Source: a virus. From it: 64,000 nucleotides of DNA. A model generated the notes under the pieces. That model was not told where the DNA came from. It did no database searches and worked only from the letters and a program-made list of their open reading frames with translations. Within the stretch, counting starts at the first letter, position 1; every line of letters begins with the position of its first letter. Shown here in pieces: positions 1 through 64,000 of the stretch. Position numbers and translations under genes: made by a program. The stretch covers positions 1 through 64,000 of the IMG/VR virus record IMGVR_UViG_3300009103_000003; one strand, 5' to 3'.

Positions 1-120
1 AAACCTGCGTTGGTCCCACCATTATCTAGTAGAACTGGAGCTAAACCTGCGTTGATACCACCAACAACTAGTAGAACTGGTGTTAAGCCCTCATTGGTCC
101 CACCCAAAGGAACCACTACT
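1..120 (+). repeat. Imperfect 42-bp (14-codon) tandem repeat, two full copies plus one degenerate copy
   Basis: 1-42 aaacctgcgttggtcccaccattatctagtagaactggagct; 43-84 aaacctgcgttgataccaccaacaactagtagaactggtgtt; 85+ aagccctcattggtcccaccc. Encodes KPALVPPLSSRTGA / KPALIPPTTSRTGV / KPSLVPP. Confidence 0.85.
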
Positions 121-1338
121 AAGGTCCCTGGGGCTACAAGCCCACCCAAGGTTCCCGGAGCAACCGCTGGCGCACCTGGGATAAAACCCCCTAAGCCCGT
201 TGTTCCGCCTAAACCTATGGGCGGGGGGACACCAAAACCGCCTACACCAACACCACCAAAGGCTACCACCGCACCTAAGATTACCCCACCTAAGGCTGGC
301 ACGGGAACAACTCCCCCGAACGCGACACCACCAAAGGTTACCCCGTCAACAGCGGGCTCACCAAGCGCGGCGAAGCCAATGGCAGTACCCAAACCAGTGC
401 CTGTGGTTCCTGCTGCGGCACCAAAAGTAGCACCACCAAAGACTGATGCTGTGGGGGCTCCCACTGTGACACCTAAGACCCCCACGGTAGTTCCCGGTGG
501 AGGTGGTGTTACTTCTGCGACCGGATTCTCGGGTGGACGGCCCGCTGGCCCGCAAATAGCTCGAATGAAAACACTGGCAAAGGGGCTGAGCGACCAAGCG
601 AAAGGGCTTCGCGTAGATAAGGCACATTTAGGTGCGCACCAGAAAGGGCTTGATAGGGAAGGCGTACGGTCAGCAATGCGCAGTGCCAAAGAAGCGCCCG
701 TAAACCAATCGCCCGCATCCCCAGTGCATTTTTCTCGTTCCAACCTTTCCCCCACGACCCAGAAGGACAGGGATGATTTTGAGGCTCTCCAAAAGAGGGT
801 CAGTGTAGATCAGAAATCTGCGGGCAGTGGCCTCAGGGAGGCCATAGGCAAGGAACACGATAAACACGATAAGGCGCGGCAGCACAAACTTGATGCGAGC
901 TTAGGGAAACTTCCTGGCGCTACCCCGGTTGATGTTACTCCTGGCCAGCAGGATTTATTCAAAGCTATTGCTGGCTCTAGAAGGTCGTATGCTCCGGGCT
1001 CATATGCGGCGAAGAATATGGGCAAGCATAGCACAGGCTATAATCCCGAAGACCCGAACGCTTTCAGAGTTCTACAGGGTATGAACAATATATTCGGTGG
1101 CGAAAAAGGTGGTTTACATAACTACTTAGGAGAGCAAGGTGAGCGAGATCCAAGCAGATACGGAAAGCCGCGAGCCTGGGACGGCAAGAAACTAAGCCCA
1201 GAAGACGTTAGCGGGTTGGTTAAGCTGGTGAGTGAGGGCGACGGCGGGAACAAGACGACACAAGCAATTAAGAAGTTATACCAATCCGGTAATATTGATG
1301 CATTAAAAGGGATGCTCACATTACCCAAGGCTGAGTAG
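1..1338 (+). CDS. Pro/Thr/Lys-rich low-complexity protein, 5' truncated by the window edge; function unknown, possibly virion-associated
   Basis: Frame 1 is open from base 1 (AAA CCT GCG TTG GTC) to TAG at 1336-1338. The N-terminal ~170 aa are PK/PT/PP-rich; the C-terminal ~250 aa have ordinary composition. Confidence 0.8.
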   Translation, partial: KPALVPPLSSRTGAKPALIPPTTSRTGVKPSLVPPKGTTTKVPGATSPPKVPGATAGAPGIKPPKPVVPPKPMGGGTPKPPTPTPPKATTAPKITPPKAGTGTTPPNATPPKVTPSTAGSPSAAKPMAVPKPVPVVPAAAPKVAPPKTDAVGAPTVTPKTPTVVPGGGGVTSATGFSGGRPAGPQIARMKTLAKGLSDQAKGLRVDKAHLGAHQKGLDREGVRSAMRSAKEAPVNQSPASPVHFSRSNLSPTTQKDRDDFEALQKRVSVDQKSAGSGLREAIGKEHDKHDKARQHKLDASLGKLPGATPVDVTPGQQDLFKAIAGSRRSYAPGSYAAKNMGKHSTGYNPEDPNAFRVLQGMNNIFGGEKGGLHNYLGEQGERDPSRYGKPRAWDGKKLSPEDVSGLVKLVSEGDGGNKTTQAIKKLYQSGNIDALKGMLTLPKAE

Positions 1339-1348
1339 AGAGGGAGAT

Positions 1349-2020
1349 ATGGGAGACGTGGAGCAGTACAATTCGGGGCAGATGGCATCAGGCGGGTTTA
1401 CCGATGAAATGATGACGCATCTTGTCAAGCATTGGCAAGACTCTAAGGGTCTTACTGTCGATGGTTACTGTGGGCCTAAAACCCAACAGTCATTATCATT
1501 AAGTATGTTTGGTAATATTCCCGGCGCTAGTAATCTCGGACTTATGGCACTCGAAGTGGCCATAAAGGAGATTGGCAATGGGGAAATTGGTGGTAATAAC
1601 TCTGGTCCGCACATCGCTCGCTATAAAGGAATCCCTGACGACGGTGATCCTGATGATGATGGTGCTTGGTGTGCTAGCTTTATTAGCTATTGTTGCAGTA
1701 GTGCAGCAGATATTCTCGGCATTAAGCTGCCCTTCAAAACTAGTAACGGGGCGAAAGCGTTGTACAAGTACGTCTGCGAAGCGGGCACGAAGGTAGCTTT
1801 ACCGCAACCGGGTGATCTAATATGTTGGGACAGAGGCAAGCCGGGTTCTTGGCAAGGCCATATTGGGATTGTTGAGAGTTACGAATCTGGTGTGGTACAC
1901 ACCATAGAAGGGAATGTTGGAAGATTCCCCTCGCATGTTAAAAGATTATCGCATGATTTAGATAGGGAACCTCGCTTAATGGGGTTCGCTCGTATGTCAA
2001 ATATCAACTTAGGAGGTTAA
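1349..2020 (+). CDS. Endolysin: N-terminal peptidoglycan-binding domain plus CHAP amidase/peptidase
   Basis: VKHWQDSKGLTVDGYCGPKT matches the PG_binding_1 pattern (WQ..GL.VDG..GP.T). AWCASFISYC supplies the catalytic Cys and GHIGIVE...TIEGN the catalytic His of CHAP. SD GGGAG. Confidence 0.9.
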   Translation: MGDVEQYNSGQMASGGFTDEMMTHLVKHWQDSKGLTVDGYCGPKTQQSLSLSMFGNIPGASNLGLMALEVAIKEIGNGEIGGNNSGPHIARYKGIPDDGDPDDDGAWCASFISYCCSSAADILGIKLPFKTSNGAKALYKYVCEAGTKVALPQPGDLICWDRGKPGSWQGHIGIVESYESGVVHTIEGNVGRFPSHVKRLSHDLDREPRLMGFARMSNINLGG

Positions 2021-2021
2021 T

Positions 2022-2207
2022 ATGGCAAGCGTAGAACAGAAGATGGAAGAAATGGTTAAGGTCCTCGTGGACGCGCTGGATGACGCAGGCAAGCATGGCA
2101 AAGGGAATAACGCCGCAGGCGGTCGTGTGCGCAAAGCTCTCCAGAGGATTGCTACTTCTTGTAAAGAGTTGCGCAAGCAGGTCCAAGAAGAGCGCAACGC
2201 TAAATAG
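2022..2207 (+). CDS. Histone H1-like protein Hc1 family, core domain only
   Basis: KGNNAAGGRVRKALQRIATSCKELRK resembles the Hc1 signature KGNKAAxxRxRKxxxxxxKxxKxxRK of Chlamydia and Bacteroidetes. Strong SD AGGAGG. Confidence 0.8.
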   Translation: MASVEQKMEEMVKVLVDALDDAGKHGKGNNAAGGRVRKALQRIATSCKELRKQVQEERNAK

Positions 2208-2218
2208 AGGAGTTAGGC

Positions 2219-3715
2219 ATGGCTGAGATAGATGGCATCGCGGATGCTGGGGCAATTAGTCCGGGCGGATTTTCACCGAGTAACTTTACCGGTACTCTTA
2301 TTGATTCAAGTCTTTTAGCCGGTGTGTTGGAGACCTTGGCGATCCCCGCGAATAGCGGCCTTGGCGCTGCCCTCACCTCTGTCATGGCCACTGAGGGCAT
2401 AAAGATAAATGACAGAAGCCTCCAAACCTTTGCGGCTGATGAGGCTAGTTGGACGACCTTCTTTGAGAATTACAGCAGCGTAGAGCAGTCGTTTGTAACG
2501 CTAATTAATGATGATGTCGAGAGAACCAGTGAGGACTACTTATCAGCTTCAGCGGCGTTAGGTAGTGACCAAGCAGCGATTGTTGGTAGCCATCTTTACG
2601 CCAAGGGCGAGATAACGGCTAATCAATTAGGTTGGGTTTTTCATGGGGTTGTGCCTCGCCTCGAAAAAGAACCCGCTATAGTAGCGCACTTATCGGCAGA
2701 GAATAAGTCTCCGTTAACGCTTGCTCAGATACAAGGCTCCGGTCCCCTAGTCCCGGAAACTTCTGCGGACTACCAACCACCAATGTCCTTATCTGACCAA
2801 GCGTCCTACTACGGGACAACCGTTGCGACGATCTTAGATTTCGCCGCTTCTGCTGCGGCGATGAGGAAGTTATTACCAGGAAACAAGGACTTCAATGTCG
2901 ATTTCATAAAAGCAGAAGCAGATAAGATTGCTAGTAAACACCCTCCACGGCGACCAGCAGACTGGTCAGCAGCCACCAAATCCCAGCTTCAGGCATGTCA
3001 CACCAATGCACCCAAAACACCGGCAGGGATGCGACTTTCTCTCGAAGGTATTCAGCCGGGGAATATCGCTTTTGGGTGGATATATGGCGATGAAAAGCTT
3101 GCCCAAGAAGTGTCCGAGAGAAAACTTACTATTGAGAATATGGAGGCGGGGATCGATAGGACGCTCAACGGGGGTAAGACTGTGACGTTTATTAACGAAA
3201 ATACAGTCGATTCTGTTAATAAAAGATTATTAGAGCTTGGGCTCGATAGTCTTGTCCTACCAACAGACGCAACCACTGGCGATATGCTAACCAAGGCAGG
3301 AATCGCAATTTGTGAAGCTGTCAGGACCGCAAAAGAGCATGACAGAGAGACTCATGATGAATTCTGTTATGACCCAGCCTTCTTGGCTGCGATTGAACGA
3401 CTCAATGAGACCGCTGACGTGGGTTTTGTAATCCCAGATGAGGATGATCCAAAAAGACATCATCATGAAGAGGTTGTTGAAGCCGCCGTTGAGGAAGACG
3501 ACACAAAAGAAGAGCCGCCCGTTGCGGACGCACTCCCCCTAGAAGTTCTTGATGAAATGACCAAGGTTTTATCCGGGACAGTTTCCGATCTTCAGGCGTA
3601 TCTGGATTCGGGCGAGGCGCTACACTTGGAGGCACTGCTTCAAATGGAGGAAGACGGTAAGAACCGTTCAACTGCATTAACAGCGATCAAGGTTGCTATT
3701 GACGAACTCGGGTAG
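2219..3715 (+). CDS. Acidic hypothetical protein with a small C-terminal helical domain (LLQMEEDGKNRSTALTAI)
   Basis: 498-aa ORF with SD GAGGAG. The C-terminal E..GKNR.t.l.ai helical motif is familiar from phage proteins, but I cannot name the family. Confidence 0.8.
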   Translation: MAEIDGIADAGAISPGGFSPSNFTGTLIDSSLLAGVLETLAIPANSGLGAALTSVMATEGIKINDRSLQTFAADEASWTTFFENYSSVEQSFVTLINDDVERTSEDYLSASAALGSDQAAIVGSHLYAKGEITANQLGWVFHGVVPRLEKEPAIVAHLSAENKSPLTLAQIQGSGPLVPETSADYQPPMSLSDQASYYGTTVATILDFAASAAAMRKLLPGNKDFNVDFIKAEADKIASKHPPRRPADWSAATKSQLQACHTNAPKTPAGMRLSLEGIQPGNIAFGWIYGDEKLAQEVSERKLTIENMEAGIDRTLNGGKTVTFINENTVDSVNKRLLELGLDSLVLPTDATTGDMLTKAGIAICEAVRTAKEHDRETHDEFCYDPAFLAAIERLNETADVGFVIPDEDDPKRHHHEEVVEAAVEEDDTKEEPPVADALPLEVLDEMTKVLSGTVSDLQAYLDSGEALHLEALLQMEEDGKNRSTALTAIKVAIDELG

Positions 3716-3724
3716 GAGGACTTT

Positions 3725-3952
3725 ATGGACGCAAAAACATTAATTGCAATGCGCGACGAAATGGAGCGAATCCAAGGCGGGGTTGGGTTATCACCCGATG
3801 ATCGCAAGCTCCAATATATTTCTGACACCTCCTCGGAACCTGTGGCCGAACAACCTATTATTAGTAGTAGTATGTTCGGGGAAAACGGGCCGTCCCTTGC
3901 CAACGCAGCCCAAATTGCCATGACAAGAGTGGCTGGAGAGCACGATGGCTGA
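3725..3952 (+). CDS. Hypothetical protein (75 aa)
   Basis: Strong SD AGGAGG; fills the gap; 8-nt overlap with the next gene. Confidence 0.7.
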   Translation: MDAKTLIAMRDEMERIQGGVGLSPDDRKLQYISDTSSEPVAEQPIISSSMFGENGPSLANAAQIAMTRVAGEHDG

Positions 3953-5750
3953 TCGTAAAGCAATTGTTTTGGTTGAACCGGATGGGTTCATTGGTACCGC
4001 ACAGCGGGTTTCCTCATATATTCCAAGCTGGAACGATACCCCTGAGGATGTTCTCAAAAAAAGAGAGAAAGCGGCTGCAACCCAAACGGATACTAGAGAC
4101 CTTACTCATGTAAGTAGGCCCCTTAATGGCATCTCGGTAAAGCCAAACACTTATGCGTACGTTCAGGTGATTCGTGAAGATGGTACAGCCGTAAAGGTAT
4201 TTAACAGGCTTGGTCAAGGACTCGGTAAAGCTGGTAAACACGGTAACTCTCACGACGGGTTTCAAAGTGGTGGGTATAATAATGATGTTTTAGATACTAA
4301 TTATCAATGGGGCTTAGCAGGACCACCTCCGGATGGCACAGACGAAAAGTATGATGGGCTTGCTGGAGCGGCTCAGTATGAGACGGATAAGCTTGCATGG
4401 GAAGCTAAGGTAAAGGGCAGCGATACTGAAATAGAAGCAGCGATGAAGGCCGGTAAGATTCCTGCCCTCCCCGAAGGCTGGGAAAACAAGGACCCTGATG
4501 GCAACCCAAACTCCACAGCGTGGACAGATTGGATTTTACAGGCAGTCCGTGAGCAACGGGTAGAGAAAACTCAGGTCGTAGAGACCTTTGGAGATACCTA
4601 TCTCTATGCCTTTGGTGAGCGTCCAAGGGCTCTCGAATTCAAGGGCCTTCTTATGAACTCCTTGGATTACAACTGGCGAGCAGTCTTTTGGGAAAACTGG
4701 GATAAGTTCTTTCGAGCAACAAAGCTTATTGAGCAGAACTGCCGAATGTACATTGGCTGGGAAGACATCATTGTAGAAGGCTACCCTCTAAATGCTTCTG
4801 CGGCTGAGACGGCTGATAGCCCGAACGCTATGACCTTTTCGTTCACTTTTTACGTAACGAACTACATTAACACCAGCGCCCAAGGCGGGTTCACAGACGC
4901 CCGAAAAAACAAGATTGCAACCATTCGTGGTGGCCTTGAGAGCTATTGGGCCCAACGTCTTACCGACATCCCTGATAAAAGAAATTATGGACTAAATTGG
5001 TTAGGAACCCACGGTGTAGATACGCTAGGTGGCTTAGCAGAAGACTTTGCAACTTTACCTGCGCTTGGAGGATGGGGGGGCGCAATTGGTCGCTTTGCGG
5101 GTGACACCGTTAGGAGTGCTGGTGACGCTGTTCTTAAAGGCGCTATGGCCTATATGATTGGGGAAAAGACCGGTAATCTGTTCATGAAGAATTACTTGCG
5201 AAGTCTTACGTACAACTCATTAAAGTTTTGGACTGACATAGGCAAGGGCGAGCTTGAGGCGGAATTCAATTTCAAGCGAGGAGAGGTCGATGCTTGGTTT
5301 GGGTTTATGGGAAATATTCTCTCAAGAGTTAAGTGGGGAGAGCCTGACGAACCCACATATAAAGGCAACGCTGCGGGGATAGAAAATCGCAGCAACGTCC
5401 AGTGGATAGGTGATTCTGCTGCTGATTACGGGAACAATGCGTATAATGCCATTAAAAAGGGCGGCATTGACGCTATTATTCAGTCACTAGCCTACGCTGC
5501 TGTTGGCGCTGACGCATTCGCCGTTGATGGTTATGACACTGCTTTTGGCTCTCGCAAAACCAAGGATGGTTACTTTAAAGACGGCGGCGTAGGAAAACCA
5601 AAACCCGCAACAGCGCTGACTGTTACACTTACTGGTGGCGGTAGCTCAATTCTTTCTGGTGGCGGGGGGTTCTTATCCCAGCTTACCTCCGGAGCTACAG
5701 GGACAAATCCAGCCGAAGCTCTGGATTCTTTCGGAAACCCAATACCTTAA
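3945..5750 (+). CDS. Putative tail-tube initiator / baseplate-associated protein with variable insertions
   Basis: Core EQRVEKTQVVETFGDTYLYAFGERPRALEFKGLLMNSLDYNWRAVFWENWDKFFRATKL...IIVEGY...FSFTFYV has the beta-hairpin/tube-fold pattern of myophage tube-initiator proteins. It lies just upstream of the hub-like gene. The ORF is solid; the function is inferred. Confidence 0.55.
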   Translation: MADRKAIVLVEPDGFIGTAQRVSSYIPSWNDTPEDVLKKREKAAATQTDTRDLTHVSRPLNGISVKPNTYAYVQVIREDGTAVKVFNRLGQGLGKAGKHGNSHDGFQSGGYNNDVLDTNYQWGLAGPPPDGTDEKYDGLAGAAQYETDKLAWEAKVKGSDTEIEAAMKAGKIPALPEGWENKDPDGNPNSTAWTDWILQAVREQRVEKTQVVETFGDTYLYAFGERPRALEFKGLLMNSLDYNWRAVFWENWDKFFRATKLIEQNCRMYIGWEDIIVEGYPLNASAAETADSPNAMTFSFTFYVTNYINTSAQGGFTDARKNKIATIRGGLESYWAQRLTDIPDKRNYGLNWLGTHGVDTLGGLAEDFATLPALGGWGGAIGRFAGDTVRSAGDAVLKGAMAYMIGEKTGNLFMKNYLRSLTYNSLKFWTDIGKGELEAEFNFKRGEVDAWFGFMGNILSRVKWGEPDEPTYKGNAAGIENRSNVQWIGDSAADYGNNAYNAIKKGGIDAIIQSLAYAAVGADAFAVDGYDTAFGSRKTKDGYFKDGGVGKPKPATALTVTLTGGGSSILSGGGGFLSQLTSGATGTNPAEALDSFGNPIP

Positions 5751-5770
5751 GAGTCGGGGGACACTTTATT

Positions 5771-6166
5771 ATGAAGATAGACCGAGCCACATCAGCAGTA
5801 ATTGTCGCTTTATTAACCGGAGCCACCGGCTTGGGAACGGCTATTGTAAACAGATACACGCCCAATGTGGCGTCAGTCTCCGAGAGTGAGAAAAAGGGCC
5901 GAAGAAGCTACAAGGCTTTGAAGAAATCCCTAGGCAACATTGCTGAAGATGTGGACGCTAACGCCAAAAGAATGGACCTGTTGGAACACACAATCGCGCT
6001 CCAAAATAGAACGATTCAGTTTTTAATGAGTGATGTTGGCGTTCACCCGCCATCAGTCGTTGTCCCGAAATTGCCCGACGACCCGGAAGGGTTAAGAAAG
6101 AAACGAGTTCCAACTCGCTTGCGTGGCGCTGCCCCCACATATGACACAGCGCAGCAGGCAAGATAA
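5771..6166 (+). CDS. Single-pass membrane protein with coiled coil; candidate i-spanin (Rz-like)
   Basis: N-terminal hydrophobic segment (SAVIVALLTGATGLGTAIV) followed by a heptad region (LKKSLGNIAEDVDANAKRMDLLEHTIALQNRTIQFL). TAATG coupling to a lipoprotein gene. Confidence 0.5.
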   Translation: MKIDRATSAVIVALLTGATGLGTAIVNRYTPNVASVSESEKKGRRSYKALKKSLGNIAEDVDANAKRMDLLEHTIALQNRTIQFLMSDVGVHPPSVVVPKLPDDPEGLRKKRVPTRLRGAAPTYDTAQQAR

Positions 6167-6585
6167 TGAAATATATATTAGTAGCCATAACAGCAGTTAC
6201 AATTTTGGCCTGTATGGGTGGTGCTCATACAGGTAATGATTTAGACACACTAATAGACTCTTTTGATACTAGTGAAACTGATGATAGATCGTGGCATGAG
6301 CGTTACATTGAGGACTCTTGCGCTAGATGTCCCGAGTGCTGCGTAACTTCGTTATGGGATTCCACAGAAGCGGAATTGGACTATGAAGAAAGCGGGTGTG
6401 GCGAGGGTGACGCTGAACACTGTGAGGATTGCCCAGGACCAGATTGTATCTGTGTAGAAGTACACCCCGGCACTTGGGTAGTGAACGCGACTATCGGTGA
6501 CACTGAATACGAAGATTTTGGTAGATATGACGATTCTTCCTGGCCCGACCAGTGGACACCCCCGGACGATGAGGCTCAGGAATAG
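6166..6585 (+). CDS. Cys-rich acidic lipoprotein; candidate o-spanin (Rz1-like)
   Basis: MKYILVAITAVTILA-C is a signal peptide with a lipobox-like ILAC. The mature part is D/E-rich with many Cys. Confidence 0.5.
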   Translation: MKYILVAITAVTILACMGGAHTGNDLDTLIDSFDTSETDDRSWHERYIEDSCARCPECCVTSLWDSTEAELDYEESGCGEGDAEHCEDCPGPDCICVEVHPGTWVVNATIGDTEYEDFGRYDDSSWPDQWTPPDDEAQE

Positions 6586-9500
6586 ATGGAAAAAGTTCAG
6601 GGCAGACAACTTGGGTTACGCCTATTTATGGAGGGTGTCGAATGTGACATCACAGCCGTAAAGGTGTCCTGCGGTGTAAACCAAGCTGCTTCAGCAGTGG
6701 TGACTATTCCAGCCGTGGACGCGGCCCACCAACTTGAACCCAGAACACTGGTCCACATATTCTATTTCGACTCAAGGTGGGAACTTGGCACTGACGTAGC
6801 CAAATCAGGCGGTCAGATATCGCACGGGCATCAGGCACGGCACAGTGACCCCGCTAAAGCGGCTGACGCGAAGAATTCCGGGGTTGCTGCATTACTCACT
6901 GATAAGAATGATTGGCGCAACTGGAAGCTTCTTTTTGCTGGTGAAGTGATGGGGTACAGCTTTCGCAAGATGGGCGGAAGACGCGAAATTATCTTAGCCT
7001 GCCAAGACTTCACTTCATACTGGGACAACTGTCGCCTTTATTGGGGCAGGAAGAAATCCAGTGTGTTTAACTCATACAAGACCGCTATTTTTTCGGGGGC
7101 GACACAACTATATCGCGGGAAGAGCAAGGTAGATAGTTCGAACGATCTGAATAAACTACTACAGAAGAAACCGTCTGCTGCCCCGAGTGTGCCTGGGCTT
7201 CTTGGTGGGATATTTTCTTTACTCGAATCCGCTACCGGAGTCTTTTCCCCGGACGCGAAGAAACAGTTTAGAGGCTGTAACGATTTTCTTAGTCAGGCTG
7301 AGATTCGATTAAAGCTGACTCGACAAATTGGTGCATCAGAGAAGGATGACACTTCTTTGGCGTTCACAAACAGTAAGTCATTCAAGAGGTACCTAAGGAA
7401 GCTTTCCAAGTCGGTTGGTTATACTGCATCGTTCATGCAGTTTACGAATATGTTGATGGGGAAAATCTACCATGTGTGGAACTCCCAAACAGCCCCTGCA
7501 TATATCTCTGATGGAGCCATGATATGGACCGAGGTAGTTGTCCCCGCTAATATTAAGTACAAACATAGCTCTGAGCCAGGGAAGCTCTGGAAGGCTATTA
7601 AAGCGACTTACGATTTAGCAAACAGCCATGCAGCGGACGGACTAGCCAGAAAAACCGGAGAGGGCGCAACAGCCCTTTCTAGGGATGAGCTTCTGTGGGA
7701 CGGGGATAAAGTCGCGGTAGGAAAACACAAAGAGTTTGACGACCTAAACACTAAAACAGGGATCATGTCCCCGAAAGCGGGCGGAACAGACAAGGTAATA
7801 CCTATAGAAAAGGACCCCTTACGACTTAAGGGCGAGGAAATACGTCAGACCTTGATTGAGAAAGCTGCGGGAAATAAATCAGTAATAAGGCAGGCCAACG
7901 CAATCTTTGATGCCTATTCCGCCGCAGCAGAGGCCAGAGGCCGTACCGCTGAAATGAAAGCCAAGCAGACAGGTAAAGGTCGTCCGGGCTACGATGAGAA
8001 GGAATCCAGGACTGCGGAGGGCCTCCAACACACACAGGACGATTACTTCTTTGTTCGCCGGAAGTGCGAGGAGGCATTAAAAGCTCTATCAAGAGCGACT
8101 CGCACACCCACCAAGACAATAAAAACCAAAGTAGAGCTTCGCGATAGGCTGTTTACCACCTATTTTCACCCAGACCTGTTCATGGCCCCGCCACCAAAGT
8201 GTAATGTAATTTTCCCAGACCATGTCCAAACCATCTCGTTTAGTCGTAATTGGATGAGTGAGATCTCTAGACTGTGGTTACACGGAAGAACTGCTAGTGG
8301 CCGCAATAAGAAGGATTGCTATTTCTCACCAAACGCTCAGATGCTAAATGGCCCAGGCTCAAAGGATTGCGAAGATGCCGTCAAGAAGGGCGCATCATTT
8401 GTTATGAACCATGAAAAATACACGGGTATTATTCCGAGTATTGTTGGTTTAGGTGATGGTGATATTTTCAAAAAAATTCACCAGAAAGAGCTAAAACAGG
8501 CCAAGAAAGAATTTAAAGAGGATGAGGCCAATAAGGGCAAGGTCTTTGACTCCGCGTCCGTGTCCGGTGAGGCTAAGTTTTCCCCACAACCACACCTCCA
8601 ACGCGCTGCGAACTACATGTTCTTTGCACAGAGGTACGCGACAAGGACCATGCAACTCACGTTGCGGTACTCCCCACAGATTGTCGCCGGTATGCCCGCG
8701 CTGGTCCTTGACCCAATCCGAACCAAGAGCCGTATTTTGGCTTATTCGGGTGAGGGCTCAACAAGGTACCCGGATAATAAGGATAAACGGATGTATGAGG
8801 GGCAGGTTGATCTTGCGGGAACACCGCCTGGGACCCACTATCTTGGGGTTGTTGCTGAGATTGTACATATTATTGATGTTTCTGGTGGTGCACAAACTGT
8901 AGTTACTCTGGCCAAATGTCGGGAGCATAATGAGGGTGCGGACATTTTCAAGAAGCCTAACGCTGATGGGACAGTGACTGTCCAAAGGACCCAAAGAACC
9001 ACTTCATGGAGAAAGGTCCCACCTCCCAAGGGGCAAGATACGGATATCGCAAACATCTCAAAAGAGGGCGGCTCCGGTGGGGGAACCGTAACAGCTACCA
9101 GCCCGGATGATGCAGAGGCTATTCTAGGTAAGCGATGGAGCAAAGGGACTCGGTACAGGATTAAACCCCGTAAAGATGGCGAGGGTGAGTACAAGAGGGC
9201 TATCCTCCCCCTTGATGGTGAACAGTTGGATTCCTCTGGGTACTGCGACCAGGATGGCTTTTATTATGACGGAGCGGGCAACCAGATTGGGTCAGCAGAA
9301 GGCGTACAAGTTGATGTTGAAAGACTTGTAGTAGGGAGAACCAAACCAAAGGATGTGACGTTTACGTGGGAAGCCACGGTGATGCCCCCTTGGTTTTCTT
9401 CGATATACACCCCCGCAAAGATCGGTCGCGAATTCTATCAGCCCATGTATGGCTGTAGCTCGATCCTTGATGATCCACCTTTTCGGGCAGTTAATAAGGA

Positions 9501-10128
9501 TGATCTGGAGACAAGCACTGTTGATCCAAATTCCGGTGTAAAAACTGACGATGAATCGGGCGTTGCTGTTGTTCATGTACCTTTTGCTGTTAACGGTGGG
9601 GAGGAATATAACGAAATTCGGATACCTGAGGATCTCCTTCAAGAATCAAAATCATCCACGTCTGCTGCCAACGCTCTGGCGGATATTTGGTTAGGCCTAA
9701 AAGAGATCGGCGCGTCCACGGACCTATATATTGATACTTACATAGACCGGCAGTATGCGAGTATGTTAGATATTTTGGGTAATACTAACCCGGCCATTTG
9801 CCTCAAAATGTACCCCGCGCCCCCAGAGTACTCAGACCACCAACAAGGCTTGGAAGAAGTTAGAGGGTTTCACGGAGATGCTTTTGGGCCCTGGGAGAAC
9901 CTGAAGAAGGGCTTTCCAGAAGCAGAGAAGGACCAAGAATTGGTTGCTGAGACACTACCCAAGATAACTGACGACTCTGGGATGGAGCCACGAAAGATTG
10001 ATGGGACAATAGACCCAAGAAAAGTAAGGTATGAAAAGGTATTACAGTATATAAACGCTTTGCGTAATCAAGGATTCAGAAATCAAGGAGGCGAATATGA
10101 GTCGCACACCGGAGCCCCAGAATCGTAG
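6586..10128 (+). CDS. Baseplate hub protein (gp27 / Mu gp44 / late-control D-like) with insertions
   Basis: N-terminal LRLFMEGVECDITAVKVSCGVNQAASAVVTIP...LLFAGEVMGYSFRK...IILACQD and later RTMQLTLRYSPQIVAGMPALVLD...YLGVVAEIVHIID..GGAQTVVTL match hub-type folds. Position in the tail module fits. Confidence 0.65.
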   Translation: MEKVQGRQLGLRLFMEGVECDITAVKVSCGVNQAASAVVTIPAVDAAHQLEPRTLVHIFYFDSRWELGTDVAKSGGQISHGHQARHSDPAKAADAKNSGVAALLTDKNDWRNWKLLFAGEVMGYSFRKMGGRREIILACQDFTSYWDNCRLYWGRKKSSVFNSYKTAIFSGATQLYRGKSKVDSSNDLNKLLQKKPSAAPSVPGLLGGIFSLLESATGVFSPDAKKQFRGCNDFLSQAEIRLKLTRQIGASEKDDTSLAFTNSKSFKRYLRKLSKSVGYTASFMQFTNMLMGKIYHVWNSQTAPAYISDGAMIWTEVVVPANIKYKHSSEPGKLWKAIKATYDLANSHAADGLARKTGEGATALSRDELLWDGDKVAVGKHKEFDDLNTKTGIMSPKAGGTDKVIPIEKDPLRLKGEEIRQTLIEKAAGNKSVIRQANAIFDAYSAAAEARGRTAEMKAKQTGKGRPGYDEKESRTAEGLQHTQDDYFFVRRKCEEALKALSRATRTPTKTIKTKVELRDRLFTTYFHPDLFMAPPPKCNVIFPDHVQTISFSRNWMSEISRLWLHGRTASGRNKKDCYFSPNAQMLNGPGSKDCEDAVKKGASFVMNHEKYTGIIPSIVGLGDGDIFKKIHQKELKQAKKEFKEDEANKGKVFDSASVSGEAKFSPQPHLQRAANYMFFAQRYATRTMQLTLRYSPQIVAGMPALVLDPIRTKSRILAYSGEGSTRYPDNKDKRMYEGQVDLAGTPPGTHYLGVVAEIVHIIDVSGGAQTVVTLAKCREHNEGADIFKKPNADGTVTVQRTQRTTSWRKVPPPKGQDTDIANISKEGGSGGGTVTATSPDDAEAILGKRWSKGTRYRIKPRKDGEGEYKRAILPLDGEQLDSSGYCDQDGFYYDGAGNQIGSAEGVQVDVERLVVGRTKPKDVTFTWEATVMPPWFSSIYTPAKIGREFYQPMYGCSSILDDPPFRAVNKDDLETSTVDPNSGVKTDDESGVAVVHVPFAVNGGEEYNEIRIPEDLLQESKSSTSAANALADIWLGLKEIGASTDLYIDTYIDRQYASMLDILGNTNPAICLKMYPAPPEYSDHQQGLEEVRGFHGDAFGPWENLKKGFPEAEKDQELVAETLPKITDDSGMEPRKIDGTIDPRKVRYEKVLQYINALRNQGFRNQGGEYESHTGAPES

Positions 10129-10315
10129 CTCTGACAAAGAGGTATTAGAGAAACTTTTGGGCGTGGATACCACGCATGAGGCCCCCTCTGATAGTATTGG
10201 GTTTGATGATAGTATGCCCGTGATAGAAGAATCCTTTGGTCAAGGGGCCAACAAAAGGGTTTTATTAGTTACCAAAGGTCTTTCGTTGAAAAAGATCGTA
10301 GAAGCGTCTAAGTAG
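10097..10315 (+). CDS. Hypothetical protein (72 aa)
   Basis: Strong SD AAGGAGG 5 nt before the ATG; overlaps the hub 3' end by 32 nt. Confidence 0.65.
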   Translation: MSRTPEPQNRSSDKEVLEKLLGVDTTHEAPSDSIGFDDSMPVIEESFGQGANKRVLLVTKGLSLKKIVEASK

Positions 10316-10393
10316 AGTCTATGTTGTCATGACATATTGTTGCATAATAAAGGCCGAGTCGTTTAGGGGAGTATTGCTCCGGGAGGTACGTTT
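10316..10393 (+). promoter_or_regulatory. Intergenic region with perfect palindrome TGTCATGACA and CATAAT; candidate promoter/operator for the K-x-A cassette
   Basis: Largest clearly non-coding gap in the 51-kb + block. Palindrome at 10325-10334, CATAAT at 10343-10348, small GGAGT/GCTCC stem, SD GGGAGG. Confidence 0.45.
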
Positions 10394-10729
10394 ATGAACG
10401 TTACGGAAATACGTGATTCAAAGGTGAAACTTGCGATAAGTCTGCAAGCCGCCCTTGAAGCGTCGAAAAAGGGCGCGGCGAGCCTTGGAGCACAAGCCTC
10501 AAAAGCAGGTGCTTTCGCCACTAAACATAAGAAACTTATTGGGGGTACCGCTGCTGGTATAGGTACCGCCGCATTATTAGCAAAATTGCTAAAAGCCAAG
10601 AAAGGCGCTAATGCCCTTTCAAAGTCAAAACTGACAGCTTTGCTCAAAAAGCATAAAAAGCCCCTCATGGTCGGGGGCGGTGCGGTAGCTGGCGCTGCCG
10701 GTTTAGGTGCACTTCTCTCAAACAAGTAA
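10394..10729 (+). CDS. Basic Ala/Lys/Gly-rich protein with K-L-A leader and two hydrophobic Gly/Ala segments; putative internal virion protein
   Basis: SD GGGAGG. VKLA at aa 11-14. LIGGTAAGIGTAALLAKLL and LMVGGGAVAGAAGLGALL segments. Confidence 0.75.
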   Translation: MNVTEIRDSKVKLAISLQAALEASKKGAASLGAQASKAGAFATKHKKLIGGTAAGIGTAALLAKLLKAKKGANALSKSKLTALLKKHKKPLMVGGGAVAGAAGLGALLSNK

Positions 10730-10762
10730 TTTTACTACATTAACCGTAAAGGGGTTAGAAAC

Positions 10763-11368
10763 ATGTTAGATCCGAATCGCAGAAGAAATTTAGAAATCGT
10801 CATCCACGAGGAACTCGAAAAGCAGGCTATGCTTTCAGGCCTCGTTGCTGCTGGTAAAGGCATTGGTATGGGTGCCAGTGCTGCTGGTAAAGGCATTGCT
10901 GCCGGTGCCAGAGGGGCAAAAGCTCTCGGCGCTGGAGCCGCTCGTCTTGGTAGCAAGGCACTCAAAGCCGAAGGAGCAGCCTGGAGTTCTCTTGGAAAGA
11001 ACGTAGCCAACCAAGCAAGCAAGGCAGGCCAATGGGGCAGCAAGAATATTATTGCTCCCGCTAAGTCGGCTTTACAGACTGGGTACAAGACCATGAAGGG
11101 CCATGCTACTGCTGCTGGCAAGGCGCTTAGCGGTGCCGCAACAAGCACAGGAAACGCTCTGACTGCTGCACGTAAGGCAACTTTGGCTAGAGGCGCACAG
11201 GGGCTGGCCGCTACCAAGGCTGGTGGTAAAGCTACTGGCTCAGCACTGCTTCGTGGTGGTAAGGCAACTGGTGCAGCATTGACCTCACCTACCGCTAAGA
11301 AGATTGGTGCCGAGGCCGCTCGTCTTGGCGCTGGTGGTGCTGCTGGTTACGGCGCGTCAAAGTTATAA
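10763..11368 (+). CDS. Basic Ala/Gly/Lys-rich protein with EELEKQA leader; putative internal virion protein
   Basis: Charged leader ending in EKQA (aa 19-22), then AAGKG-type repeats including a 33-bp DNA repeat at 10847-10912. Confidence 0.75.
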   Translation: MLDPNRRRNLEIVIHEELEKQAMLSGLVAAGKGIGMGASAAGKGIAAGARGAKALGAGAARLGSKALKAEGAAWSSLGKNVANQASKAGQWGSKNIIAPAKSALQTGYKTMKGHATAAGKALSGAATSTGNALTAARKATLARGAQGLAATKAGGKATGSALLRGGKATGAALTSPTAKKIGAEAARLGAGGAAGYGASKL

Positions 11369-11384
11369 CCTAGGCGTAGGATTT

Positions 11385-12275
11385 ATGTTGGCTGTGGCAG
11401 ACCCAGTATCGGAATTTCTTAAGTACGCAGGGGATACTCAAGTACGAGCACACTCCAGGCGAACCAATGGGAAAGTTGTATCTGTAAGACAGCACACCCG
11501 AGAAGACGATGACGATGTTGGCAACAGCACAGACAAAGAACTTTCCACGTTCAACGCTTTAGACGACTTAGACGCTAAGAAAAGTCGAGAGCTAGAATTG
11601 TGGAAAAGGTGGAAAGCCAATGGGGAGGGGCCGGAAGATCTTCGGCCTCTCCTCAAAAGCTTCCGACCCATGATCCGGTCAAAGGTAAATGTATATAAGG
11701 GTAAGGTGAAGATGATTCCCGACTCCGCTATAGAGTCCGAATTCCAGCTTCGTTTTGTGGATGCCTTGCGATCCTACGACCCCGAGAAGGGGTCTTTGGG
11801 GACCTATATATTTCGCTATTTAGATAAAGCAAAACGCTTTATCGTTGAGAACCAAAACATTGGTCGAATCCCTGAAAACAGGGTGTATAAAATCAAACAG
11901 TTCTCGGTTGCACGGGACGAGTTGGCTGAAGATCTTGGCCGAACTCCCGTCACCAAGGAAATCTCCGAACGCTTAGGTTGGTCATTGGCCGAGACCGGGC
12001 GGATGGAGGCAGAGCTACGGAACGACCTTCTGTCACAAGGATTTGAGGACGATCCCTATGCGTTAGCCCCCTCTAAGTCAGAGGAGGTCTTGCGCCTATT
12101 TAAGTACGAATTAACCGGTAATGAACGCGAAGTTTACGAGTACCTGACTGGACACGGTAAGCCGCAAACATCTTCCACAGGTGATATTGCTCGTGCCATG
12201 AAGATCCCCGATTACCAAGTCAGCCGACTGAAGAACACTATTAAAAAGAAACTTCAGCGTTACCTTACGGAGTAG
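11385..12275 (+). CDS. RNA polymerase sigma-70-family factor (group 3, FliA/SigB-like) with N-terminal extension
   Basis: Region 2 (LLKSFRPMIRS...FVDALRSYDPEKGSLGTYIFRYL), region 3 (IGRIPE...ELAEDLGRTPVTKEISERLGWS) and region 4 HTH (LTGNEREVYEYL...STGDIARAMKIPDYQVSRLKNTIKKKL). Start moved from 11304 to the ATG at 11385, after the upstream stop and with SD AGGA. Confidence 0.9.
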   Translation: MLAVADPVSEFLKYAGDTQVRAHSRRTNGKVVSVRQHTREDDDDVGNSTDKELSTFNALDDLDAKKSRELELWKRWKANGEGPEDLRPLLKSFRPMIRSKVNVYKGKVKMIPDSAIESEFQLRFVDALRSYDPEKGSLGTYIFRYLDKAKRFIVENQNIGRIPENRVYKIKQFSVARDELAEDLGRTPVTKEISERLGWSLAETGRMEAELRNDLLSQGFEDDPYALAPSKSEEVLRLFKYELTGNEREVYEYLTGHGKPQTSSTGDIARAMKIPDYQVSRLKNTIKKKLQRYLTE

Positions 12276-12278
12276 ACA

Positions 12279-13451
12279 ATGGACGACGAAAAAAGATTAC
12301 TCACATCAATTAAGAGTATGGACAGGGCCGCTGAATTAACGAAGCACGCAAAGCTTAGTGTTAGCGATGTTGAGGATGACCTCGGCATCTACCTGTCAGA
12401 CAAAGATGAGACCAAGGTTCGTCGTCTAATCAAAGAGCGCACAGGCAAGTCTTTCGCTATGCGCCACCCATTGCTTACGGGTATCCCTACTTTAGGTATT
12501 GCTCCTGCGGTTGCGAAAGCTAACGCAAAGGAGAAGATCATCCGGCGACTGGCCAGGGATGACGTTAAACTTCGTGGTGAAATGGCGGCTGCTAAAGACA
12601 AGCGCAGAGCAGAAGCCCTAGAAGAATATAAGGCAACTACTGAACGCGACAAGGCGAACCAAGCCTCTCGCGCAGCAGGAGCACTCGGTAGATCGGGTGT
12701 TGAGATTGCTGCATTATTAGCTGCTAGTAAGCGAGCAAACATGCAGAAGGAATCCGCTGCTAAGGCGACGTTTTCTCCCGCGATGGATAAGAGCCCCGCT
12801 TTAAAGGGTAAGCAGTCCAAGCTCCCAGATAAGATTCAAGCAGGCATTCTTAAGAAGAAGATGAAGAAAAAAGAGGCGGCTGTTGTACGCAGCGGCCTTA
12901 TTCAAGCATCGGAAGCTCTCTACACAGATCTCTACGCTAAGCGTGGACTCGAAAAACGCGCTAATCCTTTTGCTGCAATGTTTCCCTCGCTTACTCGTGG
13001 CGCAGGAAAATGGGCTGCTGGCGGTGCCGCCCTTGGCGGCTTAGGCGCGGGCGCTCGCCGCCTTTCTCAGTTACGGGAATTAGCCGCCTCCGGTGGCCGA
13101 GGGAAGTGGGCCAAGGACTGGCACAAGGCTATGGCCGAGAAGAGTGTAGCCGCAAAAGCCGGTGAAACATACACAATGCCTGGAAGGCTTGCACAAGAAT
13201 CACAATTCTTGAAAGCCCAAAAAGGACTCAAAGGAAAAGCTTTTGCTGATGCCCCGATGGAGTACTTGAAGGCTTACGGGCCGGAAGTAGCCAAGGCTAT
13301 GCTGGAAGGCGGTGGCGCAGCAGCGCTTGCTGGCGGTGCATCTCGTATGGCTGCAAATTGGGCGAGACGTAAGAAGATGATGGATACTGCTAAAGCAGTC
13401 GCTGTTCCGGCTGCTCTGGGCCTTGGTGGATATGCGCTACTCAAAGATTAA
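12279..13451 (+). CDS. Basic modular protein with several K-x-A junctions; putative internal virion polyprotein
   Basis: TKHA (aa 21-24), KKEA and LEKRA separate compositionally distinct segments. Gly/Ala hydrophobic stretches in the C-terminal third. Confidence 0.75.
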   Translation: MDDEKRLLTSIKSMDRAAELTKHAKLSVSDVEDDLGIYLSDKDETKVRRLIKERTGKSFAMRHPLLTGIPTLGIAPAVAKANAKEKIIRRLARDDVKLRGEMAAAKDKRRAEALEEYKATTERDKANQASRAAGALGRSGVEIAALLAASKRANMQKESAAKATFSPAMDKSPALKGKQSKLPDKIQAGILKKKMKKKEAAVVRSGLIQASEALYTDLYAKRGLEKRANPFAAMFPSLTRGAGKWAAGGAALGGLGAGARRLSQLRELAASGGRGKWAKDWHKAMAEKSVAAKAGETYTMPGRLAQESQFLKAQKGLKGKAFADAPMEYLKAYGPEVAKAMLEGGGAAALAGGASRMAANWARRKKMMDTAKAVAVPAALGLGGYALLKD

Positions 13452-13465
13452 TGGGGGAGGCGTAA

Positions 13466-13834
13466 ATGCTACCGAGGAATGTGGACTACATAACGAAGCT
13501 CGCTGAGGGTGGATACCTAGATAAAGTTATCTCTGCGTTTACTCGTGTATTCGGTGGGGCAAAATCACAAGGTACCAAGAGTACCGATGCGCCTTCCGCG
13601 CCAAGACCCGCACCGGTTATTAGGCCCTACCCCGATCCTGCGCCCCAAACAAGCACTGGCCAACTAAAGACAGATACCAAAACACGGGTTCTTAGTCCTA
13701 TGGAAAGAACTCGGATGCGTAATGCCTTTAAGAGTAAGCAACTGAAACGCCTGGAAGGGAAAGTCACTACGGGCACTGGGTTAAGAAGGGCCGAGGCAGC
13801 AAGGAAAGCACTGGGGGTGCCCAGTGGCAGATGA
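13466..13834 (+). CDS. Basic protein with TKLA leader
   Basis: SD GGGAGG; YITKLA at aa 8-13; R/K-rich remainder. Confidence 0.75.
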   Translation: MLPRNVDYITKLAEGGYLDKVISAFTRVFGGAKSQGTKSTDAPSAPRPAPVIRPYPDPAPQTSTGQLKTDTKTRVLSPMERTRMRNAFKSKQLKRLEGKVTTGTGLRRAEAARKALGVPSGR

Positions 13835-14069
13835 ACCAGTTTCGACAGCACCTGAGAATAAAAACGAACTTCTAGCGAAGCTTCGGGATCAGGTAAAAGA
13901 ATATGTTACCTCAGAGAAGCTTCGGCTAATCACTGAGCGCACATTTTTGAAGTCTGTTTTGGAAAGTAGCTTAGGTAGTCCAGAGGCCAAGGAAAAGAAG
14001 TATAATGAGGTCGTAGTAATAGAGAACGTCAAGAAGTTGATTGGCATAGTCAATCCAACTAATAAGTGA
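13824..14069 (+). CDS. Hypothetical helical protein (81 aa)
   Basis: GTG start overlapping the previous gene's 3' end; fills the gap; helical composition. Confidence 0.65.
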   Translation: MADEPVSTAPENKNELLAKLRDQVKEYVTSEKLRLITERTFLKSVLESSLGSPEAKEKKYNEVVVIENVKKLIGIVNPTNK

Positions 14070-14081
14070 GCGAACCGATAA

Positions 14082-16028
14082 ATGAAGGCGATATTAAAAA
14101 CAGAGAGAACGTTACCGTTCTTTGATTCCGCAGCCGAGATTGGCCTAGACCCGTTTGTGCTCCAAATTTTGGACCCTACTGGTGTCGAGGTGGCCGTTTT
14201 GGCTATGAATCAAGTAGTATCTGCCCCTAACTTGTTCTTAAGCGACGCCTTCTCGCCCCAAGATCTTGGGCAATACCAACTGATCTATAAATATGGGGAC
14301 CCACTAGCCCCTATTTTTTACACCACTCTTGAAGTTGGCGCGGCACCTATTTCCGATTTCCCGTTAGGCACCCCGGTAGACATTGTATTAGACGATAATA
14401 TCCTCGGTGGCCCAGGGCAACCAATCACCGCGCACCTATATGATGGCGCTGGGCAGTCACTTTCTGCCACCAGTTTCGCTTCGTTTATCGGTGACGAGCC
14501 GATAACAACTATACCAGTTAGTAATAATGACTCGTTGACCCTGCAAGTACTCCCCGATCCCAATGCGGTCGGAGCCCAAACTGTCACATTTTTGTGCGCG
14601 TCTACTGTGGCAGTCGGAGGGGCGGCTGGGAACTATGCAGGGACCAGCGCGGGGGATACCGCTACCTACCAAATTGATGGCGGTATTCCTCGAACATTGG
14701 ACCTTAGCGCAGTAGCGGCTGGACAAGTCAACTACATCAACGCCCTAAACGCACAGCTTCGCGGGGCATCTGCCAGGGATGATGGTGGAGGCATAACAAC
14801 TCTCGTCACGGATAGCCAAGGCTCCAGTTCTGAGATCGTACTATCAAATTTTGGTGGGACATTTGGAGCTAATACGGGCCTCTCAGAGGCTACCTACGCG
14901 GCCAATGGCGCTGCCAACAACGTAGGCGACAGTGACGCAGTAACCTTCTTAGAATTGAAGCTGCTCATTGAGACGGGCGTTATGGATGGGGCTCAGGGCG
15001 ACCGTGTTCTAGTGACCCTAGAAGAAGACACAGACAACTTAGTGCTTAGTGCGACAAGTGGTGTCGCAGGAAACCTAAGCCAAATAGATTTGACGGCGGG
15101 GACAGCGTCTGTTCTTTCCTCCCTTGGACTTACGTCATTAGGGACACAAGGTGGCGGACTTGCCGCAATCGGGTCTGATGGAATAAGCGTCCAAGCTCTT
15201 TATTCTGCACTGGTTGATGGGTACGTCATCCAGAATAAGACATTTAACGCAGCACAAGAGGTTTTCGTTGTTTGGTTAAACAATAACGTACAGACCTATA
15301 TGACTGACTATCTTATTACGTCCTCAACGGACACCGAGGTAGTCAACGTATACGCCGCCGAGATAAACCCAACGTACCCGAATGGGAACCCACATATAGC
15401 TGCAACAGTAATTGCGAGCACCCCTGCGGGCGTCCAAATTACTCAAGGAGTTACGGATGTTTCTGGGTACGTTCGGTTAGAGCTTCCTCCTGGGGATCAC
15501 ATTCTCACACTAAGCAAGGCGAACACTGTTTTTTCGCTGAACAATTTCGAGAAGGAAGTCTTCAACTCGTCTGTCGTTCCCGCAGATGATAAGTTGTACT
15601 CTCCTCCCGGAGCATCCGACGTTCAAGCAATCCAACTTATTACAGATAAGTTTAATCCAACAATTACCGCACCACCGGCCCCCGCAGATATGTGTACGCT
15701 ATTTGCGACGCTTTATTTGATGGATGGAACCCCGCTGAGGCACGCAGCAATTAACGTAGGGTTACTGGACAGGCCGCAACTATACTCTGGGACTGCTGTT
15801 ATAGACTCCCAAAAAATCTATAAGACAGACTCAAATGGTTACGTGGAGTTTTCTATTGTGCAGGGCCTCCAGATTGAGGTGAACATAGCTCCGCTATCTG
15901 TACGTCGCAGAATAACGGTTCCTAGTTCAGCAGGACCGGTAAACATAATGACATTGCTGTCGTCAGCAGACGATCCGTTTGACATTATTACGCCCAATAT
16001 TGTTGCTGCACCAAAGAGGACACTATGA
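14082..16028 (+). CDS. Beta-rich virion structural protein with C-terminal carboxypeptidase-regulatory-like (prealbumin-fold) domains
   Basis: Acidic G/T/S/V-rich sequence. TDVSGYVRLELPPGDHILTL and TDSNGYVEFSIVQG motifs. Paralogous to 19264-20229. Confidence 0.65.
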   Translation: MKAILKTERTLPFFDSAAEIGLDPFVLQILDPTGVEVAVLAMNQVVSAPNLFLSDAFSPQDLGQYQLIYKYGDPLAPIFYTTLEVGAAPISDFPLGTPVDIVLDDNILGGPGQPITAHLYDGAGQSLSATSFASFIGDEPITTIPVSNNDSLTLQVLPDPNAVGAQTVTFLCASTVAVGGAAGNYAGTSAGDTATYQIDGGIPRTLDLSAVAAGQVNYINALNAQLRGASARDDGGGITTLVTDSQGSSSEIVLSNFGGTFGANTGLSEATYAANGAANNVGDSDAVTFLELKLLIETGVMDGAQGDRVLVTLEEDTDNLVLSATSGVAGNLSQIDLTAGTASVLSSLGLTSLGTQGGGLAAIGSDGISVQALYSALVDGYVIQNKTFNAAQEVFVVWLNNNVQTYMTDYLITSSTDTEVVNVYAAEINPTYPNGNPHIAATVIASTPAGVQITQGVTDVSGYVRLELPPGDHILTLSKANTVFSLNNFEKEVFNSSVVPADDKLYSPPGASDVQAIQLITDKFNPTITAPPAPADMCTLFATLYLMDGTPLRHAAINVGLLDRPQLYSGTAVIDSQKIYKTDSNGYVEFSIVQGLQIEVNIAPLSVRRRITVPSSAGPVNIMTLLSSADDPFDIITPNIVAAPKRTL

Positions 16029-17812
16029 GCAGTAATATTGATAAAGGCGCTGCGCTTGAGATTATGCGCCACACAGTTAAGGTTGCTGCTGCTCCCGCAG
16101 TTGGCGGGCTTGCAGGCGCTCCTGCCCCTGAGCCCGGACCACTGAATCCGGGCGGTGGCGGAACGCAAGGCGGCTCGAATAACCCTCAGATGCAGACTGG
16201 CTGGGCCTCTGGGAAAATGCGACAGGCCCTCATTAAGAGGTTCACAGCAAACGCTGCCAACAAGATGAAGCAGAGCGTGAGCACTGCGGCAGGACGCCAG
16301 AACACGGTAGGTGGCATGGGGTCTGGAATGCCTAAGATGGCATCTATCGGTGGTCAGTTAGAGAAGCGTGCCTGGGGGCCACTCAAGCTTGTCGGTGGTG
16401 CTGGCAAAGCCTTATGGGGTGGTGCCCGCGCCTTGTTTGGGGGCAGTAAAGCTGCGCCAGCAGTTGCTAGGCAGGGTGACCTTTTTCGAAAAGCTATCCC
16501 AACAGCACAAGAAGCTCGCGCCGCCGCTCAAGCAGCAGAAAGAGCGCGTAAGGCCAAACAGGTTGCGGATACGGCTGAGAAAGTAAGAAGGTCTAGGTTA
16601 CTAGACCTAAACCGTAACGTCGGTCCTGGCGGGCAGATGGCGTTTAACTTTGGTAATAAATCCAGAGCCGGTAGAATTCTAGACAGTGCGCAACGCGCCT
16701 TCAGAGGCTCTCGCGCTGGACAGGCCACACAAAAGGCTACGAAGACCGTTACTGAGGCTGCTAAGAGAGAAACAGCCGCAGCCAGGGCTCTTGGGAGAGG
16801 CTCCACCTACACTGAGCCTGCTGGCCAGGGCCTAAAGCATTGGGCATTCCACCGAGGCTCTGGGCTTAGAAATATCTGGCGAAACAAGGAGACTGGTGAG
16901 CTTGTTCGCGGGTCTCGTGGGTACTTCCGCCGACCCCCCGAAGGGTTTGAGAAGTTTAAGAGCTTTACTCAAACGGGTGGTTACGGAAACCGTGCGATAA
17001 AGAACACGCTTGCCGCTACAGGCACTTTGGGGGCTACGGGGTATGGGGCCTCCTATCTTGCGAACCCAACTGGTTGGCGGGATAAGGAAACCGGTAAAAC
17101 TCGCATCATAGCCAACCTTACCGATCCACGCAGGCTGGATATGGCTGGTGGGGCCGCAACCCTTGGGGTAGGAGCCACACTGCCGGGGATGGCGTACACA
17201 GGGTACGACATGTTTACCGGTGGTCCCTTACATAAACAATTTATGAAGGGCACAGCCAGCGGCATCGCGTTAGCAAATTCGCCGGGAGGGATCTCTTATT
17301 CTCGCGGCAGGGGCCAAGGCGGCGCAACATACACGGACGTATTGAACAACCTAAGCCCCACCTCGGATAAACTCGAATCCCAAAAACATATCGACATCCT
17401 AAATAAAAACGAGCCCGCAAACAAAAAGAAGGCTGACGAGTACTACAAGGCTCTAGACAAGAAGATTGATTCTTCAGGGGGCGGGCCTACAGGGATGCTT
17501 CTTCCTGGCAAGCGGCAGGATAGACAACTAGCTAGTACTCGTGGGACCAGTAAACCGGTTACCGTTGGCGATGGATCTCAACAAGCCTTGCGCACAGGGG
17601 ACGCACTGCGGAGAGCATCCGCAAAGAAACCCAGTAAGCCAACATTTACAGACGTAGCAGTAGGCAACCTAGACCCAACAGGGACTAAAATTTTCCGAGG
17701 CGCTGCGCAAAAGCTCAAGCCACCCAAGGAGAACCGGGTAGCGAAGTTACAAGCTAAAAAGAGAAAGCTTACGAAAGCAATGGCGAACTCAAAACCCTTA
17801 ACGGTGGCATGA
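16025..17812 (+). CDS. Very basic Gly/Ala/Arg/Lys-rich protein with K-x-A junctions; putative internal/ejected protein
   Basis: VKVA (aa 18-21), PKMA and LEKRA, then amphipathic WGPLKLVGGAGKALWGGARALFGG. Two WRxKETG motifs. Confidence 0.75.
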   Translation: MSSNIDKGAALEIMRHTVKVAAAPAVGGLAGAPAPEPGPLNPGGGGTQGGSNNPQMQTGWASGKMRQALIKRFTANAANKMKQSVSTAAGRQNTVGGMGSGMPKMASIGGQLEKRAWGPLKLVGGAGKALWGGARALFGGSKAAPAVARQGDLFRKAIPTAQEARAAAQAAERARKAKQVADTAEKVRRSRLLDLNRNVGPGGQMAFNFGNKSRAGRILDSAQRAFRGSRAGQATQKATKTVTEAAKRETAAARALGRGSTYTEPAGQGLKHWAFHRGSGLRNIWRNKETGELVRGSRGYFRRPPEGFEKFKSFTQTGGYGNRAIKNTLAATGTLGATGYGASYLANPTGWRDKETGKTRIIANLTDPRRLDMAGGAATLGVGATLPGMAYTGYDMFTGGPLHKQFMKGTASGIALANSPGGISYSRGRGQGGATYTDVLNNLSPTSDKLESQKHIDILNKNEPANKKKADEYYKALDKKIDSSGGGPTGMLLPGKRQDRQLASTRGTSKPVTVGDGSQQALRTGDALRRASAKKPSKPTFTDVAVGNLDPTGTKIFRGAAQKLKPPKENRVAKLQAKKRKLTKAMANSKPLTVA

Positions 17813-17813
17813 C

Positions 17814-18410
17814 ATGAAATCTTGGTTTGCGAAAAGATTCTACATTGTAGCCATCTACTGGTGGTGCCTGTGGAGCCGTCTATATCGGTTTCTTTATCAT
17901 AGGAAGTACAAGAATTTCGTCGCACCTAAAGGCTACCTAACAATAGATGAGGCCAATCGAGAGATGGCCAAACTTACTTGGACCAAAGATGGCACCAAAG
18001 AACTTTGGGATTCCATGGGCTCGGATGGTTGGGTCCAATACGTACTTAATTGCATTGATGCCGGGGAGGGCCAACCAGTCGGAGCACTAGATTGCGACGA
18101 CTTTAGCTACTGGGCTTCCAGGGTCTTGCAGGATCGATATAACGCAGTAATATTCGTATTTTCCTGGATTAGTGATAAAAAGCTACTAGGGCATGCGATG
18201 TGTTGGTGCGAACTTGATGGGAGCTATGTTCATATTGGGAATTGGGGACAGTCGAGTCCGTACAACTCCCTCAAGCCCGCTTGCGTGGACATCTTAGATA
18301 TGTACAGCGAGTCCAGTCCTATTGGTTGGGCCCTGTTAACAAATAATTTATGGCCGATTACATGGGGCGTAGGCCTTCCCGGCGAAGAGGTTACCAATGG
18401 ACAACACTAA
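17814..18410 (+). CDS. Transglutaminase-like / papain-fold cysteine peptidase
   Basis: ALDCDDFSYW (DCDD catalytic Cys motif), GHAMC (His) and downstream IGNWG. Aromatic, basic N-terminal segment. Confidence 0.7.
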   Translation: MKSWFAKRFYIVAIYWWCLWSRLYRFLYHRKYKNFVAPKGYLTIDEANREMAKLTWTKDGTKELWDSMGSDGWVQYVLNCIDAGEGQPVGALDCDDFSYWASRVLQDRYNAVIFVFSWISDKKLLGHAMCWCELDGSYVHIGNWGQSSPYNSLKPACVDILDMYSESSPIGWALLTNNLWPITWGVGLPGEEVTNGQH

Positions 18411-19260
18411 CTTACGACATGCACTTATTAAGGTCGCAGCACGCAACAGTTTTAGAGAGGCATTTGTTGACGAGCTAGTGAAGATTGACCCTGAATTCGA
18501 GAAGTTCGCCTGGGCTTGGGCCAAGAGAAAAGCCGGTCAAGCGTGGAGTGGGATGAAGCGGGCAGGACGCTGGGCTAAAAATAACCCTTGGGCCGTTGCT
18601 GACGGTCTCCTGACTGCTTCTATGTTCATCCCCGGCGTCAATGTCGTGGGAGCAGGGTTGCGCGGAGCCTCCCTAGCAGCCAGAGGTGGTATGGCCCTGT
18701 ATAGAGCGAATAAGCTCAGAAAGGGTCTTCAGGCAGGTAAGACTCTAGCGACAGGCGGCGCAAAGCTCACGCAGGGATACCAAAAATTACGTCAAGCAGG
18801 CATGGGTGCCCAACAAGCACTCAAACAAGTTGGCGGCATGAAAAACGCGCTGACAACACAAGGCCAAATAGCCAAGTATACGCAACAAGCGAACAGACTT
18901 AAGAACCAAGCCTCTACCGCATTCAAAGGGATGAACCCGCTCAACAGAGGCGGGATGGGCATGGGTAAGGTTACTCCAGGAAACACTTGGAGTGCGATAG
19001 GCAAGGGTGGCCCGCTCTGGAAGGGCGGCAGAATATTAAAGGCAGGGCCCCAGGTTGGTGGGAAAACGAGACAAGCTTTACGCCTTGGCGGGACTGCTGC
19101 TGGTGGCAAGTTTATGTACGATTCTGCCACAAGAGACTATAAGAAGAACCCTCTAGGAACATTTGGTGACGCCGCTACCTTTGGTGGTGGCCCAATGACG
19201 AATCGTGGCGGCGGTTCGTCGTATACTGGGGTCATTGGGGCCGCAGGCGCGAGGAGATAA
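18397..19260 (+). CDS. Basic protein with acidic leader ending EKFA and a hydrophobic segment; putative ejected membrane-active protein
   Basis: Leader ...FVDELVKIDPEFEKFA, then WAWAKRKAG...; hydrophobic AVADGLLTASMFIPGVNVVGAGL. Confidence 0.75.
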   Translation: MDNTNLRHALIKVAARNSFREAFVDELVKIDPEFEKFAWAWAKRKAGQAWSGMKRAGRWAKNNPWAVADGLLTASMFIPGVNVVGAGLRGASLAARGGMALYRANKLRKGLQAGKTLATGGAKLTQGYQKLRQAGMGAQQALKQVGGMKNALTTQGQIAKYTQQANRLKNQASTAFKGMNPLNRGGMGMGKVTPGNTWSAIGKGGPLWKGGRILKAGPQVGGKTRQALRLGGTAAGGKFMYDSATRDYKKNPLGTFGDAATFGGGPMTNRGGGSSYTGVIGAAGARR

Positions 19261-19263
19261 CCC

Positions 19264-20229
19264 ATGCCTGACGTGCAGGTACATTGCAGAACAGCACCAT
19301 TTGGTACCCCAGGAAGCACTCCACTGGATGGGGTTGTCGTATCTCTGCACCCAAATGGTGGTGGGCCTGCGCTTGCTACTGGCACAACTGGTCTAGCTCC
19401 TAATGACCCTGGGAGCGTTTTTCTTGGGGTGTTTGCAGCAGGCGTATATGAGGTTCATGTAACCCCGCCTCTTGGCGCTGCGACAGTTCAAGAGGGGAAT
19501 CTTCATTCCATAACTGTAGACGCGGTTATGGACCCACAAGTTTTTGATGTATTGGTCGATGTGTCTGCGTTGCCTGTTGCAACGGACGATCATTTCTGTA
19601 GGTGTTCTGGCACTTTCATGGACTCTCACGGGCGTCCAGTTGACCAATTAAGTATCCATTTTTCAGAAAATACAATACCGGAACTTGCTTATTACGCAGG
19701 TCCAAACACAGCAAATGCTATTATCCCTAAAACACAGGTTATCCGCACTAATGCTTCTGGCCATGCCGTAGTAGATTTATTGAGAGGTGCTACTTACCAA
19801 GTATATATGGAGGGGTTTGAGAACCTATCGAGAACGATAGAGGTCCCAAATCTTGCTGCTACATCATTGCCTGATGTTATTTTCCCAACCGTTGATGGTG
19901 TTGAATACACTTTTAACGGCGGACTATTACCGGTTAATAACCCGGTATTAAACCTTGGTGTCGGGCAACAAGCAGTTCTCTCTTTAGAGACCGTTCATAG
20001 AAGCGGCTTGAGGGTAGAAGGACTTGTTGCTGTGTCACTTACATCAAATGATGTAGGAGGAACTATTATAGATTTATCTTATACAGACAATAGCACCATT
20101 ACAGTTACCACCGTTGGTGTTGGTACTGCTCTACTCCAAGTTGCCCGCGTAGCGCCAGATGAAGAAATGGGGATTTCCATTTCTCCTGAGCCTGCGCTTA
20201 GGGGAACTTTGAGTGTCATCGTCACGTAA
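19264..20229 (+). CDS. Beta-rich virion structural protein (carboxypeptidase-regulatory-like plus Ig-like domains)
   Basis: CRCSGTFMDSHGRPV...TNASGHAVVDLLRGATYQV...RTIEVP. The C-terminal VSLTSND..IIDL....ITVTTVGVGTALLQV resembles a bacterial Ig-like (Big_2-type) domain. Confidence 0.65.
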   Translation: MPDVQVHCRTAPFGTPGSTPLDGVVVSLHPNGGGPALATGTTGLAPNDPGSVFLGVFAAGVYEVHVTPPLGAATVQEGNLHSITVDAVMDPQVFDVLVDVSALPVATDDHFCRCSGTFMDSHGRPVDQLSIHFSENTIPELAYYAGPNTANAIIPKTQVIRTNASGHAVVDLLRGATYQVYMEGFENLSRTIEVPNLAATSLPDVIFPTVDGVEYTFNGGLLPVNNPVLNLGVGQQAVLSLETVHRSGLRVEGLVAVSLTSNDVGGTIIDLSYTDNSTITVTTVGVGTALLQVARVAPDEEMGISISPEPALRGTLSVIVT

Positions 20230-20269
20230 TGAGCTATTTGCTGTTGAAAGCTACGGGAAGGGAGCCGGG

Positions 20270-20545
20270 GTGCCTTGGTATCTCAGGCTCTGGGCGGCTG
20301 TTGTTAGGCGTGCAGCAGTTGACTGGGTTCTTTATCACAACCACAAGAGTTTAAAATTGAAAAAAGTAGGAGCAGACGCTGGACAATGGATATTCCACGA
20401 CAGAAGTGAGGATCACATCTGCTCGTTTCCTATCGTCTGTGACATACTTGGTTTAGACCCGGACCTCGTACGCTCTAAAGTTACTAACCTCTCTGAAGAG
20501 GACGCTAGGCGACTTAGAGGTATGGAGTTCGGGGATGAGTGGTAG
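20270..20545 (+). CDS. Small conserved-looking phage protein (MPWYLRLWAAVVRRAAVDW...SFPIVCDILGLDP)
   Basis: GTG at 20270 has SD AAGGGAG 5 nt upstream, which I prefer to the track's 20213 start. RLWAAV..RA..D and SF..VC..LGLDP are a pattern recurrent in phages. Confidence 0.7.
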   Translation: MPWYLRLWAAVVRRAAVDWVLYHNHKSLKLKKVGADAGQWIFHDRSEDHICSFPIVCDILGLDPDLVRSKVTNLSEEDARRLRGMEFGDEW

Positions 20546-23500
20546 CAACAACTACACCGAAGAAGAAGTAGCCGCGAGAACGGAGGAACTCCAATCGGGC
20601 ACGGTTGTTGTGGATCGGAATACCGTTCAGCAAGCCACCGATATCGTCTCAAGCATCCAGGACCTAATCTTTCGTTCGATCAATGCGGATGTTGACTCGG
20701 TTTATTACTTCTTAAAGCTGTTAGTAAACAGGCATGTGCTGATTGCTTCTAAGATACTATCTAACATAGATTTGTTGGATAGATATGCTCCCGTCGCAAG
20801 GCAGGAAGACCCGCAACCAGACACCACCAAGCTTACTCGACTCATAGAGATCAGCGAGGAACTAGAGTTCGCAGGACCTGGGCAGAGAGAGGTTCTCTTA
20901 GCGGAGTTCACTAGAGTCACCGAAGCTCTTGCCAGTAGCAGCGTAACTCCCGGAGGCCACCTCAATGCGGGAATAAGCCCCTCTTACGCAAAAGAGCAGT
21001 CGCTTGCCTTGGCTGCGGAAACCGCTTTTTTGATAGAGGTCTTAGAAAAGGAGATTCCATATTTTCTTAACGGGATATCGAACTACTCCAGCGCAAACTT
21101 TGAGACGGTCTCTTTTGATACCCAAGCAAAGAAAGCGAAGGCGATACTAAGCGGTCACGAGGGGAACCCCGATCTATCAGGAGCAATACTTGATTCTGTT
21201 GTTCTCGCGTCACTACTCACACAAAAGAAAGAGACGAAGCGGGACATAACCATTCCCAAATACGAGGGTGTCGTTACGACTCTTCCGGGGACATCTGCGG
21301 AACTTCTTGGTGGGACAGACCCCTTCATTCTCCAAGAAACAGCGGCAGTAGAGGTAGAGGTTAATGGCGTAACCGGAACAACTGCGGATATTTCAGGTGA
21401 TAAATCAAACTCCCCCTCCATTGAGGTTTTCCTGAATCAGGGCATGTTTGTCAGGACTGAGGCCGGGGTACTTCATGAAGGGGTTTCTGGGTTCCAACCA
21501 GTTGTTGGGTACCAAGACTTTTCCTCTACCGGGCGCATAGACGGCAATGCACTAGACCAAAATAATGCCGCCGTTGAAACCCTGCCTTACCTAAAGGCCC
21601 CCACGCGCCCATCTACCGGATGGGCTCCGGGAGGCGCTGGGTACCAAAACAGAATAAATGTCCACACATCTGTGCATAATAATGGCCTAGACATTCCCAT
21701 TAGTTGTTTTGACGATGGCGTAACCGGGGATCTTATCAACTTCTCCAAGGTCCCTCACTCTCCTCACGTCATAACCCCGCAGCCCTTTCCGGACGGCATC
21801 GAAACCACGTTTGTTTTTCAAGGAACGGGCGGGGTGGATCAACCATTTCCCCACGTTTCCGAAGACACCCAAATAGGCATTGCCTTCATAGCCTATAGCC
21901 CTGACGCGGTAGTGTACACGCACACTTTTACGCCGACGGATACCCCAGGGGCTATCCACGGAGATGACGGGTTTTACCAGTGCACTGTTTCACCGGGCCC
22001 CCAATCAGACTGGTCTTGTGAGCTTAATTTCTTAACTGGTGAGGTCCGACTGCACTTTTTGAGCGGGACCGCCCCACCTAGCACAGCAGTCTTTATGGTT
22101 GACTCGTACTACACCAACCCAATATTTGGGAATGTTGATTATGAATCTGGTCATATCTGGCTGAAGCTCCCTTTTCCCTTAACGGAAGGGGCTCCCATAG
22201 TATGCGATTACGGGTACTACCCTATTGGTAGGTTCTGCAACCTAGACGTAAATGTTGACCCAATAACGGTTTGGTCCGAGGAGCCGTCCGGGTCTGGGAA
22301 CTGGGTAGTAAATATTCCGATACAGAGCCAGTTTAGTAGGTTCGGACTACATAAAGACAACGAGTTTATTTTTGATGTCTTACCTATACCCTCAAGCAGG
22401 GATGAATGGGTGGTGGGCCCTTCTCAGCTAAACGATATGCTTCGAGACTCTGATGTGAACGGCTCGGATATCAGCATAGAAAATACTCTCGATCACGGTG
22501 GGTATTACAAGTACCGCTTCAACTCACTTACTTCGGGGTCAATGTCTAGACTGTGCTTCCCACAGTATGAGACAGCAAAGATCAATCCAAGCCCTTTTGG
22601 GCCAACGTGGCTCCCAGGTAGCGAACCCAGCACTGTGAATCAGGCCATCTCAGCTTTATACGCGGTTCAAGGAGAAAGGTTCGGAAAAGATACCCTGTTT
22701 TCTGAACTCGTCACCGACCTAAGCTCAACAGAGCCCGGTGAGGGAGTGGATGTTGACTGCCCATATAAATCGACGGTATCTGGTGAAGATGTCATAAATA
22801 TAATGTTCGGGGTAGCCCCATCAATAGATGGGACCAAGTTTGAAACCACCGTTCTTCCTGACAATTTCGAGATTGGGGACGATATAAAGGTTCGTTGGTC
22901 CCCAGGGCTGTCCACACTTTCTAGGCCGTCCAGGGTGTTTCATACCAAAATTATATCGCTCGCACCACTACACGGGGACCCCGCAGACTTGGAAAAAGTG
23001 ACGGGCACAGTGCTCGAAGTCAATAGACCACTTTCTCTACCCGTAGACGAATCCTCGTCAGAAACCTTGGTGAGCCCGCTGTCCAGTAGCGGTGGTGACT
23101 GGGAGTTCGATGCTTCACGTAGCAAGATAAGGATTAAGTCCCAGTCGCAAGAGGCAAACAGTGCGCTATCGGTATTAAGTATTACTGGGTCTGGGCTTGG
23201 GTTTTCTGACAGCCAGACAGCGTCTGGGTTTTCTACAAATATCCTTCTTGCAAAGGTTGATCTGCACGGTGATTACCCACGAGCAGGTTATGAGATCCAC
23301 CCAAATGACGTTATTTTGGAGAAATTTTCACCGGGGTCCGGTGTAACACTGCGGCCTATCGGGAGAGTTGTCTCTGTCTCGGGAGACTCCTTATCCTTTG
23401 AGGTCCTTGGTGAGCCTACCGAGTATCCCTACTCCGAAATAAAAATAGTGGCATTAGGCTGGTTCAGGTACACGGTTATGCGCGAAAAGCTTTCCGGGGC

Positions 23501-23960
23501 TTTAGGGACCTTATCAAAGGCTATTACCGATAATTCTATCGTGAAGTCCGCGAATGTGTTCGTTCAATCGGGTTCGGGACAGGGTCAGTATATGACTTCC
23601 CTTTTTGAGTTCCGCACCGCCATAGACCTCGTGCGAAATGCTTATTTAGGGTATGATTCACACGTAGTTAAATCAGCAGAACAATTACTAAACACCTTAA
23701 AACAGGAGCGACTAACGCTCCCACTGAGCATGCTTATGACTGCCCAGTTTAATAAAGTGGCTGAGATTACGGTTGCTGAGGTTTCGGAGCAGATGAGCAT
23801 CGACAATTTATTATCACAAGCATTTGATTTATTAGGTGGTAATTCCGCCTTCTTTGATGTCTCCTACACACAGGATGTTCTGAACGATTACTACGAACGT
23901 GGCGAAGATGGGAATTACCCAAATGAGCCAAACATAGACACCTCGGGGGACCTATTATGA
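20535..23960 (+). CDS. Large baseplate/tail-associated structural protein (helical termini, beta-rich core)
   Basis: 1141 aa. GNVDYESGHIWL and ELNFLTGEVRL modules. Lies upstream of the gp25/gpJ-like genes. Confidence 0.65.
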   Translation: MSGSNNYTEEEVAARTEELQSGTVVVDRNTVQQATDIVSSIQDLIFRSINADVDSVYYFLKLLVNRHVLIASKILSNIDLLDRYAPVARQEDPQPDTTKLTRLIEISEELEFAGPGQREVLLAEFTRVTEALASSSVTPGGHLNAGISPSYAKEQSLALAAETAFLIEVLEKEIPYFLNGISNYSSANFETVSFDTQAKKAKAILSGHEGNPDLSGAILDSVVLASLLTQKKETKRDITIPKYEGVVTTLPGTSAELLGGTDPFILQETAAVEVEVNGVTGTTADISGDKSNSPSIEVFLNQGMFVRTEAGVLHEGVSGFQPVVGYQDFSSTGRIDGNALDQNNAAVETLPYLKAPTRPSTGWAPGGAGYQNRINVHTSVHNNGLDIPISCFDDGVTGDLINFSKVPHSPHVITPQPFPDGIETTFVFQGTGGVDQPFPHVSEDTQIGIAFIAYSPDAVVYTHTFTPTDTPGAIHGDDGFYQCTVSPGPQSDWSCELNFLTGEVRLHFLSGTAPPSTAVFMVDSYYTNPIFGNVDYESGHIWLKLPFPLTEGAPIVCDYGYYPIGRFCNLDVNVDPITVWSEEPSGSGNWVVNIPIQSQFSRFGLHKDNEFIFDVLPIPSSRDEWVVGPSQLNDMLRDSDVNGSDISIENTLDHGGYYKYRFNSLTSGSMSRLCFPQYETAKINPSPFGPTWLPGSEPSTVNQAISALYAVQGERFGKDTLFSELVTDLSSTEPGEGVDVDCPYKSTVSGEDVINIMFGVAPSIDGTKFETTVLPDNFEIGDDIKVRWSPGLSTLSRPSRVFHTKIISLAPLHGDPADLEKVTGTVLEVNRPLSLPVDESSSETLVSPLSSSGGDWEFDASRSKIRIKSQSQEANSALSVLSITGSGLGFSDSQTASGFSTNILLAKVDLHGDYPRAGYEIHPNDVILEKFSPGSGVTLRPIGRVVSVSGDSLSFEVLGEPTEYPYSEIKIVALGWFRYTVMREKLSGALGTLSKAITDNSIVKSANVFVQSGSGQGQYMTSLFEFRTAIDLVRNAYLGYDSHVVKSAEQLLNTLKQERLTLPLSMLMTAQFNKVAEITVAEVSEQMSIDNLLSQAFDLLGGNSAFFDVSYTQDVLNDYYERGEDGNYPNEPNIDTSGDLL

Positions 23961-24343
23961 GCAAACCAGAGCTAGGCCCACTAGCACCACAGGACTACTC
24001 CGCTCTGCAAGCAGGTGACTCTAAAGAGAAAAATGCTCAGAGGAAGACTGCCGCGCTCATCGAAGACGCTCTTGAGTTTTTACGGTTCACCGCCAGAACA
24101 AACGACTATTTTACTGGGTACTCCTTAGCCGAAGTTATAACTGAACGGCTTTCCTTGATCGGAGAAGACGGGAAAGACGATGATCCGGGAGCGTTTGTTT
24201 CGGGAACAAAGCGCACTTTGATTTCTAGGCTTAACTTCTTCCAGGAGACCCTTATAGGGGAAGATGGCGAAAGCGGCGCTATTGGCGCTGCAATGGAAGT
24301 AGACGATATCAGGGAATTAGATCCTGAAGGAGAGGCCACCTAA
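23957..24343 (+). CDS. Hypothetical baseplate-region protein
   Basis: ATGA overlap with the upstream gene and TAATG coupling with the downstream gene. Confidence 0.7.
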   Translation: MSKPELGPLAPQDYSALQAGDSKEKNAQRKTAALIEDALEFLRFTARTNDYFTGYSLAEVITERLSLIGEDGKDDDPGAFVSGTKRTLISRLNFFQETLIGEDGESGAIGAAMEVDDIRELDPEGEAT

Positions 24344-25365
24344 TGTTAGATGTGCAAGCAGTTTACGTAAGGGATATTGCCGAACTTCGCGGCATTCGTT
24401 ACGTGTCTATGTTGCGTGTGAACGCATTACCTGACACTGCTGTAGCATCAGGGTATGGGAGCGTTGCAGATACCATGTTCACCACAGTCTCTAGGGTGAC
24501 TGTGAATGGTTTCGCGGCCCATTACATTAAGGAAGGGTTAACCACACTTTTGGTAGCACTCCCTTCGGAATTGATGGAAAGCGGTACTCCTCTGAGAAGC
24601 GTTACAAACATAACCGTTTACCGAGCAGGGGTTGACGCAGATGGTGTTGAGGTAGAGGCACCCGAAGTCATTACCGATCTAGGTGGGGCGGGGGGCTCCG
24701 TAGACCATAAAGCCCCAGCCGGGTCTAGGCGCGTAACCATTGATGGCGGAATTTTACATATTACGGGCAAAAAATTTGACAAGGCGGTAGCTGTTCGCGT
24801 GAACAGATCCAACCAAGGGTACACCGTTATTGATTCACACACGATCCTATGCACAATACCGGATAAGGCTACTGCCATTGAGGACGTGGAAGTTATCACC
24901 ACGGCCAAGAAGATAAACCGACATTCCTTATTTGCCTATTTATTAACCGATAATGTCAATCTTATTACCGCTGAAGCAAAGCTAGTACAACAATTTATAA
25001 AGGTACTTCTCACAACCACTGGAAGTGATAAGTTTGCTCCTACGATTGGTGGCAATCTCCAAAATTGGGTGAATCAAAATGCTACCTCAGCAAATTCGCA
25101 GGCACTGGTCGCCAAGACAGTACTTAATGTAATTAATACTGCGGCCAAGTTCTCTGCCAGACAGGGGCTCTCGAACGTACCCCCTGAGGAGCGGCTAAGT
25201 GATGTTCAGGTGTTAAATGTTGGCTTTGATGGAGACGATCCAACTGTGATAGATCTTTCACTCCGGTTAAATACGTTTGCTAGGAGACAAGCTACAATCA
25301 GTTTGATGCTTGGGACTGCGGCAGAGGGTATATCATCGGCAGCAGAACAAGCACCTGTATTGTAG
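24343..25365 (+). CDS. Baseplate wedge protein: IPT/TIG-like domains plus C-terminal gp25/GPW-like domain
   Basis: ITGKKFDKAVAVRVN...YTVIDSHTILCTIP (IPT-like). KLVQQFIKVLLTTTGSDKFAPTIGGNL...PEERLSDVQVLNV (gp25-like). Directly precedes the gpJ-like gene. Confidence 0.75.
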   Translation: MLDVQAVYVRDIAELRGIRYVSMLRVNALPDTAVASGYGSVADTMFTTVSRVTVNGFAAHYIKEGLTTLLVALPSELMESGTPLRSVTNITVYRAGVDADGVEVEAPEVITDLGGAGGSVDHKAPAGSRRVTIDGGILHITGKKFDKAVAVRVNRSNQGYTVIDSHTILCTIPDKATAIEDVEVITTAKKINRHSLFAYLLTDNVNLITAEAKLVQQFIKVLLTTTGSDKFAPTIGGNLQNWVNQNATSANSQALVAKTVLNVINTAAKFSARQGLSNVPPEERLSDVQVLNVGFDGDDPTVIDLSLRLNTFARRQATISLMLGTAAEGISSAAEQAPVL

Positions 25366-25380
25366 GCGCGTGGGGTTATT

Positions 25381-28300
25381 ATGGCTAATAATGAAGAACT
25401 AAAAAGATATCTCACGGAGCGGCTTACGGACCTAGATCCAAGCTTGAGCGATTCGGCTGGCTCCTTGATGTACGTAAAGGTTATTAACCCTCTGTTGGTC
25501 AGACTGGGGACGGACCCGCTTTCGGTAGATATAGAGACCTTTATCCTAAGCAGATTGCAGGACGAGTTCCCCGCATTAGATGTGAAGTCTCCTGGGTCGG
25601 TCCTCCGGGATGTTTTAGTCAGCCCCTTAGTGTTGATACTTGAGCCCCTCCAAAGAGAGATTGAATTTCTAAGAACCCAGAATTCCCTTGCTGATAGCGA
25701 GTCGCTCACCGAGTCGGAGATGGACGCGTTACTGTCCAACGTCCTATCGGAACGGAAATTCGGGGAGTATGCCCGTGGCTATGTCCGCGTATATTTCAAT
25801 GCTGCCAGAGCAGTAGGGGTAGATGCCTCCATTGTATTCAGCACTGCTGGTGGCAACGGCTTCGTGGCAGAAGAAGCATTTACTTACGCTGTCACAGACA
25901 TGGTTCGATCTGGGAACCAGTTTTACCTAGATATCCCGGTAAGGTCGCAACAACCCACTACTGATGGGAATATTGGGTCGGGAGCCATAAAGTACGTTTC
26001 CGGACTAGAGGGTGTTGTCAGAGTAACCAATCTGACCGCGTTCACGGGCGGCGTCACAAAAGAAACAAATGAAGACTTCTTAATTCGCGCAGAGAGGAGT
26101 TTGTCGGAGCGGTCCCTAAACACGAAGAGGGGTATTGAAACTGCCATCCTAAACAGTTTCACTGATGTGGTCTCCGTCCAGATAGTTGGATATGGCGAGC
26201 CCGACATGAACCGGGACATTATCCAAGCCCGCGTTAAGGAAGAATTTGACGAAGATATTGGGCCACTAATTTACATGACGGCCAACTGGAGAACTCACGG
26301 GTTAAGACCCGGCGCTGGCGTAGTCCTCCCATTTACGAACACACTAGCCATAGTCGCACCGGACGAGAGCGCCATAGACGGTGGCTGGCCAGAGGAGCTT
26401 CTGCTTAGCTTGCTTCAGGCCAAGTACATCAGAGTATCGGATGGTAGCGGGCTTACATGGTCACATACTGGTGACGAACCCCCATATGGTGACTCCGATG
26501 GTGGCCCTGCTGGAGTGGACCCCTATAAAAAGAACACCTATGAGGACGGCCTTCTACATAGGGTTCGAGCGGTTGACGAGACGTTCTATAACGCTGCTGG
26601 GGACCATGAAGTATATATTCGTTTGAAGGACTTTGAGGTCTACCCGGAACCCGTAGACATTATGTCTCCTGTAGGCATCCCGGCGACTATTACATCGAGT
26701 GAGCCAGACGTTGGGCTAAATAAACGTTCCTATCAAGGATCAGCCTTCAAGATGATTGGTGAGATAGACAGTGGTGGGGTTCTCCACGACATTGTCCTAG
26801 GGGCACATCTCCCGTTTGCGGATTACGTTTACACGACCTTTGTTGGTACACAGATTCCACCAGCCATCGTTCCTGGGCGAGACTTCCTATACACATGGAC
26901 AGAGGACAAGAGTTGGTCAATAAACTTCAACGGGGATGACCTCGGACTTACCTACCCAAAGAAGGCGCGGCTGTGGCCATTAAAGACCTATTATTCTAAC
27001 TCTGAACTAGGTGTTGGTCGCATTGATAGCTTCATGGTTAGCAAAGGAAGGGCGGTCTACCCCGGTAAGGACCAGTATGTCTTTGACCCCTCTTTAGTAT
27101 TTTCACTAATGAGGGAGAATATTAAAATTGTCGATTACGGTTCCCCTAAATTCACTACTACAGATGATATAGTTGAGCGATTTGGCGGGCAAGAGACAGA
27201 GGAAGTCGGTAGGGGCCCTGGGGTGATGATTCAGGTGATGGAGGATTTAACCTCTCATACACCAGAAACTGAAACTTGGGCGAATCTCCAAGCGGCCCAT
27301 CCGTTACAAGTAGACTTGATTCTCCATGCTTCGCAACCCAAGTGGGCTGACCGAGGCGTGTCTGAGGGTCACTATGTCTGTTGCTCAATATACCGACATG
27401 ACACAGCGGGTATTTTTGACGGGAAGCTGGCGAACGTAGAGACCGATATCCAGTGGCAAGGCTGGGGAAGGGTTATCAAAGTTGGTGCTGGTACTCCGTG
27501 GCGTTTGCGCGTTGAGGGCTTGGACTTTGGTCCATTACACGAAAATAATTTCTGTAACTTCTCACCCGCGAATAGTGGGATTGTTACGATAAACGCAGTC
27601 CCCCAAGAGTTCTACAACGGCCTCGGCCAGGGTGCGTTGTTTGACACCACAATGATTCGCATGGAGTATGACGCCGCTTTCGCTGTTCTTGATCCCCGCC
27701 AGCCGTGGCAGGCAGATCCCTTCGCCCCTGCCGAACCGGGGTCCGGTAATCACGCAACGAAAGAACTGTTGGTCACCGATCCACTTCTTCTGCCACCCAC
27801 TCCTTGGGGACCCAATAAGCCGGGGATGAAACTGGAGATCATAAATCCTATCGCTGATGCGAACCCATTTTTTGTAGACGACAGTCTCGCGACGTACCCA
27901 TCTCTTCCACAAATGTTTGCCGGTATAATTGCGAAGCTCGCCACACATACATCCCTACAAGACTTCGCCAACAACCCCATTCTTTCCGCCACAGTAAACG
28001 GTGCTGGTAATGGTCTTATCTTCAAATGCGAGGTGCACGGCGAGTACGGTAACTCCATACAGATAGTGGAATGGACTCAGGATGGCAGTCCGTGTGGACA
28101 ATCGGGCAACCTTGCAGATGGTGTAGCACCATCGATTACACAATTAGCTAATTACTTGGCAGGCCGGTACTCGGTTGCTTTTGCTGCGGCTGATGCCGAG
28201 GTTCTTACTAATGCCGGGGAGGAACCGGCCAAGATTCGGATTTTCCAGAACGATAACTCGTTAGCCCCCGTGTATTACAATATCGAGTCTTCCACCATCC

Positions 28301-31300
28301 CTTCGGATTTTGATTTATCAAACTGGAACGGGGATCAGTTTCTGGCTGGTGGGTTCCACTATGGATTTGGGCCCCTAATCCAAGTTGGGTACGACGCCCA
28401 TCTCTTCCCCATCATATTCGGTGTTCCGGGCACCGCCCCCAACCTAATTGCCGGGGACCCAGTCACGTACGAGCACGAGGAGTTAACACCAGCACCCGCA
28501 ATTGATGGTGTCACCCTCACATATTCCCTATCTACCGAGAATACTCCGCTTCATAGAGGGACCCTACGCCTACATTATTGGGACCCAGAAGATCGAGACG
28601 GTGTTCCCGCTGATGGGCAGCACTACGTGTGGAATGACGACGGAGAAGGCCGTCTAACACAAATTCACCCTGCATGGCTAGACGGTGTCGGTAACCCAAC
28701 TGCGGTGATTACTGATGCGGTCAATCTAGCTTTAGAGATTGAAGAAACCTCCCCAGGGAGCGGTGTGTACCATGAAAAGGGGCGCATTGATTACTCTCAG
28801 GGCCGGATTAGCCTTGAGTTCAATCAGGCGCACGTCCCCCTTGTAGAAAACCTCGTCGCCGTTGGCGGACACGAGTTCCCCCTGTTTTCTGTTGGGTATG
28901 ACTACTACTACAACCCGTTTAAGGCCGCATGGACAGTCTACCGGGGCGCTGTGGAAACGATTGCCCCAACAGGCGATCTTGGTGTTTCCTACGACGAGTT
29001 CTCATTTGTTCCTGCATACAAGCGCCCAGGGCCCAGAGGCACCCTCTCATCTTTAGTGGGGCCAGATCAGGATGGGTCAGTTATCGCTCGCGGGTCTTCC
29101 GTCTTCCACTCTGACCGGTGGGACGGCGACCCAGGCAATGACCTTGGGTCAACCTATCGGTACAGCGAGACAACTGAGCGCCAAAATAAGAGACGGGGTC
29201 TGTGGATAAGGCTTGGCAAAGGCTTTGACCAGAAGCACCCCAGCATCGGCGGTGCTCCTTCCGCAAAATGCGTTTCTGGGGAGGTGGTTGACTTCGATTC
29301 ATCCGGCCCAGAAGCACAGGTTGCCTCGACATGGCCTAGTGGCGTTTATACCGTTGCAGACCAGAGGAAGTACCCAAAGACTCGGTATGCCATCCAGACA
29401 GGTCACGATATTGACCATGATGCTGTCGATGAAGACTTCTTTGTTACTAAATTGTCGCTACCCACCGTCCCAGGGTCGCGCAACCTAGACCACCCAGAAG
29501 ACCCAACAGAGATGTCATTTAGTGGCGAGGAGATGACCTACATAAACTCTAAAGGGTTGTCTGGGTTTCTTCTTCCCCATCCAATGGGACCATCCCACTA
29601 TGGGACAACCGACTTCCCATATGGTGGCGCTCCACCAAACTCCGTTGTCGATAACCACCTATTAGACCATCAGGTTCTTCAGGTTTACGATGCGGCCACA
29701 GACTCACTTGAGGATGCTGGTATTGTCGTATCCGGGATACCTGGAGGCGTACCCTTCCCAGGCTGGTTTGGCGGTGAGTTCGAAATTAAGGATGATGAGA
29801 TCCACATTGGTGGGATGACGGATGTCTATTCCAAGTCCACCGCAGTAGAGGAGCGGACAACCGCGCCAATTAAACTGCAACCAGAAGCGCTAGATCCTGA
29901 CGCATTACCCGCCCCTTCGCCAACAGACCCGCCTCCAGAATACGAGGTCTTGGTGTCAGCAGCGGATGGTATTATTAATGCTACGATGGCGGGAGATGCC
30001 ACGCACTTTGATAGTGCAGAACTGCTTGCTGCTATCGCGCTGCACTTCGGAGCTACAGGTATTGCACTAGATAATCTCGTTATCGAGATTCTCGATCCAC
30101 CCACCCCGGATCTACAACCGATCTTTTTCAGGGCGATTCACACGACCTCTGCCGGTGTAAAGGTCGATGGAGAGTTCCCAGATGGGGCGTCGTACGCGAA
30201 TGTACGCTTCCGAGCTTTGTTCGGTTGCACAACAAGCGTCGATAAACCCTTGATTGTTCTTCAGCAGGGTAACGACCTTGTTGTGGAGAAGAATGATTTG
30301 TCCGTGTTCTGCCCAAGCGGATTCTCGTTTGGGACAGACCCTGGTGATGTTGCTATCTATATCTCCATCGACTCCACAACATCCCGTGGGGAATACCGGG
30401 TCTTATCCAAGAACCTTAATACCCTTATTATTGAGACAGCTATTCCTGAAACAGGGACAGCTTTATCTTATCGGGTGTACACCAAGCAGGCTGCGGGAGT
30501 TGCGTTACCGCTTGTACGCGTGAAGTCCGTTTCCCTGTCTGGCTCGGAGACAGAGGGCGTTGTAGTCCCTTACAAGAATCCGGTGGATATTGTCGCAAGC
30601 TCTTTCGCTGGCCTGAATGACGACCCGATTAATGAGGAATCTATCGGTGAAGACCCCACAGCATTTGAGTGGGAACCAACCGTGATGATACAGCCGTTTG
30701 GGCCCGGTGGAGAAAACAGGGCCTGTTTAGTTGTTCACGACAACGAGGATTTTGTTACCGAGCATAATATTATTAAATATGATGTGGTTCGGATTGAGAC
30801 ATTGGAGGAGCCAAACAAGCACTTTTATGTCGAAGATATAAGAGATGTTGATACCGGTAATACTACCGGAAAACGCAACTGTCTGGTATTGGACCGTAAT
30901 CTGGTTGGCTCTACATCTGATGTGGTGAATGTCCGATTCTCCCTCGGTAGACCCGCTGTTGGCACTGCGGAGCTTGTGTTTAGAGACCCCACATTCTTTG
31001 AGGCCGGTCCAGACACAGAGTTTAGCTACACTCTGGACCTTGGCACTGTTGCCGGTCAGACCTTTGGGAACCAACGCACATACAAATTTAGGCCGTCGCC
31101 CCTGGAGTCGGCGGTTCTGTTTTTATCTGACTACGCATTTTCAGACATAACAATTGACGGTAACGACCCAGGGTTCCTTGTTAGTGAGGATATTAATTTC
31201 TTCAAGCACGGACTTAAGGTAGGGGACCGGATAACAATACTTACCAGGGTAATTCGTTCAGGACTGTTTAACGGGCAAGACCCCTTCTTAGAAGACGAGA

Positions 31301-32475
31301 ACTTAGCTCTTGCCGGGAAGACTCTGGTTGTTTCGGTCAATGGTCAAAGACGAACAGTTGTATTTAGTGGGCCTAACCCAACAACGCTTGAGCAGGCTGT
31401 TGCAGATATAAACAGACAGCTTGGTGACGTTCTAAAGGCAGAGATTTGGGAAGACCCGGCCAATGCCGAGCACTATTACCTCCAAATATCCTCCAACACC
31501 CCAATTCAGCTTCTTACAGAAGGCACTATTGGGATCTTGGATGAGTTACGCTGCGTGGGGCTAGACCAACAGGACAACAATCACTACGACCCCGTCCTTC
31601 TTAATACCGAGTTGTTTGACCCCTACTACATCGATGACATTATCTACGTTGATAAAAATACAGCCCTTGATGGTAAAGCTAAGTGGAAGCTCAAGGTTCT
31701 ATCGGTTGACGGAAACAATGACACACCAGTCACGGCTGGGACGATGGAGACTGTGTTTATTGAGGCTCGGAGGTATAAGTACCAGCGTGTAATGCCTGCC
31801 GACATGACACAAACGGCTGTCGGCCTGTACTCGGCCCCGATCACACTTACTTCCTACGATCCTAACGTAACGGACGGGTTAATTTCGGAGCAAACACAGT
31901 TGTCGGTGGCGGGACACAAGTCTCTTGGCTACGAGATGGTTGTTAAAAATGCTAACTACTCTTACTCGCTAGGAGAGGAGTGCAGCATTAGGACGACCAG
32001 TGTAATCCTAAGCGATACCCAAAAAGATTTCTCCAAGCCTTACGCTCTGCCCGGAGCAGATGTGACTGTTACCTACGATAGGTCCCAGTCCGTAGCCGAT
32101 ATCCAATCGTATCTGCTGAATAAGGCCATGAGAGTTGTGTGCAACAACCCACTCTCTAAGCACTTCTTTCCTGCGTATCCGATGACCGGTCTTAGCTATG
32201 GGGACAGCCGCCTGTCTCCAACTGAGGTGCGGACTTATTTAGAGGAATTTTTCAAGACTCTGTACCCCAATAAACCTTTGGAGCTATACGATATATCCGC
32301 CCTCTTAGCTAAAAGAGGCGTCGGGTACGTACAGTTTCCTCAGTACGTAGCCTTCCTAGTTCACGATGAAAACCGGGTGGTTCGGATCGTCAGAAGCGAG
32401 GATGTTATTTATCTGAATAAACGGTTCCATATTATGGAAGACACAACAGGCGTTGTGATTAACAAGGTGAGATAA
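25381..32475 (+). CDS. Giant baseplate J-like (T4 gp6 / P2 gpJ family) wedge protein with large insertions
   Basis: N-terminal ARGYVRVYF...VVRVTNLTAFTGGVTKETNEDFLIRAERSL is the Baseplate_J signature (GG.d.Et.e.l..R). Canonical gp25-gpJ-gpI-fibre gene order. Confidence 0.8.
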   Translation: MANNEELKRYLTERLTDLDPSLSDSAGSLMYVKVINPLLVRLGTDPLSVDIETFILSRLQDEFPALDVKSPGSVLRDVLVSPLVLILEPLQREIEFLRTQNSLADSESLTESEMDALLSNVLSERKFGEYARGYVRVYFNAARAVGVDASIVFSTAGGNGFVAEEAFTYAVTDMVRSGNQFYLDIPVRSQQPTTDGNIGSGAIKYVSGLEGVVRVTNLTAFTGGVTKETNEDFLIRAERSLSERSLNTKRGIETAILNSFTDVVSVQIVGYGEPDMNRDIIQARVKEEFDEDIGPLIYMTANWRTHGLRPGAGVVLPFTNTLAIVAPDESAIDGGWPEELLLSLLQAKYIRVSDGSGLTWSHTGDEPPYGDSDGGPAGVDPYKKNTYEDGLLHRVRAVDETFYNAAGDHEVYIRLKDFEVYPEPVDIMSPVGIPATITSSEPDVGLNKRSYQGSAFKMIGEIDSGGVLHDIVLGAHLPFADYVYTTFVGTQIPPAIVPGRDFLYTWTEDKSWSINFNGDDLGLTYPKKARLWPLKTYYSNSELGVGRIDSFMVSKGRAVYPGKDQYVFDPSLVFSLMRENIKIVDYGSPKFTTTDDIVERFGGQETEEVGRGPGVMIQVMEDLTSHTPETETWANLQAAHPLQVDLILHASQPKWADRGVSEGHYVCCSIYRHDTAGIFDGKLANVETDIQWQGWGRVIKVGAGTPWRLRVEGLDFGPLHENNFCNFSPANSGIVTINAVPQEFYNGLGQGALFDTTMIRMEYDAAFAVLDPRQPWQADPFAPAEPGSGNHATKELLVTDPLLLPPTPWGPNKPGMKLEIINPIADANPFFVDDSLATYPSLPQMFAGIIAKLATHTSLQDFANNPILSATVNGAGNGLIFKCEVHGEYGNSIQIVEWTQDGSPCGQSGNLADGVAPSITQLANYLAGRYSVAFAAADAEVLTNAGEEPAKIRIFQNDNSLAPVYYNIESSTIPSDFDLSNWNGDQFLAGGFHYGFGPLIQVGYDAHLFPIIFGVPGTAPNLIAGDPVTYEHEELTPAPAIDGVTLTYSLSTENTPLHRGTLRLHYWDPEDRDGVPADGQHYVWNDDGEGRLTQIHPAWLDGVGNPTAVITDAVNLALEIEETSPGSGVYHEKGRIDYSQGRISLEFNQAHVPLVENLVAVGGHEFPLFSVGYDYYYNPFKAAWTVYRGAVETIAPTGDLGVSYDEFSFVPAYKRPGPRGTLSSLVGPDQDGSVIARGSSVFHSDRWDGDPGNDLGSTYRYSETTERQNKRRGLWIRLGKGFDQKHPSIGGAPSAKCVSGEVVDFDSSGPEAQVASTWPSGVYTVADQRKYPKTRYAIQTGHDIDHDAVDEDFFVTKLSLPTVPGSRNLDHPEDPTEMSFSGEEMTYINSKGLSGFLLPHPMGPSHYGTTDFPYGGAPPNSVVDNHLLDHQVLQVYDAATDSLEDAGIVVSGIPGGVPFPGWFGGEFEIKDDEIHIGGMTDVYSKSTAVEERTTAPIKLQPEALDPDALPAPSPTDPPPEYEVLVSAADGIINATMAGDATHFDSAELLAAIALHFGATGIALDNLVIEILDPPTPDLQPIFFRAIHTTSAGVKVDGEFPDGASYANVRFRALFGCTTSVDKPLIVLQQGNDLVVEKNDLSVFCPSGFSFGTDPGDVAIYISIDSTTSRGEYRVLSKNLNTLIIETAIPETGTALSYRVYTKQAAGVALPLVRVKSVSLSGSETEGVVVPYKNPVDIVASSFAGLNDDPINEESIGEDPTAFEWEPTVMIQPFGPGGENRACLVVHDNEDFVTEHNIIKYDVVRIETLEEPNKHFYVEDIRDVDTGNTTGKRNCLVLDRNLVGSTSDVVNVRFSLGRPAVGTAELVFRDPTFFEAGPDTEFSYTLDLGTVAGQTFGNQRTYKFRPSPLESAVLFLSDYAFSDITIDGNDPGFLVSEDINFFKHGLKVGDRITILTRVIRSGLFNGQDPFLEDENLALAGKTLVVSVNGQRRTVVFSGPNPTTLEQAVADINRQLGDVLKAEIWEDPANAEHYYLQISSNTPIQLLTEGTIGILDELRCVGLDQQDNNHYDPVLLNTELFDPYYIDDIIYVDKNTALDGKAKWKLKVLSVDGNNDTPVTAGTMETVFIEARRYKYQRVMPADMTQTAVGLYSAPITLTSYDPNVTDGLISEQTQLSVAGHKSLGYEMVVKNANYSYSLGEECSIRTTSVILSDTQKDFSKPYALPGADVTVTYDRSQSVADIQSYLLNKAMRVVCNNPLSKHFFPAYPMTGLSYGDSRLSPTEVRTYLEEFFKTLYPNKPLELYDISALLAKRGVGYVQFPQYVAFLVHDENRVVRIVRSEDVIYLNKRFHIMEDTTGVVINKVR

Positions 32476-32477
32476 GG

Positions 32478-35400
32478 ATGCCGGTACCTGCGTCACCAAA
32501 ATTTGACATCCTTGATTGGAACATTCGGGCCGATAGCACGACGTACGCTGACGACCGCCTTTTGTCTGACTCGGTAGATCCCATTACGCAATATGCGTTT
32601 ATTTCCGATCTAGCCAATATAGTAAATGAGGATGGGTTCACGACGCTCCGTTCGGACGCCGCAACCAACGTAGCTAATACGACAGTAAAAACAATTCTTC
32701 AGGTGTCTGACGAGCTACCACAGCCTGTTCCACAGAATTTCACATTTGAATTTGACGTTTACCTTTCGGACGACATCCCAAAAACATTCGCGGATGTTAA
32801 TCACCGTGTCTTTATTGGGGCGATAAACCAGCAGGGTTATACAGCAGGGTTTATTTTCTCTTACGACGGGATTGCTCTGGCGGCATACCCAGAAGATCCA
32901 ACCCACACAATTCTTGGTGGGACAAAAGATCTTATATTTGATGATAACGGGGAGTTCGTTAGCGGTATCAATATACGAGCCGTTATTGATGGGGAGAACG
33001 GCAGGATAGGTATTTACACCTCTACCGCAGATGATGCGTACGCCTTAGATCCGGACATCACCGAAGCGGTTCTCACCTATAGCTTGGCCGCTAAAAAGTC
33101 TACGGGGCTATACAACGACTGTGTCTACTTACAAACAAGTGCACCGTCAGCCCTAAAACTACAGGAAACCAACCCCGGTGACGTGTTTACCGAGGGGGAG
33201 GCTTCTCAGGTTACGATTGGGTCTCTTCGGTTGGCTGGTTACAAGGCGATTCCCGAGGACCGCCCTATAGCAAGCGCCTCTACGGAGTACCAAACCATTG
33301 TTGGTCAGTCCATCCAGTTTGCGGGTAACAATAGTTATGACCCCTCTGGTAAGAATATTGACTACAACTGGGAACTAGATATTTACCCAGAAGGAAGTAA
33401 CGCCTCGATTCAGGGCGCAGCGTACTCCGTTGCCTCCATAGAAATCCCTGGCGTTCCTGACCCAGAGGTCGTTGTTACGCTCACTTACAAGCGGCCCACA
33501 AAACGCGCAGACGGCTACAAAGTGATTTTGGTGGAAGGGCCACTAGAGTCTAATTTGACCATGTCCTGGGATAGCTCCAAAGGCGAGCTTCTTGTTTCGC
33601 TGGGAAGGAACGAGAACGGGGATGTGGTTACTTCTGCCGCCGACCTTGTAAATGCGTTCCGAAACAGTCTCGCCCCAGGGTATGACATAGAGATTGCTGG
33701 CGGCACAACCCAGATAAATTTCAGCCAACCAGTGGCTAGTGCCCAAGACGATATTTTTGAGACGAACGAGATAGTCTCCGAGCAGGTAACCTATCCAGGG
33801 ATATTCCGGGCGGACCTAACCGCAGTGTCATCAACAGGGACTGAGAAGCTGGTAGCGGGAGAGTTTACATTTACCGGTGGTAACGGCTCATCCCTAATGA
33901 ACCCCATCTTCATTCCTGATAAGCCTGGGACGTACGTTGTATCCCTAAAAGTGCATAACGGCACAAGAGCAAGCCTCCCCGTTACAGAGACTTTTAATGC
34001 GGCGATAACAAATCAGCTTCTGTCCCATAGGCCTAACTCGGATTACCTGTGGAAATACATAGGCGACTTTTGGAAATTGGTACCCGATAAACACCAAATA
34101 ACATCTATCTGGTCTGCCATGACACAGGCAGTCTCATCTGATTTAGTGACTGCTTGGCAAAACGATTACGCAAAAGCCATTCGAGATGTTTCGAGAAGGT
34201 ACCAAAGACGTTGGATACACTATGACGCGAAGGTGGACATCCCGAAAGGGTATACGGCCTCTATCATCCAACCCAACTCTCTGGGTAAAGCCACTGTCGA
34301 TATTCTGGACGTTATTCAAGGGTCCCGAACAGACACCGCTACCACTCAGGAAGAGCACGCGATTGCCCCAATCTCTGTTGGCAAGGCGCTTCTCCGAACA
34401 ACTCTCCATACCCCATCAGTAGTTGATGTTGTGGGCGTCACAGAGGCCGCTGGAGTTGCGTCACCCAAGTGGTCGATAACCACATCCGGAAAAGACTTTC
34501 CGTCGTTTGAGGTCCTTGCAGAGCGTCGAGGAGGGTACTTTGTAGCAGACCCTGACGAGTTTATTCAGCAGACCCCTGCAAGAAGCACTGTGTTTACGGA
34601 CCCAACCTACCCCATAACGAATAAGCTTGATGTCGCCAGGGATTCTATTCGTCTTTATGATGAACTTGGTGAGAACCCGAGACTTGTGCGTGTTTCGGAT
34701 ACGACCCCTGGGCAGGTGCAAAATACAGTACGCCTTCAGGAGGGGACCGGGTACGGTGAGATTGAGGACCAGATAGTCGATGGCTTTGCTAGAAAGTGGG
34801 ACCATCTGAGAGAGACTAAAAACGTCTACCTACAACAGTCACCATATATATTACTTGGTGATGAGATACTGCTAGATGAGTACAACCTTGGTTTGGGGGA
34901 TTATCTAAACCTTGTTGTAATTGACCCTTATCTTTCTGAGGAAGTAGATGTTTCCTTGCCCATCCTAGCGGTCGGCGGGCAGTGTATTTTTGTTGAGTGG
35001 TATCCGTTACTGGCCGCACTATTCGCGCAGTCTGTTGTTGTGAATAAGGAGCAGGTGTGGACCGAGTCGGATTTGGTCAATCTCTCCATAGTGCCAAAAT
35101 CTTTTGTTATGAGTCGGCGCTTGAATACCGTGCCTGACTTAGTCAGCATTCCAAAGCTCGGGATCACGACGATAAACCCGTCTCTTGAAGAGAATATTGA
35201 CTACTCGATTCTACAAAGTCAGATCTTTATTACTGATTGGTTTGCGGGGACATTGGCAACCGTAGCAGGCTCTGAAAGAGTCTACCCAGAATCAGGAACA
35301 TTGACGCATACGCTGCTTAGTGCGGCGTTCCAAAATGCAGGCTCACTAGCATTTTTAGCAGAAGATAGCCTGGGGATTGATACCCTGTGCCTCGGCGCGG

Positions 35401-38400
35401 GGGACTCATCTGTTTACAAAATCGTGGAGTACCACACAGACGGGTCACTGTCCTTAGACCGACCAATGGAGCATTCCGCCACAGGCTTGTACTATTGGGC
35501 ACCCAGGTTTGGAGCGTACAACCCCGCCCCTAATATGTTTTGGGCGGAAGTGTCTTACTTCGATAACTGGAAGACCATTGAAAACAACTTCGGTCTCTAT
35601 GTTGGATTCCCCAAGGAGCTACTTGAGGAGTACGACGAAAACCTAGATTACCTCTCGGTAACCAAGTCGATTTGGTTTGCCTTTTTAAGCGGCCCACACT
35701 TCGACAACCTTCAGCTTGGGATTCAGTCGTTCTTTGACCTCCCGTACTCAGAGGTACGAGGGCAGATTACCTACATAGAGGAACCCACAGAGTTCGAAGA
35801 TGGTCGAATTTTTATTACTGACGAGAACGGTAGAGGCCACACATATTTTTATCCAAAACGGGCTAATATAGCCACCAACCCAAATACCGGTGAGCCCTAC
35901 GCGGCCCTCGAATATCCTCTTTACTGGGATTTAATCCAGGAGGACGGGGTTTATTACCAACTAATAGATGGGGATAAGTTTGAGGTCGATCCAGGTGTTT
36001 TAGCGACTATGGAGAGCGCTAAGGTAGCGGCTTACGCGAAGCTTGTGGACGTTGTTAAGGTTGAAGATTACATCTCAGACCCGGACCTAGTAGGCCGACA
36101 ATTTAGTGGGACCGTATCAACCTATATCGATGAATATGGCAACACCCACATCGTTGACCAAGAACCTTCTCGGGTGGAGAAATACCACAAGTTTATTGTT
36201 GACGTTCCTATGGATGTCACGCAGTCCACAGCGGTTTTCCCTCTAGTCAAGAAGTTCCTCAACGAAGCAAAGCCTGCTTACACAGACTTTATCTTAGTTG
36301 GGTCTTTACAGCTTTCTGATGAGATAAGTTGTATCGATAATCTTCTTTTGAAGCCCACGCTTACTCTGCACGACACTCCGCACACATCCCCATTTTGGGC
36401 CAAGGCGGATGGAACCAAGACTACTGACGAAGGGGTTCAGTATTTAGATGTGCCGAAGGGGTGGCCTCTCACTAATGAGAGAGAAGAACTGCTGTGGCCC
36501 AAGCAAAAAACAATCGATAAGATTGCCTCAATAGACTATTCGGGCTTACTTGCCCAAGCGGTCTTGGAGCACGCACCACAAAACTTTCACGTAAGAATCA
36601 CTCCTGGCGATTACTATATTGTTTTTGGTCAGGAGAACGAACTTGTGTGGAACACTTTTGAGTATGGCGTATGCGTAGTGCCGCCTCAAGGGAACGTCCC
36701 ACCATACCAAATGAACTGGGCAACCCTCACTGACTTAGGGGCTGCTTTACACGAGTTCCCCCCAACTAATAGGAGCATAGGGTTCTTTCTCCCAGGAGAC
36801 CCAAACTTTCATATTTATGACACCACAAGCCGCTTCCTCACCCCGGAGAATAACTTCTACGGCATAGATGGCGTGCGTATCTCTATCACTCGACGCGTCC
36901 CAATTGCTGGGACAAACATGAATCTACTAACGCTTAATAACCAGAATATTAAGTTTTATATGTTTGATGATACTGCCGCTAATATGCTGGCAGCGTTCCC
37001 ACCCATGATTACGTACTGGGATAATAGCGACGTTTTTGAGAAGTATGAAGCGGGGTACTGTGAAGGGGTTCTGGACGATTACTCTGGTGATGGTTCATGG
37101 AACTTCAATAGAGCCACCTTGGATATGGTCAATACGGTTAATTCGGATATTGATGTAGTCAGATCTAGGCTCATGGTTCCCGTTAAAAAGGATACTTCCG
37201 CAGCACAAGAGGATATTGAGTTCGAAGTGGGTGAGCCCATAGCCATCCACATCAACGGAAATCTTGCTACGCCATCTATATGGGACGAAGCTCCCCCAGT
37301 TCTGCTCCACATAGGCGCAGGGAACCATCCCAAAATCCCCGCGTTCGATCCCGGTGACGCAACCAAAGGGATTTTCTCTCCCCAATTCGACCACCCAAAC
37401 ACCTACCTACTTCTCGGCTTTGATCGGTCTGATACAGATGACAAACACCTGTGGGACGAGCACTCATCGAATAAAGATTACAATGCTTACGGCGATGAGA
37501 GCAGGCTCGATGTAATAACTGAGTTGTATGATGCAACGGTTGGGCCGGTCCCACCACCAGTGATAACTTTAGTAGGTACCAGAAGTGGTGCTATTGCTGA
37601 GATCGTCACTCCGCTAGGGGATGATGTTGTTAGGCGGGCGAACCCAAACCACACGGCTTTCCCTGGAATGGTCGTTCCGCCCCTTTACCCATACTTCCTA
37701 CTAGAAACGATATGGCAGCAGGACAAACTCATCGAGTACGGGCCTGCCTCAGATCCATGCTTGTTTTTGACCAAGTACCTTCCAGTGGATTCAGGCGTTG
37801 GGCCTTACCCAAATGGAACGGGAGGGATAACCCTTGAAGACTGGTGGAGAGCGGCCCCGACCTTTGATGGGGGCTACGCAGAGACCAGTGCCTTATTTGG
37901 CGGTATTATTAGTAATATTACGGCTGGCGGGGGAATGGGCGCTGATCCGGAAGTGTCCACCATCCATTCCCACCATTTAGCAATAGGCGACGTTGTTCCT
38001 ATTTGGAACACCGATCAAACAACGATTGCCCCTGGCACAGTTCAGCTAGATGGGGATTACGTAGTCTCCAACATTATTTCCGCAAGCTCTTTTGCGGTGA
38101 CCTCTGCATCACCAGTAGAGGCCGGTACTTTTGGGTATGTGGGCCACAGCCCTACTTTCCATGAGATGTCTGAAAGACATGAAAAAGAATTACAGCAACA
38201 CCCCTACCGACCTTTTGATCCTGTTGGGGAACAGTTTATTCCTAGTAATAGCCCTGGGGCGTACTCAGATTGGCAGACCGTATTAAACCCGAGCATCGAA
38301 AAGTTGGTTTACGGGTACAAGGATGAGGGCGCTTTAAACGCAGGAAACTCTATAAATATTCAGGACTGGGAGTATTCACCCGCCGTAACTACCTACTTAC

Positions 38401-39011
38401 AGAATATTCATTACGGAATGAAGGTTCGCCCGAGGAAGGAATACCACCTTACTCATGGATTCACTGAGTTCTTCATTCCGGCTCCAACGATTAAGATGAT
38501 TATGCCCTCGTCTGCTGCGTATGACATCAGAATTTGTGGGTTTTATTTCTGTAATGATGATCCCTCGCGGGTTAATATCCCGACAAAGGTCCCAGATGAG
38601 TATGGGGACCCTTTACAGCAAGAGGGTGTAATTGGAGGCTCCTGGGTGTTCTTTAGACATACAGAAACTGGTATTGAGATCCCTGTAAGTGAGTATCACT
38701 TTGAGCAGGGCGAGAACCCTGGGCAGATTATCTCTTTTCTCGGGAAAGACCGGGATGGCGAGAAGTTTTATATCAAAGGCGGTCCCGGCCAACCGAGTGA
38801 CGGGCACGTGCTTGAATTACACGTCCCAGAGGACCTTCCTGGGTTTGGTTATTATGATATTATTGTGCGTAATTACCGGCCATATCAGATGAAGGTTAAT
38901 GGTGACTGGCACTATCACATGGACGAGGACTCTGTCTTAAAGGCTTTCTACCACTCAGAAGAGGGCTGGGGGATTGCGTCTTGGGGTACAAGCCCATTTG
39001 GAGGAGTATAA
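32478..39011 (+). CDS. Giant baseplate wedge protein (gpI / gp7-like) with an interrupted PKD-like domain
   Basis: LVKKFLNEAKPAYTDFILV matches the gpI-type KPAHT motif. RPIASA...GQSIQFAGNNSYDPSGKNIDYNWEL...FIPDKPGTYVVSLKV is PKD-like. Follows gpJ. Confidence 0.65.
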   Translation: MPVPASPKFDILDWNIRADSTTYADDRLLSDSVDPITQYAFISDLANIVNEDGFTTLRSDAATNVANTTVKTILQVSDELPQPVPQNFTFEFDVYLSDDIPKTFADVNHRVFIGAINQQGYTAGFIFSYDGIALAAYPEDPTHTILGGTKDLIFDDNGEFVSGINIRAVIDGENGRIGIYTSTADDAYALDPDITEAVLTYSLAAKKSTGLYNDCVYLQTSAPSALKLQETNPGDVFTEGEASQVTIGSLRLAGYKAIPEDRPIASASTEYQTIVGQSIQFAGNNSYDPSGKNIDYNWELDIYPEGSNASIQGAAYSVASIEIPGVPDPEVVVTLTYKRPTKRADGYKVILVEGPLESNLTMSWDSSKGELLVSLGRNENGDVVTSAADLVNAFRNSLAPGYDIEIAGGTTQINFSQPVASAQDDIFETNEIVSEQVTYPGIFRADLTAVSSTGTEKLVAGEFTFTGGNGSSLMNPIFIPDKPGTYVVSLKVHNGTRASLPVTETFNAAITNQLLSHRPNSDYLWKYIGDFWKLVPDKHQITSIWSAMTQAVSSDLVTAWQNDYAKAIRDVSRRYQRRWIHYDAKVDIPKGYTASIIQPNSLGKATVDILDVIQGSRTDTATTQEEHAIAPISVGKALLRTTLHTPSVVDVVGVTEAAGVASPKWSITTSGKDFPSFEVLAERRGGYFVADPDEFIQQTPARSTVFTDPTYPITNKLDVARDSIRLYDELGENPRLVRVSDTTPGQVQNTVRLQEGTGYGEIEDQIVDGFARKWDHLRETKNVYLQQSPYILLGDEILLDEYNLGLGDYLNLVVIDPYLSEEVDVSLPILAVGGQCIFVEWYPLLAALFAQSVVVNKEQVWTESDLVNLSIVPKSFVMSRRLNTVPDLVSIPKLGITTINPSLEENIDYSILQSQIFITDWFAGTLATVAGSERVYPESGTLTHTLLSAAFQNAGSLAFLAEDSLGIDTLCLGAGDSSVYKIVEYHTDGSLSLDRPMEHSATGLYYWAPRFGAYNPAPNMFWAEVSYFDNWKTIENNFGLYVGFPKELLEEYDENLDYLSVTKSIWFAFLSGPHFDNLQLGIQSFFDLPYSEVRGQITYIEEPTEFEDGRIFITDENGRGHTYFYPKRANIATNPNTGEPYAALEYPLYWDLIQEDGVYYQLIDGDKFEVDPGVLATMESAKVAAYAKLVDVVKVEDYISDPDLVGRQFSGTVSTYIDEYGNTHIVDQEPSRVEKYHKFIVDVPMDVTQSTAVFPLVKKFLNEAKPAYTDFILVGSLQLSDEISCIDNLLLKPTLTLHDTPHTSPFWAKADGTKTTDEGVQYLDVPKGWPLTNEREELLWPKQKTIDKIASIDYSGLLAQAVLEHAPQNFHVRITPGDYYIVFGQENELVWNTFEYGVCVVPPQGNVPPYQMNWATLTDLGAALHEFPPTNRSIGFFLPGDPNFHIYDTTSRFLTPENNFYGIDGVRISITRRVPIAGTNMNLLTLNNQNIKFYMFDDTAANMLAAFPPMITYWDNSDVFEKYEAGYCEGVLDDYSGDGSWNFNRATLDMVNTVNSDIDVVRSRLMVPVKKDTSAAQEDIEFEVGEPIAIHINGNLATPSIWDEAPPVLLHIGAGNHPKIPAFDPGDATKGIFSPQFDHPNTYLLLGFDRSDTDDKHLWDEHSSNKDYNAYGDESRLDVITELYDATVGPVPPPVITLVGTRSGAIAEIVTPLGDDVVRRANPNHTAFPGMVVPPLYPYFLLETIWQQDKLIEYGPASDPCLFLTKYLPVDSGVGPYPNGTGGITLEDWWRAAPTFDGGYAETSALFGGIISNITAGGGMGADPEVSTIHSHHLAIGDVVPIWNTDQTTIAPGTVQLDGDYVVSNIISASSFAVTSASPVEAGTFGYVGHSPTFHEMSERHEKELQQHPYRPFDPVGEQFIPSNSPGAYSDWQTVLNPSIEKLVYGYKDEGALNAGNSINIQDWEYSPAVTTYLQNIHYGMKVRPRKEYHLTHGFTEFFIPAPTIKMIMPSSAAYDIRICGFYFCNDDPSRVNIPTKVPDEYGDPLQQEGVIGGSWVFFRHTETGIEIPVSEYHFEQGENPGQIISFLGKDRDGEKFYIKGGPGQPSDGHVLELHVPEDLPGFGYYDIIVRNYRPYQMKVNGDWHYHMDEDSVLKAFYHSEEGWGIASWGTSPFGGV

Positions 39012-39014
39012 GCG

Positions 39015-42000
39015 ATGGCTACTCTAGTTATTTTACATTCAGGAACTGGTGGCCAATCAAACAGCGGCACTCCCAACTCTGTTCTATACAACGAACGCGC
39101 AACCATTGGCTCCCTGGGGGAGCGTTGCAAGGTTTGGCTCGACCGAGATAATGATCCAGCTAATCCTACGGAAGCGTTTGGCATTGCCTTGGGTGAGTTT
39201 GATTTAGACTCATCTTCTTGGGATTTGTTTGGTCCGGACGGAGACCCCGTACAGCTTGTGCCAGGATCGGGGAACCCGACTTCCAGTGGTACATTCGCAT
39301 CACCCCAGGAATTCGAGCCAACCACGCCCGGTCGCTGGCTTGTGCGCGTCAGCGCCCAGCCTTGGATTCAAGATCCAAACCCTCCTGGAAATCTTATTCT
39401 GGGAGATGCACAAGAGTTTACAGTTCTTTTTGAGATCCAAGACCCCAATGTAATTGGTAACCCAAATGCAGAGCATCCCGGACCAAATGCCGGTGACTGG
39501 TCCGCAGGCACATCTGTAATCGCCGCAAATGAGACTATTGAGTACGACGTAGACGAGGGCTGGTCCCGAAGCGTTGAGCGCTACCTAAACACCGTCTCCA
39601 AGGGTCTTGGCGGTAGACGTATAGCGACTGGGGTCAACCAATCCACAGTCGGGGGGAACCCCATCGCTGTACCAACAGACATTGGTAGAGCAGTAACCTT
39701 CACTGCTGAGGCGCAGGAAAGGTGGCTTAAGACTGACGCGAGCTTGGAGGATTTCCAGAACTACGTTATTCAGTTTGAATACATTGATGCCACTATGTCA
39801 GAAGCGGTGATTCAAGAGTCGCCCATCTTTCTGACCCTGCATGACCAAGTAGGCTTTGGTGAGCGCAGCTATCTTTTGGTTGATGGGCTGATCCCCTTTG
39901 ACACTGACACCATAAATGGTGGTGCTGCTGCCGCTGTAGGCGACCGTGTTTATCTTAGTGACACAGGGGAGCTAACAACAGATCTCGCCCAAATCGCTGC
40001 CTACCCAGCAAACCCGGCAAAAGTCCGCGTGGTTGGCGAGGTTGTGACCGTTGGCTCTGATACCCCAGTCATCTCGGACCACCCTGGGTCGATCTGGTTT
40101 CATGGGTCAACCCCTATGCTCCCCGGATTAGTTACTGGCCCATTAGCCAGCCAACACGACCATATTGTCCGATGGGATGGGACTACGGGCCAAAAACTCA
40201 AAGACAGCGATGTTCAACTGGACCAGACCGGAACACTCGCGACCTTCCAGCCAACAACGAACGCAATAACCCAGTTTCATTTATTTCCGGGCACTATCCT
40301 AGGAACCCCCGCTGGTGTTTTCATTGATGGTGCTGCCGATGATGGTGCTGGCGTACCGATGACCAAGGTCGGTATAAATACAGACTTACCGGAATCTTAT
40401 CTACACATTGCTGGCACGGGTAATAACGACCAACCATTTTTCATGCTATCTGAAGGGGTTACCGACAGATGGCTTCTTGAGGGTGATTTTGGTGCCGGGT
40501 CCTCTCATTCTGTGGTCTGCAAGTCCGCCTCTTTGACCAATATTATGACTTGGCAAACCACCGCCAAGGGGCGTGTGGGAGTAGGTACAACCGTTCCCCT
40601 GACAAAGTTTCACGTGCAACATCAGGGCACGGGTCCAGACGGTGAGCCCGCTGCAATCATGATTGAGGCGACCACCCCAACACCCGGCTCTGGCGCTATT
40701 GGCACCAAGCTAATCATGAAGGCGAACACAGACGCTGGGACTACGCCGAATAGCTGCTCGATTATTTTTGCAGATGATACGCTCGCTGCGGGCGCGGGCC
40801 AGATTAAATACGATAATAAGTATTCTGGAGGCACCCCACATCTTGATGACCTCATGACCTTTACGGTCTACAGGGGCGGGGTTGGGCCTTTTGACGCCTT
40901 CCATGTGAATAGTTACGGGGCTTCCGTGTGGGCAAGCATTGTCTCCCCACCCGTGTTGGCTGACGCAGCGCACAGCTTCAAGGTTAACGGAAATAGCCTT
41001 TTTGATGGCGAGATCGTGGGCTCAGGGAGTGCACAGGTCGCTGTTGATGTTATTGCTGGTAATGATGTGGCCGCAGCAGGGGATGTTTTTGCTGGTGGTA
41101 CTGGCGTGTTTGGTGGTCAAGGTGCCTTTGGCGCTGGCGGTATCTCTGGTACCAAGGCTCTTACCGTAAATGGTGACCTTAAAGTTACCGGGGTCATCGA
41201 CCCAACAGCTTTGATCTTTACGGAAGAAGACCCGAACAACGTAGCTATTGCGGCTGGTGAGGCGGGTCTTATTGTATCAGATGGTAGCGCCTACGCGGGC
41301 GCTCCTACAGGAGCTAACAAGCTTTACTACAAAGACTCTGCTGGTGCCCTCACGCAACTAGGTGGCGGTGGAGGCGGTGGAGGTATCGCAGGTCCCGCAG
41401 CATCCACTAACCATGCGATAACCCGATGGGACGGTGTCAATGGTAATGCGCTACACGATAGTGGTGTAACTCTTGAAAGCGCCCCGAACCCAGGCGGTGA
41501 ACTTGATTGGATCATTAAATCCGGTGACGATGGCTACAATGGGCCGTGGCCCCAAAACCTCACAATCCGGGCCCACCACAATGTTTTTAATGGTGTCTTA
41601 GCGAGCGCGTCTGACCTCCAACTCTTTGGGGGAGATAATCTCGGGAACACTTCCGAACAGGCAGGCAACGTAGAGATCAAATCAGGGTCAGGCATAACTG
41701 GCGGAAAAACGTATGTGTATGGCGGCACCGGTACTCCCTGGGGAGCGGGTCTCGGAACCCTAGGAGGCAGTGTTAAAATAGAAGCTGGCCTGGGGGACAA
41801 CGGTGGAGAAGTAGAGATATATGGTGGCCATGGGGTCGATCCAGCCGGGTCGGGCGGTAATATCAATATACACGCCGGGAAAGCGGATTTTGCTCCAGGG
41901 GAGTTGTACCTACATGCTGGCGATGTAAACACTGCTGGGAGCAACGCCAATGGCGGTAATGTTGAGATCTCTGGTGGTGTAGCAGATGACGCTGCCGGGA

Positions 42001-43403
42001 GCAACGCCAGTGGCGGTGATGTAAGAATCTATGGTGGTAATGGCGCTGGTTTTGGCGGCACCCTGCTAAACGGCGGTAAGGCAACAGTTGCTGGTGGTGA
42101 CGCATTCAGGGGCGGCTCTGTCAGTATTCATGGTGGCGCAGGCATAGGTGGCGCAGGAAGCACTGATGGTGAGGTGAACATAGGCACTACGTCTGTCCAC
42201 TCCCAGATGAGATGGACGCAAGCGGCCACTGGGCCAGTGGGACTAGAGCAGAAAACTGGGATGATCGGGATCAACTGTATCGCTGATGATCCAGCTATCC
42301 TTCCGAACTTCAAGCAGCTTCTACTTCCCGGCGATGCCCTCGCCAACAGGCTAACGGTCAAAGGCTCTATTACGGTTACTGGCCTTGTAGACCCTGCTGG
42401 GGTTGTATTCAAAGGTCAAGCCGGAAACCCGGCAGAGGGAATAGCCCCACAGGATGTCCAGAACTCCACGCTGTGGTTGGATAATAATTACAATCTCATG
42501 ATAGGCACCAACCAAGTAGGGGTTGGGCTCGCTCAAGGTGAGAATGTTTGGCAAACAGCGCTGAACTGCACTGTCTATAACTGGACAGAGGGGACCGTTG
42601 GTTCGAATGACGGACCTGAATGGTTTGATGGTGGCGGCAACAAGTACACTGTTCACTATGGTAGTTTCGGTGCGCATTCAGACAGCAACAAGAACGGCCA
42701 CGGTCAGGCGGCGGTTCTCCCATATGGGTGTGATATTATTGGTGTAACCTACAGGTATAACCATCCAAACGCGCTTCAAATAGCAGGAGAGGGTCGGGTC
42801 CTTTTGAGGGTTGGAGTTCTCCCAAACTCCCAAACCATATCGTCGTCCGCCCAAGACTTAGGTGACAACACGGTTTGGGCACCTGGGAGTGAGGTTCAAT
42901 GGAATGCGAGTAATAACGGGACTCACCCACAATCGGTAGTATCTGGTTTACGGATTCCGGTTCTTTCCGGGCAGTCTATTGTGATGCAGGTTATGGAAGA
43001 AGATATTACTATGGAGCAATTAGGTGAGATCTCTTGCGTAATATGGCTTCGAGGTCAGAGTCAGGCACCTGTTGGTGCGGGCCACCTTGTTCCAAGAGCG
43101 ATTACTACTGAGTCGGGCAACCCGGACTCCCCTTATGTTATTCAACCAGAGGATGAGCTTCTTCTGGCTGATTTAAGCAGCAGAGCGTCCGATGTGGTGA
43201 TTCAGCTTCCTAGTGCGACTGCGACAGGGAGAACGCTCACCATTAAAGATAGTAAAGGCCTTGTTTCGGAGAAACACAGCGTTGTGGTAATACCCGATGT
43301 GCGGACAAAGCAAACTATTGATGGCGCAACTCATATGAGATTTACACAACAGTACAGTTCTGCCACCTTCACTGCTGATGGTAATAACTGGGTAATACTG
43401 TAA
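39015..43403 (+). CDS. Modular tail fibre protein
   Basis: Duplicated GP.AS..H.I.RWDG..G..L.DS.V and LTV.G...VTG..DP modules, G.VG.GT beta repeats, Gly-rich GG.V.I.GG repeats, and a C-terminal LPSA..TGRTLTIKD...TIDG...DGNNWVIL domain typical of fibre tips. Confidence 0.75.
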   Translation: MATLVILHSGTGGQSNSGTPNSVLYNERATIGSLGERCKVWLDRDNDPANPTEAFGIALGEFDLDSSSWDLFGPDGDPVQLVPGSGNPTSSGTFASPQEFEPTTPGRWLVRVSAQPWIQDPNPPGNLILGDAQEFTVLFEIQDPNVIGNPNAEHPGPNAGDWSAGTSVIAANETIEYDVDEGWSRSVERYLNTVSKGLGGRRIATGVNQSTVGGNPIAVPTDIGRAVTFTAEAQERWLKTDASLEDFQNYVIQFEYIDATMSEAVIQESPIFLTLHDQVGFGERSYLLVDGLIPFDTDTINGGAAAAVGDRVYLSDTGELTTDLAQIAAYPANPAKVRVVGEVVTVGSDTPVISDHPGSIWFHGSTPMLPGLVTGPLASQHDHIVRWDGTTGQKLKDSDVQLDQTGTLATFQPTTNAITQFHLFPGTILGTPAGVFIDGAADDGAGVPMTKVGINTDLPESYLHIAGTGNNDQPFFMLSEGVTDRWLLEGDFGAGSSHSVVCKSASLTNIMTWQTTAKGRVGVGTTVPLTKFHVQHQGTGPDGEPAAIMIEATTPTPGSGAIGTKLIMKANTDAGTTPNSCSIIFADDTLAAGAGQIKYDNKYSGGTPHLDDLMTFTVYRGGVGPFDAFHVNSYGASVWASIVSPPVLADAAHSFKVNGNSLFDGEIVGSGSAQVAVDVIAGNDVAAAGDVFAGGTGVFGGQGAFGAGGISGTKALTVNGDLKVTGVIDPTALIFTEEDPNNVAIAAGEAGLIVSDGSAYAGAPTGANKLYYKDSAGALTQLGGGGGGGGIAGPAASTNHAITRWDGVNGNALHDSGVTLESAPNPGGELDWIIKSGDDGYNGPWPQNLTIRAHHNVFNGVLASASDLQLFGGDNLGNTSEQAGNVEIKSGSGITGGKTYVYGGTGTPWGAGLGTLGGSVKIEAGLGDNGGEVEIYGGHGVDPAGSGGNINIHAGKADFAPGELYLHAGDVNTAGSNANGGNVEISGGVADDAAGSNASGGDVRIYGGNGAGFGGTLLNGGKATVAGGDAFRGGSVSIHGGAGIGGAGSTDGEVNIGTTSVHSQMRWTQAATGPVGLEQKTGMIGINCIADDPAILPNFKQLLLPGDALANRLTVKGSITVTGLVDPAGVVFKGQAGNPAEGIAPQDVQNSTLWLDNNYNLMIGTNQVGVGLAQGENVWQTALNCTVYNWTEGTVGSNDGPEWFDGGGNKYTVHYGSFGAHSDSNKNGHGQAAVLPYGCDIIGVTYRYNHPNALQIAGEGRVLLRVGVLPNSQTISSSAQDLGDNTVWAPGSEVQWNASNNGTHPQSVVSGLRIPVLSGQSIVMQVMEEDITMEQLGEISCVIWLRGQSQAPVGAGHLVPRAITTESGNPDSPYVIQPEDELLLADLSSRASDVVIQLPSATATGRTLTIKDSKGLVSEKHSVVVIPDVRTKQTIDGATHMRFTQQYSSATFTADGNNWVIL
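41600..42190 (+). repeat. About 12 GG-x-V-x-I-x-GG-x-G protein repeats, including a 60-bp DNA-level duplication near 41937-42050
   Basis: AGNVEIKSG, GGKTYVYGG, GGSVKIEAG, GGEVEIYGG, GGNINIHAG, GGNVEISGG, GGDVRIYGG, GGKATVAGG, GGSVSIHGG. gggagcaacgcca occurs twice, 60 bp apart. Confidence 0.8.
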
Positions 43404-43425
43404 AGAAGATGGTTAGTAGGAGGCG

Positions 43426-44085
43426 ATGATGCTTTTATCAGATAAATTAGAACCAACGATCAATGTCGCGATTGGTGTATACGAGAACGGCAAGCTGATC
43501 GACCAAAGATTGAGCCACAATGTCGTCACCAACACGGGAAGAAACTGGCTCACCTTATTGGTTGGTTCTGATGACTACAGTACAGACCCGCCAAGCCCCC
43601 ACACTACGTCAAAAATTGGCTATATGGGGTTTGGGTGCGGTGGAGCATTACAGAGTAATACGCTATTCGCCACAGGCCAAACTGAGTTGGTTACGGTCAC
43701 CTCCCTGCAAGATCCTGTGCCTCTCCAAATAGTTGGTGGGCAACGCTTTTACCTGAAGCAGGTGGATAATCAGGCCAATAATAGTATTTATTTTCCAGGT
43801 GATTTTAGAACAAGATTTATTGTCGATGTGGCGGAAGCTGAGTTATCCTTTGCAGGAAATATTACAAGAGTATCCAACGTGCCCGTTGGAACCTCTGTTC
43901 CAATTTCTGAAGCGGGCTTGTATCTTACGGATGCTAATGCGACATTTACACATGAAGCGGTCCCCCCTATTTCTGGGGAGGCTGATCCAGCCCAGCCCAA
44001 TTATTTGGTGGCGTATAATATTTTTGATCCGATCAGCGTTACCCCAAATGTTGTTCTTAGGGTTGAGTGGGAACTGCGTTTCTAG
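43426..44085 (+). CDS. Tail-fibre attachment / tail-collar-like protein
   Basis: HNVVTNTGRNWL...IGYMGFGCGG...ISEAGLY...LVAYNIFDPISVTPNVVLRVEWELRF is the pattern of fibre-base (gpH N-terminal-like) proteins. SD AGGAGG. Confidence 0.75.
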   Translation: MMLLSDKLEPTINVAIGVYENGKLIDQRLSHNVVTNTGRNWLTLLVGSDDYSTDPPSPHTTSKIGYMGFGCGGALQSNTLFATGQTELVTVTSLQDPVPLQIVGGQRFYLKQVDNQANNSIYFPGDFRTRFIVDVAEAELSFAGNITRVSNVPVGTSVPISEAGLYLTDANATFTHEAVPPISGEADPAQPNYLVAYNIFDPISVTPNVVLRVEWELRF

Positions 44086-44097
44086 AGAGGTTTAAAC

Positions 44098-47000
44098 ATG
44101 TCTTATAAGTATTTTGGGAAACTAGTAGGGACGACGCAGGCGGCGGATTCCCAAAAAGATACCTCCCCGGCTAACACAACTACCCCCTTCAACCCCCAGG
44201 CTCCCGCCACAAAGTTCATGGCTTATGGTGAGGACGCCACAAGCGCCGCGTTCAATAGAGCCTTTAGCGCCCTCTCGACAAATATCGATCACATTAAGGG
44301 CGCTCTCGATGCGCCCGCGCTGCGGCAGGAGGTGCTCTCCCCGCTCCGCACATCCTCGGATAATCCGACTACCGGTATTGGCTTCCAGAGCTTGTCTGCG
44401 CATGACTCAGTAAGTAATCCAGACGGTATTAGCTCTAATCAAGAGTTTGTAGATCTCGCGGCTACGAATGGCGACCCGAATGGTGCCCCACCTGTGTGGG
44501 TTTACGTTGGCCTTCACAAAGAAGACCTCAGAAAATATTTCCGTTTATATGGGGCTAAAGAAGACGAGACCATTTATGGGTCTCGAACAGACATCTCTAG
44601 CAAGATAATCCTACGACCGAACTCAGCCAAAGTGTCTGCTGGCGCAGTAGTTGATTACTTCCCGGCAACAACTTACTGGGGTGATGATAAGCAAGGGCTC
44701 CCCTACAAGATTCCGCCGATTTCGGACATCCAGACAGGCCTCGCCCCCTACAACGGCTCCTCGTCATCTCAGCCTATTTTTAAATGGAGCACGGATGGCT
44801 TGCTCATTAGATCTTCCGGAGCCTCCTTCAGCGACTTATTCCTTCGCCCAGGATGCTATGTCGAGGTCGTGAATGATGGTGATCCGACTTCACCGAATTC
44901 AAGCAACAATGGTTTGTACCAAATTGCGCATGTCTCACATAGTGACGATGTAGGTGTTGGGGCTGTTGGTGGGGATAAAGCGGTACTTACTCGTGGTAAT
45001 CTTACCAAAGTCACCGTTGGCGACTACACGACCTACGAGCCTGGGGATTTGGTTTGTTGGAAGTCATACCCTGACCATAACAATGCGGCCTCTGCACCAG
45101 AGGACCGGACTAACTACGCTCACGTAGTAAGAATTATCCCTCGCGAAGATGTCACCCCCTACGCTGATGTGGGAGACATCCCCGGCGATCTGTACCTAGC
45201 AAAGATCGGTGCATCCGAAGACTTTCTTGGTGGCAAGGCTGATGTTCAAGGTTTCCAGTCGGGAGGTCGTAGATCTTATGGTGATGTAGGCCTACCTGAC
45301 GCAGAAGAAGGCGCACACGAAAATTGGGTGATGCCTAAAAAACAGCCGACCGTAGATGGTACGTACCTTTTCCGGTACAACGGGATGGCATGGGAATACG
45401 AAGAGGTCTCGGAAGTAGTCGCTCCCAGCGCACCGGTTTCCTTTTTGTTGGATAAGAAGCCTGGGCAGTTGATTCCCTGTAATCCCCTAGGATTTCTGCT
45501 CAACCCAACGCTTGTGTTTGAACCGGGTCAGCGCCCTGTTCGCGGGGATTATTACGCACACTGCCACACGCTTACCACCGTTGGGGAGCAACTCCGTTCC
45601 AAGGGCGCTTCTGCTGTGCGCGGGAGCTTTGAGGACCCCGGCGTGGCCGAACGCTTTAACCAAGGTGATATGCGAGCCATTACTGACTTGGCTCGTCATA
45701 TGCGGATGGGTTACTCGCAATGGAAACCGCCTGCTCAAGGCAACTCCCAGTTTGCAGACTACTTCACTCCCACCCGAATGACCTTGGGGTCAGACCTTTG
45801 GTATTTGGAGATGGAAGCTGTAGGTGGCGGTGCCCCAGATTACGAGACTACATCAAGAACTCAGGGGTTCAACGAAGGGGATACATGTGTTCCACTGATT
45901 CACCCTGACGGGGTGAAGACAGCCACAGGGACAATCGTATCCCTTGGTGGCAACTTTGTTCTTCTTCGAATGGTTGGCGACTCCACGCAAGGTTACACCC
46001 ATAACTTTTCCACCGTAGATACTGGACAAATTATTCTCGGGGAAGCTGAAACGACTAGTGAAGGCTGGTTTGGTGGAGCCTCGTCAAGCCACACTATTGG
46101 CGCTACCACGTATAAGGTAAAGCAGGTTTGGAGCGGAAGTAAGGCGGTTTCTCAGTCTGGGAACACCTACACACCAACCATAGGTTTAAACGCCGCTTTC
46201 CATAATGATTATGACGCCAACCCGTACGCCCGAGGCCAACACGCCCAAGGTCACTGGATTCACTACCTCAATGGCTCCGATACGTTTACGCTCCCCCAAG
46301 GGGGGATTGGTAATCATTTACGTCTAGGAAAACCGCTGACGGTGCTGGCTAACGACGATCTTGTTGGTGGCGCTACACAGAGCGGGTTTCGTGTACGAGG
46401 CCAAAGCGATGCTGTCAGCGGAAGGTCTGTAAGCCTTATTGAGTTTGTTGGTCGCGACATGAACGCAGCCTTGGGTGCTTCTGTTGAGCTTCACTCGCAC
46501 CAAACAGCGTATACAGGAAATAATACCAACACACATGCCTCTCCGGGGTATAGCCGGTCCCTAACGTTCTTTGACGAGTGCACACTTACTGATCCATACA
46601 ACTTCCAGCTTGGTCGAGGAGCTTACTCAGGAATCCCACTTACTTCTCCGGATGCAGCCGCAGATTACCGAGAGATCTCCAAGCCAGGGGCCGATGGTGA
46701 AGGTTACTTGGTTCACGGAGGCACGTCCCGAGCGTTTAGCGGGAGATCTATGCCTGAGGAGACGGTTCAGGTTACTGAGCACCGGGTCAGTGCGCTTGGC
46801 TCCACGATGGGCCCTTCAATAGCAGAGGCTGTTGAAGCAGCAATTCCGGGCAGTCACAACCCCGACTTAACTGGCACGTATCAAATGGACCAGTTTGGTG
46901 TGTGGTCTAACGGACTCCTGCATGGCGGGGCACTCTCGTGGTGGGAGAACGATCAAGATGTTCGCGGCGGGGTGTACGGCTATGGAGCAAACGACAAGGA

Positions 47001-50000
47001 CATAATTGACGTCCAGGAGGCGTGGTATCTCAGGGGCGGGGCAAAGGTTTTTATCCCGGAGACCCGCATTAGCGTTCCCGCTGGTTCTGCGAGCGGCACC
47101 TATTTTCTATATCTCCGATTTGGCAACAGCGCTTCCGTAGCAGCGGAGGCCACTCGTTATGTCATCCTAGATGAAGGAACAGCAACAGCTTCAGACCAAA
47201 GCAACTATCACTGGGACTCGGCGGACACTATTCTGTTAGGCGCAATGGCTTATGACGGGGCCAATGACACCATTGTGCAACTGGTTGAATGCCAGCAAAG
47301 AGTGGCTCGACAAGATAAAAAGGGGCACATATACGTTGGTAATGCGGGCCACGAGCTTTGGTCTGGGGGTGCTCCCGCCCAACACGCCATGGGCATGTAC
47401 CCAGGAACGCAGACGCACTTCAAGTCTCTTGGTGAAGCATTGGCCGCACTGAAGGTGTGGGAGTGGCTTCGCAGCCAGCACACAGATAATGGAAATGAGC
47501 AGGGTCGAGCATTTTGGACTATTGAGGTGGTTTCTTGGACCATCGAGGTAGAGGATGATGCTCGCGGACTCTCGTATCCCTATGAGATACCTTGTGATGG
47601 ACTAACAATCCAAGGAGCCCCCTTAAGAGGCGCACCAGACTTCACCCCCAGACCAGTTATTTATTGGGGGTTTGATCCAGGAGCGCCAATAAAAGAACAG
47701 AACCTCATCACACTAAATCATAGAAGTGGGCTCACCTTTAGGAACCTTAGTTTCACGTGGCGAAAAGCTGTTGGCATGGATAATGTCGCAGTAAATGCTG
47801 TTGCACCAGCAGACCCGCTGTACGCGGATCATCCTGGGGTGAACCTATTTATTAACAGAGTGGTATCCACTAATGTTAATGAGTCTTATGGAAGGATATT
47901 CCCCATTCCGGTTCCTTACGGGCTAGATCCGGTCTCTGGAGGGCTTTACGGCAATGGGGGTGGCACAGACATCCTTATTGAGAACGTTCATCTTAGGGGC
48001 GGTACCGGGTTCTTCTTCCACACAGATATTCCCAATATGGATAACCTCACCATCAGGGACTGTACCGCAACAGAAATCACAAATACTTTTGTGACGCTTA
48101 GTCCCTCCACCCAAGACCCGATGCAGGGCGCTGGTGGCACAATCGATATTGGTTATCACAGAAATGTTATTATCGAGAACTGTAAAGCAAGCTGCTATGA
48201 GACATCCAACCCAACTACGGGCGTTGAGATTCTCTATTGTGATGCCATTCGTTTGGATTGCGTTGTCGATTTCCGAGTATCCAACTGCACAATAACTGGT
48301 TTTGGAAGGGGTGTTCACTGCGATACCAACTATGGTACTGCGGCTCCTTACGGAAACCAGATGGTTGACTCTTGCGGCATCATCGAGAACTGCAACTTAA
48401 ACCAGCAGTGGTATAGCGGTATTGCTTGGTTCACGTCTGGTGTAATAAGCGCTGTGCACAATGAAGGCGGCGTCGTAATTACCGGTAATGTGATTAAAGA
48501 TTGGGCCAGAGAAAGGTCTGGTGGAAACCCATCTGGGTGGGATCTATACGCTACAAGACCTGCCATAGTTACAATTGCCCACGATACACGCATCGAAGGA
48601 AACCATCTTTTCCGGATGCAGGCACCTGGAACAGACTGGGACGCGATTCCTACGTCAAATGTAGACCTTCACTACGGGATCGTGGCTGGCGGGTTCGGCC
48701 TGTACGGGCCGGGAACTCCGAGAGCACACAACGTTCAGGTTTTGAGCAATAAAGCCTCTTGGCTCCCAGGCCATAACTTCATATCTCTATCAAGCACCTT
48801 TGGCGGGGTTGTTTCCGGCAATATCGAGGACTGTGGCGAAAGAACCAACACGGGTAGTGTGTACGACTGGAATAACATCCACTTTCACGAGACTCTCTAC
48901 ACCCCCAATGTTGTTCCCGGAAATCACTCGTTTCACGGCATAGACCTCAGCAATATCACAATCAGTGATAATGTTTTTGCTAGTAGACCCGAGTACGGTG
49001 GTTGGCTCACGGGCTATTGGCCATGCGGGGAGATTCGGAATACGGGTAATATTTGGGGCGGGTATAACCTACATGGTACTAAAAACGATTATGGGTGGAG
49101 TGCTTACTGCGAAGCATTTAACCACCAAATTATAGGGAACCACTTCTCAGGCATTTCGTTGTATCTAATGGAAGCCGAAGGCATTTCGTACAGGACACAG
49201 GTTCATGACAACCAGTTCGGTGCCCTACGAAGCGCTATTTATATTTCAACAGGTACCCACGAACATCAAGGGGGGTCGATTTATTGTTCGGCTAACTACA
49301 CCGCTCCCATGGGAAGCTCTCGGGGTTGGCAGAACAACATCAGCATTTGCAACAACATGACCGGTGGTGGCGGAATCTTTGTCGCGGAAGACGCAATACT
49401 CCCAGGCTATCCATACAACATTGACCAGCCAGCGAGCAGCGCCGCTACTGAGTTATCTGAGAACCGAAAGGTTGCTCCACGACACCAGTATTTAACTATT
49501 CGTGGCAACGACCTCATGGATCTTCGCGACCAAACAATTGATGGTTACGAGCAGTGCTGGGAACAAACCATGAGCAAGTTCACCCATAACGGGGGATACA
49601 TCAGTGTTGGTGGTTTTTTTAGGGAAGTCAGTATCACTGACAACCTCTGTGGTGGGATTAATTTAGGGTCTACGGAATATGTCGTAGACGGTGAGTTTTA
49701 TGGGCCATTCCCAAACTGCGACTACCCTGATCTACAACACCCGATTGGGATGGTAGACATGACTGTTAACCAGCTTCCGGGCTGGGGGCAGATTAGCGGT
49801 AACCACCTGCATGGGAACAGCATCCAATCAAGAGGGCACTCAGTCCATATTACAAATAATATGGCTGTGCATGAGATCATGCACAACACACGCCCTGCGT
49901 ACCCGCTTGAAGGGACACTCAACTATACAGATACCACCATGAGCAACTCCCAAGCTGACCAGTGTCGCATTTCTGGGAATGACTTCATCCTTCCTCTAGC

Positions 50001-51666
50001 GTTTCATGAGGAGGAGCTATTTGGTTTCCCCACAGATTACTGGGGTACAGGTATTTGGGTGTCCTCCGGTGATAATGTAGAAATCTCCAATAATACTAAT
50101 GTGAAAATTATTAGTGGTTGGAACCTAAAAAAGGCAAAGATTCTCCATAACAATATGTCGTGCTCCCGGTCTGGTTCGTGGGGCGCTCAATGGTATGGGG
50201 ACTACGTTGATATGTCTGGCGACGGGGTTGTCGATACATTCACTCCGGGCCGATACGGTATCGTTCTTGGGTATCATGGCATGATCAGGCTTCGAGGCTA
50301 TTGCAGTGACCCTGAGTTAGGTGGGAACAATCTACTCTCTGGCTTAGGTGGCGGCGGGCTACAGCATGGCTTTGCCCATAATCTCGCAGGGGCTGCTTCA
50401 TTAAATAGGTTGCCTGGGGATAGTTTTAACAACCCAGACCCCTCCACTGATGGGGGGATACACGCCATCTCCCCACTCATCACCGGATTTACTCATGATG
50501 AGCGACCAATTGTGCCGCCACCAGACTTCCCACCACAGAACAACGCCAACCCGACCGTAGAGGAGCAGTGGTACCACATACATCAAGGGTGGGTGAACTA
50601 TTGGACTGGTACAATCAAAGTCGGCCTTGACCGTTGGGGTGTGGGGAGAATGGACCGGGCACGCATCCACGACAACGTATTTATGTCGTTAGAATTCGAT
50701 GGTTTCAACGACTGGCCTGATCGACACGAAGCGGCAATGGACTGGTCTGTCACGAGTAATGTTGCTTATCAGAACCAGTGGTGGAGTTCTATATGGAGCC
50801 AGCGGGCTATTAACGATCCTAATGAGTGGTACGTCGGGCGCGGGTGGTTCAATGTATATACCCAAGGCCTAGTACTGAGCGGGAACACCGCTTGGGCAGG
50901 TATGCTGGTTGGTCCGCCTCACCAATACTACGATGATGGCGGGTACTTTACACTGACCCCTGATCTCGATTCTGGCGCGTATGCCTCGATTACGGGTAAT
51001 CGATTTCCTGGTGGCGGTGACATGCACGGATACTACGGGTCCCAGTACTGGAATCCAGATTACTTGCGCACCAAACAACGGGTTAATATCACTAGTGGCG
51101 CTGTTACTATGGCGGCGAATAACTACGCTGACTGGAACGTTATTTACGGGAAAGACACGGAAGATAATACCGGTTGGGGTGATGGGCGTTCCTGCGATGG
51201 CTACTTACCAATTGCAATGATAGGTCAGGGCGGATCTCTAGTTGAAAACGAGCACCCTGGGCATGCTCGTCGTAAAATCCAAGTTGGTCGCGATCCATAT
51301 ATGTACCCTGGCTCCGGTGGGATAGGCACTACGCACCAGTTCCACTTCCGACACCACGCGGGCGTTACGTCCATTGGCGAGCTTGGTGATAAAATCATGC
51401 ATATGGATTACTCGATGCCCAAAAATGGCTTCTGGATTAACGACGCCCTCGGCGGAAACCCTTCTGCCGAACAAGGAGCGCGAGAGAACTGTCTCGCCAT
51501 TGGTATTGCAGGCGTTTACAACCCCCCAGGTGACCCAACAATCAATGGGAACGGCTCTGCTGGGTGGCGAGAAGGTTGGTACAACATCAATAGTCCACAG
51601 GCACTGCCGCTCATAGGGGCGACAAACTTCTGGATTGGTCATGAGAACCCCCAATTGAACGGGTAG
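44098..51666 (+). CDS. Giant tail spike / receptor-binding protein with right-handed beta-helix (pectin-lyase-like) region
   Basis: N-terminal YGEDATSAAFNRAFSALSTNID attachment-like motif. Many beta-helix turns (ILIENVHLRG, LTIRDCTAT, VIIENCKAS, FRVSNCTITG, VVITGNVIKD, TRIEGNHL, ITISDNVF). Confidence 0.8.
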   Translation: MSYKYFGKLVGTTQAADSQKDTSPANTTTPFNPQAPATKFMAYGEDATSAAFNRAFSALSTNIDHIKGALDAPALRQEVLSPLRTSSDNPTTGIGFQSLSAHDSVSNPDGISSNQEFVDLAATNGDPNGAPPVWVYVGLHKEDLRKYFRLYGAKEDETIYGSRTDISSKIILRPNSAKVSAGAVVDYFPATTYWGDDKQGLPYKIPPISDIQTGLAPYNGSSSSQPIFKWSTDGLLIRSSGASFSDLFLRPGCYVEVVNDGDPTSPNSSNNGLYQIAHVSHSDDVGVGAVGGDKAVLTRGNLTKVTVGDYTTYEPGDLVCWKSYPDHNNAASAPEDRTNYAHVVRIIPREDVTPYADVGDIPGDLYLAKIGASEDFLGGKADVQGFQSGGRRSYGDVGLPDAEEGAHENWVMPKKQPTVDGTYLFRYNGMAWEYEEVSEVVAPSAPVSFLLDKKPGQLIPCNPLGFLLNPTLVFEPGQRPVRGDYYAHCHTLTTVGEQLRSKGASAVRGSFEDPGVAERFNQGDMRAITDLARHMRMGYSQWKPPAQGNSQFADYFTPTRMTLGSDLWYLEMEAVGGGAPDYETTSRTQGFNEGDTCVPLIHPDGVKTATGTIVSLGGNFVLLRMVGDSTQGYTHNFSTVDTGQIILGEAETTSEGWFGGASSSHTIGATTYKVKQVWSGSKAVSQSGNTYTPTIGLNAAFHNDYDANPYARGQHAQGHWIHYLNGSDTFTLPQGGIGNHLRLGKPLTVLANDDLVGGATQSGFRVRGQSDAVSGRSVSLIEFVGRDMNAALGASVELHSHQTAYTGNNTNTHASPGYSRSLTFFDECTLTDPYNFQLGRGAYSGIPLTSPDAAADYREISKPGADGEGYLVHGGTSRAFSGRSMPEETVQVTEHRVSALGSTMGPSIAEAVEAAIPGSHNPDLTGTYQMDQFGVWSNGLLHGGALSWWENDQDVRGGVYGYGANDKDIIDVQEAWYLRGGAKVFIPETRISVPAGSASGTYFLYLRFGNSASVAAEATRYVILDEGTATASDQSNYHWDSADTILLGAMAYDGANDTIVQLVECQQRVARQDKKGHIYVGNAGHELWSGGAPAQHAMGMYPGTQTHFKSLGEALAALKVWEWLRSQHTDNGNEQGRAFWTIEVVSWTIEVEDDARGLSYPYEIPCDGLTIQGAPLRGAPDFTPRPVIYWGFDPGAPIKEQNLITLNHRSGLTFRNLSFTWRKAVGMDNVAVNAVAPADPLYADHPGVNLFINRVVSTNVNESYGRIFPIPVPYGLDPVSGGLYGNGGGTDILIENVHLRGGTGFFFHTDIPNMDNLTIRDCTATEITNTFVTLSPSTQDPMQGAGGTIDIGYHRNVIIENCKASCYETSNPTTGVEILYCDAIRLDCVVDFRVSNCTITGFGRGVHCDTNYGTAAPYGNQMVDSCGIIENCNLNQQWYSGIAWFTSGVISAVHNEGGVVITGNVIKDWARERSGGNPSGWDLYATRPAIVTIAHDTRIEGNHLFRMQAPGTDWDAIPTSNVDLHYGIVAGGFGLYGPGTPRAHNVQVLSNKASWLPGHNFISLSSTFGGVVSGNIEDCGERTNTGSVYDWNNIHFHETLYTPNVVPGNHSFHGIDLSNITISDNVFASRPEYGGWLTGYWPCGEIRNTGNIWGGYNLHGTKNDYGWSAYCEAFNHQIIGNHFSGISLYLMEAEGISYRTQVHDNQFGALRSAIYISTGTHEHQGGSIYCSANYTAPMGSSRGWQNNISICNNMTGGGGIFVAEDAILPGYPYNIDQPASSAATELSENRKVAPRHQYLTIRGNDLMDLRDQTIDGYEQCWEQTMSKFTHNGGYISVGGFFREVSITDNLCGGINLGSTEYVVDGEFYGPFPNCDYPDLQHPIGMVDMTVNQLPGWGQISGNHLHGNSIQSRGHSVHITNNMAVHEIMHNTRPAYPLEGTLNYTDTTMSNSQADQCRISGNDFILPLAFHEEELFGFPTDYWGTGIWVSSGDNVEISNNTNVKIISGWNLKKAKILHNNMSCSRSGSWGAQWYGDYVDMSGDGVVDTFTPGRYGIVLGYHGMIRLRGYCSDPELGGNNLLSGLGGGGLQHGFAHNLAGAASLNRLPGDSFNNPDPSTDGGIHAISPLITGFTHDERPIVPPPDFPPQNNANPTVEEQWYHIHQGWVNYWTGTIKVGLDRWGVGRMDRARIHDNVFMSLEFDGFNDWPDRHEAAMDWSVTSNVAYQNQWWSSIWSQRAINDPNEWYVGRGWFNVYTQGLVLSGNTAWAGMLVGPPHQYYDDGGYFTLTPDLDSGAYASITGNRFPGGGDMHGYYGSQYWNPDYLRTKQRVNITSGAVTMAANNYADWNVIYGKDTEDNTGWGDGRSCDGYLPIAMIGQGGSLVENEHPGHARRKIQVGRDPYMYPGSGGIGTTHQFHFRHHAGVTSIGELGDKIMHMDYSMPKNGFWINDALGGNPSAEQGARENCLAIGIAGVYNPPGDPTINGNGSAGWREGWYNINSPQALPLIGATNFWIGHENPQLNG

Positions 51667-51683
51667 TAACGATTCGTAGGTAA

Positions 51684-51715
51684 GAAAAAGCAAACCCGTT
51701 AAGGTCTGCTTTTTC
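51684..51715. terminator. Bidirectional intrinsic terminator at the convergence of the two blocks
   Basis: GAAAAAGCA-A-ACC-CGTTAA-GGT-C-TGCTTTTTC: inverted repeat with an A-tract on the left and a T-tract on the right, between convergent stops at 51666 and 51746. Confidence 0.8.
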
Positions 51716-51745
51716 AGTTGGGCCGTCGTTGGAGCCCAGGTTATT

Positions 51746-52036
51746 TTACGACTGTGCAGGAGCCACGGAGGCTTCAGCACTGAGGCTAACCGCAGGTGCG
51801 GTTTCCTCGGCTACCTCGGCCTGCGTTTCCGCAGCAACCATGGCAGCAGCCTTGCGAGCAGCAAGAGCCTGTTTGGCGTTTCCGCCGATTTTGGCAATGC
51901 CGTTGCCAGCGCCCTTGAGGGCAGCGTCCAGGATGGAAACACCAACCTGGATTGCATAAGCGGCGACGACGAGAGTACCCATTGCCTTCAGCTTGTCAGT
52001 AGCGGTGGGCTTAGGGGTTCGTTTGAAAATACTCAT
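51746..52036 (-). CDS. Small Ala-rich protein with one hydrophobic segment (96 aa)
   Basis: ATG at 52036 with SD AAGGAGG (the track's 52153 start runs through the UTR). MGTLVVAAYAIQVGVSILDAAL is hydrophobic. Confidence 0.8.
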   Translation of the reverse strand: MSIFKRTPKPTATDKLKAMGTLVVAAYAIQVGVSILDAALKGAGNGIAKIGGNAKQALAARKAAAMVAAETQAEVAEETAPAVSLSAEASVAPAQS

Positions 52037-52160
52037 AACAGTTTCCTCCTTAAGGAAAAGTCTCAGTAGTGGCGGGGAATCCGTCACATCAGTTAGTTCG
52101 GAGAGGGAGATAATCCCTTCCTTCACTATTCTTATCCCCAAAAGAAGGGTCATTTTTGCA

Positions 52161-52502
52161 CTATTTTGGTGCTTTTAAATAGAACCCAAATCCGTGGATA
52201 TTACCGATTGGGATTCCCTTACTTCTTAGCCTCGCTATTGCAGATCTCACAGCCGGAACTTTTACACCTAGCCTTTTTGCTAGCTCGGTCGCCCCTATCG
52301 GATGTGGGTGACCAGAGCTATTTACGTGGTGGTGTTCGAGAAGTTCGTGAAGTATTTTAAGTAATAAGCCCTTAATGTACATTCCGGAACCATAAAGATC
52401 TCCGTGTGTATCTGATAAGGGGACACCGACATCGATGCGCACCACCCCAAGATTCTCGGAGAGGTGCTTTATAGTAATTTGTGGATTAGCTTTCTCATAC
52501 AA
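52161..52502 (-). CDS. Winged-helix HTH DNA-binding protein
   Basis: IGATELAKRLGVKVPAVRSAIARLRSKGIPIGNIHGFGFYL is an HTH_11/BirA-like wHTH. TTG start with SD GAGG. Confidence 0.75.
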   Translation of the reverse strand: MYEKANPQITIKHLSENLGVVRIDVGVPLSDTHGDLYGSGMYIKGLLLKILHELLEHHHVNSSGHPHPIGATELAKRLGVKVPAVRSAIARLRSKGIPIGNIHGFGFYLKAPK

Positions 52503-52511
52503 GTAGCTACC

Positions 52512-52670
52512 TCATTTTGAAAGATTGTTAGCGTCTTCTGCTTCGCCTAAACAGAACCCACAGCAGGCCGCATGACAGTCTGCAAGTGGGTTATCATCTG
52601 GTGTATGGCGGTCTTCCCACTCATCTTCTGTGAATGGTTTGTCGCATACCCAACACAGGGTATCAGTCAT
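52512..52670 (-). CDS. Small Cys/His-rich, probably Zn-binding protein (52 aa)
   Basis: ATG at 52670 with SD GGAG; CWVC...CHAACCGFC. Confidence 0.7.
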   Translation of the reverse strand: MTDTLCWVCDKPFTEDEWEDRHTPDDNPLADCHAACCGFCLGEAEDANNLSK

Positions 52671-52684
52671 AATATCTCCGACAT

Positions 52685-52727
52685 AAAAAAAGAGCCCCCC
52701 ACACATCCGAAGATATGCAGGGGGCTC
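52685..52727 (-). terminator. Strong intrinsic terminator with cUUCGg tetraloop
   Basis: Minus strand GAGCCCCC-TG-CATATC-TTCG-GATGTG-TG-GGGGGCTC-TTTTTTT: 16-bp stem with G-U pairs, followed by U7. Confidence 0.9.
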
Positions 52728-52753
52728 ATGAAGCCCGAAGGAGGGACGGGCGC

Positions 52754-53656
52754 TTACTCTAGGTCTAGATAAGCGTTTGGTTCTGGCACACCGGCCAGAT
52801 CCGCCTTTTCCTCGCCTTCCTCAAAAACAACAGAGTTCATGAGGAATAGCAGAGCATTTCCTAGCAGATTATTAGCTGCCGTTTGTTCTTCGCGAACAGC
52901 GACAATTTGATCGCTGAGTTGCTCAAAACCGTCTTTGATTCCATTGGCCAAACCGTCAGTGAAGGCCGTCATGTTGGTCACCTTGGTATTGAGTTCTTCA
53001 ACATTGGTGACAAGCAATTGGACCGTCTTTGTTAGTTCAGCAATCATTGCGTCGTTACTAGTTGAGGTAGTTACAGCCGCCTTGTTGGAAGATGTAGACT
53101 TCGAACCCATTTGGGCTTTCTTGATCTTTTTCTTCTCTGGCTTTGCTGGCTCTGCCTTTGCAACAGGTGCAGTATCCTCAGTAACCGATACGGGGTTCTT
53201 GCGAGGACGCCCGCGCTTACGCTTCGGGGCCTCAACAGCCTCAGTCTTCTCTGCCGCCTTCTTAGGTGCGGCCTTTTTGACTGGTTCAGCAACAACCTCT
53301 TCGGGTGTGTCGATAACAACATTTGCGGGTGGCCAGTTAGGCGCACTCTTCACGTTGCCCTGCACAAACGCCTGTAGTTTTTCGATGTAGGACATGACTC
53401 CGTCTCTGAAGGCTTCATTTCCCACAGCGGCCAAGTCCACCTCAATAAACGGACGGGGGTCTCGATCCCGATCTCCGTTCTTCTCATCGTCAGGCACTAC
53501 GGTGGCCCTGTCGTAGACCCAAGACACGAGAGTCTTAAAGTCCATTGTGTAGGCTTTGGCTGGTGCCAATTTCATTCCCACAATGGCCAACTTCCGTACT
53601 TCGGCTCTGTCCAAATTTTCGAACAACTTTTTAGAATATTTCGCTTTAGCGGCCAT
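52754..53656 (-). CDS. Nucleoid-type DNA-binding protein with AT-hook, K/A/P-rich linker and C-terminal coiled coil
   Basis: PKRKRGRPRKNP AT-hook, KKAAPKKAAEK linker, and heptads in MIAELTKTVQLLVTNVEELNTKV. SD GGAGG. Confidence 0.7.
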   Translation of the reverse strand: MAAKAKYSKKLFENLDRAEVRKLAIVGMKLAPAKAYTMDFKTLVSWVYDRATVVPDDEKNGDRDRDPRPFIEVDLAAVGNEAFRDGVMSYIEKLQAFVQGNVKSAPNWPPANVVIDTPEEVVAEPVKKAAPKKAAEKTEAVEAPKRKRGRPRKNPVSVTEDTAPVAKAEPAKPEKKKIKKAQMGSKSTSSNKAAVTTSTSNDAMIAELTKTVQLLVTNVEELNTKVTNMTAFTDGLANGIKDGFEQLSDQIVAVREEQTAANNLLGNALLFLMNSVVFEEGEEKADLAGVPEPNAYLDLE

Positions 53657-53945
53657 TTCGGTCCTCCATAAGTTTCTGGTAGCAGAAAACTACTACTCCA
53701 TCTGTGTGGCCATAACAATTGCCATCACACGGCAAAGATAGCATATCTTTATGTTCCTTTATATATAGCATGATTTCATCACGCATGGGGTTAAAAGGGC
53801 TCTCAGGGACTTCATCGGTCTTATACGATAAAAGTGATTGAATTTGCTCGTTATTTGGCCCAATTGCAATACGTTTACCGTGGTCTTCCCAAGCCACCTG
53901 AAGAAGCTCTAATGGGGTTAGTTTATCTATTTGATTCATAAACAT
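53646..53945 (-). CDS. Hypothetical protein
   Basis: Overlaps both neighbours within a tightly packed operon. Confidence 0.7.
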   Translation of the reverse strand: MFMNQIDKLTPLELLQVAWEDHGKRIAIGPNNEQIQSLLSYKTDEVPESPFNPMRDEIMLYIKEHKDMLSLPCDGNCYGHTDGVVVFCYQKLMEDRNGR

Positions 53946-54351
53946 GAACCTTTACTCCTGTAAATCCTAAAGCGGAACCGTCGTGTTTTTCTAACGTGAG
54001 CTTTAGAAAGCAGGAGTCGTCTACGCCGAGGCAATTTGAGAGGAGGTCTTCTATTACTTTTACTAAGTTTGAGACGTCCTTTCTCTTGTACTTTGTTTTC
54101 GCTTTTTTAGGCCAGCCCTTATTCACTAAAGCAGGTAAATAAAAGTCTAGATGTAACTCATATGGTGAATTTTGGTCTAGTGGCTTTGCATTGAAGTCTA
54201 TTTGTTTAGCTAGTTGCGCTGACGCTTTCGCCTTAAATTTCTTCATTTGGCTAGAAGGTCGTGGCCCACGTGTTGTGTATACATACATCTTATTTACCGA
54301 GGGAGGCAACAAGGAAATAGAAGCAGTGAAGACGGGACTACTTTTTGTCAC
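53923..54351 (-). CDS. rusA: RusA-family Holliday junction resolvase
   Basis: LPPSVNKMY and RKDVSNLVKVIEDLLSNCLGVDDS match the RusA D.dN..K...D...GvDD motif. Confidence 0.85.
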   Translation of the reverse strand: MTKSSPVFTASISLLPPSVNKMYVYTTRGPRPSSQMKKFKAKASAQLAKQIDFNAKPLDQNSPYELHLDFYLPALVNKGWPKKAKTKYKRKDVSNLVKVIEDLLSNCLGVDDSCFLKLTLEKHDGSALGFTGVKVHVYESNR

Positions 54352-54898
54352 GGTTCACCCGTTTATAGGAGCTACCCAATTGGGTTGCCACTATCTCCTT
54401 CTTAGGAGGATAAAACTCATTCGATGCCTCATCCTGGGTCCTATACCACAACTCTCTACCGATACGATCCATCGCTCGCTTGAACTTATCTCTCCGCTCC
54501 TGCTGCATAGCCAGCTTTGCCTTGAAGTAGGTGTAGTCCCGGAGAGCACCAACAACAGTCGGGTCTATGGACACTGCCGCCTTTCTAAGCTCAGCGTTCT
54601 TGAGAGATGTATCTGCGTGGGTTCGTAACGTCGCCTGCGCTTGGACTTGTTCGTACCTAGCCTTACTCACCATTACGAACCCAATATCGATTGCTATCTG
54701 GTCTGTAATGTAATCGTAAAAAGCTAGGAACTGATCGTACTGACTTTTTAACGCTGGAGCACCAAGCTCACTAATTGATCCTCGTATTTTTGGCTCTTTC
54801 CCTGGCGGATTAGTGTCAGGGTTGAACCCGGTTTTTCTGAGGTCTTCCTCTAGTGTAGTCCTTAGCTCCAGAAAAAGGTCTTTCTTCTTCTGGGTCAT
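54338..54898 (-). CDS. UvsY-like helical recombination mediator
   Basis: Long helical segment (...KNAELRKAAVSIDPTVVGALRDYTYFKAKLAMQQERRDKFKRAMDRIGREL) with UvsY-like pattern, in the same operon as the RecA-like gene. Confidence 0.55.
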   Translation of the reverse strand: MTQKKKDLFLELRTTLEEDLRKTGFNPDTNPPGKEPKIRGSISELGAPALKSQYDQFLAFYDYITDQIAIDIGFVMVSKARYEQVQAQATLRTHADTSLKNAELRKAAVSIDPTVVGALRDYTYFKAKLAMQQERRDKFKRAMDRIGRELWYRTQDEASNEFYPPKKEIVATQLGSSYKRVNRDKK

Positions 54899-54907
54899 AA
54901 GTTCCCC

Positions 54908-55606
54908 TTAATCAAGGTTAGGTTCGCATACGTGATAAAATTTACAGGACCGACAGGTCCACTTACTTATTTCTTGTGGTGGCGGGTCTTCTTTTTCTAC
55001 GCACGATTCGACGTAGCCCAGCACTGCTGCCACTTCCTCCCAGATCTCATTCGAGAATGCGATCTTGAATAGCCTCTGGGCTCCTGTAGCACGGTTCACA
55101 TACAGCAATTGCGTGCGCGGGATATCCAAACAAAACATATAGCAATGGATTTGCCAGATATGCTCAATCTTCGGCTGAACTAGGGTACGGTAGACTGACT
55201 CACCCACGGTCTTTATCTCTAAGACCCAATCTTCTTTTCTGAACACCCCGTCACAGTGACCATAAAGGTGTAGATCCGGAAACTCACAAGTGACTTCTTC
55301 TTCGAAGCCATCATAGTTGTTTAGGTACCCCTGAATCATTCCGTGAAGCGCGTGCCCCATATCGAAAATCATTCTGAGGTCCGCGCCCACCCTAGGCACT
55401 GGCTCCGCGCTAATGCGGTCATAGTACATCGCACGCTTGCAGCCCTTTACCGATGATGGGTGGTAATGCCCAACCCGCCTGCTCCAGGGCTTCTCATTTT
55501 CTTGCTCCAAAAGGTATTCAAACTCTTTTGCAACATTGAAGTTAATGTTGGTTTTTATATCTTCCCCACGGAGACATCGTATCGGCATATCTTCTTTGTC
55601 TTTCAT
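54908..55606 (-). CDS. Cas4/AddB-like PD-(D/E)XK exonuclease with Fe-S cysteines
   Basis: HPSSVKGCKR, GHALH, GHCDG...VLEIKT, QIHCYM and C-terminal CRSCKFYHVC. Confidence 0.85.
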   Translation of the reverse strand: MKDKEDMPIRCLRGEDIKTNINFNVAKEFEYLLEQENEKPWSRRVGHYHPSSVKGCKRAMYYDRISAEPVPRVGADLRMIFDMGHALHGMIQGYLNNYDGFEEEVTCEFPDLHLYGHCDGVFRKEDWVLEIKTVGESVYRTLVQPKIEHIWQIHCYMFCLDIPRTQLLYVNRATGAQRLFKIAFSNEIWEEVAAVLGYVESCVEKEDPPPQEISKWTCRSCKFYHVCEPNLD

Positions 55607-56364
55607 AGACCCCTCTTACTCACTTCCAAGAAGAAGTAGTAACTGATTAATGCGTAGGTTGAATTCGTTGTCTCAACCAAGGCGCAGTTATTAGCAATAA
55701 TCCAATCGACCAATCCGGTTCCTATGGAAAAAGACTTCTTGTTCTTGCAGTTTAATTCTTTTGTTTCATTTAGTTCTTCGAGAATCGCTTCTGTCAGTTC
55801 TTGTGCGGGGACGATTGCGACTTCTTGTTTATTACCGAGTTCGATAATATACACGGGCACCTTTCCCTGTTGGTATGCCTGCTTTGTAAGGAAATGCAGG
55901 TCTTTAATTACTACTGACTTTTTGGAGTGCTTTGTTGTCTTCGCCTCAATCAGAAGATCAGGCGTGACAATGTCCCGCTTGCTCCCCCAACGAGAACCAG
56001 AAGCAGGCTGTCTTTTACCGCCCACATCTTTCGCAATCCGCTCCTCTTGTTTCTTGCTTTTTTCGTGGTTGGTTAACACTGCTTTAGCCTCCAAGGTAAG
56101 GTTGTAGTACTTATCGTTATCAAAAATTTTGCTTGGAGATTTATCCCAGAGCATTTTGCCCAGAATCATTCTTACGAGTTCTAGATCCGCCTCATTTACG
56201 TAAGACAGGACCGCAAGCCCACTGTTGCTATGCGTGATGTTGTAGAGTCCTACCGTTTTTCCAACGTTCGGGGTTTTGTGCATACAAAGCCCTGGCAGAA
56301 ACGGTAAGCCCTCTACGGCATAGTTGGTGAACTTGGGTCCGATCTTTACGTAAATTTTAGCCAT
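55603..56364 (-). CDS. PD-(D/E)XK nuclease (Hjc-like resolvase core) with N- and C-terminal extensions
   Basis: EERIAKDVGGKRQPASGSRWGSKRDIVTPDLLIEAKTT...YQQGKVPVYII. Confidence 0.75.
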   Translation of the reverse strand: MAKIYVKIGPKFTNYAVEGLPFLPGLCMHKTPNVGKTVGLYNITHSNSGLAVLSYVNEADLELVRMILGKMLWDKSPSKIFDNDKYYNLTLEAKAVLTNHEKSKKQEERIAKDVGGKRQPASGSRWGSKRDIVTPDLLIEAKTTKHSKKSVVIKDLHFLTKQAYQQGKVPVYIIELGNKQEVAIVPAQELTEAILEELNETKELNCKNKKSFSIGTGLVDWIIANNCALVETTNSTYALISYYFFLEVSKRGL

Positions 56365-57415
56365 TATCCCCTGCTTCCAATAACACAGCAGCCCTTACTT
56401 CTTCACAGAGCGTGGGGGATTTTCTAAGCATTTCGACTACCCCGGCGATGCCGCCTTTGATTTTATCGTCGTAATCAAGAACATAGTAAACAGGCCCAGA
56501 GCTTTTTATTACACCTAATGACTTGGCGGTGTTCGCTAAGTCCTCAATGAGGTCAACGCCCTGATTAAACATAAAGGTGTAACCACCTTCAGCGCCCTCG
56601 GAAATGCCATGTTTGCCCTTGCTGATTTTCCATTTTATTTCCTTACCCACTTTTTGGCCACCGGTTTTAATGGTGCTTCCTGTGCGTAAGTGTAGGTCAA
56701 CGGCTTTGGCGTGCTTTAATGCAAACCCACCACCCTGTGAATACGGGAAGTATTTTGCGCTTCTTGCGTCGATGTTCGCCCTGACTGGGTTAATCATTAA
56801 GACACATGTTTTATTTGGCTCCCCGCTCTCATCAGGAGTCCTCATGGCGCTATAGAACTTCTGACAAAATGTAGACATCAAGGATGCCCAGGTCGCAATT
56901 TTAGCGTCCTCATGAAGCCCCTTCTTTACGTTGTCTTTTGTTTCACCAGAACCAAGCTCGTTGATAACCATTAGCTGGAACTTATTAGACCTAATAAGAT
57001 CTAACATAGCTGTTAAAAGCGACTCTGCTGGTTGCTCTAAGGCTTCCTCGCTACCGATATCGATAAACATGAGGTTGCCGACTTCCGGGTCAATCCCACA
57101 CATCTCCATGAAGGGGATGTCTGGCTTGTACCCAAAACTCATCCAAGCAACGTTAGCGCTATCACCATAATCTCGCTGTACTTGCGCAATGACTAGGTTG
57201 GATAGAAAATCCTTACCAGCCCCGTCTGGCCCAAACAGTTGGTGCATAGACCCCGCAGGGAAACCACCCTTCAGAGCCATGTCAAGGCTGAGAATTCCTG
57301 TCGGAAGTCTAGTCAAGAATGGCGCTGAGACCTCGGACATTTTGGAAATCTTAGCGGCCCCGCCAAGGCTTTTCTGAATGCCTTTTATTAATTTTGATAA
57401 ATCGTCTTTAGCCAT
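56357..57415 (-). CDS. recA: RecA/UvsX-like recombinase with degenerate ATPase motifs
   Basis: RLPTGILSLDMALKGGFPAGSMHQLFGPDGAGKD, CVLMINPVR, SQGGGFALKH and VGKEIKWKISKGK are collinear with RecA. Confidence 0.85.
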   Translation of the reverse strand: MAKDDLSKLIKGIQKSLGGAAKISKMSEVSAPFLTRLPTGILSLDMALKGGFPAGSMHQLFGPDGAGKDFLSNLVIAQVQRDYGDSANVAWMSFGYKPDIPFMEMCGIDPEVGNLMFIDIGSEEALEQPAESLLTAMLDLIRSNKFQLMVINELGSGETKDNVKKGLHEDAKIATWASLMSTFCQKFYSAMRTPDESGEPNKTCVLMINPVRANIDARSAKYFPYSQGGGFALKHAKAVDLHLRTGSTIKTGGQKVGKEIKWKISKGKHGISEGAEGGYTFMFNQGVDLIEDLANTAKSLGVIKSSGPVYYVLDYDDKIKGGIAGVVEMLRKSPTLCEEVRAAVLLEAGDNG

Positions 57416-57739
57416 TTACTCCTCCGATGGTGGGGCGTCTCGCAGTTCGATCAGTCTATCTATTTCCTCAATATCCTCTTCGAGCACACTCATATCGTCA
57501 CTGACGGTTTTGGCTCGATCAAACTCTGAATAGGCCATGTCGCTTAACCCATCGCTTGCATCGGATAAGTGCCGATATTCAATCTGAAGCTCTTGGAGCT
57601 TCCGGTTTTTTGAGGACCTCAGAACATCCAGAGCCTCACCAGAGGCCACCTTTTCCATGGCTTCAGTTTCATCTGACACCATTCCTGACATAATTAGGTC
57701 GTCTACCAAGGCTTTCGGTATTGCGTATTTTGTTTTCAT
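57416..57739 (-). CDS. Hypothetical acidic coiled-coil protein
   Basis: ATG at 57739 (ATGA overlap with the GIY-YIG stop) with SD AAGGAGG. Confidence 0.75.
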   Translation of the reverse strand: MKTKYAIPKALVDDLIMSGMVSDETEAMEKVASGEALDVLRSSKNRKLQELQIEYRHLSDASDGLSDMAYSEFDRAKTVSDDMSVLEEDIEEIDRLIELRDAPPSEE

Positions 57740-57990
57740 TTGTTGCCCTCCTTCGAGCAAATCTTCTCTTTGTCTTTTTTAGACAATTTTTTGAAGCCTA
57801 TCTCGTATTTGAGGGCCTCTGATTTATTATCAAACTTTATGGTCATAGCCAAGGAAACCGGCCTTCGGCTTCGTGTATATTTAGCCCCACAAGCCCTAGT
57901 GTTGTGGTCTTCTATGCGTCTCTCTACGTTAGTTGTAATACCCGCATAGAGAGAGTTGTCAGAACATCTGACCGCATAGAAGAACCACAT
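57736..57990 (-). CDS. Small GIY-YIG nuclease (UPF0213/YhbQ-like)
   Basis: FFYAVRCSDNSLYAGITTNVERRIEDHN...GAKYTRSRRPV...KSEALKYE. Confidence 0.9.
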   Translation of the reverse strand: MWFFYAVRCSDNSLYAGITTNVERRIEDHNTRACGAKYTRSRRPVSLAMTIKFDNKSEALKYEIGFKKLSKKDKEKICSKEGNK

Positions 57991-57992
57991 AT

Positions 57993-58061
57993 CTAGTGGT
58001 GGTCCCTTAGATAAATAATTACTGCTGCTCCAACAAAGGCACCAATAGTAAATTCAAGCAT
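57993..58061 (-). CDS. 22-aa single-TM peptide missed by the ORF track (MLEFTIGAFVGAAVIIYLRDHH)
   Basis: Exactly fills the gap between the MTase and GIY-YIG genes. SD GGGGAG, ATG 58061, TAG 57993. Confidence 0.7.
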   Translation of the reverse strand: MLEFTIGAFVGAAVIIYLRDHH

Positions 58062-58069
58062 TGCTCCCC

Positions 58070-58588
58070 CTACTTCCTGGGTAGTGTGTTAGTGGTTGTG
58101 AACCTCGGCAGTCTTCTACTTTCATCAAATATTAGCAAGCATGAAGGCGCTGGCGCAGAGGCCGGTGCTCCCTCAAACCTGATCCTACCCTCGATTAGTC
58201 GGACCTCAGCGGCCTTCATAGCCCACCGATGCCACCACTTAGTATCAGACCTACAGAAGGTCAGAACCACCACTACAAGCCCATTGAGGGATTCCTCGTA
58301 AGCCTTTTGAATCCACTTACCAATGTCCCTTCCATACGGAGGGTTCAACCAAACCGCAGCACCAGTTGGGTCACAACCAGTTTCTACTATCACACTTCCC
58401 CAGGACTCTTTTAGGGAGTCTTGCTCGCTGGTGATATACAGAGCGCTTTTCGCATTGTTGGGGGAGGCAGCAGCATCCATGACAAAGAAGAACTCCTCAT
58501 TCAAGGCATCAAACAGCGCCTGTGGCGTTGCCCAATCCTGCCTATCAGAGGAGAAAAGTTGTTCTTCGTTCCAACTAGTTTTGCTCAT
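58070..58588 (-). CDS. Phage DNA N6-adenine methyltransferase (phage Dam-type family)
   Basis: DWATPQALFDALNEEFFFVMDAAAS, VWLNPPY (motif IV), SDTKWWH and GRIRF. Confidence 0.9.
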   Translation of the reverse strand: MSKTSWNEEQLFSSDRQDWATPQALFDALNEEFFFVMDAAASPNNAKSALYITSEQDSLKESWGSVIVETGCDPTGAAVWLNPPYGRDIGKWIQKAYEESLNGLVVVVLTFCRSDTKWWHRWAMKAAEVRLIEGRIRFEGAPASAPAPSCLLIFDESRRLPRFTTTNTLPRK

Positions 58589-58835
58589 TTTCTGGTTCCC
58601 AATTAAAGTAATACCTTGGGTGGTGCTGGAACTGCAACGTGCCTAGTTCTTGAGTGTCCTTTTTTGTAACCACAATAAAAGGAGCCAAGAAGCTTTGGAC
58701 AAGGAAGTCCTCCTGAAGTTCTTGAGTGTCCCACGTTTTACCGTAGCTACTTTCTAGACCTTCTCGATTTTGAGGATTTCCGTTTATTTTTTCTACGAGC
58801 GCTCTTCGAGCTTTTTCTGTTTTGTCTACTACCAT
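58575..58835 (-). CDS. Conserved-looking small phage protein
   Basis: TWDTQELQEDFLVQSFLAPFIVVTKKD...GTLQFQHHPRYYF, a pattern familiar from uncharacterised phage proteins. Confidence 0.75.
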   Translation of the reverse strand: MVVDKTEKARRALVEKINGNPQNREGLESSYGKTWDTQELQEDFLVQSFLAPFIVVTKKDTQELGTLQFQHHPRYYFNWEPENEQN

Positions 58836-59544
58836 TACTGTTTGCTCCTATCGCGGGGGCGGTTCTTGCTCTTTCTAATGCCACCCGAAGGATATCCTGG
58901 GGGCCAACAGAAATCGGCTTTGGTGGAGGGGGCGGTGGGCCCAACTCAATCTCATCTTTATCATTAATAAAGTACCCCCGAGAACGCCACACAGGCCCGA
59001 TGAGAGGCAGGTCGTCACACTTATGGTGCTCGTGCCAGTCCCTCTGTCGGGTCCGTTTGTGCATATCCTCGAACTGTTCTTCACCAAACTCTTGCTTGGC
59101 TTGGGCCATGTAGTCAGCCCAGTCCTTAGAGTAGTCCGTAACCGCTGGCTGTCTAAGCCCGATAGGGAAGTGCATCCCAGGAGCAAAAACATACATATGG
59201 TACTGGTTAGCGGTATCCACTAACGCGTACTGGGCGGGGTAGAGTTCCATGGCCCAACAAGCGGTTCCACACAACTCTGATTTAATTCTATAGAAGTCTC
59301 GCCAGTCACTCCACGGTTCTCGCGTGTTTAGCTTTAGCGATAACTCCACTAACGGAGGCCATCCCTCAGGAGATGGGTAGTCATAGACGTAGACTTGGCA
59401 CTTATCGTTGACCCAGGTTTCCGCAGTCTCAGCGCCTGTTGGTTTATATCCATTTACAATCGGCTTACCGGGCCAAAGTGGCTCCCAGTAATCATCTGAA
59501 ACAGTCTCATGGCCTAGGCAGGAATCCGCCTCATTCGCCTTCAA
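58747..59544 (-). CDS. Conserved-looking hypothetical protein (DWRDFYRIKSELCG...ELYP...LVDTANQYH)
   Basis: TTG at 59544 has SD GGAGG 6 nt upstream. The motif block is typical of an uncharacterised phage family. Confidence 0.75.
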   Translation of the reverse strand: MKANEADSCLGHETVSDDYWEPLWPGKPIVNGYKPTGAETAETWVNDKCQVYVYDYPSPEGWPPLVELSLKLNTREPWSDWRDFYRIKSELCGTACWAMELYPAQYALVDTANQYHMYVFAPGMHFPIGLRQPAVTDYSKDWADYMAQAKQEFGEEQFEDMHKRTRQRDWHEHHKCDDLPLIGPVWRSRGYFINDKDEIELGPPPPPPKPISVGPQDILRVALERARTAPAIGANSNGSRQNRKSSKSARRKNKRKSSKSRRSRK

Positions 59545-59758
59545 CTTTCGCCTCCGCAAGGTCAAGTCCGTTGGTTACGAAATTAAATGCTGCCACGACT
59601 TCTTCTTTATAGGGCGGTCTGCCCCATGTGTTTTGATACTCCTTAACGACCTTGTCCATAGCATCACCAAGGATGTCTGCGGGACCATCGCCGTTGTAGA
59701 GTTCTGTCTTTTGGAGGCTGATACCCCCACCATTATTTGAAATTGACCACCATCCCAT
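59531..59758 (-). CDS. Hypothetical protein (MGWW...GDGPADI)
   Basis: SD GGAGG; packed operon. Confidence 0.75.
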   Translation of the reverse strand: MGWWSISNNGGGISLQKTELYNGDGPADILGDAMDKVVKEYQNTWGRPPYKEEVVAAFNFVTNGLDLAEAKVEGE

Positions 59759-59767
59759 GGGGTCCTC

Positions 59768-59953
59768 CTATTCTTCAGAGTCTAGTTGTTCTAAGGTTTG
59801 AATCTCGAAGTGGGAAACCTCTCCGGTAGATTCACACGTTACAGACGCCACAGTTTCCTCATGGCGTATTCTTTCTAATGCGTACACGAGGGCTTGCTTC
59901 GGGTTATTCGCCTTTAGCTCCTCCTCAATAATTATTCGGTAATGATGCTTCAT
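59768..59953 (-). CDS. Hypothetical protein (61 aa)
   Basis: ATGA overlap with the upstream gene. Confidence 0.7.
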   Translation of the reverse strand: MKHHYRIIIEEELKANNPKQALVYALERIRHEETVASVTCESTGEVSHFEIQTLEQLDSEE

Positions 59954-60510
59954 TGTTCGCCCTCTACGATGTTCACGATATGTTCAAATAGCAGTTTGCA
60001 ATGGGCTGCTTTATCAAACCGTCTACGAGGCCCCTGTGTGAAGAACTCTAGAGGCATTGTTTTTGTCACTAGAGCAGCCTGAGACGCGACGGCGTTTATG
60101 CTGTCTACGGTAGTTCCCAAACTTGGTTCTCTTGGGCTTATATATCTAGCGCATAATAGCCCTAGAACCTTCCAGAAACCCGCACGAAGATGCAATGCCT
60201 CCCGACGCAACTGCCCCCTCTCACGAGAAGGCTTGGTCATAAAACCAAAGTCGTCGCCCATGGCTTCAGCAAACCCATCGAGAAAACGACTGCACGCCAC
60301 TGTAAGGCGAGCAATATCTTCCTGGTTAGACGGGGGCGCAACCTCAAATATGTCACAGTCACCCACCCAGGATAGCTCTACGTAATGTCTAAGTGAGTTA
60401 CGTGTTACTATTCGCTTGGAGCGTCCGGTAATGGACGGGTGTTTTTCTACACCACCATTCTCGACAAGAATCGGTGAGGTCTCCAGAACATCCACAATTT
60501 CCTCAATCAT
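59950..60510 (-). CDS. Hypothetical protein
   Basis: ATG at 60510 is coupled (ATGA) to the stop of the 60507-60635 mini-gene; the track extends the ORF to 60534. Confidence 0.7.
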   Translation of the reverse strand: MIEEIVDVLETSPILVENGGVEKHPSITGRSKRIVTRNSLRHYVELSWVGDCDIFEVAPPSNQEDIARLTVACSRFLDGFAEAMGDDFGFMTKPSRERGQLRREALHLRAGFWKVLGLLCARYISPREPSLGTTVDSINAVASQAALVTKTMPLEFFTQGPRRRFDKAAHCKLLFEHIVNIVEGEQ

Positions 60511-60635
60511 CCCTTCGACCATACTTCCCCGCATTCCCCTCGACAGACAAATTCTTCGTCAGTTTCTTCGAGAGTCCCGCAGTGACAGTTTGGGCATTCG
60601 TCTCCTGCTTCCATCAATTCGTCTCCTGCTTCCAT
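60507..60635 (-). CDS. 42-aa Zn-ribbon miniprotein missed by the ORF track (MEAGDELMEAGDECPNCHCGTLEETDEEFVCRGECGEVWSKG)
   Basis: ATG overlaps the polA stop (TGATG) and TGA overlaps the next ATG (ATGA). CPNC...CRGEC. Confidence 0.75.
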   Translation of the reverse strand: MEAGDELMEAGDECPNCHCGTLEETDEEFVCRGECGEVWSKG

Positions 60636-60637
60636 CA
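60596..60637. repeat. Perfect 21-bp tandem duplication
   Basis: ATTCGTCTCCTGCTTCCATCA at 60596-60616 and 60617-60637. Confidence 0.95.
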
Positions 60638-62515
60638 CTTACACTCCGACCAGTTAGCGCCATACTTACCTGAGGTCTCTAGCGGAACCGCTAGATCAAA
60701 CGAGAAAGGCTGCGCCATAAGGTTCGAAATCCTGTCGTTGAATTCTTTATCTTCTACGAACTCATCCGGTACCTCGAACACGATTTCATCGTGAACTTGG
60801 ATAACCATCTTCGCCCCAGAGGCTTCGATGAGCGGGTCTTCCCACAATCGAATCATCGCCATTCTAGTAATATCCGCTGCGGTTCCCTGGATGGGTGAGT
60901 TCTTTACTTGACGCTCTGCGTTACCTCTATCAGAACTAATATTTGAGTTCAGCCCAGGCACCTGCCTACGCCGACCCAAAATAGTCGTGCAGTACTCCAA
61001 TTCTGTTGCTTCTTTAATGGCGTACTTGAAATACTTGGTGATTTTTGGGAACGCTGCGAAGTACTGTCTAATGAGCAGCTTCGCTTCATCGTTTGAACAT
61101 CCAAGAGTCCCGGCCAATCGACCAGACCCTTGTCCATACATAAGACCAAAGTTGATGGCCTTTGCACCTTTTCTATGGCCTAGAAGCTTCTTGTCATAAT
61201 CCGACAGTGCTTCACCATTATCATCCTTCTCTCGCGCAACCATGATGTCTTCATAAGGCACTTTGAACATTTTGGCGGCTGTGCTGGTGTGTACATCCTG
61301 ACCGCTCTTGATCGCCTTTATTAATGACGGGTCGCCAGAGAAGTGTGCTAATATCCGCATTTCAAGCTGCGCATAATCCGCAGCGTATAGCTTTGCCATA
61401 CCCGAGCTTACATATGCGCTTCTAATATACTGCGGTTGGTTTTGCAGGTTTGGTTCCGACGAGCTTAGTCTTCCGGTTCTTGCGCCTGTTTGGTTGAAGG
61501 TTGCGTGTATTCTATTGTCCGTATGAATACGGTCCAACAGGTTCGTAATATATGTCGATAATTTCTTGTCCTGATCTCGGTACCTAAGGAGCTTGGTTGC
61601 GTACTCGCAGCCTCCCCGTTTCCACACTTCAAGGGCCGCAGCGTTAAGTTGTGGGCTTCCCTTTTCCGTGTATGAGACGGGTTTATAGTTCAAGGTCTTA
61701 AAGAAAAACTCACCCATCTCCTTAGTGGAGTTTAGGTTTACAAGCTTCCCCATCGCCCTCCCAAACCATTTCTGTATACCCAGGAGTTCTTCCTCTATTT
61801 TGGGAGCCTGCTCCAACAACGCTTCTTTATCAATTCTGACACCCACCCTCTCCATCTCCCAGAGGATCTTGGTGAAGGGGACCTCGGTCTTGAAATAGTA
61901 ATCCCACAGAGTGGGGTGCTCTGCGTGGCCGGTTTCCATATCCAGCAATAACTCCCTTAGCTGGAAGAATAATAGATATGTAGCGTAGGCATCCAGCGAG
62001 GCGTAGTTTGTTACAATTTCCTCGTTTTCTGGGTCTAGCAAGAGATCCTGTAGGGACCGCTTTCTCATTTGTGTCCCGAAAACATTTTTGAATGGGACCA
62101 TATTGATATCTAGGTAATCCCTTGAGAGGGATTTGAGGTCATGCCCTTTTGTGTCGTCCACGAGGGCGTGCATAACCATTGTGTCGTAGACACGGTAGTG
62201 CTCTCGTATGCAGTGCCTGTTTAGGTCAATGCCCACGTTTAGCAGCATCCACTGGTCAAAGTTTGCGTTGTGCGCAATGAGCTTCAACTCTGGATTTTCT
62301 AGCATATCCTTAAAGTAGGGGAACACTTCTGGGTAGATTGCATAGCGACTTTCCCCATTACTTAGAGCTAAAATAACGGCGCAGTCTCTTGAGCGAGACA
62401 ACCCAGTTGTCTCTGTATCAAACGCGAGTATTACCGCGTCCTCATATTCTTCAATAACTTGTTGTGCTTGCTCCGGTGTCCGGACAGACACTGGGGTCGG
62501 TAATACGCGAAACAT
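60635..62515 (-). CDS. polA: Family A DNA polymerase (3'-5' exonuclease plus polymerase, no 5' nuclease)
   Basis: ExoI AFDTETTGL, ExoII AHNANFD, ExoIII YASLDA; TGRLSSSEPNLQN, motif A ADYAQLEMRILAH, motif B KAINFGLMYG, motif C QVHDEIVFE. Start placed at 62515 after SD AAGGAGG. Confidence 0.97.
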   Translation of the reverse strand: MFRVLPTPVSVRTPEQAQQVIEEYEDAVILAFDTETTGLSRSRDCAVILALSNGESRYAIYPEVFPYFKDMLENPELKLIAHNANFDQWMLLNVGIDLNRHCIREHYRVYDTMVMHALVDDTKGHDLKSLSRDYLDINMVPFKNVFGTQMRKRSLQDLLLDPENEEIVTNYASLDAYATYLLFFQLRELLLDMETGHAEHPTLWDYYFKTEVPFTKILWEMERVGVRIDKEALLEQAPKIEEELLGIQKWFGRAMGKLVNLNSTKEMGEFFFKTLNYKPVSYTEKGSPQLNAAALEVWKRGGCEYATKLLRYRDQDKKLSTYITNLLDRIHTDNRIHATFNQTGARTGRLSSSEPNLQNQPQYIRSAYVSSGMAKLYAADYAQLEMRILAHFSGDPSLIKAIKSGQDVHTSTAAKMFKVPYEDIMVAREKDDNGEALSDYDKKLLGHRKGAKAINFGLMYGQGSGRLAGTLGCSNDEAKLLIRQYFAAFPKITKYFKYAIKEATELEYCTTILGRRRQVPGLNSNISSDRGNAERQVKNSPIQGTAADITRMAMIRLWEDPLIEASGAKMVIQVHDEIVFEVPDEFVEDKEFNDRISNLMAQPFSFDLAVPLETSGKYGANWSECK

Positions 62516-62538
62516 CATACCCTCCTTGTATGAAGTAG

Positions 62539-62592
62539 ACTGGGAAAGGCGCACCGGCCCCCCGAAAGAGACCGGTGAGCGCCTCGCCCAGT
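62539..62592 (-). promoter_or_regulatory. 54-nt extended hairpin between the SSB and polA genes
   Basis: ACTGGG/CCCAGT, GGCGC/GCGCC and ACCGG/CCGGT nested stems. No U-tract follows on the minus strand; ends 11 nt before the polA SD. Confidence 0.75.
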
Positions 62593-62606
62593 AACTGTTA
62601 ATTCAT

Positions 62607-63758
62607 TTAGAAGGGGATACTGTCGTCATCCTCTTCATCGTGCTTTGTAAGAAAGAACTCTTCCAAAGTTGCCTGAGCGGCATCATCGAATGGATTTTCT
62701 ACGCCCATGATTTTCGCTTGTTCTTCGAGGTCCATTTTCCCCAGGAACTTGTCGAAATCAAATCGTTTGAGCATCCAGTCTTTGACTTCAACGGAGTTGT
62801 CGGCAGGACCGAACTTCAGCACTTCGATAGCCTGACCCTTTCCTGCGGGAACCGCACGAATAACTAGGTCAAGTGGCGCAGAGGCATCAATACGCTGCGC
62901 TTTACCGCAACCATCAACCCAATCACCTTTATAACCGTCCTGCTTTACGCACTCATACATTTGTACTGCTCGAACATTGCTGTCGCAATGAGGGCAGGCC
63001 ACGTTCTGGTTTCTTAGGGTATGCTCACTATCACGATCAATAGTATCTTCACGGTGGTCCGCGATGACCTCATTGCATTCAGGGCATGCATATGCATACA
63101 CGCTGATCTCACCTTCGTTACAGTTTGCACACTTGTCGGAAAGCCCCATGAGTGTGTTCATGAAGTTCTTATGTGCCCACGGGCTGAGCGACCAGTGCAG
63201 CTTCCTACCAAAAACCTTGTCGTACTTTTGGTACTCAACAGGATCTAGGCTTCGGCCATGCTTGTCTGCTCCAAGAGAGCGCTCATATACGTGGTACTCC
63301 CGGTTGGCTCGTGACATCTTGGGAACCTTATAGTGGTCCTCAAGTACACACACGGTTGTGGCCAATTTCTCATCAAGAGACAACCAATCCCCGTTACCGT
63401 TTTCGAGAGCAAAATGGTTCAAGCAACAAGGCAGATCACGTTCAGTGAAATCCCCATGCCCGTCACCCCAATAGTTGGCAATAATCTGCCGCTTACCCTT
63501 CGGGGTAGTAATCCACTTGTATCGGTAAGAATACCAACCACCGTTTGTGGGCTCTGGAATTAGGCGGATTCTGGTAGGCGTGGACGTAGGATTGAAATAC
63601 TCCATCCGTTGTTTCCATGCTGGGGGCTCGTAAGAATCCCCACCACCGCCACCACCAAAATTACTTCCCTGGCTAGGCTTAGTTTGCTTTAGAAGACGTT
63701 GCCGCTGCTCGGCCTGCATCTTCTTGTACTCATCATTGTAGTTGATTTTATCACTCAT
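62607..63758 (-). CDS. gp32-like single-stranded DNA-binding protein with Zn-ribbon insertion and acidic IPF tail
   Basis: TRIRLIP (gp32-like), CANC, CPEC and CPHC plus further Cys, DLVIRAVPAGKG, C-terminus DEEDDDSIPF. Lies between primase and polymerase. Confidence 0.7.
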   Translation of the reverse strand: MSDKINYNDEYKKMQAEQRQRLLKQTKPSQGSNFGGGGGGDSYEPPAWKQRMEYFNPTSTPTRIRLIPEPTNGGWYSYRYKWITTPKGKRQIIANYWGDGHGDFTERDLPCCLNHFALENGNGDWLSLDEKLATTVCVLEDHYKVPKMSRANREYHVYERSLGADKHGRSLDPVEYQKYDKVFGRKLHWSLSPWAHKNFMNTLMGLSDKCANCNEGEISVYAYACPECNEVIADHREDTIDRDSEHTLRNQNVACPHCDSNVRAVQMYECVKQDGYKGDWVDGCGKAQRIDASAPLDLVIRAVPAGKGQAIEVLKFGPADNSVEVKDWMLKRFDFDKFLGKMDLEEQAKIMGVENPFDDAAQATLEEFFLTKHDEEDDDSIPF

Positions 63759-64000
63759 AATAAAAGGATCTCCTCCAGTTAATCGGTGTTAATGCTGTCT
63801 CTATCGCAGCGTGCACCTGTTGCATTGTTAAGTCGTCGGGTGACTTGTCATTGTGGTCCCTATAATTAGCTACACATGTCTCTACTCCCGCCAACTGCTC
63901 ACTAGTTATCCGGTGCGTTGCCTTTCGTCCAGCCGCATCGTTGTCAAGAAACAACACAACACTATTTGCTATTCGAGATAGTAGTGCTTCCTGTTCCCTG
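63751..64000 (-). CDS. dnaG: DNA primase, TOPRIM C-terminal part (5' truncated by the window edge)
   Basis: The frame is open to the window end: REQEALLSRIANSVVLFLDNDAAGRKA...KSPDDL (TOPRIM DxD motif). Confidence 0.85.
   Translation of the reverse strand, partial: REQEALLSRIANSVVLFLDNDAAGRKATHRITSEQLAGVETCVANYRDHNDKSPDDLTMQQVHAAIETALTPINWRRSFYYE

Follow-up and report, generated by a model that had tools for sequence, protein, structure and literature searches.

The presence of a sigma-70-family gene among the structural genes of a large virus raises the question of whether its product is carried in the virus particle and, if so, which RNA polymerase it would serve. The window analysed here covers the opening 64 kb of a contig from an uncultured marine phage; the contig measures 181,199 bp, bears terminal repeats and was rated complete. 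A megablast search of the window against cultured phages gave no match. The first-pass annotation had proposed that the sigma factor is packaged, matured at a K-x-A motif and injected into the next cell to redirect the RNA polymerase of the host. The analysis described below suggests instead, at even chances, a sigma factor dedicated to a single-chain polymerase of the phage, co-packaged with it and linked to it in one subclade by a shared hairpin.

The product of the ORF at 11385-12275 is a true sigma factor. Translation of the forward strand from 11385 to 12272 gave a sequence identical to that read earlier, running from MLAVADPVSEFLKYA through GDTQVRAHSRRTNGKVVSVRQHTRE to DDDD. The gene is separated by 16 nt from the stop codon of the upstream ORF (10763-11368), and 3 nt lie between its own stop and the start of the downstream ORF (12279-13451). 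The protein matched PHROG 351, "RNA polymerase sigma factor", with an E value of 4e-12 over aa 122-295. In the Pfam search, Sigma70_r3 (E 3e-4) and r2 (E 0.05) fell short of the curated cut-offs, and no r4 domain was detected. A profile built from 26 homologues matched the PDB entries for RpoS, SigA and RpoD (E 7e-8), with regions 2.2-3.1 aligned. The AlphaFold model (pLDDT 78) consisted of all-helical domains 2, 3 and 4, and Foldseek analysis of this model returned sigma factors exclusively (probability 1.0; 230-330 columns aligned), with helices 164-220 and 231-295 aligning to full-length sigmas. Domain 2 could be recognised by the PDB profile and Foldseek, its Pfam match being below the cut-off, and domains 3 and 4 by PHROG 351 and the model, with the Pfam r3 match likewise below the cut-off. 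The agreement of PHROG 351, the PDB profile and AlphaFold/Foldseek bears out the earlier reading of the ORF as a region 2-3-4 sigma factor. The 3.2 linker of the core was flexible, and the WW dyad of region 2.3-2.4 was not retained. A total of 182 homologues, nearly all full length, were found in a collection of 5.8 billion proteins; they were encoded on 170-190 kb contigs of marine metagenomes. The features of the locus are collected in Table 1.

Table 1. Features of the sigma locus and of the polymerase gene; positions refer to the window except where the genome is named
Feature	Position	Strand	Basis or remark
Structural protein, 1180 aa	6586..10128	+	Precedes the sigma gene across marine/IMG-VR relatives (tblastn synteny)
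Two small Ala/Gly/Lys-rich ORFs, 111 and 201 aa	10394..11368	+	Upstream of the sigma gene
Sigma-70-family gene	11385..12275	+	296 aa plus stop; profile, fold and PHROG matches
N-terminal short helix, aa 5-15 (ADPVSEFLKYA)	11397..11429	+	Predicted helix 7-15; conservation
Twin V[KR]xHxR basic hairpin, aa 18-40 (VRAHSR ... VRQHTR)	11436..11504	+	Strands predicted 18-39; conservation
Acidic disordered linker, length-variable, aa 40-63	11502..11573	+	Low pLDDT; insertions in homologues
Sigma core	11574..12272	+	1.2-like helix, domain 2 (~aa 83-160), domain 3 (164-220), 3.2 linker, domain 4 (231-295)
Ala/Lys-rich ORF, 390 aa	12279..13451	+	Directly downstream of sigma; conserved in L011, L012 and L014
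Baseplate protein, 2364 aa, Baseplate_J	25381..32475	+	Matches Arash Gp13
Fused beta-beta' RNA polymerase, 2091 aa	genome 74330-80605, outside the window		Directly after the portal gene

Ahead of the core, the protein carries an N-terminal extension. Alignment of the 26 homologues revealed that the first 40 residues were as conserved as the core, with K13, A15, V20 and R25 invariant and P7, F11, H23, V34 and R39 at least 90% conserved; of these, V20, H23, R25, V34 and R39 lie in the hairpin. The consensus of the leader was NPVxDFLKYAxxTxVRAHxRRxxGKxVxVxxHxR, and the sigma core opened at KKxRELELWxxWK. In one relative (L011), a stop codon was located three codons 5' of the sigma ATG. Because the N-terminus is conserved and this upstream stop exists, the start at ATG 11385 stands and the extension is translated, as had been assumed. 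AlphaFold placed four short strands in residues 18-39 (pLDDT 66-70) and disorder in residues 39-57 (pLDDT below 50), and the acidic linker of homologues was longer by as much as about 60 inserted aa.

The extension had been described as a shared K-x-A junction, followed by a repeated V-R-x-H-x-R motif and an acidic patch. The twin motif was indeed conserved and the acidic patch corresponded to the variable disordered linker, but the shared junction could not be upheld. The K-x-A pattern has only three residues and was found within the first 40 aa of 58 of the 207 ORFs genome-wide (28%); composition alone would give 0.08-0.62 occurrences per cassette protein, or 20-60% for the Ala/Lys-rich neighbours. 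The most widely conserved piece of the extension was the helix core "NPvxDFL", which was kept in the distant relatives L020-L024 (40-44% identity). In these relatives the hairpin was absent and the K-x-A position read FLEAL, FLEFA, FLTLV or FLGLQ, with K and A replaced. A processing junction at K-x-A was consequently rejected, the motif being near chance and lost in L020-L024, and the proposed maturation found no support. No leader common to sigma and other phage proteins could be found across the proteome by BLAST or regular expressions, nor was there a shared leader or cleavage motif of the kind known from T4 CTS or phiKZ type cargo. An HMM of the sigma leader searched over the phage proteome had a sole match, at an internal site, the hairpin of the polymerase described below. 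Relatives whose sigma has no hairpin still retained the N-terminal helix and the acidic stretch, while Gp10 of Salmonella phage Arash and D69_0011 of Vibrio phage D69 start with the sigma core from their first residues, carry no helix, hairpin or acidic extension, and could be aligned to the phage sigma from the core onward. Among homologues, therefore, the location of the gene was kept, whereas the leader was lost in Arash and D69, and the K-x-A and hairpin in L020-L024. The extension of the marine subclade, comprising the helix, the twin His/Arg hairpin and the acidic linker, would represent a tether-like module and not a cleaved K-x-A leader.

The surroundings of the gene were conserved in order. 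In relatives, the sigma gene was always located just 3' of the gene for the 1180-aa protein and 5' of the baseplate genes, and by position the same arrangement was present in Arash and D69. Arash Gp8, a 1165-aa virion "cell wall hydrolase", occupies the position of the 1180-aa protein; the two had no sequence match, and the link is one of position alone. The Baseplate_J protein marks the gene block as tail/baseplate. The neighbours of the sigma gene, earlier taken for putative internal-protein genes, encode unannotated Ala/Gly/Lys-rich proteins on the tail/baseplate side of the block (Baseplate_J at 25381), which may or may not be head-internal; the PHROG search of the two small upstream ORFs gave no match. 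No sigma70-type promoter or terminator above chance was detected around the sigma gene, which is thus considered to lie within a long structural transcription unit. From its place in a late structural operon, the sigma protein would be made while particles are assembled. The giant ORFs of the window were considered as polymerase candidates and rejected, being baseplate, fibre and PKD-domain proteins.

Beyond the window, the genome was found to encode an RNA polymerase of its own. The single chain contains the beta domain Rpb2_6 (Pfam, E 2e-56) followed by the beta' domains Rpb1_1, 2, 3 and 5, and no alpha or omega homologue was found in the phage genome. The polymerase gene lies directly 3' of the portal gene in this phage and in Arash. 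The sigma gene in the tail/baseplate operon and the polymerase gene after the portal are both placed among late or structural genes. The fused polymerase was present on 14 of 15 sigma-bearing IMG/VR contigs, including all four complete genomes, as a single open frame of 2060-2391 aa; the lone contig without it is a 61%-complete fragment. A sigma factor that redirects the host polymerase would be expected in a phage without its own, and a fused polymerase was found here and in 14/15 relatives. Because the genome encodes this fused beta-beta' chain and the two genes co-occur in 14/15 contigs, the partner of the sigma factor is probably the polymerase of the phage and not the host core. The host enzyme, named earlier as the target, appears unlikely in view of the phage polymerase, the co-occurrence and the hairpin module common to both proteins.

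The phage polymerase retained a clamp-helix region of bacterial type and the NADFDGD motif, aligning well with bacterial beta'. Three of the four Arg residues of the bacterial clamp-helix motif LYRRVINRNNRLKR were replaced in it (LYRDIALLNKKLKE), and regions 2.2-2.4 of the sigma factor were divergent. Such paired changes are as expected of a private sigma-core interface, although they are only suggestive. The sigma factor would act as the dedicated initiation factor of the phage RNA polymerase, its domains 2-4 docking on the retained beta' clamp helices and reading a phage-specific promoter. Since no alpha or omega homologue is encoded, the minimal enzyme may consist of two proteins, the beta-beta' chain and the 11385-12275 sigma. 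Core binding and promoter-specific initiation by the sigma factor appear indirectly supported by the co-occurring polymerase and by a conserved promoter-like motif.

A further connection between the two proteins is provided by the hairpin. The HMM of the sigma leader matched aa 855-881 of the polymerase (VRVKAHTR...KTVEVKEHERE) with 14.2 bits and E 3e-4 in the 207-protein set, compared with 9.6 bits for the best of 50 shuffled proteomes. The reciprocal search, from an HMM of the polymerase hairpin to sigma, was weak, its 6.8 bits being comparable to the best matches among shuffled sequences. The phage proteome contained five V[KR]xHxR units where 0.37 were expected; four of them were arranged as close pairs, with one pair each in sigma and the polymerase, and none of 500 shuffled proteomes contained such close pairs. 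The polymerase hairpin forms an insert of ~31 residues (aa 852-881) where E. coli beta has its surface insert beta-i11 (residues 1122-1180). It was present in this phage and in relatives G001, G002, G003, G004, G005, G007, G009 and G015, and absent from G010, G011, G013, G014, Arash and D69. This distribution agreed with that of the sigma hairpin in every relative whose sigma N-terminus was covered; the G015 locus covers the C-terminal part of its sigma only. The concordance probably reflects a single evolutionary gain, and is better read as one strong coincidence than as many independent events.

The hairpin is not a general packaging signal, because Arash has no hairpins and yet both proteins occur in its virions. 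A role as sigma-core tether or as binder of a common ligand is a better guess; the hairpin would either hold sigma on the core or bind both proteins to a common partner, such as DNA. In the marine subclade, a lock of this kind, formed by direct contact or via a metal ion or DNA, could keep sigma tethered through packaging and ejection.

A candidate promoter was found in the motif GGTATAAG-N5-TG, with 11 sites in the genome against 0.23 expected (~50-fold enriched), mostly on the minus strand and ahead of non-structural genes. The related genomes G001, G002, G004 and G014 contained 12, 8, 9 and 3 sites and Arash 19, against 0-1 for the reversed pattern in these five genomes. Eighteen of the 19 Arash sites were on the non-structural strand, and the single forward site immediately precedes gp9-gp10. 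A -35 element is missing from the motif, which ends in a G at a place where sigma70 needs a T; its TG fits a -1/+1 start. Its conservation across phages of different hosts points to recognition by a phage-encoded factor, and the motif is the best candidate promoter for the phage sigma. No exact copy was present in the 64-kb window, structural block included, and inspection of the plus-strand intergenic regions by eye revealed no motif suited to be a late promoter of this block.

In Arash, which encodes a second sigma, Gp196, this other protein could be the reader of the motif. Gp196 matches PHROG 351 at E 3e-24 and is itself a true sigma; no tblastn match to it was obtained in the present genome. 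A six-frame search with Pfam r4 and r2 for a second sigma returned the 11385-12275 gene only. The ORF at 120602-121423, which gave a weak phmmer/BLASTP match to Gp196, was rejected as a sigma: its AlphaFold model was mixed alpha/beta, hhalign against the sigma family gave a probability of 0.2, and PHROG and Pfam gave no matches.

Evidence on packaging comes from the virions of Arash, in which the Gp10 sigma was detected by 24 unique peptides, its sequence coverage being 100% (PMC10585845). Gp10 is an orthologue of the phage sigma, with 30% identity over aa 68-295 and the same gene position. The mass-spectrometry table was normalised by length for 39 Arash proteins. Gp10 ranked first in unique peptides per 100 aa (10.3), ahead of the capsid protein (9.8), the polymerase Gp206 (8.4), the SNF2 helicase Gp217 (8.1) and the polymerase Gp216 (6.6). 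Spectra per residue for Gp10, Gp206, Gp216 and Gp217 were 2.0 to 2.4. In the published list, the polymerase was the most-detected protein of the virions, replication enzymes were represented by 2-3 peptides each, and the second sigma Gp196 was not included (PMC10585845). The counts fit a stoichiometric set of sigma, polymerase and helicase in the particles. The virion sample had been prepared by sucrose gradient only, and the list of 116 of about 252 proteins includes primase, ligase, UDG and RNR (PMC10585845); it is clearly inflated, and abundant soluble complexes may have co-sedimented. From these data, packaging of the sigma factor in the virion of the present phage is judged to be an evenly balanced proposition. 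By homology with Arash, sigma, polymerase and SNF2 helicase would be loaded in roughly equal amounts, would be delivered into the next host together with the DNA, and could start early transcription without the host polymerase. The earlier idea of a packaged and injected sigma thus gains indirect support from Gp10 in Arash virions and from the conserved position in the structural operon, but not in its choice of the host polymerase as target.

It is possible, though we rate it as somewhat doubtful, that the protein is an ordinary intracellular sigma and not a particle component, the Arash signal being carry-over of an abundant soluble complex; it would then work with the phage polymerase or the host core, for example in a late-gene feed-forward loop. 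To our knowledge, all well-studied phage sigmas (T4 gp55, SPO1 gp28/gp34) act inside the infected cell, and the inflated, sucrose-gradient list of 116 proteins with its replication enzymes, together with a late-looking operon in which the gene has no promoter of its own, would suit such a role. Carry-over is harder to reconcile with a unique-peptide density of Gp10 that tops the normalised proteins and exceeds that of the major capsid protein, when the replication enzymes reached 2-3 peptides each and the second sigma was missing from the list. Moreover, a starter of late transcription is not expected inside the late operon, and the portal-adjacent gene of the polymerase, the most-detected protein in Arash virions, fits a virion enzyme. 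A packaged sigma that is trimmed by a head protease at K-x-A and injected to redirect the host core, as the first-pass annotation had it, seems highly improbable. The bacterial type of domains 2-4, the homologue in Arash virions and the invariance of K13 and A15 in the near clade agree with it. Against it are not only the phage polymerase, its 14/15 co-occurrence with sigma and the common hairpin module, but also a candidate promoter conserved between Salmonella phages and phages of marine bacteria, which fits phage-encoded recognition, a K-x-A pattern occurring in 28% of ORFs and not kept in distant relatives, and the lack of a common leader at the sequence level in the proteome.

The extension might also be an autoinhibitory module similar to region 1.1, with linker and hairpin masking the DNA-binding surfaces of free sigma or filling the polymerase channel until promoter opening, and with the look-alike hairpin of the polymerase coincidental or unrelated in role. 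The acidic disordered segment of the phage sigma precedes region 1.2, which is where sigma70 has its region 1.1, and the weak reciprocal hairpin search is compatible with coincidence. We consider this explanation improbable, given that a motif pair like the polymerase twin was absent from 500 shuffles, that the distribution of the insert matches that of the sigma hairpin exactly, and that hairpin-less relatives keep the N-terminal helix and the acidic stretch. The preferred reading, a sigma factor serving the phage polymerase, can be extended to a complete scheme for a family of phages of roughly 180 kb, in which a holoenzyme of single-chain beta-beta' and sigma, with the SNF2 helicase, is packaged, injected and fires the GGTATAAG promoters while the hairpins of the marine phages lock sigma to the polymerase; in this full form the proposal is a tentative one, and some part of it may well fail.

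Comparison with known systems places Arash (Gp10; Gp206/Gp216; Gp217) and the Vibrio phages D69, D148 and D181 closest to the present phage, through an orthologous sigma whose gene occupies the corresponding position among the structural genes. Arash further resembles it in the orthologous polymerase directly 3' of the portal, the GGTATAAG-N5-TG motif and a genome of ~181 kb. In Arash and D69, however, two genes encode the polymerase and no hairpin insert is present in it, whereas here it is fused and carries the insert; Arash also differs in its second sigma, for which no counterpart was found in this phage. The phages phiKZ and AR9 similarly encode a beta/beta'-type polymerase without alpha or omega, of which one form travels in the virion and is injected to serve early genes, with an SNF2-type helicase associated (PMC7598289, PMC7824862, PMC13282480). 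Their beta and beta' are split into four to five pieces, in contrast to one fused chain with a sigma70-family protein here, and their specificity subunits (phiKZ gp68, AR9 gp226) are not of the sigma70 family by sequence, unlike the phage sigma. Packaging in phiKZ and AR9 is also on a different footing from that proposed for the present phage, which is deduced from Arash homologues. The polymerase hairpin resembles E. coli beta-i11 in occupying the same permissive surface loop, between b14 and b15 (PMC2939025), but beta-i11 is a 59-residue helical domain and the phage insert a twin His/Arg hairpin of ~31 residues.

The sigmas of T4 (gp55), SPO1 (gp28/gp34) and T4-like jumbo phages are likewise sigma-family proteins that change promoter specificity, but these phages have no polymerase of their own and make their sigmas after infection. 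We know of no reports of T4/SPO1-type sigmas as virion components. The N4 vRNAP and crAss-like gp66 are comparable in that the polymerase gene lies among structural genes and the enzyme is packaged and injected for early promoters. These are single-subunit or highly derived giant proteins that work independently of sigma, and N4 recognises hairpin promoters. A search for a sigma of the 11385-12275 type in five other cultured phages whose polymerase genes are bacterial-like (YerA41, RHph_TM30, Carin-5, RP13 and Vibrio 1.031.O) found none, with a weak r2 match in one of them. Reviews describe polymerase-encoding phages as having no sigma homologue and sigma-encoding phages as having no polymerase, and the present phage family seems to join these two strategies, own polymerase and sigma, which the reviews keep apart (PMC7824862, PMC13282480). 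The earlier statement that no example had been described was nearly right: the reviews deny sigma and polymerase together, and the Arash paper lists a sigma among the virion proteins and draws no conclusion from it (PMC10585845). Arash is the closest described case.

The family would possess a minimal two-protein holoenzyme of bacterial type that lacks alpha and omega and may be carried by the virion. A virion-borne polymerase that starts transcription with a true sigma would, if confirmed, be without precedent among the studied phage polymerases. It would also be the simplest natural sigma-dependent multisubunit polymerase, useful for studying sigma-core co-evolution and a candidate for an orthogonal transcription system, and it would account for a host-independent start of infection by abundant marine phages. 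The paired hairpins offer a concrete and testable handle on how sigma is retained by the core.

Exact k-mer enrichment was also applied to the genome. The k-mer TATTACCG obtained in this way was rejected as a promoter, as it was scattered through coding regions. The same approach revealed a 42-bp repeat at the ends of the contig.

The RNA polymerase of this phage was encoded as a single fused beta-beta' gene, whereas the polymerase of the cultured relatives Arash (a Salmonella phage) and D69 (a Vibrio phage) is split in two genes. The portal gene (71880-73892) was located directly upstream of the fused gene, and neither alpha nor omega could be found in the whole phage genome. In the related viral contig G014, the polymerase (locus L035, G014:C1:121200-128600) consisted of 2391 amino acids, approximately 300 longer, and an insert in it, which directly follows the conserved GRHGNKGIIT motif and begins with Cys, looks like an intein.

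Published mass spectrometry of Arash particles purified on sucrose gradients (PMC10585845), a preparation that was not clean, revealed an abundance of Gp217 per residue similar to that of the polymerase and the sigma factor. The SNF2-family helicase may therefore be part of the same packaged set as these two proteins.

Features of the phage genome (L003, L004 and L005 are segments of it beyond the window)
Feature	Position	Strand	Remark
Fused beta-beta' RNA polymerase, one 2091-aa chain	genome 74330-80605 (= L003:10330-16602)	+	beyond window
SNF2-family helicase	genome 87394-89163 (= L004:3394-5160)	+	ortholog of Arash Gp217
GGTATAAG-N5-TG sites, examples	120446, 132379, 137532, 159859, 173765	-	
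GGTATAAG-N5-TG, closest variant within window	52124-52138	-	
Conserved 272-aa protein	genome 120602-121423 (= L005:16602-17420)	-	
CHAP (E 6e-11) and peptidoglycan-binding protein, 223 aa	window 1349-2020	+	in structural block
ORFs on both sides of sigma gene	window 10394-11368, 12279-13451	+	
42-bp tandem repeats (AAACCTGCGTTGGTCCCACC...)	window 1-110, genome 181039-181199		both contig ends

The promoter-like motif GGTATAAG-N5-TG occurred 11 times in the whole genome against 0.23 expected, was positioned upstream of non-structural genes, and was conserved in relatives and in Arash. Several copies were so near the start codon that their transcripts could be leaderless or almost so.

The 272-aa protein showed short local similarity to the Arash sigma factor Gp196; it was ruled out as a sigma factor by its predicted fold, which was mixed alpha/beta (pLDDT 78).

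Within the structural block, the domains of the CHAP protein suggest that it is likely a cell-wall hydrolase. The ORFs flanking the sigma gene were of low complexity and rich in Ala, Gly and Lys, with glycine-zipper-like hydrophobic tails, and no family match could be found for them. The 42-bp repeats, a region that is partly the assembly's terminal repeat, lay within an ORF that spans the circular junction and reaches into window positions 1-1338.
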